The notes beneath the pieces were generated by a model. That model was given only the letters and a program-made list of their open reading frames with translations, was not told the origin of the DNA and did no database searches. The translations under genes were made by a program, and so were the position numbers. From assembly GCA_038496445.1 (NCBI GenBank), contig JALMLS010000578.1, forward strand, positions 372,001 through 436,000: a stretch of 64,000 nucleotides of DNA. The letters run 5' to 3'. Shown here one piece after another: positions 1-64,000 of the stretch; within the stretch, counting starts at the first letter, position 1, and each line of letters opens with the position of its first letter. The DNA is from Trichosphaerium sp. ATCC 40318 (Eukaryota > Protista > Tubulinea).

Positions 1-1974
1 ATTCTTGTTTCTTTCGGTTTGGTTCACCATTTATTTATCATTTTTTACCAAGGGACATTAGTTGGTCACGCAGATATTCTAATTTCAGAGTACGATGATG
101 GTACTATTCATAGGATTAATAGGCTTCTTCAGGGTATTTTTTTTTCAGTTGTCATTTCACACGTGATTTTTCGTTTTGCTCAATTTCTTACCTTCTACTA
201 GCGGGTAACAAAGCTAAAGAAGTCCCTAAAGAACCTATGGAAAAATTAAATAGTGTACAGGATATGAGAAGGATAGGACAATCCTTTAAGTATATCACAA
301 ATCGTATAAAAGCTAGTCGCTCTTTTGGTAGAGAAAAAAGAGAATTACAAAGAAGTAATTACTCGAATGATGATAGCCAGTCATGTAATGCGACTGTAAC
401 ACTAAAGTTACAATTTTTCAGTTATACTCCATTTTTGGAGGTACGTTTTTTGGTTGTTGTCACGTGGTAAAAAGCTGTCGTAGTAATATTACAACTAGAG
501 AATTTTTTCAAACAAGATGAAGTTCTTGCAATCTCTTGGGAATTTATACCCATCTGATGAACTAGCAACAACTCTAGTAATATTATCAACAGAAAATGGT
601 GTACATATGCCTTTAATACAAGGTCTTATCCTAGATGAGGTCGCACAAACAAGTACGTCAAAACTAAATGTGTTGGCTTTTTTTTCCTCATTATATTTTT
701 GTGCTTTAGAACAAGCTACTACGCTTTTTCGTTTGAATAGTATAGCTACCAAGATGATGAAAGCATATAGCGCACACTTTGGAAGAGATTGGTTAAAACA
801 AGTACTTGAACGCCCTATTAAGGGCACTATAGCACGCGAAGGTTGTTATGAAGTAAACCCAAAACGTGTTCCAGATAATGAAGATGTTTCAAAGAATATA
901 TTGAATGTTCGAACAGAAATGTACCTATACCTAAACGCTATACTCGCAGGAGCTGGTACAGTACCATAGTAAGATAAATCCAATGATAACCAATTATTTA
1001 ATAACATGTTTTGTGTAGTGTAATGCGTGCTATAGCTGCTCAGTTGCGTGTGACAGTTTCTGATAAATTCGGTGAAGAGACTGGTTTAAGAGCTGTTTTT
1101 AGTTGGTTGTTTCTAAGGGAGATTTGCCCTGCTATTATTAGCCCACATGTGTATGGTATAGTTGATGGTACGTTGCATGTTGAACGAAATGAGGGCTTTG
1201 TTCTGAATTTTTTCTTATTTTTTTTAACAGTCTCTGTTTTACCTTACTTACTTGTTTTTTGTAATAATAGAGGTACCAGATAGTGACAGTTCAAGGTACT
1301 TGCTGCTTATTGCTAAGATAATTCAAAATATTTCAAATGGCGCATTGTTTGGTACCAATCATCTTTTTCTCTTTAGTTTACTTTTTCTTACTCTGTGTCA
1401 AAGGTATTAAAGAACCATTCATGAAACCATTTAATTCACTTGCATCTCAAGGCATGGAGTGCCTTGATACTTTTGCAAGACAAATCTCCGTAAGTGGGAA
1501 AGCGATTTGAAGTTTTTTTGGGATTTTCTTTTTCCTCAAATTTATGTATTGTTTCTTTGCTTACTCGCTGCATAAGGATGTAAAATACTGTACAGCTAGC
1601 TTGAAAACAGAAAAGAATCATGTTCCTCAGAATGTATTATTTGAACATACAGGTGAGCAACAAAAGGAAAATCAAAAGAAAATTATTCCAAAAATTTTTT
1701 TATTTTATTTAAGCAGGCCGCTCATACTGGCTTTCAGATATTTTTTTTTAACTCTTACATTCATTAATAGATTTTCTCATAAAGTTAATACTCAAATATA
1801 AAGAAAATATTAGAAAACACGTTACAGACAAGCAGGTATTTTAGCAACAAAGTAACTATTATTTATTCATTCTTTATGTAGATGTTCACATCCCTTGTTG
1901 CTTGGCTTTCTATGGCTTTCGAGCCTCTTATTGACACCCAAATAGAATCTCAAAGTACTTCATCAGGGCGGTAA
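1..1974 (+). CDS. RasGAP-domain protein, 3' part (multi-exon; begins upstream of window)
   Basis: Arginine-finger segment TTLFRLNSIATKMMKAY, FLREICPAIISP (FLR motif) and LLLIAKIIQNISNG..KEPFMKPFN, spread over GT-AG exons. Stop TAA at 1972-1974. Confidence 0.88.
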
Positions 1975-2400
1975 CACAAAATGTGGTATCACGTGATAAA
2001 TAAACTGTAAAAATTGTAATAGTAGGCTTTTTTGCGATTATCCTCTTTTGAAGGCAAAACATTTGATGTTCAATCACAACTATGTCATCTTATTGATTGT
2101 ACAAACCTTGTTTGAGCTACTGAAATCACGACTTCTCCGCAAAAACCCAAAAAAAAAAGAAAGAGTTCATTCAAAACCCCGAAATTTTCTAAAAGACAAT
2201 GAAATACTACTTTTGTGAGAAAGTTAGGAATCTGGAACTGTTAGAATTAAACGTTGTAGGTATGTTGGTACCTTTGGTATTTATTCGGAGTTCATTATAA
2301 TCCGATCTAACCGAAAAATAGACAAAAAGCATAAATGTTCCGGCTTTCGGGATTTTTAAAGAAATTAGGAATTCTCAAATATTCAAACTTACAACAAAGC

Positions 2401-2838
2401 ATGGAGCTCGAGATAGCAAGACGTTGTGCAGTTCTATTCACTGGGTTACATTGCGGATGCCTTTTGTTCGTTTCAACGGTTTCTGTGCGAACTCTATTAA
2501 AAGCTGTCGAAAACAACGACCAGAACCTCTTGAAAGCGTTATTTCCCTTATGGTGGCCTTACGGTGCTGATTTAATGATGCCACTTGGAGTAATAGCAAC
2601 AGTAGCCAACGCTGCAGCTTGGTACTTCTCAAATAGCACGTACTGGCTCATCAGCTGCGGACTCACTTTCGGGGTCCTTTTTTTTACGGGTTTTTTCATG
2701 ATGGAAGATATAAATGAGCTTCGGGGAGATAGCAAGCGAGTCTACGACATCACGAAGACATTTTGTGCAAAACATCACTTCCGTTTACTCTTGTCACTTG
2801 GTGCATTGTTCTGTGGATCTTTTGCAGGTACAAGATAA
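2401..2838 (+). CDS. DUF1772/anthrone-oxygenase-like small membrane protein (intronless)
   Basis: About 145 aa with 4 hydrophobic segments. Pattern LFTG..LFVS.V, FP.WW, IN.L and a C-terminal HHFR.LL resemble the family. Confidence 0.6.
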   Translation: MELEIARRCAVLFTGLHCGCLLFVSTVSVRTLLKAVENNDQNLLKALFPLWWPYGADLMMPLGVIATVANAAAWYFSNSTYWLISCGLTFGVLFFTGFFMMEDINELRGDSKRVYDITKTFCAKHHFRLLLSLGALFCGSFAGTR

Positions 2839-3761
2839 CAATTCCTGTGCACTTGTTTTGAACTCATTGTTTTTATTCCTAGATTTAATTTAGTGTTGGC
2901 ATCTCAGTTCAACGCATTCACTTATGCCTAAGTTATTTTTGCGATGTGTATGTTCGTGTTTTGAGATAGGTGTACCTAGGTGCCAGTGACCTCGCTACAT
3001 AAATAAAAATATACCATTGTTAGACTTGGATTATGGGTTATCTTACTATATTCTTATCTCATTGCGAACAACTTCAGGTTCTTTGCTGGAAGCAGGACTC
3101 ACATAAGTACACGAGTAAGCTCAACAGAATGAATGCAAGTTCTTGTGCTCTGAGTTATACCAATGCTTACCGTAGTATTAAAAAGTCTTGCAAGGCATGC
3201 AAATCGCTTCCATAAACTTTCGTCATTCAATGAAAGCCTAACAACCATTAAAACGATTAACAAAAAAGACGTTCTCGAGCAATCAATGAACATAATATTT
3301 GAAATTTACCCAAAGCACGTTGTTGAACAGTTTAGAGGCCTTTCTAAAAACTGTAGTGCTCATATTTCATGAACTTGTTGTGAATCTTTAATCAAAAAGA
3401 ATTGATGTTCAAATATTCAGTGTAATTCAACACACAACGTACTTACACCTGTTGAAGAAACATGGGAGGGAACAGCGAAGATTTAGTACAAGACTATCAT
3501 ATGCCATTTCCATGGAAAAATTTTTGCAGCTGTTTAGGTATCCTCTTGTTTCTTATTGTATTTACTATATGCTTTTTCCATACATTTATAGAGGTATTGT
3601 ACGTATGAAAAAATTTGTTTACAAATGTTTCTTGCCGTTTAAAAACTCGAGTACACGTGTTCGCTATTTTTAAAAGTACTTTCATTAAAATACAATGATT
3701 GACGCTATGCCTTTAAAAGTGTGCATACTCCAAGTGGCTAAGTGTAGTGCGATATAGCTTT

Positions 3762-3915
3762 GGGTTTGCACTACTTTTCGCGAAATTGATTAGAGCCACG
3801 ATTGACTAAAAAATGTGCTGTTTTCTGCAAAAATGTTGCACAAAAGGTCTCCAAAAGAACAGATTTCGAAGAAATACAACATGCCGCCAAATTTCGCGAA
3901 ATGTAGTGCAAACCC
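3762..3915. mobile_element. MITE-like element with 26-bp terminal inverted repeats
   Basis: gggtttgcactacttttcgcgaaatt (3762-3787) matches the reverse complement of 3890-3915 at 25/26. Non-coding interior; no clear TSD. Confidence 0.55.
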
Positions 3916-4339
3916 CTTGAACGTAGTTTGAAAAAATCTCGTGTTTTTGCGCCAAGGCAAAGCTATTATCAACTTTCAAAGTATCGTTTTGCACTCTACT
4001 ACAAGCACTTCTTGTTAAAGTCACTTCTTGTCTAGGAAGCATGACGTTAGATTTCCTAAAGCAACGTGTCTGTTATCAAGAGCGAGTGTTAAAGAGTATG
4101 GTGATATCAGTAGCATGTCAAACCGACAAAAAGTACAATGTAGCAAGTGTTGGTCTGTTGAAATACAGGTACTTCTTTTATTTGTAAGTCATTTGTAAGC
4201 AGTTCTAATTTCGAATCTAGTGGAACTACACTTGTCATAGTGATAATCAAGACATGTGTTGCCAAGAGAATAATAATCATCACGTGAAATCGCAAGTATT
4301 TAAAAACTATTCAGACGCTGTACTCTCCAAGAGCAAGTA

Positions 4340-5218
4340 CCATGTATGTCGCTTGTATTTCGTTCTCAGGTATTTATTTGGATTTCTTAAAAGGTAGGAG
4401 ACCACAATGATTGTTACTACAATCCAAGTAATTGCTCACAAGTTATATTTGTTGAAGGCACGAACCACTCATTTTTATTTCCATCTGAACTTTTTGTTAA
4501 GGCATATCCACTGGTTTGGCTGTCGCTTTTGGTATTCTTATCACTATATTCCTAAGTATATACATAGCATCTCAAGTGTATTGTATACCATTACTATTAA
4601 AAACAAAGTATAATGTGCCAGTACGTAATGTGCTGATGTTTTTTGCTAATAGTTTTTTTGTTAGGTAACAATATCAACTGCTGTCACTTTGTTCTTTTGC
4701 TTAAGCATCGCTATTCCCTTTATAGTTTTACTGCCCATCATCCTCTTGGGCAGTGAAGCTCTGATCACACATGCCGTTAAAGATCTGCTTATTTTCTTAC
4801 AATTCTTTATTGCTGGTATTGGCATTACTTCGGTTCCTATAATCACGTGTGATAAGATTCACAACCTCGTAGCAAGAACATAGTCAACCTTTCAAAGAGA
4901 CCAACTATTTCTATTGTTGTTTCATATTCATTGCTACTGTTGTTTGTACCCATTAGCATTATGGCACCTATTGCGTATCTTAACCAATCAAAGAAGTTAA
5001 TGACAATAACATTGTGTCTATTGGCATTTCACACGATTATACCTCCAGCTATTATAGGTTTTAGGTTGTTCAACAACGCTTTATCTACAACAAGACAAGA
5101 AGATGACAACAAGCAACTCACGTCGCAAGTAAACACTATTGCAACAACTGACCAAACTAGCAATTTGGAACTTAAGTCTATTGTAAACAGTGACAGTCCA
5201 TATGTCAACTCCATTTAG
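4340..5218 (+). CDS. Multi-pass membrane protein, unknown function (5' end uncertain)
   Basis: Successive hydrophobic ORF pieces (4689-4883, 4931-5218) followed by a polar S/T-rich tail and AATAAA at about 5226. Confidence 0.4.
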
Positions 5219-6040
5219 AATAGGAATAAACTATTCGAGTTGTTGTTCTTTAAATCACCACATACTGCGCTCTTAGGAAACCAGTTATAGACTTACCCGG
5301 TATGGCAATTCGTAACCGGTTCGGTTATGGTGAAAAAGAAAAGTTGCTGGCTTTTGAAGCCACCTGATCCTTTTGTTACATCCAGACTACCTTCATACGC
5401 TCTAAAAACAACAATCTATAAGTTGAGTGAGAGTGACAAACTATTGAGTCGATTTTTGCTGCAGTTTACCATTGTCTTGCCCTTGTCCAACGCTGTTAAA
5501 CATAATATTTCACTGAATCATACTCGCTAAGAAGTCGAGTTAACCGCTTTCTAAACCTAAACTGGAAACTGGTTTGTAACTGGAAAAGTAAGACCTCTAT
5601 GCACGTGTCAATTAGATAAAACTGACAAATCATGAGTCTGCTACGAAAGATGTTCAGTCTACCTCAATCATTAGAATTTGTCACCTACTAATTAGTTCTT
5701 TGCTTCCTACTCAGAATAATCAATTTTTTTTTATTTGCACCGTGTCCCTTTCATTGTCTTTATCACAAGGAACATAATTAATCAGGGTCCAATGAAACAA
5801 CAGATTGTATTATTAACACAATTGTCACCTCTACATTGCTCATCGATGAAATTATTATACATCGTACTGTTTCTCCAAGTGACGTGCAAAGCAAAGAGGT
5901 ATGTTTAAATTTACTTTTTTAGTTATGGCAATAATGTAAAAATAAACTATTTCACAAGTGCCTGATTTAATTGTTTATTTTGTATGACACTACAAGTTCT
6001 AGGCGATAAACAGGTACTGTAAGCGTTTGTCATCAATCAA

Positions 6041-6748
6041 TCAAAAGTAGTGGCAACAATTATAACCTGGGAACTGGAAGGTAAAATTTGCTTCTACTGT
6101 AAGCCATTTCTCAGCACCTTCACGTGTTACTCGTGTACCAGTGATATCTATTTCACTCACACCTGAAAGTGGTTTAATGGCTTCATCAGTAATACCTGTA
6201 CATCCACGTAAGTAAATGGCATGAACACCCACAAGTGATTTGACGCCTTCATTTGTAACACCATAACATCCATTAATGCGAATGGTATGAACTCCAGCAA
6301 GTGCTAATTCTTTGATACTTTTATCAGTAACCTTTGTATGGCTAATATTAATTTCATGAACCCCAGCAAGTGCTCTTACTCCTTCATCAGTTATTCTCTT
6401 ACACTTGGCCATATTAATGGTATGAACTCCAGCAAGCGCTTTGATCCCTTCATCAGTTACTGAAGTCCAGGCAAGGTCAATAGTATGAACACCAGATAGT
6501 TCTTTGACCACACCGTTAATAACGCTGTAATGAAATCCAAAAATAAACACGTGGACTCTTGTTGTGCGGAGAAGATTACCACATTGTTTAAACGCTCTTG
6601 CTTGTTCAGCATTTAAAATATCGACTTCGCCATAGCCAACTATGTCATGAATGATAGATGCGAACCGATGACAGGTTTGACAAGCTGCAAATCGCTCGTC
6701 GTCTATTTGGCGTATAATATGAGCTAAAACCTCTGCAGGGAAGTCCAA
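6041..6748 (-). CDS. F-box + leucine-rich-repeat protein (main exon; a small upstream exon is likely)
   Basis: F-box ILDFPAEVLAHIIRQID..TCHRF, then repeats of GVHTI.l..c..vTDEG(I/V)kaL. Acceptor-like gtttag just upstream of the ORF. Confidence 0.85.
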   Translation of the reverse strand: MDFPAEVLAHIIRQIDDERFAACQTCHRFASIIHDIVGYGEVDILNAEQARAFKQCGNLLRTTRVHVFIFGFHYSVINGVVKELSGVHTIDLAWTSVTDEGIKALAGVHTINMAKCKRITDEGVRALAGVHEINISHTKVTDKSIKELALAGVHTIRINGCYGVTNEGVKSLVGVHAIYLRGCTGITDEAIKPLSGVSEIDITGTRVTREGAEKWLTVEANFTFQFPGYNCCHYF

Positions 6749-7324
6749 AATGTTCCATGGGGCTCTAAACGTACGTTTAAGCTTGTAAATGAAAGCATAC
6801 CGCTATACCTTTTATGTGTAACTACATGGTCCCGTGACATAGTAGGTGACTGTAGGATGTACTCAATAGCTGGTGTTAAATGTATTGTTGTTTATTCAAG
6901 TTTTGAGACAGACCGTGGATAGGAAATGTTCGAAAATGTTCGAAAAGTGTATCCTAGGTTTGACAACCAAAATCAGTGTCCACGTGATTTAACAAACATT
7001 GCAAAGTAATTTATTTACATATTTGACATCGGGACGGCGTTTGCAAAGCCTGCAGCAATGCTGGTGGTGTTTTGGGGAGGTTTTAACGTTATTACACCTG
7101 CCTTTCTATTTGGATGGTGGCCATAGTGCTTTTGTTGCGTGGGGTAGGCGCTAGCGTACGTACGGTAGTAAGTTATCACGTACATTGATTTTTTGAAGCA
7201 AACCATACAGTAAACAGTGTTTGAGGCATTCATACCGTGTTTGGCGGTAATGCGATAAGTCGCAATGAGTATTAGTTGGTTCTAAATCGGCACCACGTGC
7301 ACGCTGATACCTATATTTGTGCTT

Positions 7325-7535
7325 ACAGTTTCAAAATTACAAAATTTTTTATGTTTATGGGACTTCGAGAATCTTTGAGACATTTTTACTCACCTCAGAA
7401 CCATCTTAAACTTCGATTGGTGTTTTGAATATGTAGCTAGGATTCTATAATTACAGACTCAAAAACAATTTTGTGATTCGTTTATGCTGTGCCGAGGAAA
7501 AGTACCGACAGTCAAAGCAATTTTTTTCAAAAGGC
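7325..7535. repeat. Dispersed diverged repeat, copy 1 (copy 2 at ~24947-25130)
   Basis: Shared blocks ttcgagaatc, tttttactcacctc..aaccatctta and atgtagcta in the same order in both copies. Confidence 0.6.
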
Positions 7536-7746
7536 TTTTTCAACAATTTACAAAACTGTCCCAAAAGCGATGCTGCCCACAGTTGGCTAGTAAAAAGAAC
7601 AAATGAAATTGCAGACAATTACAAGTCTTGGAAACAACAACTTCGTTCAGTTTCCGTGTTCTTAGCCGATGGTTAACAGCTTACTACTTATTGTAGCCTC
7701 TTGATTGGACCAGCAACTAAATGTACATTCAATCAATTTATTAACA

Positions 7747-9574
7747 TTACACAACTCTAATAGGTACGCCGCCAAGAGCAATACATATTTTTTTATAGAA
7801 AGACCATGTTGTGTGATTCGGTGTATTTAGTTTAATAACACGTCCACATATTGAATCTGAAAAAAGATTGCATATCCTTTTGAACTCATCCACGTGCTTT
7901 GAGGAGATGGCTTTTGCCAGTGAATGGTCTATGAAAATAGTGTTCCCTGGGTAAATATTAGAACTGAAATAGAACCATTTTCTAAACGGCGTTGTTGCTG
8001 ACAAGAAAAAAGAAATCCAACAAAAAAACACAAAATTTTGTAAGATCCGTACATTCTATTTGAGTTGTATCTTTAAGTTGTAAGGCGCCATTCAATTCTT
8101 TACATGCTAAAATATTCTTCAATATCATGTGATAAGATAATTAAACTTACTTATTCTCAAGCTCGAAAGTCCAGTTATTGTAAGGAAATCGGCAATGTTG
8201 TAAATAATCTCTACAAAAAAAGTGAGTTGAGAACGACGTGATAGATATTGGACAAATAGGCTAAACACGTACCTATTGGAACCTCCATGAATAGATCATA
8301 ATCAACTATTGGTTGTACCACAATTCCTTGTTGGAGTCTACAGATGATACTTGGTGTAGAGTTGCTGAAGGTATTGACTAAATATATTATTGGTGTTGTA
8401 AGTCTCCAATCTATATCTGATGGTATATGTCCTTCAAGGAGCTTTGTGTATATTCTCATAAAGTTCAAGTTATCAATAACAGCAGTAGTATTTAGTGGAT
8501 CTCCCTTTGCACAAGTAAGAAGGGTGGTGTTAAGTTAGTTAAAAGGAGCAAAATACGTACCACAACCACATCGAAAATAAAGACTGTTCCATTTTCAAGG
8601 CGAATACCGAATATGAGAATAGGCAAGTCCGTTAGATTCTGTGCTAAATCCGTAGTGTACATGTCCAAAACAAGTTTCGGAATATAGTTTATGACCCATT
8701 GTACACCAGTGACATCACGTGTTTGTTTTGAACAAAGTACATTTCTAAGAAAACAATAAGAATAAGCAACAGACCAACTTTACATTTTCATTTTTCTTGC
8801 TTTATGCGTTTTACTTTACCTGTTGAAAACATCACATGTCACATTATCTGTTTCTACGAGAATTACAAAAGGTCCATCATTCGTTAGTGTAGGTACTATA
8901 TTTGGAGGCGCTATATTCTGTAGGTGTAAGTTATTGTAAGAATAGAAACGTGTATCGTACATGTGCGTGGAGGCGATTTAGAAACAGCGAATACTCATCG
9001 CGGCTAAGATGTTCAAGTTGAGCCTTGATTAAGTCAAAGTACGCTCTACCAAAGCAGCCATGAACACCCCTTCAGAGAGTTAATTACCAAACAAAAAATA
9101 ATGAAAAGAGAAATCAAAAAAAAAACGTGCTTGAGATTTTTAAATACATCTGGGGGTTGCTGAGTTACACTTTCCAATAAGATATTAGCTCCCTGGTGTA
9201 TTCCCAAGATATTATAAGGTAGCAAATCCTAGTAGGAATAAGAAGAAGTATAAACACGTGAAACATTTGCTTTTCCACACTTTCAAAGAATTGAGGCCAT
9301 CTAAATAACCCAACACTCTTCAAAAAGTCAACAGACGTACGGTGTCATTAAAAACCTCCCAGGATTGCGTCATATTGGTATATACTTGGTTATTTGGTGT
9401 TACTCCCGTGATTAGGTAAACCCGATTTTTAAACTCTTTAATAGTTCCGTATGGAGGAACTGATATTTTAAATTTTTGCAGGTCTCTTGTTGTTACTGTA
9501 AACTTGATGTTGTTTAATCCAACGACTGCTGCCTTTCGTTGGAGTATAGGAGAAGAGTATGCTGTTTTAATCAT
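7747..9574 (-). CDS. Ubiquitin-like domain / F-box protein, tandem copy A (multi-exon; possible extra 5' exon from 9644)
   Basis: UBL-like IKFTVTTRDLQKFKISVPPYGTIKEFKNRVYLITGVTPNNQVY. Spliced F-box LFMEVPIEIIYNIADFLTITGLSSLRITCKELN. Confidence 0.7.
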
Positions 9575-10121
9575 TGTTGTTGTTACTGTGGTTAGATACG
9601 TACTGATTTGTTGATTAAGTCAACTCGTACCATTCATTGAACATTGTTAGTGTAAACGTATCTCACACTCTCAAATTATTTTAGCTAAACTAACATAAAG
9701 CTATAAGGTTGACAAATGACTGTTTTTATTGTAATTCCAGCTGATTTTAATATGATAGTATTACGTGCATTGGTTTTTTTTCGTGAACCACCGTCAAAAT
9801 AAGTGCCCAATAGTATCGCGGTCTGTATGGATAAGAAACGACGTTACCGTAAACTTAACAGAAATCTTATGAATTTTCAAACGTGATGCCATTGTTGAAG
9901 TTTGAACCTACTACTAACCTGTCACCAATAACCGCATCTCATCTGGACATAGTTTCAAGTGCGAAGTCGACTGTTACCATGCAAAATCCACAAGTTGGCT
10001 AAAATTCTGGTTTGTTCTCATTTTCGCTGATGGTTTTGTAGCCGTAGCCAACCTCTAGCCTTTCAAGCAAGTCAATGTACATACACTCTATTTAATTTCT
10101 TTATTTTCTTTCAAATCTACA

Positions 10122-11943
10122 TTACTCTACTAATAGGTATCCGAGAGCAATACATATTTTTTTGTAGAAAGACCTTGTTGTGTGATTTGGTGTATTTAGT
10201 TTAATAACACGTCCAAGTATTGGATTTGAAAAAAGCTTGCATATCCTTTTGAATTCATCCACGTGCTCTGAGATGATGGTTTGTGACAATGAATGCTTAA
10301 CAAAAATAGTGTTCCCTATGTAAACATTAGAACATGAGCGGATATAATGTTCACAAATGTCACATTTTCGTTTTTTGCTAAGACCGTACGTTCTATTTGA
10401 GTTACTTTTTTACCTCGTAAGGTACTATTCAAACCTTTACATGCTAAACAATCCTTCAATATCATATGATAAGATAATTAAACTTACTTATTCTCAAGCT
10501 CGAAAGTCCAGTTGTTGTAAGGAAATCGGCAATGTTGTAAATAATCTCTACAAGAAAAAGTGAGTTGAGAACGATGTGATATATCTTGGACAAATAGAAG
10601 TCTAAACACATACCTATTGGAACCTCCATGAATAAATTATAATCAACTTTTGGTTGTACCACAATTCCTTGTTGAAGTCTACAGATAATACTAGCGTATG
10701 ATATAGATTTGCTCAAAAAGGTATTGACTGAATATAGTGTTGGTGTTAAAAGCCTCCAATCTGTACTCGGTGGTGTATCATGTCCTTCAAGGAGCTTTGT
10801 GTATATTCTCATAAAGTTCAAGTTATCAATAACAGCAGTAGTAGTGGCTAATGGATCACCCTGGTACAAGTAAGAAGTAGCGTTCAGTGAGTTTGACAAG
10901 ATTAAAACAAAAATACGTACAACAATCACATCGAAAATAAAGACTATTCCATTTTCAAGGCGAATACCGAATATGAGAATAGGCAAATCCGCTAGATTCT
11001 TTACTAAATCCGTAGTGTACATATCCAAAACAAGTTTCGGAATGTAGTTTATGACCCATTGTACACCAGTGACATCACGTGTTTGTTTTGAACAAAGTAC
11101 ATTTCTAAGAAAACAATAAGAATAAGCAACAGACCAACTTTACATTTTCATTTTTCTTGCTTTATGCGTTTTACTTTACCTGTTGAAAACATCACATGTC
11201 ACATTATCTGTTTCTACGAGAATTACAAAAGGTCCATCATTCGTTAGTGTAGGTACTGTTTTTGGAGGCATTTTGCTGTGCTAAAACTGGATGTTATTTA
11301 CAATAAGACAGCAATTGTCATACGTGTGCGTGGAGGCGAGCTAGAAACAGCCGATACTCATTGCGACTAAGATGTTCAAGTTGAGTCCTGATTGAACCAA
11401 AATACGATCTTCCAAACCAGCTATGAACACCCCTTTTGAGAGAGTTAGATTGCAAAGAAAATGATAATCAAAAACAAACGTGCTTGAGATTTTTAAATAC
11501 ATCCGGGGGTTGCTGAGTTACGCTTTCCAATAAGATATTAGCTCCTTCGTATATTCCCAAGATATTGTAAGGTATTTCATCCTAATAGGAATAAGAACTA
11601 TGAACAGAAACACGTAAAGAAGAAATGTTTTCTCACACTTTCAATGAACGTTTAGCTAAATACCCAAAACTGTCAAAAATATCAACAAACGTACGGTGTC
11701 ATTAAAACCTTCCCAAGATTGCGTCATATTGGTATATACTTGGTTATTTGGTGTTACTCCCGTGATTAGGTAAACCCGATTTTTAAACTCTTTAACAGTT
11801 CCGTATGGAGGTACAGACACTATGAATTTTTGAAGATATTTTGTTGTGACTGTAAACTTGATGTTATTTGATACGTTAACCTTCCATTGGCGTATAGGAA
11901 AGAAATTTGTTGTTTTAGCATTGTTGTTATTGTGGTTAGACAT
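10122..11943 (-). CDS. Ubiquitin-like domain / F-box protein, tandem copy B
   Basis: Exon-by-exon paralog of 7747-9574 at an offset of about 2.36 kb, with the same intron positions. Confidence 0.7.
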
Positions 11944-12842
11944 GTACTGATTTGGATAGGAGATATAAAATATGAGATTTCAGGTGACAAAGTCTTGTAA
12001 AACGGCCTATGTGTGCCATTTCTTAGCGTTAACAAAATAGTAGGCGTCTAGAAATTACTTATTAACTTAGTGCTTGGTTTTATAGGTGTCTATGGACGTC
12101 AGGGTATATGCTACAAAACTTCACAACACAAATAAAAATGTCCCCAGCTTTAAACAACTGACATATTATATTGACAAATAAGGTGTACCGTTGGCTCCTT
12201 CTGATTTTAATTTATATAATGACGGATTACCGAAGCTTATTTTGTTCTTGTTCTAGTGCCAAATATACTATTATGGCGTCTGGTATAGTGAAGAAGGCAA
12301 TTTTTTCCACTTGGCTGAAAAAAAAACTGCACAACTTCCGCTCGAAAAGTTAGGATCCTGAGCTTTATAAACTGATTTGGCAAGTAAGTCTGTTACAATT
12401 GGATACTTTGTTCACCATAGAAGACGCATCCTGGAGGTTAGAACCTCACATTGCTGTAAAATTCGTCAACAGTTGCCGTTTTCTTCAGATTGGTACGTTA
12501 GTTTGGCAGCAAAGTCTACCAGTAAAGTATCACGTGATTTTCTGTTCTCCAGTACGCAATTATTTGCTTATTGCGAATTTGGTAAATATGTCAAGAGATG
12601 CTGTTATTAGCTAGGTATCTAGGTTTATAGTTTTTTTCTCTTTCCAAAAACAAGATATGATTGTTTTTGACAAAATACTGTTGCTGGTTAAAAGAAGGTA
12701 TGTAATACCTGTTAGTATATATTTTTCACATGTATGTCTTTTACATTTTGTATAGATAAGAAATATTGTTCTCGTAGGTAACGAAAACGTCTTTGATTCT
12801 TGATTTTTTTTTGTTGGTACTTTTTTCTTTATCAGTTCCTTT

Positions 12843-14749
12843 CTACCTCATTGACTGACCGGTCATCATTTTGTTGAGTTGCTCGATGAAAATAAACGTC
12901 AAGATTGTATGTGGTCCTAATCTGAAGAAGTATGGAGTAAATCCCTTCCACAAACTGAAGAAACCTTCATTTCTCACAGTTCTAAAAAAAAAAGTTACCA
13001 AAGAAAAAGAAACTCTTTTTTTTCTCGTTGCCTTTGCTGACAAAGGAACGCCAAATTGGAATATTACGTACTTTACGAGAACATCTAGAGCATTCTTGTA
13101 TATAGGTTTACCTTGAGCGTCATATCTAGTCAAGGTCAGTTACACCTAAAAGCCCAACGAAAATGTTTTAATGATCAAAAATAGGAGCGTACTTCATATT
13201 CTGCAGTCTAGTCTTTGTGATATCTACAGGAATAGATACAGCGGTAGAAACAAATCCTAACAAAACATTATTAGCGAAACAAAGTGGACAGAAAGGAGAG
13301 AGGAAGAAGATCCAGTACAAACAGAAAAAAACCAGAAAAGCAGTGGTACACTAAAAAAACGTACCAGAGATAATACTTGCTACAATGTGTAGTCCGTAAC
13401 CTTCAGTGAAGTATCCTGTTTTCTTTAAGCTATCTTTAGCTTGAGAGTAACCAGCAAGCTGAGCTGCATTCAAAACCATAGCTCTGAAATAGAAAACTTA
13501 GATCAAAAAAAAAAGTGTTTGACAAAAAAAATCTACCTGGCTACAGTTGGGGTAGCACCACGCCAAAGCGTATACAAGCCTATACAAGACATGTCAATGA
13601 AGCTGAAAAAAATATACAATGCGTAATTGCTGAGAAAACAAGAGAACCCCATCAATGCAATGATGGTTTAAAACAAAAAAGAAAGTAACAAATCTTCACT
13701 CTATGAACGTGCCTTCCTCCCTTACTATTCTGCTCAAGGCATCGAAAACGTGCTTGTAGTTACGTCTTTCAGCAGCTGGACGACTATGAAAGTGAGTTCA
13801 AATAGTTGATGCATAAGTAGGAGAGATTTTCTTACTTTCCGTCCGCTGTCATTCTAATCAACGTGATTTCAGCAGGTGTACCAACAACAGCACCAATACC
13901 ACCAGCAGTGAAACCCATTGCTAGTTTTTGAAAGAAAGGTACAGCTTGACCATCTTTAGGCGCAAATTTATCCATAAGAGCCTATTAAAAATTGAGTTAA
14001 TTAAACAAAGTGAAAGCGAAAAAAGATGCCCCAAAAAAAAAAAAAGTATTTCGCCTTTCTGCTCTTTTTTAGACATTATTTAAAGCGAAGCTATGTGGAA
14101 TTGGTTTTTGACCCTGACATGCACCTCTAGGATACGACCAAGAGCTTAAGAAATGAGGAGCGGATAAATTAAAAAAAAATTTTGTTTTTTCCTTTTTTAT
14201 GGATTGAACTCGTCATTGTTGTGTCAAGTCACGTGAGAATGTTATAAACGCTATTTCTTAGCGTTCGCGTGCAAAGTCACGATTTTTGGGGTTCGTGTAG
14301 TAGAAATGAAAATAGTATCGAGATTTTAGGCCAATAACGCACCTGGTATACGCCCATACGCGTTGTCGTATAGGTAGCTTGACGAAACAACGCTGCGCTC
14401 AAGCTGAAGAGAATATTAGCGAAAGATAGAACGCTAATTGACACGAAGAACGCTATAAGATATTCTTACCCATTGTACATTCCGTAGAAGCCTTCTGTCT
14501 TAACTATTCTCATAGCAGCGTTAAATCCTCCCGCTTTACCCTTTCGTACCGTTAAAGGCTTGTTTTAATGCGTTGACGTACTGTTCCGCCCTCGCCCATG
14601 ATCTGCATACGTGTTTTGATCAAATCAACCGGCTAACGCTAATAAGAACTCACAAGCGACGCTACCACTACCTGGACTACGCATGTCGCCATCATGCCGG
14701 AAAGGCCTCCGTTCATAAACTTGATCAGTCTGTTATCGTTTGTAGACAT
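12843..14749 (-). CDS. SLC25A11: Mitochondrial 2-oxoglutarate/malate carrier (SLC25 family)
   Basis: KFMNGGLSGMMATCVVQPVDLIKTRMQ, YRGLSAALFRQATYTTTRMG-like segment, GTPAEITLIRMTADG, PVDITKTRLQNM, WKGFTPYFFRLGPHTILTFIFIEQL. Confidence 0.9.
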
Positions 14750-14907
14750 GAGGTGCTTTGGTTGTAGTTTTAAGCGTACTCGTTGGGAAAAAAAAAAAGA
14801 CCGTCAACGTTATTATTAACCGCAAGCAAAACGCATAGTTACGCATGTTGAGCGATGTAGTAGACCAAGAGACGAATACAGAGTGCACATTATACAACCG
14901 TTTGTTT

Positions 14908-15630
14908 TTACTTGCCTAATACAGCTTTTGTTATAATATCTACTCCAGCATCCTTTAAACCGCTATTACAGTCCATTTGTGATGGTATTTTGGACTTAAT
15001 AGATTCACAGTGCCCACAAACGTTTAGAACTTTGACACTATGCCTGATGAGAAAATCTCGCAGAGCTTGACATATAATTTCTCGTTTATCAAGCGCTAAA
15101 GTAGCCACAAGAAATATCGGCTTGATTCCATTTTCAAACAGTAGAAATCCGTTATTTATATCGCCATGCTTCTCAGGATCAGCTAGAGCCATTTCTAAAA
15201 CGTCTACTTGTTTGTAGTGTCCCGTCATTGCGTAATTCAATGTTCTTTCCGTTCCTCGCCCTGTCAGAGGTATAGGAAACCTAGTTTACGCGTAAGAGAC
15301 TGTTTTACAGTATCAGTTCGTTTTACCTGAAGGCTAGATTCGCATCTGCTTCATTAACGTTTCTGGTATCTCTGTCTTGGTAGTCTTTACGCTTTGGAGC
15401 TGTTGAAGCTACCAAGCCAAACTTCTTTTGAAGTAGAGCAGGGTTGTTACCATTTTCAGTTCTGAAATCTCTTCAGTGACGGTATCAGTACGTGTATAGC
15501 TATTACGCCCATACCTAGGGGCACAGCCGCCAGTTTTTAACTTTAATTGTTCTGCGGCAAACAAACCACACTGATCTGCTCCTGTTTGACCTCCCGATAT
15601 TATTTTCTCTAAACATAAAGCTGTGGTCAT
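14908..15630 (-). CDS. Circularly permuted YpsA-like SLOG protein ('putative molybdenum carrier' family), 2 introns
   Basis: KIISGGQTGADQCGL..A...KLKTGGCAP, FRTENG, Y.DRDTRNVNEADANLAF, GRGTERT..YA, VKVLNVCGHCES. Confidence 0.8.
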
Positions 15631-16891
15631 ATTGTAGTGTTTCTAGCTGTCCAACAATACGCACTATTCACAGAACATCCCTCAGAATTTTCTCCTTTAC
15701 CATCAATACTAGAAAGCTTGTCCAATACTGACAACAATACATCAGGTTCTTAACTACTATCCTTGTTGATATGAGGAGCCTATGGAAGTTCGGTCGTTCA
15801 GATCAATAAAAGTCATGATAGGTTTGTCGCTAAAAGAAATATTCGATTAAGCTTAAATTAGACCAGAATGCGGCTGCAGGCTGCCATAACAACACTAAGT
15901 TGGTAGGTTTGGCTTTATGCAAAAAATGGTTGGTGAAGGGTGGGTGATCAAGCCAGTGGATGCGTGCACGTCGACATGATGTGGTGTGTTGATAAATTAT
16001 CACACAACCATCATAGTTAAATCTACATCTCATTGCACCTTAGTCAACTTTATCGTATGTGACCTTACAAGACCATTGGCGATATGCTGAAACGAGGCGC
16101 TCCTCTTCAATCTACACGAATCGTGGATATACCAACCACCTAACAAATCCGAAACACGATTTATAATGACGGGATAGATAAAAATAAAAATATTGTGGAA
16201 TGAAAGAGTCTCTCAGAGACTATGTTCTACCTGGCTTCTTGTATTAAGCTTTTAATTCCATAAGAGTGCTCTATTCCGCTAAATAAAGGCTAATACCATC
16301 GTGTTGTTAGTTTGTCATACTTTTACATGATTTTGTACTCGCACTACCAGCTACAGCAAATAGCTGTTGGCTCTTGAGCCGGATATACAATAAAGGATAT
16401 TTATATTAAGTACGGACCTACCATCGTTTACACAGACAGGGATAGGTTCTAATAGTGTTGAGATTAAGGTATCCCGAACTACTTCCACATGGCAGCTTGG
16501 TAACGTAAGATCTCTATGGAGCACTGGTTAACATAGGGAGTCACAACTTTACTAGAAAAAAAAAAAGTTGCTACGAATATGAGCAATGAACCATAGCCGA
16601 AAACTTTGTGAGTACTCAGTTTATGCTCTATTTCAGCTTATTTAGCGAATACTCCCAGAGGAAATACATGAGGAGTGTTGGCATCTGAAATAAGGAAATG
16701 ATAGATCTTTGATTCGATAGTGCCTTGATCTCAATGGCTTTGGTTTGGGAGTAAAACCTATACTTACAGAACAAATATTTGCGTTGGTTTGGATGGTTTA
16801 CTGTGGATCGAACTGCATGCAAAAAAATTTGAATAGTATTTGTTACGCAGCTTGTATTGTAGCTACTTTTTTATTAATGAACAACACTACA

Positions 16892-18840
16892 TTAAAGTCT
16901 TCTTCCACATTGTCCCGGTCCCGGGTTAACTATTCTTTGTAATGAATCCCCTAGTATGATCACCCAAAGACTATTTGTTTCATCAAAGCGAGCATCTACC
17001 CTCTCAGTTTCAACTGCAATCTAAAAAGTAAAAATGAATAAATAATATCGTGCCATAAAGGATGATAACGTACTACTGTTGTGCTACTCATAGTTCCATA
17101 AGCGATAGCTGGTTGTTCCGGATCATCCTCTATATTAAATTTAATTGGAGATACTCTCAGCAAGCCAAAAAAATGAAAGAACAAACCTGCTATTTTTAGA
17201 GCTCTAACTTTGAACGTATTATCATCAGATTTATAACTTGTGATATACAATGTTCTTGCTGAGCTTGATGTGTCAGCAGTTACCCCTAACATTGTTCCAC
17301 TTGGATTAGGAATGATATCCATATCAATGGCTACACCACTCGAATCTAAACCTCGAACAAGTGGTTGAACATTATCAATGCTATTAACAGCAAACATTGA
17401 ATCAATTTCCCATAGAAAAAATTCAGTTGTGAACTCTATTTTAGAGCCACCATCAAAAGAGTCACCATAAGACATGATACCAATGTATCCAGGTATTGGG
17501 TGATACATTGCTCGTATTTCTTCTGAATTGTGCATATTTCTTTCACGGACAGGTAACCTGTTCTACAACGAAAAAAATAAGAATGCTGGTAGTTTCGACA
17601 AAAAAATCATAAGTACTGCGTACAACAGGGTCATCATTCTCGTCTACTATGTAATGAAGTAGCTTCCTATCACCAGAGAATATTACAGCAAAACAGTTAC
17701 AATCTTCTCCGCCAAAGACAACATCGTAATTGCGGTTTCTTGCAACTGAAAGTAAAATTTTGTTATTTCTCATCAGATTTTCTATTCAAGCGTACAAATT
17801 CTTCGTTTGGTAACAGATCTACTTGAATCTATAATTGCGTATGCGTTTGGTCCTCTCGTTATATACACGACCATGTACTTGTTATCAGCTAGTAAACAGA
17901 CAATTAGACGACCTACAAACTATTATGAACTTCCTGTTAACGTACTTGGATTATAAGCAATCTTTGGATTAAAGGCTGTAGATCTTCCTTCGTGAAATAT
18001 AACTATGTCGTCTGCCATTAAACCCTTCGAAGATTAAGATGATAAATATAAGCTAGTTTTAGTCGTACGCCATTCACTACATCTTCGACAAGATATAGTA
18101 CACCAACGAATCCACGGCCGATATGATTGGTGGCAGTGATTGCAAACTCATTATTTCCCACCGCAATATCGGCATTACCAGTGTTGGGCAATCGAAAGTA
18201 CCCAAGCTCACCTTTGGCAAGACCTACAATAGCCTTTTAAGTTGGTGAAGCATAAAACCGTTGAGTACCTTCCTTTGTGAACACAACAACAATCAAGTCT
18301 TCAAACCTGTACCCTGGCAGATCATCTTCATATTCAAAAGCAAGAACAAAATATTCCTAATTATCTTCGTAAACACGTGTTCGCGAAAAAAAGTAACGTG
18401 ATTTTTAGCGTAACATATAAAAATTGAACATGTGTTAAGCTTAAGTCACGTGTTTTTTTAGGTACTAGTTAAAAATAGAAAAAGTAAACACGTGATTTTT
18501 CAAGTTCTTCAAAGAAAAAAAAAACTAACCACTCCGTTTATCACTCCAGAAGCCAACGCAGGCTCTTCACTATCACCTGTTTCCGCGTCTAACTCAGGTA
18601 TGAGTTCGGCAATTCTAAAAGGCTTGAAGATATCTTAGACATAAAGTATTAGATGGCGAATCATAAGCAAAAAAATTTATTTGTTTACATACCTATACAG
18701 TCAACGTCCACGTCTATTCTTTCTGGTAGATACCCGGGGTTGCCTTTTTTAGCGAAAGAAGCATGTTTTGCACCTTGTATCTTACTACCCATCACCATTA
18801 GGGAGAGCGTCAAGATAACAATAGATAGTTTTATAATCAT
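16892..18840 (-). CDS. Secreted acidic beta-rich protein of unknown function, paralog A
   Basis: Signal peptide MIIKLSIVILTLSLMVMG. Exons homologous to 40173-42216. Ends PGQCGRRL*. Confidence 0.65.
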
Positions 18841-19529
18841 TTGCTTTGACTGGTTTGATAAATTACAGCCTTTGAAAAAGTATCTCGCCTAAATTGTTCT
18901 CGTAAGAATGTGAACGCTTGTGATCAGCAAGGATATCTTCTACGAACCTTCCCAAACGCATTGAGGCACGTCTAACAAAACTTGGGAGCTAATTTCAATC
19001 ACAATCAAAGGTGATATTTGGTTTGTGTAAGTAGGACTATTGAAGTAATTCCGCCTACCTATATACTTCTATGGCGTAATGAGAGGGTAGAAAGGCATTT
19101 ATAACAAGATATAGGTGTAGTTTATAGCTCAACTTTCTTTTAATACAGCACTATTTAAGTGTTACATTGGTGCATTAGCTTCAATTACCTCTAATTATAG
19201 TCTACCAAGATACGTATTGAAGAAAACTTCAATACTCAACAACATCACGTGAAAAAAATCACTGTGATTATACAGAAATAGTGGCGTGCTGTTTGCATGG
19301 TCGTCTCGAGATGAATGACAATGTAATTCAAAAAAACAATCTTAGCTGAAACAAACAAGCTTTGTACAATCTCAACCGCTCCGCACTAAACTGCAGTACG
19401 TTTCTAGCACTGATTGCCACTCTTCTGAAACAAATCTGGTCCTCAATACGATTAATTCTTAGGTATCTTCGTGTTGGCTAGTTGATAATGTAGAAAACAA
19501 ATAAGCTGAGGTTTGTAAGGCAATAAGAT

Positions 19530-21552
19530 TTATTCAGATGTTTTAGCTACAGCAACAATTTCTCCATTCACATCAGACGAAATTATTAACGCTTCGCCTT
19601 GTGCTGTTTTAGCAAAACCAAGTCCAACAGGACGGTAAGGCCATCCGTTTCCAGTATCACCAGGTCCTTTGAAATAAAAGAAAGGATAGAAACCGTTAGG
19701 CATCCCGTTTTTGTAGTTTACTTCCATTACTTTGTATCCAGCTTGTTTAAAAATAAGAGTTAGAAGATAAAAAAAAAAAAAGAAAAAAAAACTGTAAATA
19801 GCTCTCAATTGAGAAAAAAATAAGAAGTGTAATCAAAAAATTATTGTGGTGTATAAAAGTATGGCTAACTTGTGCGGTATTAAACATACCGTTACTTGCC
19901 AAAGAGGTAAAGAAATTTATTTAAACGTAAGACAAGTTCGGTTCTTTCTTTTTTTTTTTGTAATTTTTTTTTATAACTTACCAGGTGGTTGTCTATCCCA
20001 AGAACCGTGGAAGGAAATAAAAGCATTTCCATCTTTAGTGAATCCTGGGCCTCCATAGAAAACGATATCCAAAGGTGCCTTTTAAAAAACATTAATAATG
20101 AGTACGTGGTAAAACTGACATTGCTCTTAAAAGTATGTTTTAGAAAAACCAGCGAAATAGTACCATGTGAGCTGGGAAGTCCATCTTTGGTTTGACAACG
20201 TTTGTATTGTTATTACACCAATCATCGCTATAAGGATGTTCGTTGATAAAGTTTTCGTGAACATACTGACTACCAACACCTTTCCCGCCTTTAGCTAGCA
20301 TCCTAACAAAAAAGTCAACTAAAAAATCCCAAAAGAAAATTATTTAGTACCATTCTGACCAACAATAAGGGTAACCATAAAACTTTCCAGGGGTATCAAA
20401 CAAGTTAAGTTCTTCTGACTATAATAAACGAGTCAAAAAAACAAAAAGTAACGAGGAGCGAAGAGAACATACAGGGTTATTAGTGTGAATGTCTCCTCCA
20501 AGATCAGGTCTGTTTAAGTTATCAACTCCATTCTCAACACCCCATAGTCTTCCTTGTCCGTCCATACGAATTCCTGCTTCATTGCGCAAGCCCGCAGCAA
20601 AGGTAGTGCCATCAATCCAATTGAACCCACCACTAATCATCACGTAAGTGAGGAATCTTCTTGTTTGAAAATATGTTGAATGTAAAAGAATGTTTTACAC
20701 CAAACTCACTACAATGTAATGCAGAAAAGCGATGTATTTCGTCAAGTACAAGAAGCGTTGTTCAATGGAAAGACAATACAAGAAAGTTTAAAAAAAAAGG
20801 ATTACCTTGGCATATCTGGAAGATAGAATGTCTTAATTTGAGCGTGGTCCCAGTTTGGATCAACATTAGAACCACTTCCGACCTGAACGTAAATTGTTGC
20901 GTTATTATCAAACGCAAAAGACCTTGTCACGTGATCACAACACGTGGGTATACTATGGACAACAACCTAACACAAGTCGGTCATTAAACAAACCCCAGAA
21001 AATTGTATCTTCAGCGTACTTTTCCTTTTCCCAAGTTAGTCCTATCACCTGCGTTGTATGGCCAAGAAAACACAGTACTAGCGCTAGAAGCATACAAAAG
21101 ACCCTTATTAGCGAGTACCCAATGATTTAAACCCTTTTCTGAAGCTAATGCGGCTTTTTCAGATGCTGATATAACTCCATCATTATTGGCATCCCACATT
21201 ACTAGCCACCCCGTTAATTTACCCAATTTCGTAACGGGTTTTTTGTATTCCTCAAAAACGTGCCTGTTACTTGACCTAATCCTCTCTCTACTACAAGAAT
21301 ATCATTGTTCTCAGCTACGTATATACCTCTTGGACTTTGTAGACCGCTAGCTAAAGTGTAGGCACAGTATCCTTTAGAAAAAAAGCCAGTTTTAGTTCAG
21401 AGGGTAGACGTTTGTTGTATCGATAGTAGAAAATGAGTACCTGTAGGTACGGTAGCATTTTCGATAGGGTTAGGACAAGCGTTCGGTACTTGTTGGGTTG
21501 CATAGCAACCGAAAACGACGAACAACAAACTCAGCAACGCTTTCGTGTACAT
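19530..21552 (-). CDS. Secreted PQQ-dependent sugar dehydrogenase (glucose/sorbosone DH beta-propeller, AA12-like)
   Basis: Signal peptide MYTKALLSLLFVVFG; PRGHVITRSF; SGSNVD; GLRNEAGIRMDGQGRLWGVENGVD..DIHTNNP/EELN; FYGYPYCW; AFISFHGSWDR; RPVGL. Confidence 0.85.
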
Positions 21553-21890
21553 TTTTACTAATTTGTTTATGTTGACCAATAGTGAAAAAACAAGCACACG
21601 TGCTTTGGGAAAAATAATACAAGAAAGGTTGTTTAAGCATAGGAGAAATGGCTGGAACGCTCCAAGAATACAAACCAAAACTTGTATATGACCTTTGCAA
21701 CAAAGCAATCTGAATTAAATTAGATTTTGACATATTCGCTAGCTAAGTTTTTTAATGCATAACTATTCTCAAGTTAAAACAGTAGGCTTATTTGTAGTCA
21801 GTCCGTCTGAAAGTTCATAGGAGCCTTCAACAGAAAGTGGGGTGCACATTTAACAGTGACTGATACCCTTTCCATAACAGCACTTTGCAG

Positions 21891-24444
21891 ATGGCAACAC
21901 ATTCGATTCTGTATTTGATAGGCCTATTTTGTATAGTGTCAATATCACAAGTTTCTTGTCGAAAGAACGTACTTTTCCTTGCTGTTGATGATTTACGCCC
22001 TGAGCTCGAAAGCTATGGCCATGCGCACATGAAAACGCCAAACTTTAATCGTTTAGCAAATATAAGTCTTCAATTCGATCGGGCATACGTCCAACAAGGC
22101 ACGTGATACCCACTCAAATACAACAAACGCAAAAGTGGGTTAGTGGCAAAAAACGGCCAAGTAATTTTCTTCCTTAGCTGTATGTAGTCCTTCTCGTACA
22201 TCACTACTTACTGGTAGACGTCCTGATACAACTCATATATACGACTTGTGCGAAGGAAAAAAATTGTCGAACTCAGCACGTGTTTATTTTTTGTTTAGGG
22301 TGCATTACTGGCGTAACAAGGGAGGTAACTTCACAAGTTTACCTCAGTACTTTAAGGATAATGGGTACCCACTACCTGTCCACTATTGTTCTTGTTCTTT
22401 CGATTTACTTTTTTAACACGTGATAGGTACCTAACGGTTGGCGCTGGCAAAATTTTTCATCCAGTAAGTTGTCCTTCTTTGTTCGATTTTTCTTTTTTTT
22501 TGTTTACCAACAAAGGGCACTGCTTCAAACCATGATGATCCAATATCATGGACAGTACCATTTTACCACGCCCCTGCTGGCAAATATTGGGATTCAATAA
22601 GGTTAGACGAATCGTGGCTAGCTGTACCTGAAGCAATGGAGAAAGAAGTACTCGCGAAATTCTCAAGCGTATTCCACAGCTTACTCTATAAATAGCATCC
22701 ATTGACTGATACAAAGAATACTGAGTATATCATGGAACACATGAAGTCTGCTGTTGCTGGAACACGTGCGTTATGAAATATTATTGTGCTTGTAACACTG
22801 CTATAGAGCCATACTTCGTTGCTCTAGGTATTCATAAGCCACACTTGTAAGTACAACAAACATTAGCAAAAATAGCTAAAATACCACTAGGCCATTTGTA
22901 TTCCCTGAGAAGTTCCTCGACTACTATCCACTCGAGGACGTAAAGCCTGCTTCAAACCAATATGCACCAAAGAATATGCCACCAATAGCATGGAGCGCTT
23001 ATGTACGACAACCCTCTACAATGTGTTTTTATTCAATTTTTTTTGAACAAACTTCTGAAATGTTGAACACAGGGAGAATTACGTCAGTACCATGACATTG
23101 CTAAATTGAACGCATCTGGGGATATTGGTACAACCTTACCAACACAAACTCAGATTGATTTGAGGTACACGATTACAAGAAAACAACAATTTAAAGGTTT
23201 TTTTAAGGAGAGGATACTATGCTGCTACATCATACACTGACTCACTTTTGGGTCAAGTACTTGATCTTTACTATGAACTTGAAATGCATAAAGATACAGT
23301 ATTGATTCTATGGGGTGACCGTACGTCAAAATATTTTCATTCTTTTGTTTCTTCCACTTTCTGTGTTTTTTCTCATTTTTTGCTGTTTAGACGGTTGGCA
23401 GGTACATAATAGTAACAAGATATACTTACGCGCAAGATATTATATTATATTAAACTATTTGAGTAGCTTGGCGAACACGGAGAATGGTGTAAACATGTAT
23501 GTTTTTCATTCTTTTTTTTTCTCAAAGATTGTTGATTGATGGCGTTTTTTACAGACCAATTTCGAGCTTGCAACACATGCTACAATGTTTATACATAACC
23601 CAGGAATGGAGAATATGGGAACCAAAAGTCCGGCACTTGTAAGATGTGATACAATGTGAAGAAAGCTAATACTTTACTTAGACTGAATTTGTTGATATTT
23701 ATCCAACACTCGCTGAGCTATGTGGATTGCCACCTGTTGCCACATGCCCTGAAAATTCTACTGTACGCATGAAAAAAAAAGGCTGTACATTTATGTAGCC
23801 TTTGGCTTCTAACAATATTTAAAAAGGACATCTTGGTGTGCACAGAAGGCCTAAGCTTTGCACCTTTATTAGAAAACCCAAATAAACCTTGGAAGAAAGC
23901 ATCATTTTCTCAGTACCCACGTGATGGAACTAAAATAATGGGTACGGATCCTAGCCACCTTAATATATCTAACATCAACAAAAGGATACACAATGGTTGA
24001 TGATAAGTACAGGGTGCGGTGGAAGACAGAAATCATCAATCAAAATTTGTTCTAAACGTTTTTCGTGAATGATATTTCTTTTTCTGTTTTTTGTTCACGT
24101 GCAACAAAGTCTATTTGATATGAACACGCTGACTAACTATATTAGTACACTGAATGGGTTGAATTCGATGACCAAACATACAAGATGGACTGGTCCAAAA
24201 AAGATGGTGTTGGTATGTTCTGATTAAAAAAAAACGAGTGACCAGAGTGTTACTCACATCAATTTAGAGTTGTATGATCACATTAACGATGAAGCTGAAA
24301 ATGTAAACATTGCGTGCGTACTTAATTATGGCACGAGCGTTTTTCTAACTGTATAACGTGTATAGACTCGAGCCAAGTATGAAATCAGTAGTCGCGGAGT
24401 ATTCTGCTAGATTACATGCAGGATGGAGGCAAGCATTACCTTGA
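21891..24444 (+). CDS. Iduronate-2-sulfatase-like sulfatase (formylglycine-dependent S1), many short introns
   Basis: Signal peptide; [12 protein letters not shown]; spliced [17 protein letters not shown] (CxPxR); GKIFHP; GIHKPHLPF; [16 protein letters not shown]; [15 protein letters not shown]; ELYDH. Confidence 0.9.
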
Positions 24445-24946
24445 GAGAACTGTAATTCATGCCAATAAAGCACCTTCAATACAGTACTGTGATATTTCTT
24501 ATAAACAATGTAGCATGCATTTCTTTTTAATAACAAGATTACTTGAGCGAACAGAACCATGTACGAGTTGCACTTTAAGTACAAACTTTGTAGCCGACTA
24601 AAGGACCAGGCCACGACCTCCTATACTTTCACTTGCGAGCTCTTTAACTATAATTGTCGAATGCAAGGTACTATGCAAAATGTCAGTATTATTCTACTGT
24701 CTTAATGAATACTACACAAGATAGTAGCTTGGTGAGGTTATTGTTTACCAATATTCTGACATCACTTGTAATTTGGTCATTTTCTGATTACCCACTGTAC
24801 CTCACTATTGACCTATCATTTACGTCACGTGGAATTAATTAAGCTCTTTACGAGTACCAGGAAAGTGATACAATTAAGGCAGAAAAATAATAATCCTGAA
24901 CAAGGACGAACATCATCTACACGGAACTAAGGGGACATCCTTTTGA

Positions 24947-25130
24947 GATAGTTTCGAAAATTGTACTGGATTTCGAGAATCAATCTACGAGGCGTTTTTA
25001 CTCACCTCGTAACCATCTTACATTTCAATTGTATTTATAGAATGTAGCTATGACTATATACTTGCAGGAGTGAAACAGCATCTGGTAATTTTTGTTGCTG
25101 TACTGATAAACAACCTTAATTTCAAAAAAC
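24947..25130. repeat. Dispersed diverged repeat, copy 2
   Basis: Homologous to 7325-7535. Confidence 0.6.
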
Positions 25131-25359
25131 CTCAGCAAAATGGGCATTTACCTTTTAGTCTGTTGCAGTCTTCACGTTGACTGTATTAGAAGCGAAGCTT
25201 ATTTATCACCACAGCTGTCACTTTAGTACTAGTAAAAAAAAACTGCAAGGAAGAACAATCAATGTAAACGAAGTTCAAAGTTAGTCTTTATGTCCATGAA
25301 ACTATTTTTACATTTTCACTGACATACGGAATTAATTGAGTAGGGAAGCTAAGACAACA

Positions 25360-26040
25360 ATGGAAGTTAGAATTGTTGTAGTGGGCGAATTAGGAGTTGG
25401 AAAGAGCGCTCTAATGCTGCGTTTCACGAAGGGCAAGTTTGTACCAGATTTTGACCCAACAATCGAAGAAGCGTACCGCAAGCAACTGGAGATAGACGAA
25501 GAGGTTATAATAGCCGATATTTTAGATGGAACTGCTGGTCACCCCGGAACTGCAGGTAGAGAGCATCGAGTAGCTTCGTCAGTTATTTTGGTGTATTCTA
25601 TAACAGACAAGGCAAGTTTTGAAGCTCTTGCGGCAAAAGTGGATCAAATAAGGCGGTGCGTTTTTGTTGTTTTCAAAGAAAAAAATGAAAAAACTTTTCG
25701 AGTTTTGATAAAAAAACGTGACTTGCTTTATACATTCCGTTACTGACATACTTGTGTTCTTTGCAGAATAAAGGATTTGGATGAAAAAGAAACGTTTCCT
25801 ATGGTATTAGTTGGATGTAAATCAGACCTCAGTGAAAGGCAGGTTACCGAGAGTGAAGGTAAAGAACTAGCTGACTTTTTTGGATCATGTGGTTTTTATG
25901 AAACATCAGCAAAGTTAGACACGAATGTAACTGAAGTATTCGAATATATTTTCCGAGAGACAAAGAAATATGATTTAGAAAAGAGGGCACGTAATAATAA
26001 GAGTCGTCGAATAAAACCTAAACGTTGTACAGTATTGTAA
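25360..26040 (+). CDS. Atypical Ras-family small GTPase (intron 25656-25766)
   Basis: G1 GELGVGKS, effector FDPTIEEAY, G4 GCKSD, G5 ETSAK, polybasic tail + CAAX CTVL. Confidence 0.9.
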
Positions 26041-27282
26041 AGTTGTAATTTAAAAAAAACCCGTTTCACATCAACCTTCTTTACTTGTCAAACACGTGAT
26101 AACACATACCGTGACTAAGCTCATCATTATACTAAACTGCTTTGTGCTCAAAATATCGTACAATGTAAGTGCCTTGTTGTCATCACCGTCATCTAGCGTT
26201 AAGATTGTAGTAATTGTCTGACCAATGCGACTAACGATCCAATTTGTACTTAAACCACATGAACCTTACCGCCATTTTCTGTCATGCTTGAAAAGGTATA
26301 GCTACCATGCAATAACTTTGTTACCAGGCACATTGTGTAATTGGAAGCTGTTTCAGTAAATAAAATGATTCAGAAGTGGTAAGCATGTTGTTGTGTTTAT
26401 ACGTAAGTTCTATGCTGGAGCTTTTATTCCGGATTTGACGTGAAATAACGCTATTTGTGGTAGCGCTAAGCCAGATTTTTCGAGACGGTTTGTGAACATA
26501 GGTAGCCTTTTGCAACTCTGCAAGCTATACTATTAGTGTATCCTTATGGAGTACTTTACGTGAGCATAAGTACAGAAAGTCACGTGCGTGCTACAAATCG
26601 GGAGTGGCCTTTTAAAAAGCAGGCTTAACGTTAAATAAATCGCGCTATTTCAGGTCAAATCCAACGTCAATCGACACCTCCAACAAATGAGGCTCCCATC
26701 AACTTACCTCCGACTCTAACAGGTGTAAATCAAGCAAACTGACTACAGAATCACAGTTCACAATTGTTTTGATTCACAAAATTGACTGTTGCAACAACCA
26801 CAGATTATCTACCCAATTCTATAGAAAACTGGGCATGGGTAAATTAGCTAACAACTTTCTTGGCAGAAAGGCAAAAGAGATGGCACACATAGTACACCAA
26901 ATTGAACTTTCTAAAAAATACCTAACCAACAGAAAAGCAAATCACGCAATTCGAACGAGCGACGGCGAGGAATATCTGATTAATGAACACACATAAAAAA
27001 CGAACAGAGAGGACGTTTCCAAGCTGAGGCTTGTGTTGTATTAATGTTAAGCGAAACGTGCTCGATAAAAGTAAAACATAGTCAAATAAACCAAACAAAC
27101 AACATTCCAAGGTCGTATGGCCAACGTTCAGGACCTTCCACGCAATAGTACACCTTCCCAATCAACTAGAGCAAGTAAAATCGCCAAAAAGTACAAAGAT
27201 GCTCTAAAACCAACATTTAAAGCGGCCAGTACTACATTACAGGTACGACGGAAGCGGCAAAACGCTAACAATTTGTTTTTGC

Positions 27283-27410
27283 TCTGCGCACGGTTCGGCC
27301 AGCGCGAATGGACCGAAAACAAGCATTGTAGCCTTTTAGTTTGGTTTTATTTTTATTTATTGCCAAAAGCATTTGCAACTTCTGCGCACGGTTCGGCCAG
27401 CGCGAATGGA
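27283..27410. repeat. Two identical GC-rich 30-bp direct repeats (27283-27312, 27381-27410)
   Basis: tctgcgcacggttcggccagcgcgaatgga x2 with a 68-bp spacer. Confidence 0.9.
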
Positions 27411-27531
27411 ACCACTGTACTTGTTTTAGCATGTTTAAAGACAAAAAAAATCGCAATCTTTCGTTAGGAGATAATGTCATAGCATTTTCTTACGCGTACC
27501 CTAGGAGGCAGTTGCTGATAAGATAGGCGAA

Positions 27532-27738
27532 ATGGCATTAACAATTGTTGAACTTGAAGCTAAACTACAAAACCAAAAAGGCGTTAAACGCAAAGCCGAC
27601 GAGTTAGAAGTAAAGAACAAGGAGCTAACAGCTGAAAATAAGCTTTTGCGTACAAAGCTACGAAAAATAAGCGTTTACGCTTCAAATAGTGACGTAGAAG
27701 AAGTAGACGACGTTATTCTCATCCCCTCAACAACATAA
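27532..27738 (+). CDS. Small coiled-coil protein (may be part of a gene starting at 27117)
   Basis: ATG-initiated 68-aa ORF with heptad pattern (LEAKLQ..LEVKNKELTAENKLLRTKL). Confidence 0.35.
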   Translation: MALTIVELEAKLQNQKGVKRKADELEVKNKELTAENKLLRTKLRKISVYASNSDVEEVDDVILIPSTT

Positions 27739-28376
27739 GTTGTCACTCAAGAAAAAAAGTCACAAACGTCAAAATGATGTACAGCGAATAGCAATCGACA
27801 AAGGAACTACCTCCACGCGTCTAGTGCACGGAACCTTCACAAAAGGAAGTCGTACGGGCTGTCGGCTGACAGAAAAGAAGAAAAAAAAAAACAGCAATCT
27901 TTAAGTTGTAGAATGGATCGAAGGGCGGGTAAATAAACGTGCATAGTAATAAGCCTATTTGTGAAGTATATTCTTTTTTTGATGTCGACTAAGGACTATT
28001 TTAATGGAAAAATACAATTCCAAAAAAAAAATGATTTGGCAATATTGACAAGACAACACTGCGCCGAGTTTAAGTTACTGGAAATAAAAGTCTACATCAC
28101 ACGTTTACTGTTCAAACATTCCAGTACAGAAGCGCGCGTGTGAGGTGTGAGGTGTTTGTTGGAGAGTGCTATTGCCTTCCAAAACAAATATTCTGAAGGT
28201 AGTATTTTCTTTACTTTTTTTCAGTAGATACACAACCGGCTATCGGCAGGACGTGGTATTTTGGTAGCAAATTCTGGACTGTTATATTTAGAGGAAAGAT
28301 ATAGTAGTTTATTATTCACAAAGAGTCTTATAGTACATTTATTTACAAGGTATATTTTTGAATGTTGGTTTGTCGG

Positions 28377-28859
28377 TCAGTTGCACATAAACGCCAAAGA
28401 CATTTGTTGTCGTGATGCTAGAGGTGCTGTTTTATAGCATTTCTTTGATACTAGCCTGAATTTAATAGTACCAGACTTGGTTAGTGGTCTAAAAGTCCGC
28501 GTCATTGGTATAGCTGGTTTCCTTCTTCTTCTAGGTCGTTTATGAACGCTAGACGCTTGATTGCATTCGTGCCAATTCGCTGGCGAGTAGAGTACGTTTG
28601 CGTTTGTAGATTTCTTTACAGTAGACTTGAATATAACACCAGGAGAGTCTGGAATTGATAACTGGAGTTTTTGTTGAAAAGTCTTCTGGTTTTTACGCCA
28701 CACGTTAGGACCTTCTTCAAAGAAAGCGTAATTGGTAGGTCCTTTAGATGAAGGGGTTGTTGGATTATATGGTCTGAATTGAAATTGGACTACGCGTTGT
28801 TGCGTAGAGCCTTTCTTGAAGCTTTCGGCTTTTACTTGCTGGAATGTAATCTGTTGCAT
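28377..28859 (-). CDS. Intronless basic/disordered 160-aa protein
   Basis: ATG-initiated ORF with NLS-like HKRPRRRRK, ending MSLAFMCN. Confidence 0.55.
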   Translation of the reverse strand: MQQITFQQVKAESFKKGSTQQRVVQFQFRPYNPTTPSSKGPTNYAFFEEGPNVWRKNQKTFQQKLQLSIPDSPGVIFKSTVKKSTNANVLYSPANWHECNQASSVHKRPRRRRKPAIPMTRTFRPLTKSGTIKFRLVSKKCYKTAPLASRQQMSLAFMCN

Positions 28860-30249
28860 GGTTTTTTTGTAAACTAGCGATGGTGTATTGCTTTAATGAG
28901 AATTTTTACCAAATAATGAAAATGATCCTTAACTTGCTCAATCCCAAAAATGGATAATTTCTGCATTTAGTTCAACAATTTTTACCACGTGTTAAAACCC
29001 TCTACGCTTATACAACGTTATATCGATACTTTAAAGTAAATACAAATTGTGACATTCGCATTTCTTGAAGATTCGAGTAACACTTCTCAAAAACAAGCTT
29101 AAACGCTCTTATTATCATCCTAGATCGCTTATTTAGCTATTTAATGATGTTTCAAGGGCTATTGACCGCTATTTTGTTTTTCCGGCCGCAAATAGAGTCT
29201 AAGCAAAAAATATCGGCAAGAATAGTCCTGATAATGTACTATTCGTATCTACTAGCGCTAAAACGGATTTGTGTAGAGGTAGTTCTGCTTATTCGCTTTT
29301 GAACATACAGTACTTCTGTAGTTCTTAAAAAAGAATGTAATGCAGCAATTACGGAATGATACTCCTATGATAATATAATGGTGTATCTAGCATAACTTAC
29401 TAAAAGCGTAAACTCAACAGAAAAAAAAATTCATATCTTTGTTTTAAAAAAGAAGGAAAAAAACCTTATTCGGGTTTAAGCTTCTATTATGGAAAAAATT
29501 TAGAATAGAATTTCTCAACACAAGTACCCCGAGAGAAACATGTACCCATATTGATATAGGAAATCAAGTTGGTAGTTATATCGTGAGGTAACGTTATACC
29601 AAAAAAAACACCACGAAGTATGCTTTGTAATGTTGCAATAGTATATTGTTAATTTTTAACGGTGAGAAAAGGGATATGGTTTTTGTAATTGGACAATTTG
29701 TTGTTCAAAATACCCGAATTATTTCTTCATTCATACATACCACTACAACTCTTTCGTATTGCTTCATACTTTTTATCCTTTTGTGGTACAGCAGCGTACA
29801 TACCAAGTACACTAGATATAAAACTGGCATTTAACAAAAGCAAAAGAAATTAGTCCCAAAAAACGCGACAATGTACTTGTAGCACACAGTACTACACCCG
29901 AATCTATAGAAAAAGTCGCAATGTTTGCTGTGATATAACTTCACGAGGAAGCCCTCTGAGATAGCTTATTATTACACTTATCACCTTATTTATTATCGTA
30001 TAATGTTGTGCAATGTGACAAAGTCATTTGAAGATTTCATCGTTGTCATCTGCAACAAAGAGCAAAAATACGCTACACTGCAACAAGTTGCACAGTATTG
30101 TGCTTAGACTAATACTTATGAGCGACAACGCTAAGAAATGAGTATGGAGGACAAGTTCAAGATGTAGCTAAAAAGAAAAAAAAACCACTAATATTTTCTG
30201 TTGTACCCAAGACGGCATTGTCAAAGAGTTTATTGTTATTATTAGATAC

Positions 30250-31664
30250 TTATACCGTTTCGATAAAACTTAAAATAACACCGTCAGTGTTATTTTTGTA
30301 TTTGAAAACTCTGGCGTAAGTAAAATCGTTCGTGACATCTTTGTGTATTAATCCAGCTTTTTTAAGTTGTTCCAAAAAATGTTTGAATGTCTCCGGGTTA
30401 CGTCTTGCTGTTGCAAAATACGCGCAGGCGTTAATACCACTTTCTTTTGCTTTTTTTAAATAATATAATAGAACTTTAACCAAGCAATTGGTGAGACCAG
30501 GGTCGTAACACTAAAAATAAAATAAAAAACGTGAGTACAAAGCTTTTTCAGACAATCCAAGTTTGAACCGGTTACGAAGTTCTAATATTATGAACATACC
30601 ACATCTGCCGCGAGTATGATCTCTGGTATGTAATCTATTTCTTTACCAGTAAAATTTTCCCAGTCAAGTTGTTGAACTCGTACAGAGTCACTTTGTACTT
30701 CATCTAATTCAAAAAAAATTAAAAAGACGGCTTGGAATACGCAGCTGCTAGAGTACGTACTAATCTTTAGATTTTGTGATAGATTCCCTAATACTTCTGA
30801 AGTATAATCCGTCAATGTGAGCATCGATGGATTGACATAAGAAAGTACAACGCCAGTAAGACCTATTTTAATTAGTTTGAGCACTGAAAAAGTGAATACA
30901 AAGCGTGAATTTTCTGAAGCGACTTTCTTTTGAAAACACAAAGCACACGTGCCAGTGAAACGTTTTACAGTACGTACCAATACCCGATCCGAGTTCTAGA
31001 CATTTCTTTCCAGCAAATAGTTCTTGTGAAGAGTGTTACAAAGGTAAACTTTCGTGGAGCTTTTTTTTACGTTACCCGGATTATCAATTATAAACTCGGC
31101 TAGTACATATCCAGCCTCCCATTCAGTTAATCCAACGTTATCTAGTTGGTCTGATAGCTTAATGGTAAGTGTACGAGGCGATGCTACTCCTTTTGGTTGT
31201 ATTGTGTAGGTTTTATGACAAACATCGCGCATTTTACCTTCTCTATCTCTTTATTAGCTGGGAGATGCGTTTTAAGACATTTTAAGACGAAAATACGCTT
31301 CTAAATCGTTTTTTTCTTAAGCGTACGTGAATGCGCGTTGTGTTCCGCCCATCATGCCCATAAAAAGCGTTAGAAGCGGTTCATATACCTCCTTGGCGTT
31401 GATTTAATGGAAGACCTCAGAACTTATTTGTACTTTGCGATTTCGCTGTAATTCGTCTATTAGCCATCTCACAAACCTCTCAGTGTACTTTTTACGAGGT
31501 GGGAATTTTTGTACATGCTCGTTGAATAAAACAGTGTCATACAACAATTGTTGATTTGCCAGTACGCCCCAGTCTACAGGTGCGCTTTTAAAATGGTCGC
31601 AAAGCTCCTTGAAAGAAACCATTTGCCTATAATCGCACAAAACATCGTAGCACAGAGCCTCCAT
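30250..31664 (-). CDS. EEF2KMT: FAM86/EEF2KMT-like protein-lysine methyltransferase
   Basis: FAM86 N-terminal domain (KFPPRKKYTERFVRWLIDELQ); VGLTEWEAGYVLAEF; spliced LELGSGIGLTG; LDWE; ILAADVCYDP; ATARRNPETF. Confidence 0.85.
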
Positions 31665-31787
31665 GCTCGCTAACAGAATAAAATCGTATTACAGCTATGT
31701 AAACTTAAAACAAATGAGCTTAACCAAATTACAAATTTTGACGGCGCAATTCTTCACAAGTATTTGGGAAACCACTACAACGCCTCC

Positions 31788-34700
31788 ATGCTCTCTATAC
31801 ATAAGAAAAAGACGGATACCGTCGATTTAGACAAGCCGTTACGAGCTTTTATCACAGCAAACCACCCAAATGTCGAAATATTCAACGACGCTCTCCTAGA
31901 CATTAATAATTTACGGGAGAACATAAAAGGCTCTCAGGATCAAAATGAAAACGCTTTTAATTTATATTACCGGTAGGTACGCTCCTGAGATGCTGTGATA
32001 TTAATAATTTTAGGTATTATGCCTATGTGGCGTCAATTTCTGGTAGAGTGCCAATAAATGAACAAGAGGTACGTAGTTTGCCTCAATACCACCTCTCCCA
32101 TTATTTCTGTTAACCGAATTCAAGATACGCATCAATTTCATCTGGTACGACGCGTTTAAATCCAAGAAGCACAGTACGTTCTTATACGCGCCTATCCTTC
32201 AAAATGACCATTATTCTTCTCCTCAAACTCATTTTTACGCTTCTACAGCCTTCCAAACGCTCGAGTCTTACTTATTTTTGTCCTGTAGCATGCTATCTTC
32301 CTCAATACGAACTTGGAAGCATTATGTTTAATCTTGGAGCTCTCATGTCTCAAGCAGGCGCAGCCGTTAACAGATCAACTGATGATGGTATAAAAAACGC
32401 TTCTAAACTATTCCAGACTTCTGCTGGATGTTTTCTAATGGCTCGTAACGTCATGGGAGCGTCTCCGTCCGCAGCTGTATCTGAGGATCTTGGAGCAGAG
32501 CCACTACAAATGCTAACAGATATGATGCTCGGACAAGCACAGGAGTGCTTTGTAGAGAAAGCAAACAAAGCAAAAATGAAACCAAAGATTGTAGCCATGC
32601 TTGCTGCCCAAGCTGCTGATTTTTACCAACAAGCACGTGCCAGAATGAACACAATCAAGAATTTGATGAAAGCAAAGGTATGGGAGTGTCTTCTCTATGA
32701 TCGATTCTTTTTGTTTATTTTTTCATTTTAGAAAGTTAGAAATTGGCCTTTAGTTATGGATTATAGATCGAGTTATATGAATGCCTTGGCTCATTATAAA
32801 TTGGGTTTGGCGTGCCAAGACGCTTGTGAATATGGAAAAGAAGTAGCACGTCATGGATTAGCGCTTAAGTTTTTGGGTGCGCTGAAGAACTAAAAGAAGT
32901 TTTTTTCATCTTTTTTTTTCTTTTTGTTCAGAAATTCCTTTGAAGGTCCGACCTTTTCGAAACAACTATTTGTGTAATGGTACTCATTATATTTAATTTT
33001 AGATGGTGTTAAATCTGCTAAGCTACCACAAAAACTTTCCTTACAAGATGAGTTCAATAGATTTTACAATCAAGTCCATTCTGCCTTGATGCTAGCCGTT
33101 AAAGACAATAATCAAATTTACCATGAATCAGTACCAAATGAGCATAACCTTGAACCATTGGCCAAAAAGGCTATGGTACGCGCTGTACAACCTGATGCTT
33201 CGAAACTAGAGATCCCAAAAGAAATGGGTACGATCAATTGTTGTACTTTTTTTTTTGTAAAAAACATTTTATTTCTCATTTCAATGGCGTTTTGTGGCCG
33301 TATCGTATGGTTTTAAGTGCAAACACGTACATACACGTACTGATAAAAATATTTTTATCTGCTTAGATGCCGCTGAAAGAGAAAACAGCAGCGGATTTTT
33401 TTTTCTGTTTTTTTTTACCGAAAATTTAAGGTATTTGTTCGTGTAGTGGTACTAATTATATTGTTGTAGATCCATTCACTCAACTTGTTCCTTTCCGTAT
33501 TCTCAAAGCATCAAGCGTATACACTGAGAGAAAGGATGAATTGGTTAGATCAGTTGTTAAACAAGTTGAAGACTATAATGGCGTTTCAAAGACATCTCTC
33601 CGTGAAATGGGTCTTCCTGGGTCTCTTGAAGCTGCAGAGTCACCTACAGGTATACCTGTCGCACTACAAACAAAGATGCAGCGTGTTAGACGTGAAGGTG
33701 GTACCAAATCAATTAAGGAACAAATGGAAGTTTTGGCGGGTATGGCTGAAGAGGCGAAAGGCATGGTGGCAAAGACTACCAAGCTTCTTGATGATGAAGA
33801 AAACGAAGATAATGCAATGAGACAGAAATACTCAGGACGATGGGCAAGGACACCAAGTCATATGTACGTACAGTACTTTTTTTTTGGTTCTTTTTCCCCC
33901 TTTGTTCACTGGTTTCCCTTTGTCTTCTATTGTGCTTATACGTTTTAGTCTGACTGTACAACAACGTGAGGAAGAAAAGAAATACAGAGCACATATTGAG
34001 CATGCTGTCAAATCTGATGCCTTTGTGAAAGAGAAATTCAATGACAATGCGCAATATATTGATATGTTGGCAAAACCAGAATCTGAGCTTGCTACTATTC
34101 TTCCACAGGATAGTCGCGCATCAAGCGATAAACAAATAGTTTCAAGACTTAGAGGACTTGTAAGTGAGCTTGAAAAGTTAGATCAGACAAGAACAAAGTT
34201 ATTACAAGACCTTAGAGATATGGCACAAAAGGTACTATTTTTATCTTTTGTTATTTATTTAGTTTGTTGAAAACGATACCGCTTTTTGACACGTGCTTTT
34301 GTTCACACTCGAAAGATATTATTTCTTGAGAGATAAATTCAACCAAAAGAACTTTATTTCAGAGTGTTTAAAAGCCAGAACGTTGTTTATTTTTTTTTGT
34401 TTTCAATTATATTTTTTTCTAATGCGAAACTTTAGGATGATATAACGAATATTATGATTACCAAGAGCGAAAATGAGTTTGAAGAAGTATTTAATGTTGG
34501 TCTTACTAAGTATACACCAATTGTCACTAGTATAAGAGAAACAAGTGATACACAATCAACACTTCTATCAAAAATTATGGTGAGTTTTTTTTTGTTGATT
34601 TTTTTTTTCAGTTCACTTTAAACAGCTGTTAACGCATCTGTCAGGATGAGAATGCCAAGTTTGTCAACTCAAGAGGAAGTGCTACTGCTCAAACACAGGA

Positions 34701-35722
34701 GAGACAAAACTTATTGAATCGCTTAGATGAAGGCTTCAGGGTTTACTGCGAACTACGCGAGAACCTAAGGCAAGTTAAACATTTCCTGACTTAACCAAGA
34801 AACTACCGAAAGTTTTTTTGATATTATGTTTTCGTTTCACCGTTTAGTTGCTTATTCTCTTTGTGTGATAGTGAGGGCATCCAATTTTACTTGAACTTTC
34901 AAGAATTGCTACGGAAGTACAAAGTTAAGTGTGCTGACTTCGTATACGCACGTACAACAGAAAGGGAGGATTTGGAGAGAGAAATCTCTAACGCTGCTAA
35001 AAATGTTGCTTCTGCGCGTACTGATACAAATATGACTGACGCATACACTGGCGAGGCTTCAGCAATATTTAACCAAGGTAAGATACGCGTAGCTGTGTTG
35101 TTTGGTTTTTCACTAAAATCTCTTCAGGAACTACCTATCCTTCTCCTGCAGCTCCTAGAGCTACACAGCAACAGCAACAATTTACACAACAACCTGTTAT
35201 GTCAATGCAGCCTGTTGGAATGTACCCAGCTCACACGCGACCTGTTTACATGCAGCCAGTGATGCAGCCTACAATGCAACCAATGCAACCTGTAATGATG
35301 ACGCCACAAGTACGCAAAACTTTTTTTGTAGTTCGCATTATATCTTTTTCGCGCCCAAAAACCACAAAAAGTCCGACAAAGGGAAACTTGTAGAGCAAAA
35401 AAAATCTCGTACAGGTGTTTTTTTTATCTTTCGTTCAAATTGCCTTTGATGGTTTACATACGCACTGAAAGTGACATTTATGAAAAATCTCGTTGCGAAA
35501 CCCAGATTTTCCTTGCTAGAACATCCGAGTTTACCCAAATTTAGATGTACGTCCCAGGAGCACCTTATCCTACACCACCAAACTCAAATCAACCTAATTC
35601 ATACCCTTACCAACAATATCAACAACCACGTACGTCAAAAAAGCAAGAAATTTCTACGGTTTGTCAAAAAAAGGTCTTCATTCCTAATGTTGCTTTTAGG
35701 CTATCCAAACCAGAAGAAATAA
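31788..35722 (+). CDS. PDCD6IP: ALIX/Bro1-family ESCRT adaptor (BRO1 + V domain + Pro/Gln-rich tail)
   Basis: VDLDKPLRAFI, FIWYDAF, YELGSIMFNLGA, LGQAQECF, KDNNQIYHESVP, MGLPGSLEA, WARTPS, NLSEGIQFY; P/Q/Y-rich C-terminus. Confidence 0.92.
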
Positions 35723-36051
35723 AAAAGAAACACGTTTTTTAAAAATAACCGTGTGTTGTGTTTAAGTGCACTTTGTAAATAAACGCGGTTTTGACCTTTC
35801 TGCAACCACTGCACGTTTATATCTTTGGTTCACTGGGTGTTTATACAAAAAATATTGCGTTTGAGCGATATAGTATACTCCTAGAGTTGTTTTCTGACTT
35901 TTGGAAGTGATTGTGTTCTTTTCTGTTCAGGAAAAAAATGTCCGTTGTTTTGATTGTTCCTTATTACTCTTCGGTAGTTCTAAGCACCTCTTCACTTCCT
36001 TCCTAATTTAAAGAAACACCGACGAGTACAAGGCCTCTACAAAAAAATTAT

Positions 36052-39000
36052 ATGTCTCGAGAACGCGGCAGAGACCACGAAAGAGATCGTGATGATCATC
36101 AAAGGGCTAGAACGCAGAGATTTTATCGTTCCAGTGCATATAATTCTCCAACAAGCAAGGTACAAACATTATCAAAAGGGTTTGCAAGCCTAAATTAGAA
36201 TTACAAGACCAAGAAACGCCATAAGTCATATACGACGCGTCCGCGTAGAGTTACACGTGATTTTAATGGAGAAAGAACAGAAAGAAGTGATAGATCAAGA
36301 GAAAGAAGAAATACAAGGTACAAACTATCGGAGTCTGATAGACGGTCCGATACATGTCTCGTTACTACAAAATACGAACGGTTGCCAACGAAAAAAACCA
36401 GGGTTAAAAGCGCAAGGCGGTATGCACATGAGAGATCTAGTAGTCATAGCCGTGCCGCTTCCCAACTCAATGGTAGTGCGCCTAGTTCTCAAGGAAGACT
36501 ATCATTAAGGAGAACACCTGTGGTACGCAAATACAGAGCGATATAGAAACAGTAAGGTTGATTCATTTCAAAGGACCAAAAATTCAAGACAACATCTATC
36601 CTTACGTCAAAGTATTACAGCCAAAGAAGAACGCAACAATCTCGCTCAGCGCCTGGTAAGCTATTGAAGAAAAAAAATTGTACTGGTTTCCCCAGAACAC
36701 ACTTTTTATTGAAATTTGGATAAACAGGGTATTTACTGTTTTGTCTTAGGAAAGCGAGACAAAGTATCACGTAAAGAGGTACCGTTATCGCCTGCGGATG
36801 ATTTTGTTGTTGAAGAAAGCATGGGAAGCATGATTGCAAAAAAAAGGCGTAGAAAGAGACAGAGTGAGTTATCTGGTAGGCTTAGAAGGTACGCATTTTC
36901 TGTACAACCGGTGGAAACTTATTTTCCGTCAATTCACACGCTTTACGTGAAGTTTTAAAAACATGTCTTCGCAGTATACTCTACTACATTGTGTCTGTCT
37001 GATTCATCTTATAGAGCATGTTCTACACGTTTTGTCAAACCAGATCCAAACGTCTACGTGAACTTGACGACTCGACAACGTTCGTTTAGCTTCGATATGA
37101 GCAACGTACTATTAATTATTGATGTTTTTCTGTCTATTTACAAGTTTGGTTTTAGGAACCTGGCTCACGAAGCCCTCACTCTAATGTACTCAAACAAGAA
37201 GAGCAGATATTCTTACAACGTGGTGTTTTGGACAACTTGAAGAAAATAAGAGAAGATAAGCTTGAAGACGCTCGGTGAGTTGGCCTAACAAAAATATTAC
37301 GAAATTTCCATTTTTGTGAAAAATATTGACTTTGTTGTTAGTCGGCTGAAAAAAATTGAAAAACTGAAAAAACTTCAACAAATGAGGCGTATTGAGGATG
37401 CAGAGCTTGAAGCTCGTCGTATGGAGGAAGACCAAAGAATGTTAGAACGAAGGTATCGTCAGGATGATAAAAGAAGAAAAGAGCGTGATCGTATGGACAA
37501 AATGCTACGTGAACAATTCGAGAGAGAAAAGACGCTAGTCAGACAAAAATGTGAGCAAGAGCAGATGCTTATCAACTCAAAATTGAAAAAGATTGAAGCA
37601 CTTACAACAACTCGCCAAGATGGTGACATGGATGTACTATCAAGACGTGAGAGGCAAAAGAGGTGAGACTAAAACAATTTTTTTTGAAAATACTGATTAT
37701 TTTATTGTAGTTGTCCGAATTTGTCAAAGACTGTTTCTGCTTCTCTTGAGAAGAGTTATGAAGTACTTCAAAAATTGGCTGAATCTACAGGAGATTTAGG
37801 ATTTTCAGGTCATCCTATTGTAAGTGAGTATCTTACAAATGTAAGGAAGTTGCGACAACTTGTTAGCTGTACGTTTTTTTTACCATGGAAGAAAATCATA
37901 TGCGGAGAATTTTACCTTTTCTTATGTTCGTTAGATCTTATGGTGCTTCTTGATGATTCCAAAAGCGACGGTATTGGAACTCTAGTCTGCGTGGTATGCA
38001 AAGACTCTTTTTTTTTTTTGGAAACACGTGATTCTTTATCACAAAAAAAATCACGTGATTTTTTTGAAAAGGTCTTTTGTAACATTTATATTTAGGATCA
38101 AATTGTTCATACTGTTGGTCTAATAGTACCTTACATTGATATCGTTGCAGCAAGAACAATCATTCATGAATACGCCCACAAAATGGTAAAAAAACAAGAA
38201 AAAAACGCTTTAGTTCGATCTCTTATTTTTCCTTTCAGATTTTATGTTTGTGTTAACCATTACTTTCGTTATTGTTTAATTGTTACTAGTAATAACAAAC
38301 TAACTACCTTTTCTTTACATAGACAGCTTTGACTATCGAAATCTTTCATCGTGGGAGCAAGCTCAAGTTATCGCATGAAGAGAAGGATGCCATACGTAAT
38401 CACATGGGTGCTCTATGCCAAGATGTTACTGCATACGTTAGAAGGTCTATACTACCATTACCAACAGCAGCGCCTTTAGTCAGGAGCGCAATGGTACAAG
38501 ACAAAAGAGTAGATATCACAACATGGTTAACTTTTTTTTAATAGAGTTTCACGAGAAGCGGATGGAATTTCTTCAATCTTTTCTCAGAGAATACAACAGT
38601 ATCACCTATTATTCTATCTCTAAGGACATTACTAAAGAGATCAAAGGAAGTATCAACAAATATCCAAGCAGTACGTTGTTTTTTTGTTGGTTGAAGAAAC
38701 AAATCTTAGTTTTTGTTTTTTTTTCTTTGTTGAGACGGTCATCAATAACTTATATTTTAGTACCCTTTGGATTCTAAAGTAGGTGATAATAAAGAGAAAA
38801 TAAGTACCATTACAGTGAGTATTCAGAGATACAAGAAGTTGATCAGAAAGATAAAAGCACTCGAGAAAAAAGACAAGATGGGAAAAAGTAAGTCTACTTT
38901 TCCTTTTTGTTGGTTTGCTTTGTTAACTGTATTTTATAGTTCCTGATGAAGTTATTCTACAAGCCTTATCTACAACACGTAGAATGATGGTTTCAATGCA

Positions 39001-39058
39001 ACATTTTGTTGATTATCATAACGAGAGACAAGTCACCACGGAGAAAACTATTTTGTAA
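36052..39058 (+). CDS. Orphan protein: R/S/D-rich N-terminus, charged coiled coil, helical C-terminus (multi-exon)
   Basis: MSRERGRDHEKDRDDH start, R/E-rich exon within 37316-37666, consistent GT-AG exon chain to TAA at 39056-39058. Confidence 0.6.
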
Positions 39059-40172
39059 AAAAAATATAAATGTGAAAAAAAACAAACAAAAAAATTATAA
39101 TTGTAAATGTCAGCAATGTTGTTCTCATGCTTACAATGAGCTACTGATACAAGTATCAAACATTTCCACAACATACCATTCATCTCATGGAACATCTTTA
39201 TCTTGTAATTACGCTAAGAAAATGGCAAGCCAACAGCTAAAACATATCCAGAATTTGTCGCTACTTACAAGGAACCACCTGTCATTCTTTTCGAACCAAA
39301 TTTTTTTCGAGATGTTTGTACCTGTTACAAGCCCTTACCATGTGTTGTTTTACGGGTTGTATTTGTAAGACGGAAACATGTTTTTGTAACGCTCCGTACT
39401 CTAGAAACATATTGACTATAAGAATCATGTAAATAAAGTAGTTAGTTTTTAATATAATCTCGTACGTTATCTCTTGGAACCTTACAGTTTTAACGTCAAT
39501 TTTGAAAAGATAGCGTATACGTTTGTTATTGTTAATGTGTGATCATTATCGTAACATACATTGACGTAACTACAGGTTTACTTAACAAAAACAAACTGTA
39601 ATGCATCCGAGTGGACAACATTGTAAAGACATATCCCTAACTTTCACATAGATAGTTGTTTTGTAGTTATACATACTGTGATCTCCGCGGAGTGATTTCG
39701 ATTCACAACTTCACACCGCAAGTTAAAAGTATGTTGTAGACATGTTAGCTTTAGACGACAACAGTGTAAAGACATCCCGAACACGGCTATAGCGCAACAT
39801 TGCGATTAAATCTACACACATGGCGTGTACATTTGTTAGTTATAAGGATATAAATGCCTTAATAATAACGCTACACAGTCACTCGTAACAACTATTTTTT
39901 AGAGTTTACAAGTGTATCACGTGATGCTTAAAGTTTGTCCGATGAATACCCGGTGCGTGAGAGTTAGTGAAAAGTTGTTGGAGGTAAGTGAGTGTTTCAC
40001 AGATCCCACACTCGAATTTTCTCGTACGTAGGCTGAAGTACCGTTACAAAACGCAGTTGTTATTCCAAACGCGGCCCAACAATTCACGTAATCATAAATT
40101 GATCACATTCTCGCATTCGCTAGATATTCATAACGACAAAGCACCCAACAACAAACGAAGCAAATGAATAAA

Positions 40173-42216
40173 ATGCATTCCGAAATATTAATTCTACTTA
40201 TAACCCTCTCCGTGATGGCGACTCTCGGTAAAATTGAAGATACTTCTGTAGACAAAAGAGGCGGTAATGGAGGTCCGCCTTTGAGAACAGATGTGAAGAT
40301 TGACTGTTTCGGTAAGCGCTAGATACAATGAGTTATATTTCGATCCTTTAATTTTAATTAAGATATCTTCGAGCCTTTTAGAATCACTAGACTCATACCA
40401 GAATTGGCTGGAAGATTTGGTGACAGTCACGAATCTGCTATAGCTTCCGGAGTGATAAACGGAGTGGTATGAAGGTCTAATCACGTTTTCGTAAAGAGAA
40501 TATGCAAACAGACCTGTTTACACTAAATTGTGTTTATGAAAACATAAATTAGCGAACACGTGCTAACGAAATATAATTAGGAATATTTTGTTCTTGCTTT
40601 CCAATATGAATTACGGAGGAATCAAGCAGGCTTTGTGGATATGGTTGTTGTAGTATTTACTATAGAAGGTACGTGAGGACGAACTATAAATTCAATAACA
40701 AAAAACCCCATAATATCGGCGCTACGTCAAGTTTCCAAGAAGTAGTTCCTTTTTTTTTTTGTTTCATTCATAAATATCGAGTTTTCATAGGACTCGCAAA
40801 CGGTGAGCTATCGTACTTTCGAGTGCCTAATGCCAATAACCCTGATATCGCATTTGGCACAAATGATGTTGCAGTTTCTGGTGATGGAGATAGCATAGAA
40901 GAAGTTTTTGTGTATTTTCTGATTGAAGATCCTGTAAATGGTGTAAGTCCAAAAAACTCACCCGAGTACTCTTAATCACAGCTGATTATGTTCGAACAAA
41001 TAGGGTCTAATGATGGAGAGCAGATTTCAAGTTTTTGGTGACACGTCTGTATCTGTATCAATCAGGTCAAAGGTAGCTTATAATCCAAGTACGTAGTCCT
41101 TTGAGAATTGAGTTTTTTTTTTGGCTTACATCATTTTTTTTCTTTTTTTTGTTTGTTCATGTTTGGGTGTCTTACTGCGTTTTCCCTAGCTACTGATATG
41201 TACTTGGTTACTCACAGATCAAATGGAAATAATCTGTATTCAATCATAGATTCATCTAGGACTGAAGTTGTTGATAGCGTCGAAATACGTACTTAAAATC
41301 CTTGCGCACTTAACCTTCACTAATGGTATTTTTTATCAAATAGCATGTGATGAAAGTAATTATGATGTTGTCTATGGCGGAGATGCTTGTAACTGCTTTG
41401 TTATAATTTTACAAGGAGACCTGGAATTATTACATTATATTATAGATTCGAGTGGTATGGGTGTTGTATGTGGCGTCATCTTATTGCTAAAAACGAAATC
41501 TTACTTTTTTCTGTTTTAGAACGCGGATGTCACTAGTGAAGCTACTATGCACGAGTCAGATGATATAAGAGCTGTGTATCACCCTACAACTGGATATATT
41601 GGTATAACGTCATATGGTAACTCTATTGATGGTAGTGGTGCTGAAATAGATGACACTACAGAGTTTTTTCTCTGGGAAGTTAATGCTATGTCTGAAGTTA
41701 CTGTTCTTGATAGTGTCCTAACACTTACTGAAGATTTGGATGGGGATGATGTTGTCATAGATATGGATGTTATTCCTGGCACTCCAGGAACTTTCTTAAT
41801 CGTAACTCCTGATACAACGAGCGACGAGAGACTATTGTATATCACAAGTTATAGATCTGATGATAACACGTTCAAAGTTAGAGGTTTAAAGCTACAACGT
41901 GAGTTCTTTTGAGTTGCTGGAGTAACACCAATTAAATTTAATATAGGAGATGATCCAGAACAACCTGCAATCGCATACGGACCTATGAGTGGTGTAACAG
42001 CAGTACGTCATATTTGAATATTGTTTTTTGGGTGTTCGTTCTTTTTTCTTTTTTTTTTCTTGACGACTAGTTTGTTAGTATGTTAATTTTATCTAGATTT
42101 CAGTTGAACTTGAGAGGGCTCGGGGAGCTTTAAGTACTATATGGGTTCATATACTAAAAGATTCGATTCAGAGAATAGTTGACCCTCAACCAGGACAATG
42201 TGGAAGAAGACTTTAA
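40173..42216 (+). CDS. Secreted acidic beta-rich protein of unknown function, paralog B
   Basis: Signal peptide MHSEILILLITLSVMATLG. Shares RAVYHP..GYIGI.SYG, TTEFFLWE, LYITSY.SDDNTFKVR and PGQCGRRL* with paralog A. Confidence 0.65.
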
Positions 42217-43349
42217 CTACAATGCGTGTAGCAATAAAAACAAAACACTTTTGTGCTTGATAATGTTGGACCAAGTCTAAATCATTGCATCCGCGCGGTA
42301 ATACTGCTTTACCACTCTGATGAACTTGTAACGCCTCGAATATTTAACGTACAGTCTCTATGTACTACTTATGTAAGCGTGGAGTGAAAATCCGATTTTG
42401 TGTGGAAATGGAATATATTCCGTTGCGCATTTTCACCCTTTGATGTTTGTTTGTAACTCATTCTATGTGCTATACGCACATTGCCCAATGTAAGCAATAA
42501 AGTACAAATAAACTTCAGGCAAACCCAAAAGTACAAATGGAACGTCATAGACCCTAACTCTTTACACTGTGTAAACAACATTGCGTACATTTTCTGTACA
42601 AGTAGTAGTGGTATTTCTTATGGACGACATGTTTGGTAACATCTTGTAAAACAGCCAATTACGTACCATTTAGTAGAGCAACAAAAGGGTCTTTCCGTGA
42701 TTGTAGGTGCCGAGAAAACTCAAAATTTTATTCTCTAGTACAGAAAATCCTAAATGAATCTGACGTTTTAATTTCATCGTTCAAACTTTATTTTCGCTTG
42801 CTTTGTTACTTCGTGTATTGTAGAGGTACTCAAGAGGTACCATCCCTTTTTTAGAACACCAGCAACAAACTGAGGGTGAATACACCCACGTAGTTTAAAT
42901 ATAAATTTTATACAATATTCATAACGTGGTATTTTCACGTGTCTCCTCGGCAATGTTACCAATGTGATACTACTTTCAATGCAGTAACAATAGAAAACCT
43001 CATGGTTTGACGAAATGCTTCGTGTAGATCTTAGTGGAGCAATGCAGTGAGCGAACTTGTAAGGAAGTTCCTGACTGTCTTTTGGTTTCACTATACACTC
43101 GTTTGAAACAGAATTACAGCAATTTGCGGTCGGGCAATTTAACTTTCCTTTTGAACCAAATTTGGGTGTGAGCGAAAAAGTTCACTTGCGATTGAGCACA
43201 AAAAGACACGTAAGGTTTTAGTCACGTGTCTTAAATTATTGCGTCACGTATACGTACAATTGGCTTACGGATACGTGGTAGAAGCAACTAACAGGTATAG
43301 TAGCTGTATAGTAGTATAATTATACTAACGGGCCTAAGTAGTCTGGAAA

Positions 43350-45241
43350 ATGGCGTTACGACAATACTACGCTATTATTATCGTAGTAGTTGTGTTTATA
43401 AGTCTTAATATCGTATGGTTTCAGTTTAGTCGTAATGCAATACAACGATACGTATCTGTAGGCTTATTCGATAATAATACAAAGAACACGTGCGCACAGA
43501 ATTTCTGTAGATTATTCCCACCGGACTATAAATTCAATTATGGTAAAATGACACCTCTGAAACAGTTTAAAGAGACTATGAAGATATTTCAGGGAGATTA
43601 CATTGAAAACAATGGACTTAACATTACAAAGCGTTGTAAGAGGTGGATGAAGCCAGTTTTGGCACGTGCTGAAGAAAAGTGGAAACTTTATGTTGGTGCA
43701 AACGAGAACCATAAGTACCTAACTAAGCAAAGGAGGGAAAAAAATGCAATTGATAATATTGCTGATTTTACTTATGCTCGTCGATTGAACTATAGTATGA
43801 TACATCATGAATGTATACGACCTTTTGTTACACTTAAATTGGATGAGTCTCCAAGGTCTATTAACATTTTTATCGCTGTTGGTGGTAGATCAAAGTACGG
43901 TCAATTTTATTTTTTTTTTTACAGCTTTTTTTTGTAAAAGTTTATCCTCTTTTAGGAATTTGCTCTATACTTTGAAATCCCTTGATGAAGCTGCTAAATT
44001 TGCTAACATTATCGATTCTATACATGTTACAATAATAGAATTTGGAGATAAGGAAAGCGAGGAAAAGGTTTTTTCAAAAAAGAATAATTTTTTGTCAAGT
44101 TATATACATGTTCCAAAATGGGCTTATCAACTCTGGGGTTGTGGTATATTCTTTCCAACAAGTCTTGCACATAATATTGGGTTTATGTTATCTGAAGAAG
44201 CTGAATGGAACTTATTTCTAGTAGCAGACTTTGTTTTACCTTTGAATTTCTTTGTGGTTGCAGATTTGAAAAACAAGACAAACGAAGAATATTTTTCACC
44301 TTACACATGTACGTTCTTCTGTTTCCGGTTGTTTTCTTATCCGTGCTCTTTTCTTTTTTCTCATCTTGGAGATAAAGTAGTAGGTATACATCTGTTTTAT
44401 ATAGGCTAATTAGTGATTTAGATGCGTTGTATTTAACACGAAAGCAGGCAAACAAATTTTTTAAGAACTGGCACAAAAAAGGTTATGTGGCAGATTATAC
44501 TGGTGAAGTAAAGGATGAAGTCCCAAATCCCACAGGTATGAATATTATTGCAAAGAAAATTACCAGTGACTCCATGCAATCAAAAACCACTATGACTTTG
44601 TAAACCACTTGTGATAAAAAAACCCCCAAAACTTTTCCGTTTCGTATTAGAAGTTTAAATTGTGTTGACTTTCGGCGACATTTTGACTCCGTGTTTCATT
44701 TGAGGTGTTTGATTTATTGATATAACTTAGGCGGTGCAATTTTTATAAAATCTACAGCTTTTAAAGCTGTTGGTGGGTATGATCCTGAACTTTTTTGTGG
44801 ATGGGCACCCGAGGATCATAATATGATATTTAAACTTGGAAGGTATACAAACAAAGTTGATTGTTTTGAGGATGTACCACGTGTGAATCAGTGTACGTAA
44901 TATTCCTTGAATATTTTATATAACAAAATTTTGTCATTACATGTACACTATGTATATGTTGGTCACGTGAACAAAAACCCAGGTCATGGGAAAAATTCTT
45001 CACGTTTTATCTCTTTCTGATTTGCTATTTAGCTATTGTTCATGTCCCTCATAAACGTACATTTGGAAAAGTTACTTATACCGCTTATGATGAATATATT
45101 GCGAATGCAATAAAAGGTCTACCTATAGATCATGTACGAAGGTACTTGGCATACAAAAAGAGGCTACTATCAATAGAACCTATATGTGACTGTGCACATT
45201 CTTATCAACGTACAAATCCACAAAAATGTAAACGATATTAA
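43350..45241 (+). CDS. Type II membrane glycosyltransferase (GT-A fold, GT7 C-terminal-like)
   Basis: N-terminal TM anchor; FPTSLAHNIG; GGAIFIKSTAFKAVGGYDPELFCGWAPEDH (GWG.ED-like); later HVPH. Confidence 0.75.
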
Positions 45242-45793
45242 ACTTAGACGAAAAAGACCATCACTGTGCTTTATTAAGAGTTTTTTACAACCTTGATTAT
45301 TTGCACATTCAGCCAATGTTTGTATTGACTCATATGAAATCTTTATTTAATGTGCAACCAGTTGTTATTGGACAACGCGATTGTCAACTAATATGTTTGT
45401 TTGGGTTTGATGGTTGTAACCTTTCATGAATAGCCATATGTGTTTTGCAGTAGCACGTGCGCAGTACCTTTCTATAGTGGTTTAACAACTAGTCTCAAGC
45501 TTGCTCCCTTTAATCCTCGTTTGTTTAGGATCAAGGAAACTCAATGTGAAACGTCTTACCACAGTTCAAATCAGGCTAAGACGACTGTCAATGTCAGATT
45601 CAGAGAACAATACAAGCATACTAACAGTTTTGAAAAAGTATTCTTCCTACATCAATCAGCAAAATCAGAAACAAATGGGAAAAAGTTGTTCGGATTCTTT
45701 TACCAAACTTGGCAAAGTTAGTTAAAAATACACCAAGCCTGGTGTCAAACCTAGTCACGGTTCTTTTGAGAAAGAAAACTGCTACACATCAAA

Positions 45794-46538
45794 ATGGCAA
45801 CAATGCTTCATTGTTTGCGTCTCGCTCTTTGGGTTGCAATATCAATTGCTGCTGTTGTTCCTGATACTTTTGACAGTTACATTGTCGATTTTGAGAATTC
45901 AGCAACATTTACGATTTTGAGCAGGGTTGATACAACTCAAGTACTTGGCGGTACGTTTACAATGCAATAAAATAACGTCCACTGGAATGCTTTAAACCGC
46001 GTATTAGAGTGTGAAAACGTTACTACAGACTGGTTCGATGATACTACTGGTATAGCAGTTCTACAAGATGAAAGAATTGTTCTTTCTTGTAACCCAAGGG
46101 ATTCAGGTGTAGATGGCGATCCCATGTTTTTACGATAGAACTGTACAAAGGTAACGCAATCTATTTTCGTACAAAGAAGCTCTAGTAGGCCTTCCTGTTA
46201 ATACTTTTTAGGTATGTCAACCTTGGATGCAGAAACTCTAATTGTGGTTTGTGATAATAGCTCAGTAGTACTATTCAGCGTTGTTTCCAAACCCAAGCAT
46301 TATACCTCCTCCAACTACTTATCCTCCTACTACTGATTCTCCAACTACTTCTGTTCCTACTACTGCAGCTCCAACAGGTCCTTCAAACACTACAATTTCT
46401 CCTACTTCGCCTGCGCCTACTGTGCCAACGGCACCTACTGAAGCTCCTACTACTGTCGCACCTACTGTTCCAAGTAGCACATTACGCGTTGAATTGGGAA
46501 TCATTCTCATGTTAGCAATGGTAATTCTGTCCCTATGA
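45794..46538 (+). CDS. Secreted/surface protein with P/T/S mucin-like stalk and hydrophobic C-terminus (possible GPI anchor)
   Basis: Signal MATMLHCLRLALWVAISIAA; Cys-containing small domain; PTT repeats; terminal LGIILMLAMVILSL. Confidence 0.7.
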
Positions 46539-46817
46539 GATTGTAACTAATAAACGCTTCAGATTAAAAAACAAATATCAAAGTTGTACAAGTGTTGCTT
46601 TTCTTTCCATTTTTGAACTTTGTAGAATGAAGAGCAGGTATTTGTGTGCATTATTTCGATTGTAATGATAGTACATGTGGTTTCCTGTATACGTAGTGAT
46701 GAGATACAAGAATATCAAGGAAGCACTCAGAAGTTTGCTGACTATGATCCCGAATGAGAAGAGCTGTTTGAAGAATGGTTGGCATGAAACTTATTTATTA
46801 TGTTTACAAAGTAGAGT

Positions 46818-47612
46818 TTACTGACTTACGAGATTCATCTTCATTCTCTTTAATCTCTCAAAATTGCTTCCTTTAAAAGAATATGGTATACCCAAGGACT
46901 TAATAGCATCTTCTGTGATACAGCGACAATAAAATACTTTAATACTCTCAAGTGATTTTAAGTGCTTCAAAAAGCCATTTGTGACTGCTTTAGCATTTTC
47001 AATGGTGAAGTGTTTTAAGTTCATTAATCCTTTCAATCCATCATCTGTTATTTCTTGCCCATTTTTAATAATGAGTGTGTTCACATTAACAAGTCCTTTT
47101 ATCCATTCATCTTTCGGTTCACGTAAGGTAACAGTATGAACATTTCTTAGCTCGTGTATTCCTCTACTTGAAATATAGTGGCAGTACATAATACTTATTG
47201 AATGTACATCTTTGAGTATCTTTAGACTGGCATCTGTTATGTTAAGGTTTGTTAGGGAAATGTCATAAACAGGTGTCTTCCCTCCTTGTACTAAAGCAAA
47301 GATACCTGCGTCTGAAATAGGTGCTGATCCTAGACTTATTGTGTGAACGCCTGAGAGACAACACAAGTCTTTATCCTTTAGATGCATTCCCATACGATAA
47401 GTATAAGTGATAGTGGTGTTTTTTAGCAAAGAACTTCCGTTGATAACCATTAGATCTTCTTTTTCTTTTAGTAGAAGATATACAAAGCCTAAATTATGCC
47501 GAATAATATTATTAAAACGATGACTAACTGCTGTAGCATTAATACGGTTATTTTTGTCTAAATGGCTTAGAAGATGTGTTAATATCTCTGTTGGTACATT
47601 ATCAATAGACAT
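46818..47612 (-). CDS. F-box + leucine-rich-repeat protein (intronless)
   Basis: IDNVPTEILTHLLSHLD..VSHRF F-box; GVHTISL/ITDASL/ITDDGL LRRs. Same family as 6041-6748. Confidence 0.85.
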   Translation of the reverse strand: MSIDNVPTEILTHLLSHLDKNNRINATAVSHRFNNIIRHNLGFVYLLLKEKEDLMVINGSSLLKNTTITYTYRMGMHLKDKDLCCLSGVHTISLGSAPISDAGIFALVQGGKTPVYDISLTNLNITDASLKILKDVHSISIMYCHYISSRGIHELRNVHTVTLREPKDEWIKGLVNVNTLIIKNGQEITDDGLKGLMNLKHFTIENAKAVTNGFLKHLKSLESIKVFYCRCITEDAIKSLGIPYSFKGSNFERLKRMKMNLVSQ

Positions 47613-47760
47613 GCTATTACTACTATGGCAGGATTATAACTAGTCTAGAGACCTTATTTGACTAATATGCAGAAACCGTTTTGTTTGGGTAAAGTCACAT
47701 TGTGCCAAGTCAGCAGTTATTCTAATGTTCAAGTAACTTCACGCTAGGCCACAAACTAAT

Positions 47761-50700
47761 ATGGGTCAGGGCCAATCAATAACGAAGCGTACTGTTAAAG
47801 ATTTAACAACAACCGGATCAGATTCGTCGCCTGTAGTAACACAAGACAATACACCGTTTATTAGCGCTCCAAAGCCAGTAGAACAAAGTCAAAAGCCTAA
47901 GGAACAGAAAAAAGGTAAAAACTAGAATTTTGTCTTTTTTACCGGTTTTATCAAGTTGTTACGCACGTGCGCAGGTATTTATGATTTACTAAACGTAATT
48001 ATTTTTATTTTTTCAAAAGGCGTTGAACATGTGCGAATATTTCTAAAACAGGTTGTAGCACGTGCCAGGCGATGAGTTTTATTGTATTTTTTTTTGATGT
48101 ATTGTTTATTCAAGTTTGTGCTAGTTGTGCAGAAGGATAACAATGCTGATGCTAAAGAACGTATTAATGGATACACTCTCGTAAAGAAAATAGGAAAAGG
48201 AGCTTTTGGTGTTGTTTATAAAGGTATCACAAAAGGTACAAACACTTCAGAGAAACAGTGTTCAACGTTCAGTTTTTTGTTGTTTTTCTTTGTTAGTATA
48301 CTCTAACGCTCTTTCAAAGATGGTAAATACGTAGCTTTAAAGAGAGTGAAGCCTAAAAGAAACATTAACGAGTGTTTACGAGAAGTGAGAGTTCAAAACA
48401 AGTTCCAACATCGAAATATTGTCCAAATTCTTGACGCGTTTAAACACACTAAATCTTCAAATGGTACAGAGTATTTATGGATCGTAATGGAGCTATGTGA
48501 AAATGATTTAGACGTACGGCATTCTAGAGAACCGTTTCTCAGCTTAACAAACACGTGACTAATTGTAGTTAAATTTTAGAGTTTTATCGATGGCATCGGC
48601 TATATCCGTTCTCATCATGTCATAGATTGGTTTGTTCAGCTCTTAGAGGCAGTTAGAGAAGTACATAAGGAAGGTACTCAGCTATCAAAGAACATCTGTT
48701 TTAATGTAATAATTTTTTGATTGTAGGCGTAATACACCGTGACTTGAAGCCAGCTAGTATCCGTACAAATTTTCTTTGTTTGAGTTCCCCGAGGAACTGT
48801 ATTTTTTCTTTGATTCTTTAAGATATCTTACTAAAAAGGGAAGAAAGCAATGGTTCCATTGTACTTAAAATAGCTGATTTTGGTATGTTTATTTTTGTAC
48901 TCTTCATCTACAATTGTGACTATGTTTACTAAAGCTTAAAGGTGTATCAACCGTTCTGGATGGGACGATGCATGCACAAACATTTTGTGGTACAAGGGTG
49001 TACATGGCACCAGAGGTGAGTGCTTTGTATCTACGTTTAAACCACAGCTAACAGTATATTTTACAAGATGACTTCACATCGTTCTGGTAAAGCCTATGAC
49101 TCACGTGTTGATGTTTGGAGTCTTGGTATTATATTTATGCAAGTCCTTTTGAATGTGAAGATTGAAAAATTGGCGCCTCTTATTTCACTTGCCCAACGCC
49201 TTACGCCCCAAATACTGGTAATGACATAACGAATTATTTGAATACTAAAAATCACGTGTTTAAATTTTAAGAATCACGTGATTCTTAAGGCTGAGATTTG
49301 ATAAAATTGCTTTAATGATAATCTTCCATTTAACATTTTTCTCATAGCTTGTTGCTTTGGGTCCTTCAGCTATTTCAGATGTTGGCATGCTAAATATGTT
49401 TGCGTCAATGTTATGTGGTGAAGATAGAAGGGTAACTTCAGAAGATTTATGTAACAGTGCTGTTGTGCGAACATGGAAGATATTACTTTCAGGGCAAGGT
49501 TGGAAAGACGTAAGAAATTTCGCTAAGAAACTTAACGTAACTTGCTTTAGATCGAAGCTACAGATAAGAATATTATGGGCCTCACTTCTGGAATATCCAT
49601 GCTCGATGGAAGTCCATGTTTCAGGGCAATAGAGAGGTACCAGATAAAGAAATTAAAAAAATATTAATAGTTATAAAAGATTGCACCAAATACTTAAGCA
49701 CACCGCCAAAAAGCGCGGATTTAATCCAGCTTTGTCTTGTGTATCTTATGAGACTTTTGGAGCATTAGGCGTAGTTTTGCGACAATTTGTTTGTAAGAAA
49801 AAGTACGTCTATACGAAGAATTTTTAGAAACTTTATAAGCTTACTTCTATCCACTCGTAGCAAAGAAAAGCATGATGTAAATTATGTCATTAAAATTCTT
49901 CAATGCATGGAAGTAATAGCGGTAACGGTTAGAAATATATGTGAATATTCTAGAAAGGTCTATGCTACATCTAAAATGTCAGAGACACTATGCATCCGCA
50001 TCATAAGGTAGACTTTTTTTTACCTTAATTCTTCTTAAAAACTCTTAGTTTCGCGGAAGACAGGCAGTCACCTGAAGTTATCAAACTTTTATTTCGCGTC
50101 TTGGATTCACTAGCAGTCTGTAACCCTAATTTAAGAGAAGCATTGACACTAGCACAAAAACTTATCGTTACAGTGTTAAAAAATGTCGGCGTTAATGAAC
50201 GAGCAAATAGCCTATTTGAACAAATTGTGCCTAATTTCGGTGTTTCGGCCATTCGTGGGACTCTACCTTTAGTACGTTGGTTGATAACATGTTTAATATC
50301 TAAAAATGTCTTTTAGGTGTCTGTAAGTGGACATATTCGTATTCTATCAGGAGTGGCTGCAAGGCAAGTTCACGTGTTTTGGTTTTTTTCGGACAATTCT
50401 TACTTTGAAAGCCTTTGTTTCTTACTTCCTTACTAGGATACGAAAAGATATAGCTCCTTCGGCTTTGGAATGGTTTAAGAAAGTATTAGCTACTGAAAGA
50501 CCTCAACAAGTTATTGATCAAAAAGTGATGGATGTTATGGATTTATACTTTTTTGACTTTTATACTATGCAACAAACAGCTGGACTTATGAGACTGTGTT
50601 CACGTTGTGTTACTGGATCTATACCAAATTATAGACATAATTACTTTACTTGTAACACGTGCTGGCCTAACAATAACAACATAACCATATGTTTTACATG

Positions 50701-53635
50701 CGCAAGTCATTGCCACAAAGGTACGCCAAACAAACTAGGAAAAAAACCTAAAAGCATAAATAATATTCGCATTTTCTTGGCTTCAAGCTTCTCTTTTGGT
50801 CTGTTTTGACAATTACCAATGAACATGTATTGTTTTTTATTCGATTAATAAGCATTTCCTTCGGATTTTTTTTTACATGAACAAGATATTGACGTTTTTC
50901 TTTGATCTAGATCATAAAATCCAATTCGTATCCAAGTTAAGACCTGTAATTTGTTCATGTGATACAAAAGGATGCCAATTAGGTAATAAACCGAATATAC
51001 CTATTGGTGTTATGGATGATCCTATAATTGATCCTAAAAATACTCTACTTAAAGGTAAGAAAATAACAAGAAAAACCTTCTACAATGAAACTCGTTTGGG
51101 TTTTTGAATGACTCCTTTCTCGCCTTTCTCATCTTTTACTTTCTTCCAAGTCAATATTCCACGTGGTGTTATATTAAGAGAAGAATCTATGACTGTTTCA
51201 ACCCGACTTTCAGTGCCACAAACAGTTATTTCATCGCTTCCTGTTACGTACTTCGAAATTGATATTGTTGATCCTGGATACAACTTTCTGGTTACCATCG
51301 GGCTTTCTGGAAACGATATGCCTAATAATAAACTCCCAGGATCCACCAAGGGTACGTAAACAACTCTTATACTTACAACCGAAAAATCTCTCGAGCACCT
51401 AGCTGTTGGCAACGTTTACGATTTTGTTTGGATTATTGTACATTTGTTAATCTGTTCTGCAGGTTCCATTGGATATTCATGTACAGGAAACCTGTTTTAT
51501 CATAAACACAAAGAAAACCTAGGACCTGGATTCTTCGCTGGTACGAGTAAAAAAGCATGTTTTCATTACCAATTAAAAAAAAAAAAGGTCAAACAGTTGG
51601 TTGTGGTATTACAAAGCAAGGCTTGATTTACTTTACACATGAAGGAATTCTAGTTGCTACTACAAAAGCAGAGCAACTTGATCCGAAGCAATCACATGCA
51701 TCAATTGGATTTAAATCACTTGGTATTGCAGTAAAGGTACACAATTACAAACAAACAATTATTTTCGTCAACCAAACCTAGCCGAAATCTTATCGGTTTT
51801 TTTTCGATGTAGGTCAATTTTTCTGGCCCATTCGCATATAATCATAAGCATATGAGGAATCTAGCATCTACAGATATTAGTAGTTTTCCTCTACTTCTTA
51901 AAACATCGAAAGAAGCTCTAGTAAGAAAGCAATCAAACAAGATTTATCAACCTCTTTTGAATATTGGTAAAGTACTAGAAGCGAGAAGAAAACCACAAAG
52001 TCTTCATTCAAGGAGATATAAGAGACTTAAAAATAAGCTTTTACCGAATACTTCAAGATCACAGTCAATGAGAGAAGTTAATCCACGTCAAAGGTCTCAC
52101 TCACCTTCAGCAAACTTGCGAAAAACCGAATCATCCTCGCTGTCTTCTAGCGGTGGCAGTATTTCTAACATAAAATCTTCATTCCCTCGTGCTGTTTCTA
52201 TTGATGGCAGTACTAGAACTCCTTCTCGTAACGACAGTTTTGATTCAGTTACATCTACAGGTATAAAGAAGAAAAAATACTCTGTGTTTTCTTCGTTTTT
52301 TTCTATTTTTTGCTAACGTTTATTGCAGGGCTCCCACACGTGAAAATGGGTTCTCCTCGGTCAGAAGGTATTCTTTTATACAAAAGATATATGTTGTACT
52401 AATTACTATTTTAGAATCGCAAAAGAGGTCATCTCAGAACCAACCATTCCTCCATTTTGATGATCTTGCTGGTGCGTTAATACTATTAACAAGTTTGAAA
52501 GGTGCAAGTATTTTTGGATATGTTTTTCCTCTTCATCATCAATAAATATACTATGTCATCTTCCCTCTGAGGGCAAAGCAAAAGAGGACTCAATTTGCTG
52601 ATGGCGGGAGAAATAGCACTTCCATCATACTTCAACCCTACTTCCGTCACAACAGAAAGAAAGTGTTTAGTGTACTAACTTGTGTTAGCGGATAGCACTA
52701 TTGGTCGAAAAAGTTTAAGTGGTAATTCAATATCAAACCAGTCTCTCATACACAGTCAAATGAATCCAAATCCCGAGAGTGTACATCCAATAAGAACTCA
52801 TCGGATAGGCCGTCAACAACAAACGGGGAGAAGCCAGCGTCAGCAAGTATCTCATTCTCCTGTACAACCTCAAAGGCAGCAAAACGACTTTTGGAGCTCG
52901 CAAGGAAGCTCTCAGGAATACCATTCACAAACACATAGTCCAAGATCTTTGCGTGGTTCTCGTGGATCGTCTCGGGGACCTAACGTAGATCAACCAAGAA
53001 CACAACAAGTTTCAAGAAGTTCGAGTTATGAACGCCCGAATAACATACAACCAGCACAGACACATACCAGTAATCGGTCTCAACAACGCCAAGATAGTGG
53101 GCAACTTAACACAGCTCCACCATACACCGCACGTGGTCCAAGAGGTCAGTCAAGTACTGAAGGAGTACAGAGAAGTTACAGCTCAAACACAAGTTATAAT
53201 CAACAAAGGAACTCAAACGCACCTACGCCTCAACATTACAATACAGCACGTATGGATAGTACTATCATTTTTGTTAAACTACTTTATAATTACTTTTCTA
53301 GCTGCTCAACCACAATCTTCAACTTTCACAGTTGTTTGTATCGAGGACTTTGAACCTACAGGTAAAACTATTTTTGTTCATTTTCATTGAACCCGGACGA
53401 GTTTTCTACTTGATCGTCTTGTTAATGATATACTTTTTGTTTAGATCCAGGAGAATTACGTATTAAGAAAACACAAAGAGCTATGGTACAAAGAGAGGAA
53501 GACGGATGGTATTGGGGTACTGTACAAGACGGAGAAGGGAATACGAATTCAGGATATTTCCCTGTATCATATTGTACTCGTGTACGCTCACAACCAAGTT
53601 TTTCATCAAGAAGCACACGTCGAGGGTGGAAATAA
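47761..53635 (+). CDS. N-myristoylated Ser/Thr kinase with helical region, UBR-type Zn finger, SPRY, disordered linker and SH3
   Basis: MGQGQS; GKGAFG, VALK, HRDLKPAN, DFG, YMAPE, DVWSLG; YFTCNTC..ICFTCASHCHKDH..CSC; TYFEI..IGL..LPG..GSIGY..GQTVGCG; DFEPTDPGEL..GWYWG..GYFPVSY. Confidence 0.82.
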
Positions 53636-53998
53636 ACTTGATTTAAGATTTATTATGGAGTATTTGTTAGCGTAAGGCAACTGTCATAAGGCCGTACTGA
53701 CCTGCTTCAGTTGTGGGGCAAACATGACCGTTGCAATAAAGAGTTGTATCGAATTTAAAATCCTAATAAATAATTGCACGAGAGGAGTACACGACAAGAA
53801 GTTGTTTTTACTTCTTTTCGGTCTGGGTTGAACTCTCTAGTTGTTCTAAATCTTTCTCTGCGAACGATGTATTTAACCTAATCAGTTGGGGTCTTAGTAT
53901 AGTAACCTTCTCAAACTACGAATATTTGTAGTTTTGAATACCAAAAAGATTTTAGGTACAAGAGGTACATCTACAGAAACATTTGAATATCATCTACA

Positions 53999-56900
53999 TT
54001 AATTTACGTTGCTCTCAAGACTAGCAATTCGGGCTAGTAGTTTGGTATTTGTTTTCTTCAGCTCTTCTAATTTGGCATTGGACTCTGTAATGATGGTTTT
54101 GTTTTCTTGCTCAAGCTTCTCAATTTTTTCTTTTAATGATGTTAGAAACAGATCTTTAGCGTTTGGCTGTTCAGGTTGATTTGGCTTTGCAGCAGCCCAT
54201 AATTGTCTTTGTAGTAAATTAGAGTCCAGTGGTTTGTACTATCTTACCGTTTAGTGTTGAAATCATTGTCATCAGGCAAGACTGTCTCATTTCCACAAAT
54301 GCTTCGTTTCCTTGGTTTCTTTACAACCTTAACTATGTAGCGTGCTACAGCTTGAACATCTAAATTCTAATTAATAAGTCATGGTGATCAGTTTATATTA
54401 CCTTGAGCCACAACCAACTCATCATATGGATACTCATCAATGTTTTCTTTCACTGCTTCTCCCATGCTGTTTACCACTGCGTAGTGACTTTGGTATCCTG
54501 GTTTGATAGGTCTACCCTGAAAGCTTTTCTTGTCTCCAGGCTTTTCGATTACCTAGTAGCAGTAAATAATGCGTTACAAACATTCTTTCTATACAGGATA
54601 CACATTCCCAGGTGTAACAAAGCTCAGAATTAGTGTTTTTTTAAAAGCACTTGGGTCACAAGAGCAAGCGTATGTAATACTGTTCTATTGTAAATATTAG
54701 AAACTAGTTGGGTGGACAAAAACTTTCTGAAAAAATTCTGAAATATTCTTATTTTCTTTTTTCAGTTAGACAACAGTATTTTTTAGTCATACTGTGAAGT
54801 AAATTCCTTGTCCGTAGTATCCAGCATCTAATGCGCTTGCAGTTCCAAATCCAGCTTTTACAATACTATCAGCTGCCTCAGCAGTTGTTCCATGTACCAT
54901 TAAGACAACCGGCAACTGAGTAATTAGTCAAGTGATAATCATCTTAAATGGTACCTCTGAGCTGTTAGTAGTCAAGGTTTTATGAGAAATTAGATTTTTA
55001 AGCTTGTCAGCAATTTTCTTCCGTGCGTTACTCTTCCAATCGTCTTTACAAAATAACTTGGGTAGTTCTCTAAAAGATGTAATAAATAAATTACCATTCT
55101 CAAAAGTTTCATGATAAGTGAAACGTACTGATGTCTGTGTTTAAGTATTGTGTTGTACATCCCAAAGTTGTGAAGCAATACATCATTGCAAACAAGCTTT
55201 GCTGATACAATTGTTACTCGGTTGTATCCATGCATTTCCGACATCAGATCCAGAAGACACTTAAGTTCTCTTTTAGCCACTTTATCAGTCGTATCAAAGA
55301 GGTCCAGTGTTTTGTAATGTGTCGCTTTTTTTATAAAACCCCTTTTACAACTAAATTAAACATAGCAATAAAGAGTCTGAACATACTGATTGTTGGATCT
55401 ATCCCAGTTACGTGCACACTCTAATCTTGGGTTTAAGTCCCAAGAAGTTTTGCTTGTTAGTCCTAGTTGAGAAGTCAATTGGTAGGAAAAACAGAAACAC
55501 TTGTACCTGCTTTAGTGTTACCTAGTTTAGTATTTGGTACAATAGGCTGAATAGCAGATACGCCACATTTACATCGCACAGAGGTGTCATTGTTAAATTT
55601 CTAGCAATTGTTAATGTTGTTTGGGTTTGTGTTTGTACAATATTTCCACCAAGTGTGTGCTGAGCACATAGACAGCATATGAAATGCTCATCAAACGCTG
55701 TAAAAAATCAAACTGTTGACTTTAAATAGGTACTTATTTGTGCACGTACATTCTTCTGAATTTGGTTGAATGGAGTTTAAACACCACCCTTGTTTCACAC
55801 ATATTTGATCAACTGTACCAGCTTGTAGTTCACAGCTCCAAATATCATCAGGTAGATCAAACAAGATACCTTCCATTAATTCTCCTTGCTGAACCCAAAA
55901 GGTCTATAAATGATATGAGTTATAACAAACTGAGTATCTGTGTACCGAAGATTGAACAAATATGCGATTATAGGAACAAATTAAGGTACAAATACCTTTT
56001 TGTATTGCAAGTTTAAAATAAGAACGTGTTGGCTTTGTGTATTGTTAGTAAACAGTTTTTGAAGATTTAATGATGTACCAAGTACTGTAACCATTTCGCA
56101 AGATTACATCTCCATTGTGGATAGTTGTCTATATGCGCACAAGAAGACCAAAGCATTTGGCTTGCTTGCTTGCCAGTCGGAAAGTGTGATAACAGAGTTT
56201 CAAAGACTTTTGTGTATGCAGGATCATTATCAACCACCTTAATTAATATAGTCTGAAAACCAAACTTTTGGTTGCTCATAGTCCGTGAAAAAACATCACT
56301 GGCATCAGATAAAATAAGAAACACAGAGGTATGTTCCAATTGTCCTAACAACAGTGTTAATTTCTTGATACTGTATACAGTATTGTAATATAGAACCTGC
56401 GTAAAGTAAAGGAGTCCATCCTTTGTTGTCTACTGATTCTACGTTTGCACCTGATTTAATTAGCTCCTCAACAACCATGCTGTGTCCATGTTTGGCTAGT
56501 AGGAAATGAATAAAATGTAGGTAAGATGTGTAGCACCAGCAAGATGTAAAGCGGTACGGCCATCAATATCTGCCGCCTCAATTTTTACTTTTGATCGTAC
56601 CAATACTTTAACAATATTGTTGTGTCCACAACATGCTGAGACATGTGAATAACAAATAGTGTTATGAATGAAAATATTGTACCAGCAGCATGTAAAGTTG
56701 TTTGACCTTTCTTATCTGTAGCGTTGATATCGCCATTGGCTTTGATTAGTAATCTAACCATGCTTATGTGTCCTTTTGATCCTAAAAAAAGTGAGAAATA
56801 CACTTGGAATTGCGTGTTTATGTTTCGAAACCGAGTAGCAAGATAGGACCACAACCAGCTTTAAGAACCTTTTGTTCTATAATTACAATGCGTACCTGCA

Positions 56901-58357
56901 ATATGTAAAGGTGTAAATCCGTCATCATCAACAGCATTGATATCCGCTTTCTCTTTGATTAGTAATTTAGCACTGCTTGTATGTCCAAATGCTAATAAAT
57001 GTGAGTAGCATATATTGTTTCCACAACAATGTACCTGCAACATGTAAAGCTGTCTGTCCTTTGTCATCTGCGATATTGATATCTGCGGTGGCTCTAATCA
57101 GTAATTTAACAATTATTGAGTGTTCGCGAGTTGCTAAGATATGTCAGTTACATTGCATGCTTGTGGCAACAATGTACCAGCAATATGTAACGCTGTCCAT
57201 CCAATATTGTTCCTAGCATTGACATCTACTTTTGCTCTGATCAGCAGTTTGACAATATCAGAATGTCCATACCGTGCTGGCAACAGTGAGTAACATAATT
57301 ATTTACCATACTGACCTGCAAGGCGTAAAGGTGTACATCCATGGTCATCAGCAGCGTTGATAGTTGCCTTCGCCCTGATTAATAACCTAACGATACTTGT
57401 GTATCCACGTGATACTGATACTTGATTAGCACATTGTACACTTACTATCTGCACCTGCAAGATGTAAGGCTATCTGTTTTCTATTATCCGCAGCATTGAC
57501 ATCTACTTTTACTTTGATCAGTATTTTGACAATCTCAGTGTATCCATTCAAAGCTGATACGAGTGAGAAAATACATTTACGACAAACGTACCGGCAACAT
57601 GTAAAGCTGTGCATCTGTTATCATTTGCAAAGTTGACATTTGCGTTTGCTTTGGTCAATAGCGTAACAATACTTGCGTGTCCACGTGATACTGAGCGTTA
57701 TGTGAGTAACGCTCAGTGTACCTTTACAATGTACCTGCCACATGTAAAGCTGTCCATCCTTTATCGTTTGTAGCTTCAACATTTGCTGTTGAACATACAC
57801 ACATCGATACAATAATCGCCAAATCCATAGATACTAAATAATTAGCGTTGATTTCTACTAACGCTTATGCTAACCTGAATACAAAAGGATATCATTGGCT
57901 GTGTCTGGTATACGTAGCGCCTTCTTCAGTCTTTTTTCTAGAAGTTGTAAGTACTTATAGAAATTGCATGCAATATCACTTGTACCTGTTGTAATAGTAT
58001 TGAAACGTCGTTGTTGCCGAAGCGTTCTTAGTTCGGCTATGTGTGGTTAATGTGTAAAAGAAAGATCATGTCATCTTTAGTTTTCAGCAAACAAGCACAA
58101 GTTGTACGATTGTTCGAATAAAATTTCATATCACGTGTTGGCAAAAGTCTTAAAAACGCCCGATTACGCCATTTTGTAAGCACTAAAATGATTGAAACGA
58201 TTTGTATGTGCATAATTTCCTTACCACTCCAAAAAAAAAACTGGTTTACAGTTTTAAATGCAAGCGTATAAAACACAATGATTGTACCTTTTAATTTTTG
58301 CTTATTTGTTAAATTTGCCTCTGCTCCTGCTACTACTGACAGTTTTCGGGGTTCCAT
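53999..58357 (-). CDS. Ankyrin-repeat / degenerate UBR-ZnF / PARP-like ADP-ribosyltransferase / coiled-coil protein
   Basis: Hand-spliced open frame from MEPRKL (58357) through 10 ANK exons to LMVHGT, LDAGYYGQGIYFT, ITYA, TPGNVYPV, GYQSHY, YDELVV and a terminal coiled coil; TAA at 53999-54001. Confidence 0.75.
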
Positions 58358-59293
58358 GCGATAGTAACTATGCACAGATTTTTACACGCCGTTTGCCTTC
58401 TTTCACACGTGATAGTTTAGGGAAACGCTAAACCTTGGTGATACTTACCAGTTGATTTTATAGGTGTGACTGTTGTGTTGTGCTAATTACCTTTGTTTAT
58501 TTTCGAACAAATAGCAAAATATTCGAACAGTTTTTTCACCTTTTCGAACGAATTGTGATGGCGTGTAGCTTCCCAACTTGGTTAGGTTTGAAGGTATGAC
58601 ACGTTCAAAGGGTGACGTTTTATAGTCCCGAAACAAATGGTTTGTAAAAGCAATTAATTTCAATTGATAAGAATACAATAACAAAGCTGCAAGTTTACTA
58701 TTTATTAGGAAAAGAACAGTCAGTTCCTTGAAGCGTACATTTACTAAACGTAATATTATCGCAGCCAGTGTGAAAAAAACTGCTATTTCGGTCAATAAGG
58801 AAATTGCAACTTCTTTCAAAACTATCAAACTTGTCACGCTTCAAATAAAAGTTGACGTTTCTGTTTGCACTTTTTCATGACCGCTACATGTGTTTCTGGT
58901 GTTATGTATACCCCCAATCACTGTAAATGTCATTGTTGTACACATATGTGGGTCCAAAGCGTTAAATAAGAGTTGGTAAAATTGTTGCAAAAATAGAAGC
59001 AAAGTCAGCTTGGTCAATTGGGTTATGGCGCTCAGTTGCCGCTAGGCTCTCGCTGATCAAGAGACAAAACCCAAATCCAAGAACTTGCGTACAAAGTAAT
59101 TTGCAACACCTTCCCATCTCAAGTAGGACAAACAGAGCTCACAATACGAGAATCGTAACGTATGAAATAAACAATAATATCGAGAACGCAATGCTCCTAA
59201 AATACTAGAACGCCTATCGCTGGAACAAGTGAAATAAAAATGCAATGTCAGCGAGTATAGGCACTGATGTTGTGTCATATAATTTCTCCCACT

Positions 59294-60028
59294 TTACTTG
59301 GCAAAAAGTGGTCTGCCGCTATGTATTTTAAAATGTACACCATTAACAGCTGTGTATGTTCCTCGTACACTTCCACAAGGATTGTATTCTATGCAATCAC
59401 CATGCTTTTTACCATTAACATACAAACACTGTGATTCCAGTTGACCATTGAAATACCAATTCAACATCACTCCATGTTTTTTGTTGCCAACACAGTTAGC
59501 TTCAATGGCGATTTTACCATTTCTGTGCCATTGCCGATATAATCCGATCTTACGACCATCAGCATATGTACACTTAAGATCAAGTTGCCCATTAGAAAAC
59601 CATTCTTTACATTCACCAACTTCTTTGCCATCAACATAAGTACATTGAACTTCGAGCTGTCCGTTACTAAACCATTTCTTGTACTCACCAGTTAATTTAC
59701 CTTTGACATACCAACAATGAAGTTTGAGTTGTCCATTCCTATGCCATTCTTTGAGTATTCCATTGTTTAAACCATTAATCTTGCTTTGCTTAGATTTTTG
59801 TTTACCGTTATCATACCACTTCATCCAAAAACCAGTCTGTTTAAGGTCACCATTATAATGTGTATTCGTGGCAGCCTTTTTTGAAAGTGAATTAAACTTT
59901 GTAAATGTTTCTGAGTTAAAAGAACATATGTAACATTGAAGTTCACGTGGAAGGTCTAATATATTAGTTGTAGTACGGATAAGTGATTCTTTGGAACAAG
60001 AAGTTACAGCAGATCTAAACATAGACAT
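59294..60028 (-). CDS. F-box-like + MORN-variant (YwqK-like) repeat protein, single large exon
   Basis: ILDLPRELQCYICSF, then about 6 repeats of G.yk.W(Y/F/H).NGql...c.Y..Gk. Confidence 0.8.
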   Translation of the reverse strand: MSMFRSAVTSCSKESLIRTTTNILDLPRELQCYICSFNSETFTKFNSLSKKAATNTHYNGDLKQTGFWMKWYDNGKQKSKQSKINGLNNGILKEWHRNGQLKLHCWYVKGKLTGEYKKWFSNGQLEVQCTYVDGKEVGECKEWFSNGQLDLKCTYADGRKIGLYRQWHRNGKIAIEANCVGNKKHGVMLNWYFNGQLESQCLYVNGKKHGDCIEYNPCGSVRGTYTAVNGVHFKIHSGRPLFAK

Positions 60029-60036
60029 TAGACTCT

Positions 60037-60722
60037 TTAATCATTTCCTTTGAGCTTTTCAAAAAACACTCCTGGACTTTGTGTAGCTTGTTCACTTATG
60101 TGATATGACGTAAATATAAAAACCCCGTTCTCTTTGTTCCATAGACGGTTTGAAAAAAAGAAGAAAAAAAACACTGTACCTGCCAACAGTAGCGCCCATA
60201 TAATTTCAGACTTTGTTCTACAGCCATTTGTTATTCTACCCTTTCCTCTTTTTAATACACGAACAGTCTTGGCAATCATGGTTTCTAGTTAAATATTAGT
60301 CAAGCAATCCAAAAAAAGAAAGAAAACAGCCAACAAGGAAGTAAACTCGTGACTCGCTAAAATTGCAAAACGGGATAAACCGTGCCTACATTTCCTGATT
60401 GTGCTAGATGTTCAGCCATACTTCCTTGGTCTGTGGAGGCAGATTTACAAATACCCAAGTGCTTAGATACAGCCACTAGGTCCTCAACTGATGCGTTTGT
60501 TTGTAAATAATCCACTAGACGTTCAATTGGTTTAGATAGCTTCGAAACCTTTTTCATGGCCATCATCCTCTTCGCTGATGGTTTATTACGCACTAGAAGG
60601 GTGTTTGGATTAGAATAATGGCACCAAAACGTTCGTTTTAACCGAACTCTTTGTGCCGCTCTTTTTTGAACGTTGTTTACGAAATCCGCGAACACATAGC
60701 AAACAAACATACCTTGGGACAT
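60037..60722 (-). CDS. Spliced exons of unknown function, either a separate small gene or the 5' exons of the F-box/MORN gene
   Basis: MSQ|gt start and GT-AG exons. A phase-1 donor near 60178 is compatible with an in-frame AAG acceptor near 59989. Confidence 0.4.
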
Positions 60723-61042
60723 ATTCTGAAGAAACAGTTAGTTGATCGCGCTTTTTTATGGACTTGATTATATTCTACAATAAGGTTCCAGAGGCGTGGC
60801 AATACACCACAGAGCTTAAAAGTGGACATAAGAATGCAACGGTTACGAAAGTCATAACAATTCTTTCAAGAATCAACAGTTAAATTTGTGTTCTTATCGC
60901 CGCTATCGAGCTGCACTAACGCCAATATACAATTGCGCTTTGGAGTATTGATTTATTGGTATGATTTGTAATAAGTACATGTCTAATTCTCAATTTTTAA
61001 AGAGTCTTCCCATGTGACGGTACAATGTTTTTTCTTTTTTTT

Positions 61043-62251
61043 TTACTTTTTATTGCTCTGTCTTTGCAACGAAAAGTAGACGTTCCAAATCAATGAAACA
61101 ACGTTACCGAAAAGAGTCTAACACGTGTTTTACTATTGGATATTCATAAACAAAAAAAAGTACGTACACGTAAGTGTGGTGGAATAAACTGGAAGTTAAC
61201 AAATTGCACAGGTACCCACCTAAAGAAAAAAAATTAAACAAACAAAAAAATAATATCGCTAAGAACGCCATCTATAACGCTTTGATGATCTTGTAATTTA
61301 AAAAACAAGTACACAATAATACATTCTATCCATTGCGATGCATTTTAAATTGAAATACGTCTCAAAAGAGCAATGCGAAGTGACATTTTTGGCTTTTTTT
61401 TTTTTTTTGGTTCAAAAAGTCTTATTCGTACACTTTCATAGATGTAAGGGAATCATCAATAAGATTGTTTCTGATCTTATCAGGTACTTTATCAAGTGTT
61501 CCATCAAAGATACCGTAAACAATGTAATAGATAGCAAAGAAGATTGGTCCAAAGAAAACTTGATCTAAACAAAAAAAAAGAAATCAGTTGTTATGTCTTG
61601 TTTACAAGATTTCTCAGCTCTAAGACAGTAATCTGGTAAACCAATACCATGTGTAGTACAGCTATAGAGTGTTTAAACGTACCTAGGAACAAAGACACCC
61701 AAATTCTGTATTTTGGCTTCAAGAAAACGTTAAAAGCGATAAAACGGTTTATCCACGTACGTCTACGCCAGCAACAAGCTTTTCAAGTAGTTTGTACCAG
61801 TAGAACAACAATGGCGTTGACACTACCGCACCGAAAGTAACTAAACGCTGTTAGGTTGTTTTATTGAACTACGTTGTGTAGTGCCGAATTTGAAGACGAA
61901 AAAACTTTTGCTGTTGCGCTTTTGCTTCAGCTGTGGTCGACTGTGCGTGTAGCAAGCGAAGAGATAATCTATACGTACCAGATTTTGCTGTGCGTACAAT
62001 GTCATATTTTTTATTGCCAGCGAGGGTTTGCGCTATGGCATCAGCAAGACCGTTTATAAATCCAGATGTTAACGCCTTATTTAACAATTATGAAATGATG
62101 AACTTATACTTCGTACTCTAGTGCGTATAGGATTGGTTTGCAATGATCTAACAGTAAATTTAGCATAAAATAGATCAGTTTAACCGCCAAACCTGAGATA
62201 AGCTGCCCAAAGTAATGTGAGGGTACCTGGAGCTTTAGATTGAACGCTCAT
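61043..62251 (-). CDS. Mpv17/PMP22 family membrane protein
   Basis: LWAAYLRSLQTNPIRTRALTSGFINGLADAIAQ; KFSLDQ; WVPVQFVNFQFIPPHLR; WNVYFS. Confidence 0.85.
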
Positions 62252-62827
62252 AGCGAAGAAAGTGCGGTAGAATTAAAAATACCGTTGGGAGATAAAACGA
62301 AAAAAGTCATGCTGTTTATTTTGTACGCTTCCGCCTTTGTATGGGCCTTACATGCGTAGAAGAGCCAAGTTCGACTATTTGTATGCATTTCAGGAGCGTT
62401 GTGAGCGAGATGCAAAAAGGCCGAAAACAGTGCGAGTTTTCTTTGTAAACACACCAAAAAATGACAACTAACGCTAAAGGAAACTCGCAATATTCGCCTT
62501 TTTTGCCGCAAAGCGGAAATGTTTCAGATGCACTAAAGACGGTGCATGTAAACAGCTATTCAACTGACGTTGTTAAAGCGTCGAGTCATGACTTGACTGA
62601 GTCGCTGTGAGTACATAGCATCAATATCCATTTAGTGCGTCGTAGCACTAAACTGAGCGAAAGACAGTTTAAGGTGTCACGTGTTTATGCCTAAACCAAA
62701 AACCGACAATGTGGGACACCGGACGCATCAGTACAGCACAGTGCGTTCTTCTAATAACTTAATAACTAGTCAAGTAACGTCTCTCAAGCACATTTCGTCC
62801 AAAGCTTTTAGATTCCCAAATAACGCA

Positions 62828-64000
62828 ATGTCAGCAGCATCACTATTCAAAGGTACATCTTTTAACACTCCCCGTTTTACCTATCACGTGACTCATACCC
62901 GTTAGAGTTCACCGCAAAAACTTACAAGGAGCAAGGAAAAGCGTACGTTACTTTGTTTTCACTAGGGCTCTTGTGTTGAAGTGTTTTGCTAGCTTTCTTA
63001 ACGCTTATTGGGGTGAACACCAAGGCACGCAGTATAGGGGTTATAAATACATTCTTTCGCTTACAATAGTGTAGGTGAAGCCGAGAACGTATGGACCTGG
63101 GCAGCAAGTGAGTCATTTTTCTGTTCGTTTTTTTTCTGTTTTGTTTGACACGTGAAAACCAAAGAGTTCGCGGAGCTAGACTTGGACAAAGCCGAACAAG
63201 GGAGTGACTTGGTATGATTTAAAACGTTTTAAAAGGTATAGATGTCTAAGAGACTTGTAGGATGAGTTTAACGCTCATCGTTTCTTGGAGAGTCTCAAGG
63301 AGACTAAAACTGTCAAAGAAATGAGAGTTGAGTTATCTGAAGCTGATTTAGACTTTAACAAGCGAGTTGGTATGCTTTACTGAAGATTGCTCATCCTGAC
63401 TCACTAATGCACCCTTTAGCGCTTATTGAGTACTGTATTTGGCGCTTCGGCCATACTGTGAGCGACTTTGTGAAACGTCCTCAGGTGGGTTTTTGTTCGA
63501 GATTTCTCCTTTTAGTTAACCTTTTTTCCTACAGGGTGGAAACGCAGAGGGTATATATACACCTTAATGTTATTGTACTTATATTGTAAACAGAGATTAA
63601 CAGATGTACGAAGATGATGGAGGAAGTACAATCTCTTCTTGCGTCAGCTATTGAAAAACGTGACAGCGCAGCAAAGGCTGAAGGTATGAACATGACTCAC
63701 GATTCACAACAACAAAAACTAAACGCCTAAATATAGCCGAACTAAAAGCAGCTCTTGCGGAGCTCAAAGCTCAAGAGGATGCGTACCACCAAAAGACCGA
63801 AACATTAAAGGCTAAGGTAAGACTAGACGGGCACGTGTTAAATACTGAAACTGTGAACATAGAGCGAACAAGGAGGTGTTGTTTCAAGAAACAGAGCTAA
63901 AGCTGAACTCGCTCAGCACTTAGGTACGTATAAATCAAATCGTCTTCAGTTTTTAGTTTCTACTTCATCGTTATTGATTAATTTCGTATAGCTGAGGATC
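62828..64000 (+). CDS. ABP34-like calcium-regulated actin-bundling family protein (continues past window)
   Basis: YKEQGKAFLNAYW; LDEFNAHRFLE; EF-hand-like ADLDFNKR..LIEY; ELKAQEDA..GGVVSRNRAKAELAQHL. Confidence 0.7.

Follow-up and report, generated by a model that had tools for sequence, protein, structure and literature searches.

A Candidate Ankyrin-Repeat ADP-Ribosyltransferase Gene from an Unnamed PARP Branch in Trichosphaerium

The window, i.e., the entire 64-kb stretch of Trichosphaerium DNA under analysis, likely harbors an intact nuclear gene of this intron-rich protist, whose product combines an ankyrin array, a linker, a probable Cys-rich insertion, a divergent PARP-type ADP-ribosyltransferase domain with an H-Y-E triad, and a coiled coil, and which represents an unnamed PARP branch. 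In the mechanism proposed for this protein, the ankyrin groove would hold a protein partner, while the PARP-type domain would use NAD+ to place ADP-ribose on the ankyrin-held partner or on the enzyme itself; the coiled coil would pair or bundle the protein, and in this it would be comparable to the SAM domain of tankyrases.

Gene model and ankyrin array

Exon chaining yielded a gene model on the minus strand which extends from an ATG at 58357 to a TAA at 53999 and comprises 26 exons with zero in-frame stop codons. All introns are of the GT..AG type and measure 36 to 251 nt (mostly 38 to 59 nt), phases match throughout, and codon usage is exon-like along the whole model. The published Trichosphaerium genome is intron rich (PMC10521059), with which the GC content and the very short introns of the window are compatible. 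The predicted product consists, in order, of ten ankyrin repeats, a family-specific linker, a Cys-rich stretch, the PARP-type domain, and the coiled coil. The exons are listed below, where P0001 and P0002 designate the two closest relatives, both of which originate from transcript contigs.

Exon E1, 58288..58357, minus strand: proposed ATG at 58357-58355; open; phase 0 to 1, with donor GTACAA; the longest intron (251 nt) lies directly downstream; the least certain exon
Exon E2, 57986..58036, minus strand: short, N-terminal; AG/GTACAA, phase 1-1
Exon ANK0, 57875..57937, minus strand: ankyrin unit 1, first half; ends in ..DTANDILLYS and runs into ANK1 as a normal repeat
Exon ANK1, 57735..57785, minus strand: ankyrin unit 1, second half
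Exon ANK2, 57592..57690, minus strand: 99 nt, one repeat
Exon ANK3, 57455..57553, minus strand: ankyrin repeat, 99 nt
Exon ANK4, 57316..57414, minus strand: ankyrin repeat, 99 nt
Exon ANK5, 57178..57276, minus strand: ankyrin repeat, 99 nt; best Pfam Ank match (5e-8)
Exon ANK6, 57035..57133, minus strand: ankyrin repeat, 99 nt
Exon ANK7, 56896..56991, minus strand: ankyrin repeat, 96 nt, shorter by one residue
Exon ANK8, 56683..56781, minus strand: ankyrin repeat, 99 nt; the intron before it is unusually long (114 nt)
Exon ANK9, 56537..56635, minus strand: ankyrin repeat, 99 nt
Exon ANK10, 56397..56495, minus strand: ankyrin repeat, 99 nt; the last and most divergent
Exon L1, 56079..56344, minus strand: linker; aligns to P0002 residues 13-68; no Pfam match
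Exon L2, 55946..56032, minus strand: linker; PTRSYFKLA.. matches P0002 69-90; AG/GTACAC, phase 0-0; flanking introns of 46 and 42 nt
Exon C1, 55750..55903, minus strand: first 85 nt (to 55819) conserved with the relatives; tail 55818-55750 carries CVKQGWC
Exon C2, 55639..55697, minus strand: FDEHF conserved; ICCLCAQH.. missing from the relatives
Exon C3, 55507..55600, minus strand: RCKCG..; counterpart in the relatives for the last few residues only
Exon C4, 55387..55462, minus strand: ..SWDLNPRL..NWDRS, conserved with the relatives
Exon P1, 55129..55350, minus strand: N-terminal part (strand-helix) of the PARP-type domain; 55-57% identical to P0001/P0002
Exon P2, 54955..55069, minus strand: variable loop before the catalytic His; disordered in the matching part of the relative's model
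Exon P3, 54793..54915, minus strand: HGT ... GYYGQGIYFT; His at 54894-54892, Tyr at 54801-54799; PF00644 positions 50-90; 83% identical to P0002
Exon P4, 54595..54684, minus strand: ITYA (second active-site Tyr at 54672-54670) and ..PGNVYP
Exon P5, 54402..54552, minus strand: KPGYQSHY family signature; predicted catalytic Glu at 54420-54418 in YDELVV; E, L, and V invariant in the family
Exon P6, 54248..54359, minus strand: last PARP-type strand and basic spacer
Last exon, 53999..54206, minus strand: coiled coil; end ..LLARIASLES.. conserved in P0001 and P0002; stop codon TAA at 54001-53999

While the gene start (E1 and E2) is covered by neither relative, P0001 and P0002 are collinear with L1-L2, C1, C4, and all exons from P1 to the coiled coil, and they bear out the exon junctions in the catalytic half. 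Because two independent transcript-derived proteins are collinear with the model, and because the alignment gaps fall exactly at the predicted introns, the gene structure is not a product of chance. A single 175-nt intron between L1 and C1 was also considered and ruled out, as P0002 reveals exon L2 within it. Paralogues of the catalytic or linker exons are absent elsewhere within the 64-kb window; an Rfam search of the window gave no match, and neither did an exact look-up of the neighboring MORN ORF. For all searches, fold predictions, and alignments, the gene was represented either exon by exon or through P0001/P0002.

The array comprises ten ankyrin units, the first of which is split over two exons, while the other nine are each encoded by a single phase-1/phase-1 exon; every unit matches Pfam Ank families. 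It is followed by a linker of approximately 160 residues which is conserved in the relatives and matches no known family; its alignment is very shallow, and exon fragments were misplaced by MAFFT. The preliminary description of this region had spliced it into one frame with ten ankyrin repeats, a linker without a SAM domain, and a coiled coil behind the catalytic domain, all of which agrees with the present model, and its linker overlooks nothing essential. Specifically, no SAM match was obtained for L1, L2, or C1 to C4 at E<=10 (Pfam), nor in full-length P0002.

The PARP-type domain and its branch

Exons P3, P4, and P5 carry HGT, LDAGYYGQGIYFT, YA, PGNVYP, KPGYQSHY, and DELVV. The coordinates previously assigned to HGT, GYYGQGIYFT, ITYA, and YDELVV proved exact, and the His, Tyr, and Glu which had been interpreted as a PARP catalytic triad do align with that triad, so that, as judged from sequence, they occupy NAD+-site positions. 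Against the Pfam PARP family (PF00644, positions 50-90), exon P3 alone attained 19.6 bits (E 7e-4; gathering cutoff, 26.7), and it also matches the catalytic domains of PARP10 and PARP15 in the PDB. TALE/Hax3 matches to the same exon were discarded as repeat-summed noise, with 0 significant stretches. Relatives passing the PF00644 cutoff score 36.5, 30.9, and 52.7 bits, the first two values being those of the pair P0001 and P0002. Identity to the relatives amounts to 48-83% over exons P1 to P5 and to 15% over P6, which is partly misaligned (MAFFT).

The AlphaFold2 model of the relative's domain (P0002:167-416) has a pTM of 0.76, and the top Foldseek matches of this model are all PARP catalytic domains (probability, 1.00; TM up to 0.73). 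With P0002 taken as a proxy, the comparison with PARP catalytic domains agrees with the catalytic assignment of the preliminary description, and the domain is predicted, via this close relative, to adopt the PARP fold. A profile was needed for the PDB comparison, since a single-sequence phmmer search with the relative's domain returned no match. The family profile matched PARP12 (2e-8), PARP10 (5e-6), PARP4 (3e-5), and PARP15 (5e-4), with ZAP also significant and PARP1 marginal (E 0.03). In this comparison, HGT and G-x-YF align with the LFHGTS and GSYFA of PARP12, and E-L-V-V aligns with the strand carrying the third triad residue. An intact triad alone tells neither activity nor chain formation; PARP3 and PARP4 possess H-Y-E, yet they add single units.

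The closest known enzymes by profile are the PARP10/12/14/15-type mono-ADP-ribosyltransferases (clade 3), whose catalytic domain is equally compact and has no helical regulatory domain either. They differ in their macro, WWE, and zinc-finger front ends, and identity is only 13-16%. Where the gene has Glu at the third triad position, clade 3 enzymes carry I, L, or Y.

On the basis of its motifs, the gene is assigned to a hitherto unnamed PARP branch, the signatures of which are GYYGQGIYF and KPGYQSHY. Family alignment A2 shows no variation at the G and T in HGT, at the I, Y, and T in GIYFT, at the Y and A in the ITYA motif, or in PGN, PGYQSH, and ELV. When exon P1 was searched exhaustively with HMMER, only two true relatives were recovered, P0001 and P0002, one of whose contigs encodes an ankyrin array ahead of the PARP part; a further candidate, P0003, was rejected as an unrelated repeat protein, and an Atlas search with the same exon was uninformative (best score, 0.85). 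The branch is very rare in protein databases (2 true relatives among 1.84 billion cluster representatives; 7 among 5.8 billion) and common in environmental eukaryotic sequence, where 143 relatives were recovered whose front ends are Roc-COR, Ras-LRR, LRR, FG-GAP/EGF, Kelch, TSP1, or lectin modules. It is a C-terminal output module placed behind many different binding modules. Viral contigs contained one weak partial match only, and a giant-virus origin was rejected. Our literature search found no description of the GYYGQGIYF/KPGYQSHY branch or of receptor-type PARPs.

Alternative readings and comparison with known PARPs

The pairing of a binding array with an NAD+-using enzyme in one architecture is also what would be expected of a cell-autonomous defense sensor-effector, in which detection of a foreign protein by the ankyrin array would lead the PARP domain to tag that protein or to deplete NAD+. 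This reading is favored by the LRR and Roc-COR modules which precede the same catalytic branch; it nevertheless appears unlikely, given that the repeats are neither homogenized nor unusually variable at binding positions compared to any ankyrin protein, that viral contigs hold almost no counterpart, and that many relatives resemble ordinary surface receptors.

It is likewise improbable that the gene specifies a catalytically dead scaffold or constitutes a decaying paralogue that is not expressed, within a large family of rapid turnover. The triad His is replaced by Q in three distant family members, and the gene's ankyrin repeats are ancient and have diverged (51-74% at the DNA level), as this explanation would have it. 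Conversely, the splice sites are intact across 26 exons with no stop codon, all invariant family positions are retained in exons P3 to P5, and the codon usage described above gives no sign of decay.

The Cys-rich segment had been described as a Cys cluster belonging to a UBR-type element, and its strings CVKQGWC, FICCLCAQH, and RCKCG are indeed present and in frame, while the UBR label itself was not upheld. A UBR box spans about 70 residues and binds three zincs at a Cys2-His2 site and at a binuclear Cys site in which one Cys is shared, the ligand pattern in UBR6 being C-x2-C-x3-C-x15-C-x-C (PMC5606531). The CC-x-C-x2-H-x15-C-x-C of the gene resembles the middle of this pattern, both in its short Cys/His motif and in its C-x2-C ... 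x15 ... C-x-C spacing, and the Cys segments are exon-like by codon usage (+0.17 bits/codon for the C1 tail). That the product is an ankyrin-UBR-PARP protein with a zinc finger reading N-terminal degrons is, however, very unlikely. No piece, each being searched singly, matched zf-UBR (PF02207) or solved UBR boxes at E<=10 (Pfam and PDB); beyond the C-x-C, where a ligand is expected at a spacing of 8-11 residues, none occurs within approximately 30 residues, and both His-x2-His and a Cys2-His2 site are lacking. In addition, the segment is missing from both closest transcript-derived relatives, and it may for this reason be partly intronic: use of an alternative donor, GTACAG at 55818, would render the C1 tail intronic and drop the first Cys pair in frame, and P0001/P0002 are collinear with a 121-nt intron at 55818-55698. 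The Cys-rich stretch is probably a gene-specific insertion.

The preliminary description had further portrayed the gene as a tankyrase-like, independently assembled enzyme. The combination of ankyrin repeats with a PARP-type triad, the lack of SAM, and the independent origin all stand; the tankyrase character of the catalytic domain does not. Tankyrases (PARP5a/5b, clade 4) resemble the predicted protein in their N-terminal ankyrin repeats, their C-terminal PARP fold with H-Y-E, and their possession of a self-association element between or after these two, whereas the gene has a C-terminal coiled coil in place of SAM and 10 repeats rather than the 15-18 of tankyrases (PMC2964712). In the profile comparison, tankyrase-2 reached an E value of only about 1, had no significant stretch, and came after PARP12, 10, 4, 13, 15, 14, 1, and 16. 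It is thus extremely unlikely that the gene is a true tankyrase orthologue which merely lost SAM: although a PARP fold with H-Y-E follows its ankyrin repeats and tankyrase catalytic domains occur among the Foldseek matches, identity in the structural alignments is 16-20%, true tankyrases are too alike to subdivide and are confined to animals (PMC2964712), and the kin of the catalytic domain itself have unrelated front ends. By these sequence comparisons the gene is no tankyrase, and because its catalytic domain is not of the tankyrase type, its ANK+PARP layout is taken to be an independent assembly.

Independent ANK+PARP fusions outside animals, and in Amoebozoa, are also represented by the clade 1A ankyrin PARPs, such as Dictyostelium ADPRT3, C. 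elegans PME-5, and the giant proteins of Mucoromycota (PMC2964712, PMC4245714, 10.64898/2026.07.25.740670). These proteins harbor WGR and a PARP regulatory domain (PRD) with PARP1-like catalytic domains, in contrast to the present gene, for which no Pfam match to WGR or PRD was found in any exon or in P0001/P0002.

A possible signaling output in protists

Since ANK+PARP fusions have arisen several times (PMC2964712, PMC4245714), one more is unsurprising in itself. The value of the finding lies rather in the catalytic branch, which is scarce in protein databases and common in environmental eukaryotes, has kept H-Y-E, and is joined to many binding and receptor modules. Tentatively, and with the odds against it, we suggest that this undescribed branch serves as a general protist signaling output, in both cytosolic (ankyrin or Roc-COR) and membrane forms, and that the gene is a soluble representative of a large and diversifying repertoire of the catch-and-tag kind which possibly recognizes prey, symbionts, or viruses. 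The membrane forms, or "receptor ADP-ribosyltransferases," would be single-pass receptors whose ectodomains are of the EGF, FG-GAP, TSP1, lectin, Kelch, or LRR kind and whose cytoplasmic tail is the catalytic domain; they may be likened to receptor kinases. If the branch is active, the gene would provide a compact soluble member suited to biochemical tests, and ADP-ribosylation would represent a receptor-proximal signaling output in amoebae and other protists.

Exon architecture and splicing

With a GC content of approximately 36%, the window has the appearance of intron-rich eukaryotic DNA, and its features are compatible with the Trichosphaerium draft genome (37.7% GC, 8.7 introns per gene, mean exon length of 154 bp, mean intron length of 75 bp; PMC10521059), in the published account of which ankyrin and PARP are unmentioned. 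Reading of three minus-strand frames between 58500 and 53800 revealed short open stretches flanked by GT and AG, which were chained by script, with exons kept separate, into a first model of 25 exons running from an ATG at 58357 to a TAA at 54001-53999. Alignment of a relative to the window placed a further linker exon (L2, 56032-55946) inside the 175-nt interval 56078-55904, bringing the total to 26. All introns carry GT and AG at their ends, the phase leaving each exon equals that entering the next throughout the gene, and no exon of the model contains an in-frame stop. Introns are mostly 38 to 59 nt long. The nearest transcript-derived relatives, P0001 and P0002, are, when aligned back to the window, collinear with linker exons L1 and L2, the first part of the cysteine-region exon C1, exon C4, the PARP-type domain exons P1 to P6 and the tail, and the gaps in these alignments coincide exactly with the modeled introns, which independently corroborates how the catalytic half is spliced. 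The features of this half are as follows.

55350-54248, minus strand: exons P1 to P6, with PARP-type domain motifs including ITYA, PGNVYP and KPGYQSHY
54894-54892, minus strand: His of HGT
54801-54799, minus strand: Tyr of GYYGQGIYFT
54420-54418, minus strand: Glu of YDELVV

The exon chain and these motifs confirm that, as the preliminary description had proposed, a single gene joins the ankyrin array to a PARP-type domain with an intact H-Y-E catalytic triad; the coordinates reported there for His and Glu agree exactly with the gene model. Exon P3 alone matches positions 50 to 90 of the Pfam PARP family (E = 7e-4), a score below the Pfam cutoff because this exon represents a fragment, and, among PDB sequences, hits the catalytic domains of PARP10 and PARP15; matches to TALE proteins in the same PDB search were discarded as repeat noise. 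The last exon encodes a coiled coil.

The ankyrin array comprises ten units, the first of which is divided between two exons, while the other nine occupy one exon each. These nine exons measure 99 nt (96 nt in one case) and are all of phase 1-1, the introns invariably being placed after base 1 of the codon following LHxA, and all ankyrin exons match Pfam ankyrin families. Pairwise DNA identity among them is just 51 to 74%, with a weak two-unit periodicity (ANK2 and ANK4, 73%; ANK3 and ANK5, 74%), and the array is therefore considered old and diverged. Two array introns are oversized (56895-56782, 114 nt, and 57874-57786, 89 nt, versus approximately 40 nt), and no decayed repeat was detectable in either by tblastn.

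Fifteen of the 25 splice donors start with GTAC (GTACAA, GTACAT or GTACGT), and a motif resembling CTCAC, CTAAC or TTCAC precedes the AG by 8 to 15 nt in most introns of the gene. This unusual style of splice signal could aid gene modeling in the Trichosphaerium genome.

Other features of the window are listed below.

59294-60028, minus strand: intact single-exon MORN_2 repeat-variant protein of 244 residues (PF07661, E = 2e-21), adjoining the gene upstream
52682-53635, plus strand: Q/S/R-rich low-complexity ORF, then an exon reading ..WYWGTVQDGEGNTNSGYFPVSY.., convergent neighbor
46818-47612, minus strand: second F-box protein fragment
32204-32731, plus strand: BRO1-domain exon (E = 5e-37)
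6041-6748, minus strand: F-box plus LRR_6 gene fragment

No exact copy of the MORN_2 protein was present in the public gene index. The WYWGTVQDGEGNTNSGYFPVSY exon of the convergent neighbor resembles the final part of an SH3 domain, and this neighbor ends approximately 400 nt from the end of the gene.

Placement within the PARP superfamily

Positions conserved without exception across the family alignment are G and T in HGT, I, Y and T in GIYFT, Y and A in the ITYA motif, PGN, PGYQSH, and E-L-V; the catalytic His is replaced by Q in three distant members and kept in the gene studied. A family profile built from the branch alignment (the branch being the unnamed group of PARPs marked by GYYGQGIYF and KPGYQSHY) was searched against PDB sequences and matched PARP12 (E = 2e-8), PARP10 (5e-6), PARP4 (3e-5), ZAP/PARP13 (3.5e-5), PARP15 (5e-4), PARP14 (0.013), PARP1 (0.03) and PARP16 (0.2), with Tankyrase-2 at about 1 and without a significant stretch. 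By this profile, the His and Tyr of PARP12 align with those of the branch, and the branch Glu lies where the strand bearing the third triad residue begins. The domain of a relative, modeled with AlphaFold2 (pTM 0.76), matched only PARP catalytic domains in the PDB (probability 1.00, TM up to 0.73), which supports a PARP fold by way of this relative; the modeled fold does not distinguish the PARP clades.

No SAM, WGR or PARP regulatory domain was identified by Pfam in either P0002 or the linker exons. The gene is therefore best described as a member of the PARP superfamily that is neither a tankyrase (clade 4) nor a clade 1A ankyrin PARP. [quoted passage not shown] Of the SAM-less, independently assembled, tankyrase-like enzyme envisaged previously, the independent assembly and the lack of SAM are upheld, while kinship to tankyrases is not, given the Tankyrase-2 value.

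The cysteine-rich segment

The strings CVKQGWC, FICCLCAQH and RCKCG are all real and in frame, as first described; their designation as a UBR box is not retained. None of the Cys pieces, searched separately, matched zf-UBR in Pfam or any solved UBR box in the PDB at E<=10. The UBR box spans approximately 70 residues and binds three zincs through a binuclear Cys site and a Cys2-His2 site, the UBR6 spacing being C-x2-C-x3-C-x15-C-x-C-x8-C (PMC5606531), whereas the gene echoes the middle only (CC-x-C-x2-H-x15-C-x-C), without the following ligand or the Cys2-His2 site. Furthermore, the Cys segments are absent altogether from P0001 and P0002, which read ..DDAW, seven residues, FFEHF, approximately seven residues, G|LKS.

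Use of a second GTAC-type donor at 55818 would create one 121-nt intron, removing CVKQGWC in frame and rendering the window collinear with P0001 and P0002. Removal of CCLCAQH..RCKCG would require weak donors and micro-exons, and this part is therefore more likely exonic. A codon-usage score, trained on the gene's own confirmed exons and introns and calibrated by leave-one-out, gave +0.17, +0.05 and +0.27 bits/codon for the three segments (GC 0.35 to 0.41). Scores above 0 were obtained for 22 of 24 exons (exon GC 0.39) and at most +0.05 bits/codon for introns scored in three frames (intron GC 0.31); the segments thus fall within the exon range, at or above the top-scoring intron frame. The region is best read as a gene- or subfamily-specific Cys-rich insertion, fairly likely translated at least in part, rather than as a UBR box.

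Relatives and the wider catalytic branch

Among exon-by-exon searches, an exhaustive HMMER search with exon P1 against 1.84 billion cluster representatives yielded two true relatives only, P0001 and P0002, which are 55 to 57% identical over P1 and both pass the Pfam PARP cutoff. Their contigs, from the same JGI sample, are uninterrupted and transcript-like. The P0002 contig presents, in order, an ankyrin ORF of 260 residues, a short gap of Ns, the linker, the PARP domain and the coiled coil; a paralogue thus shows the ankyrin-to-PARP layout in mRNA. When P0002 served as query in a word-index search of 5.8 billion proteins, only seven were recovered, one being a complete 540-residue ankyrin-PARP ORF from a different sample. 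The transcript-derived P0004 (locus L005:49-1806) carries two branch catalytic domains in tandem, the first cut N-terminally and the second complete, with Q replacing the catalytic His, a substitution shared by P0006 and P0007.

When JGI metagenome contigs were scanned for the pair of motifs most strongly conserved in the branch, 143 relatives were identified at 27 to 47% identity, 80 of which were retrieved as sequences. In long uninterrupted ORFs, the catalytic domain is C-terminal, lying behind Roc-COR, Ras plus LRR, LRR, FG-GAP plus EGF, Kelch, TSP1 or SUEL-lectin domains. Exactly one strongly hydrophobic 21-residue segment is present in each member whose front end is of extracellular type, LRR or Kelch; it separates the front-end domains from the catalytic domain and lies approximately 150 to 220 residues ahead of the catalytic motif. 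No such segment occurs in the Roc-COR member. The one-segment members (L027, L025, L019, L013, L016, L012, L020, L023 and L029, with FG-GAP/EGF, TSP1, SUEL-lectin, Kelch or LRR front ends) resemble, in their predicted topology, single-pass receptors whose PARP-type domain would be cytoplasmic. No description of this branch, or of receptor-type PARPs, was found in the searchable literature. Viral contigs are nearly empty of the branch, the single match (L086:5001-5165, IMG/VR; a 55-residue partial at 39% identity) being too weak to be accepted as a viral homologue.

In an arbitrarily rooted tree of 45 catalytic domains, many with unassigned front ends, P0001 and P0002 form a separate long-branched clade (100/100), sister to the receptor-like group (98/89), while P0008, the other ankyrin-bearing member, falls on the opposite side with the Roc-COR members. 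This separation implies that ankyrin arrays were probably joined to the branch catalytic module more than once. The catalytic branch and its receptor-like relatives represent a more interesting lead than the gene itself.
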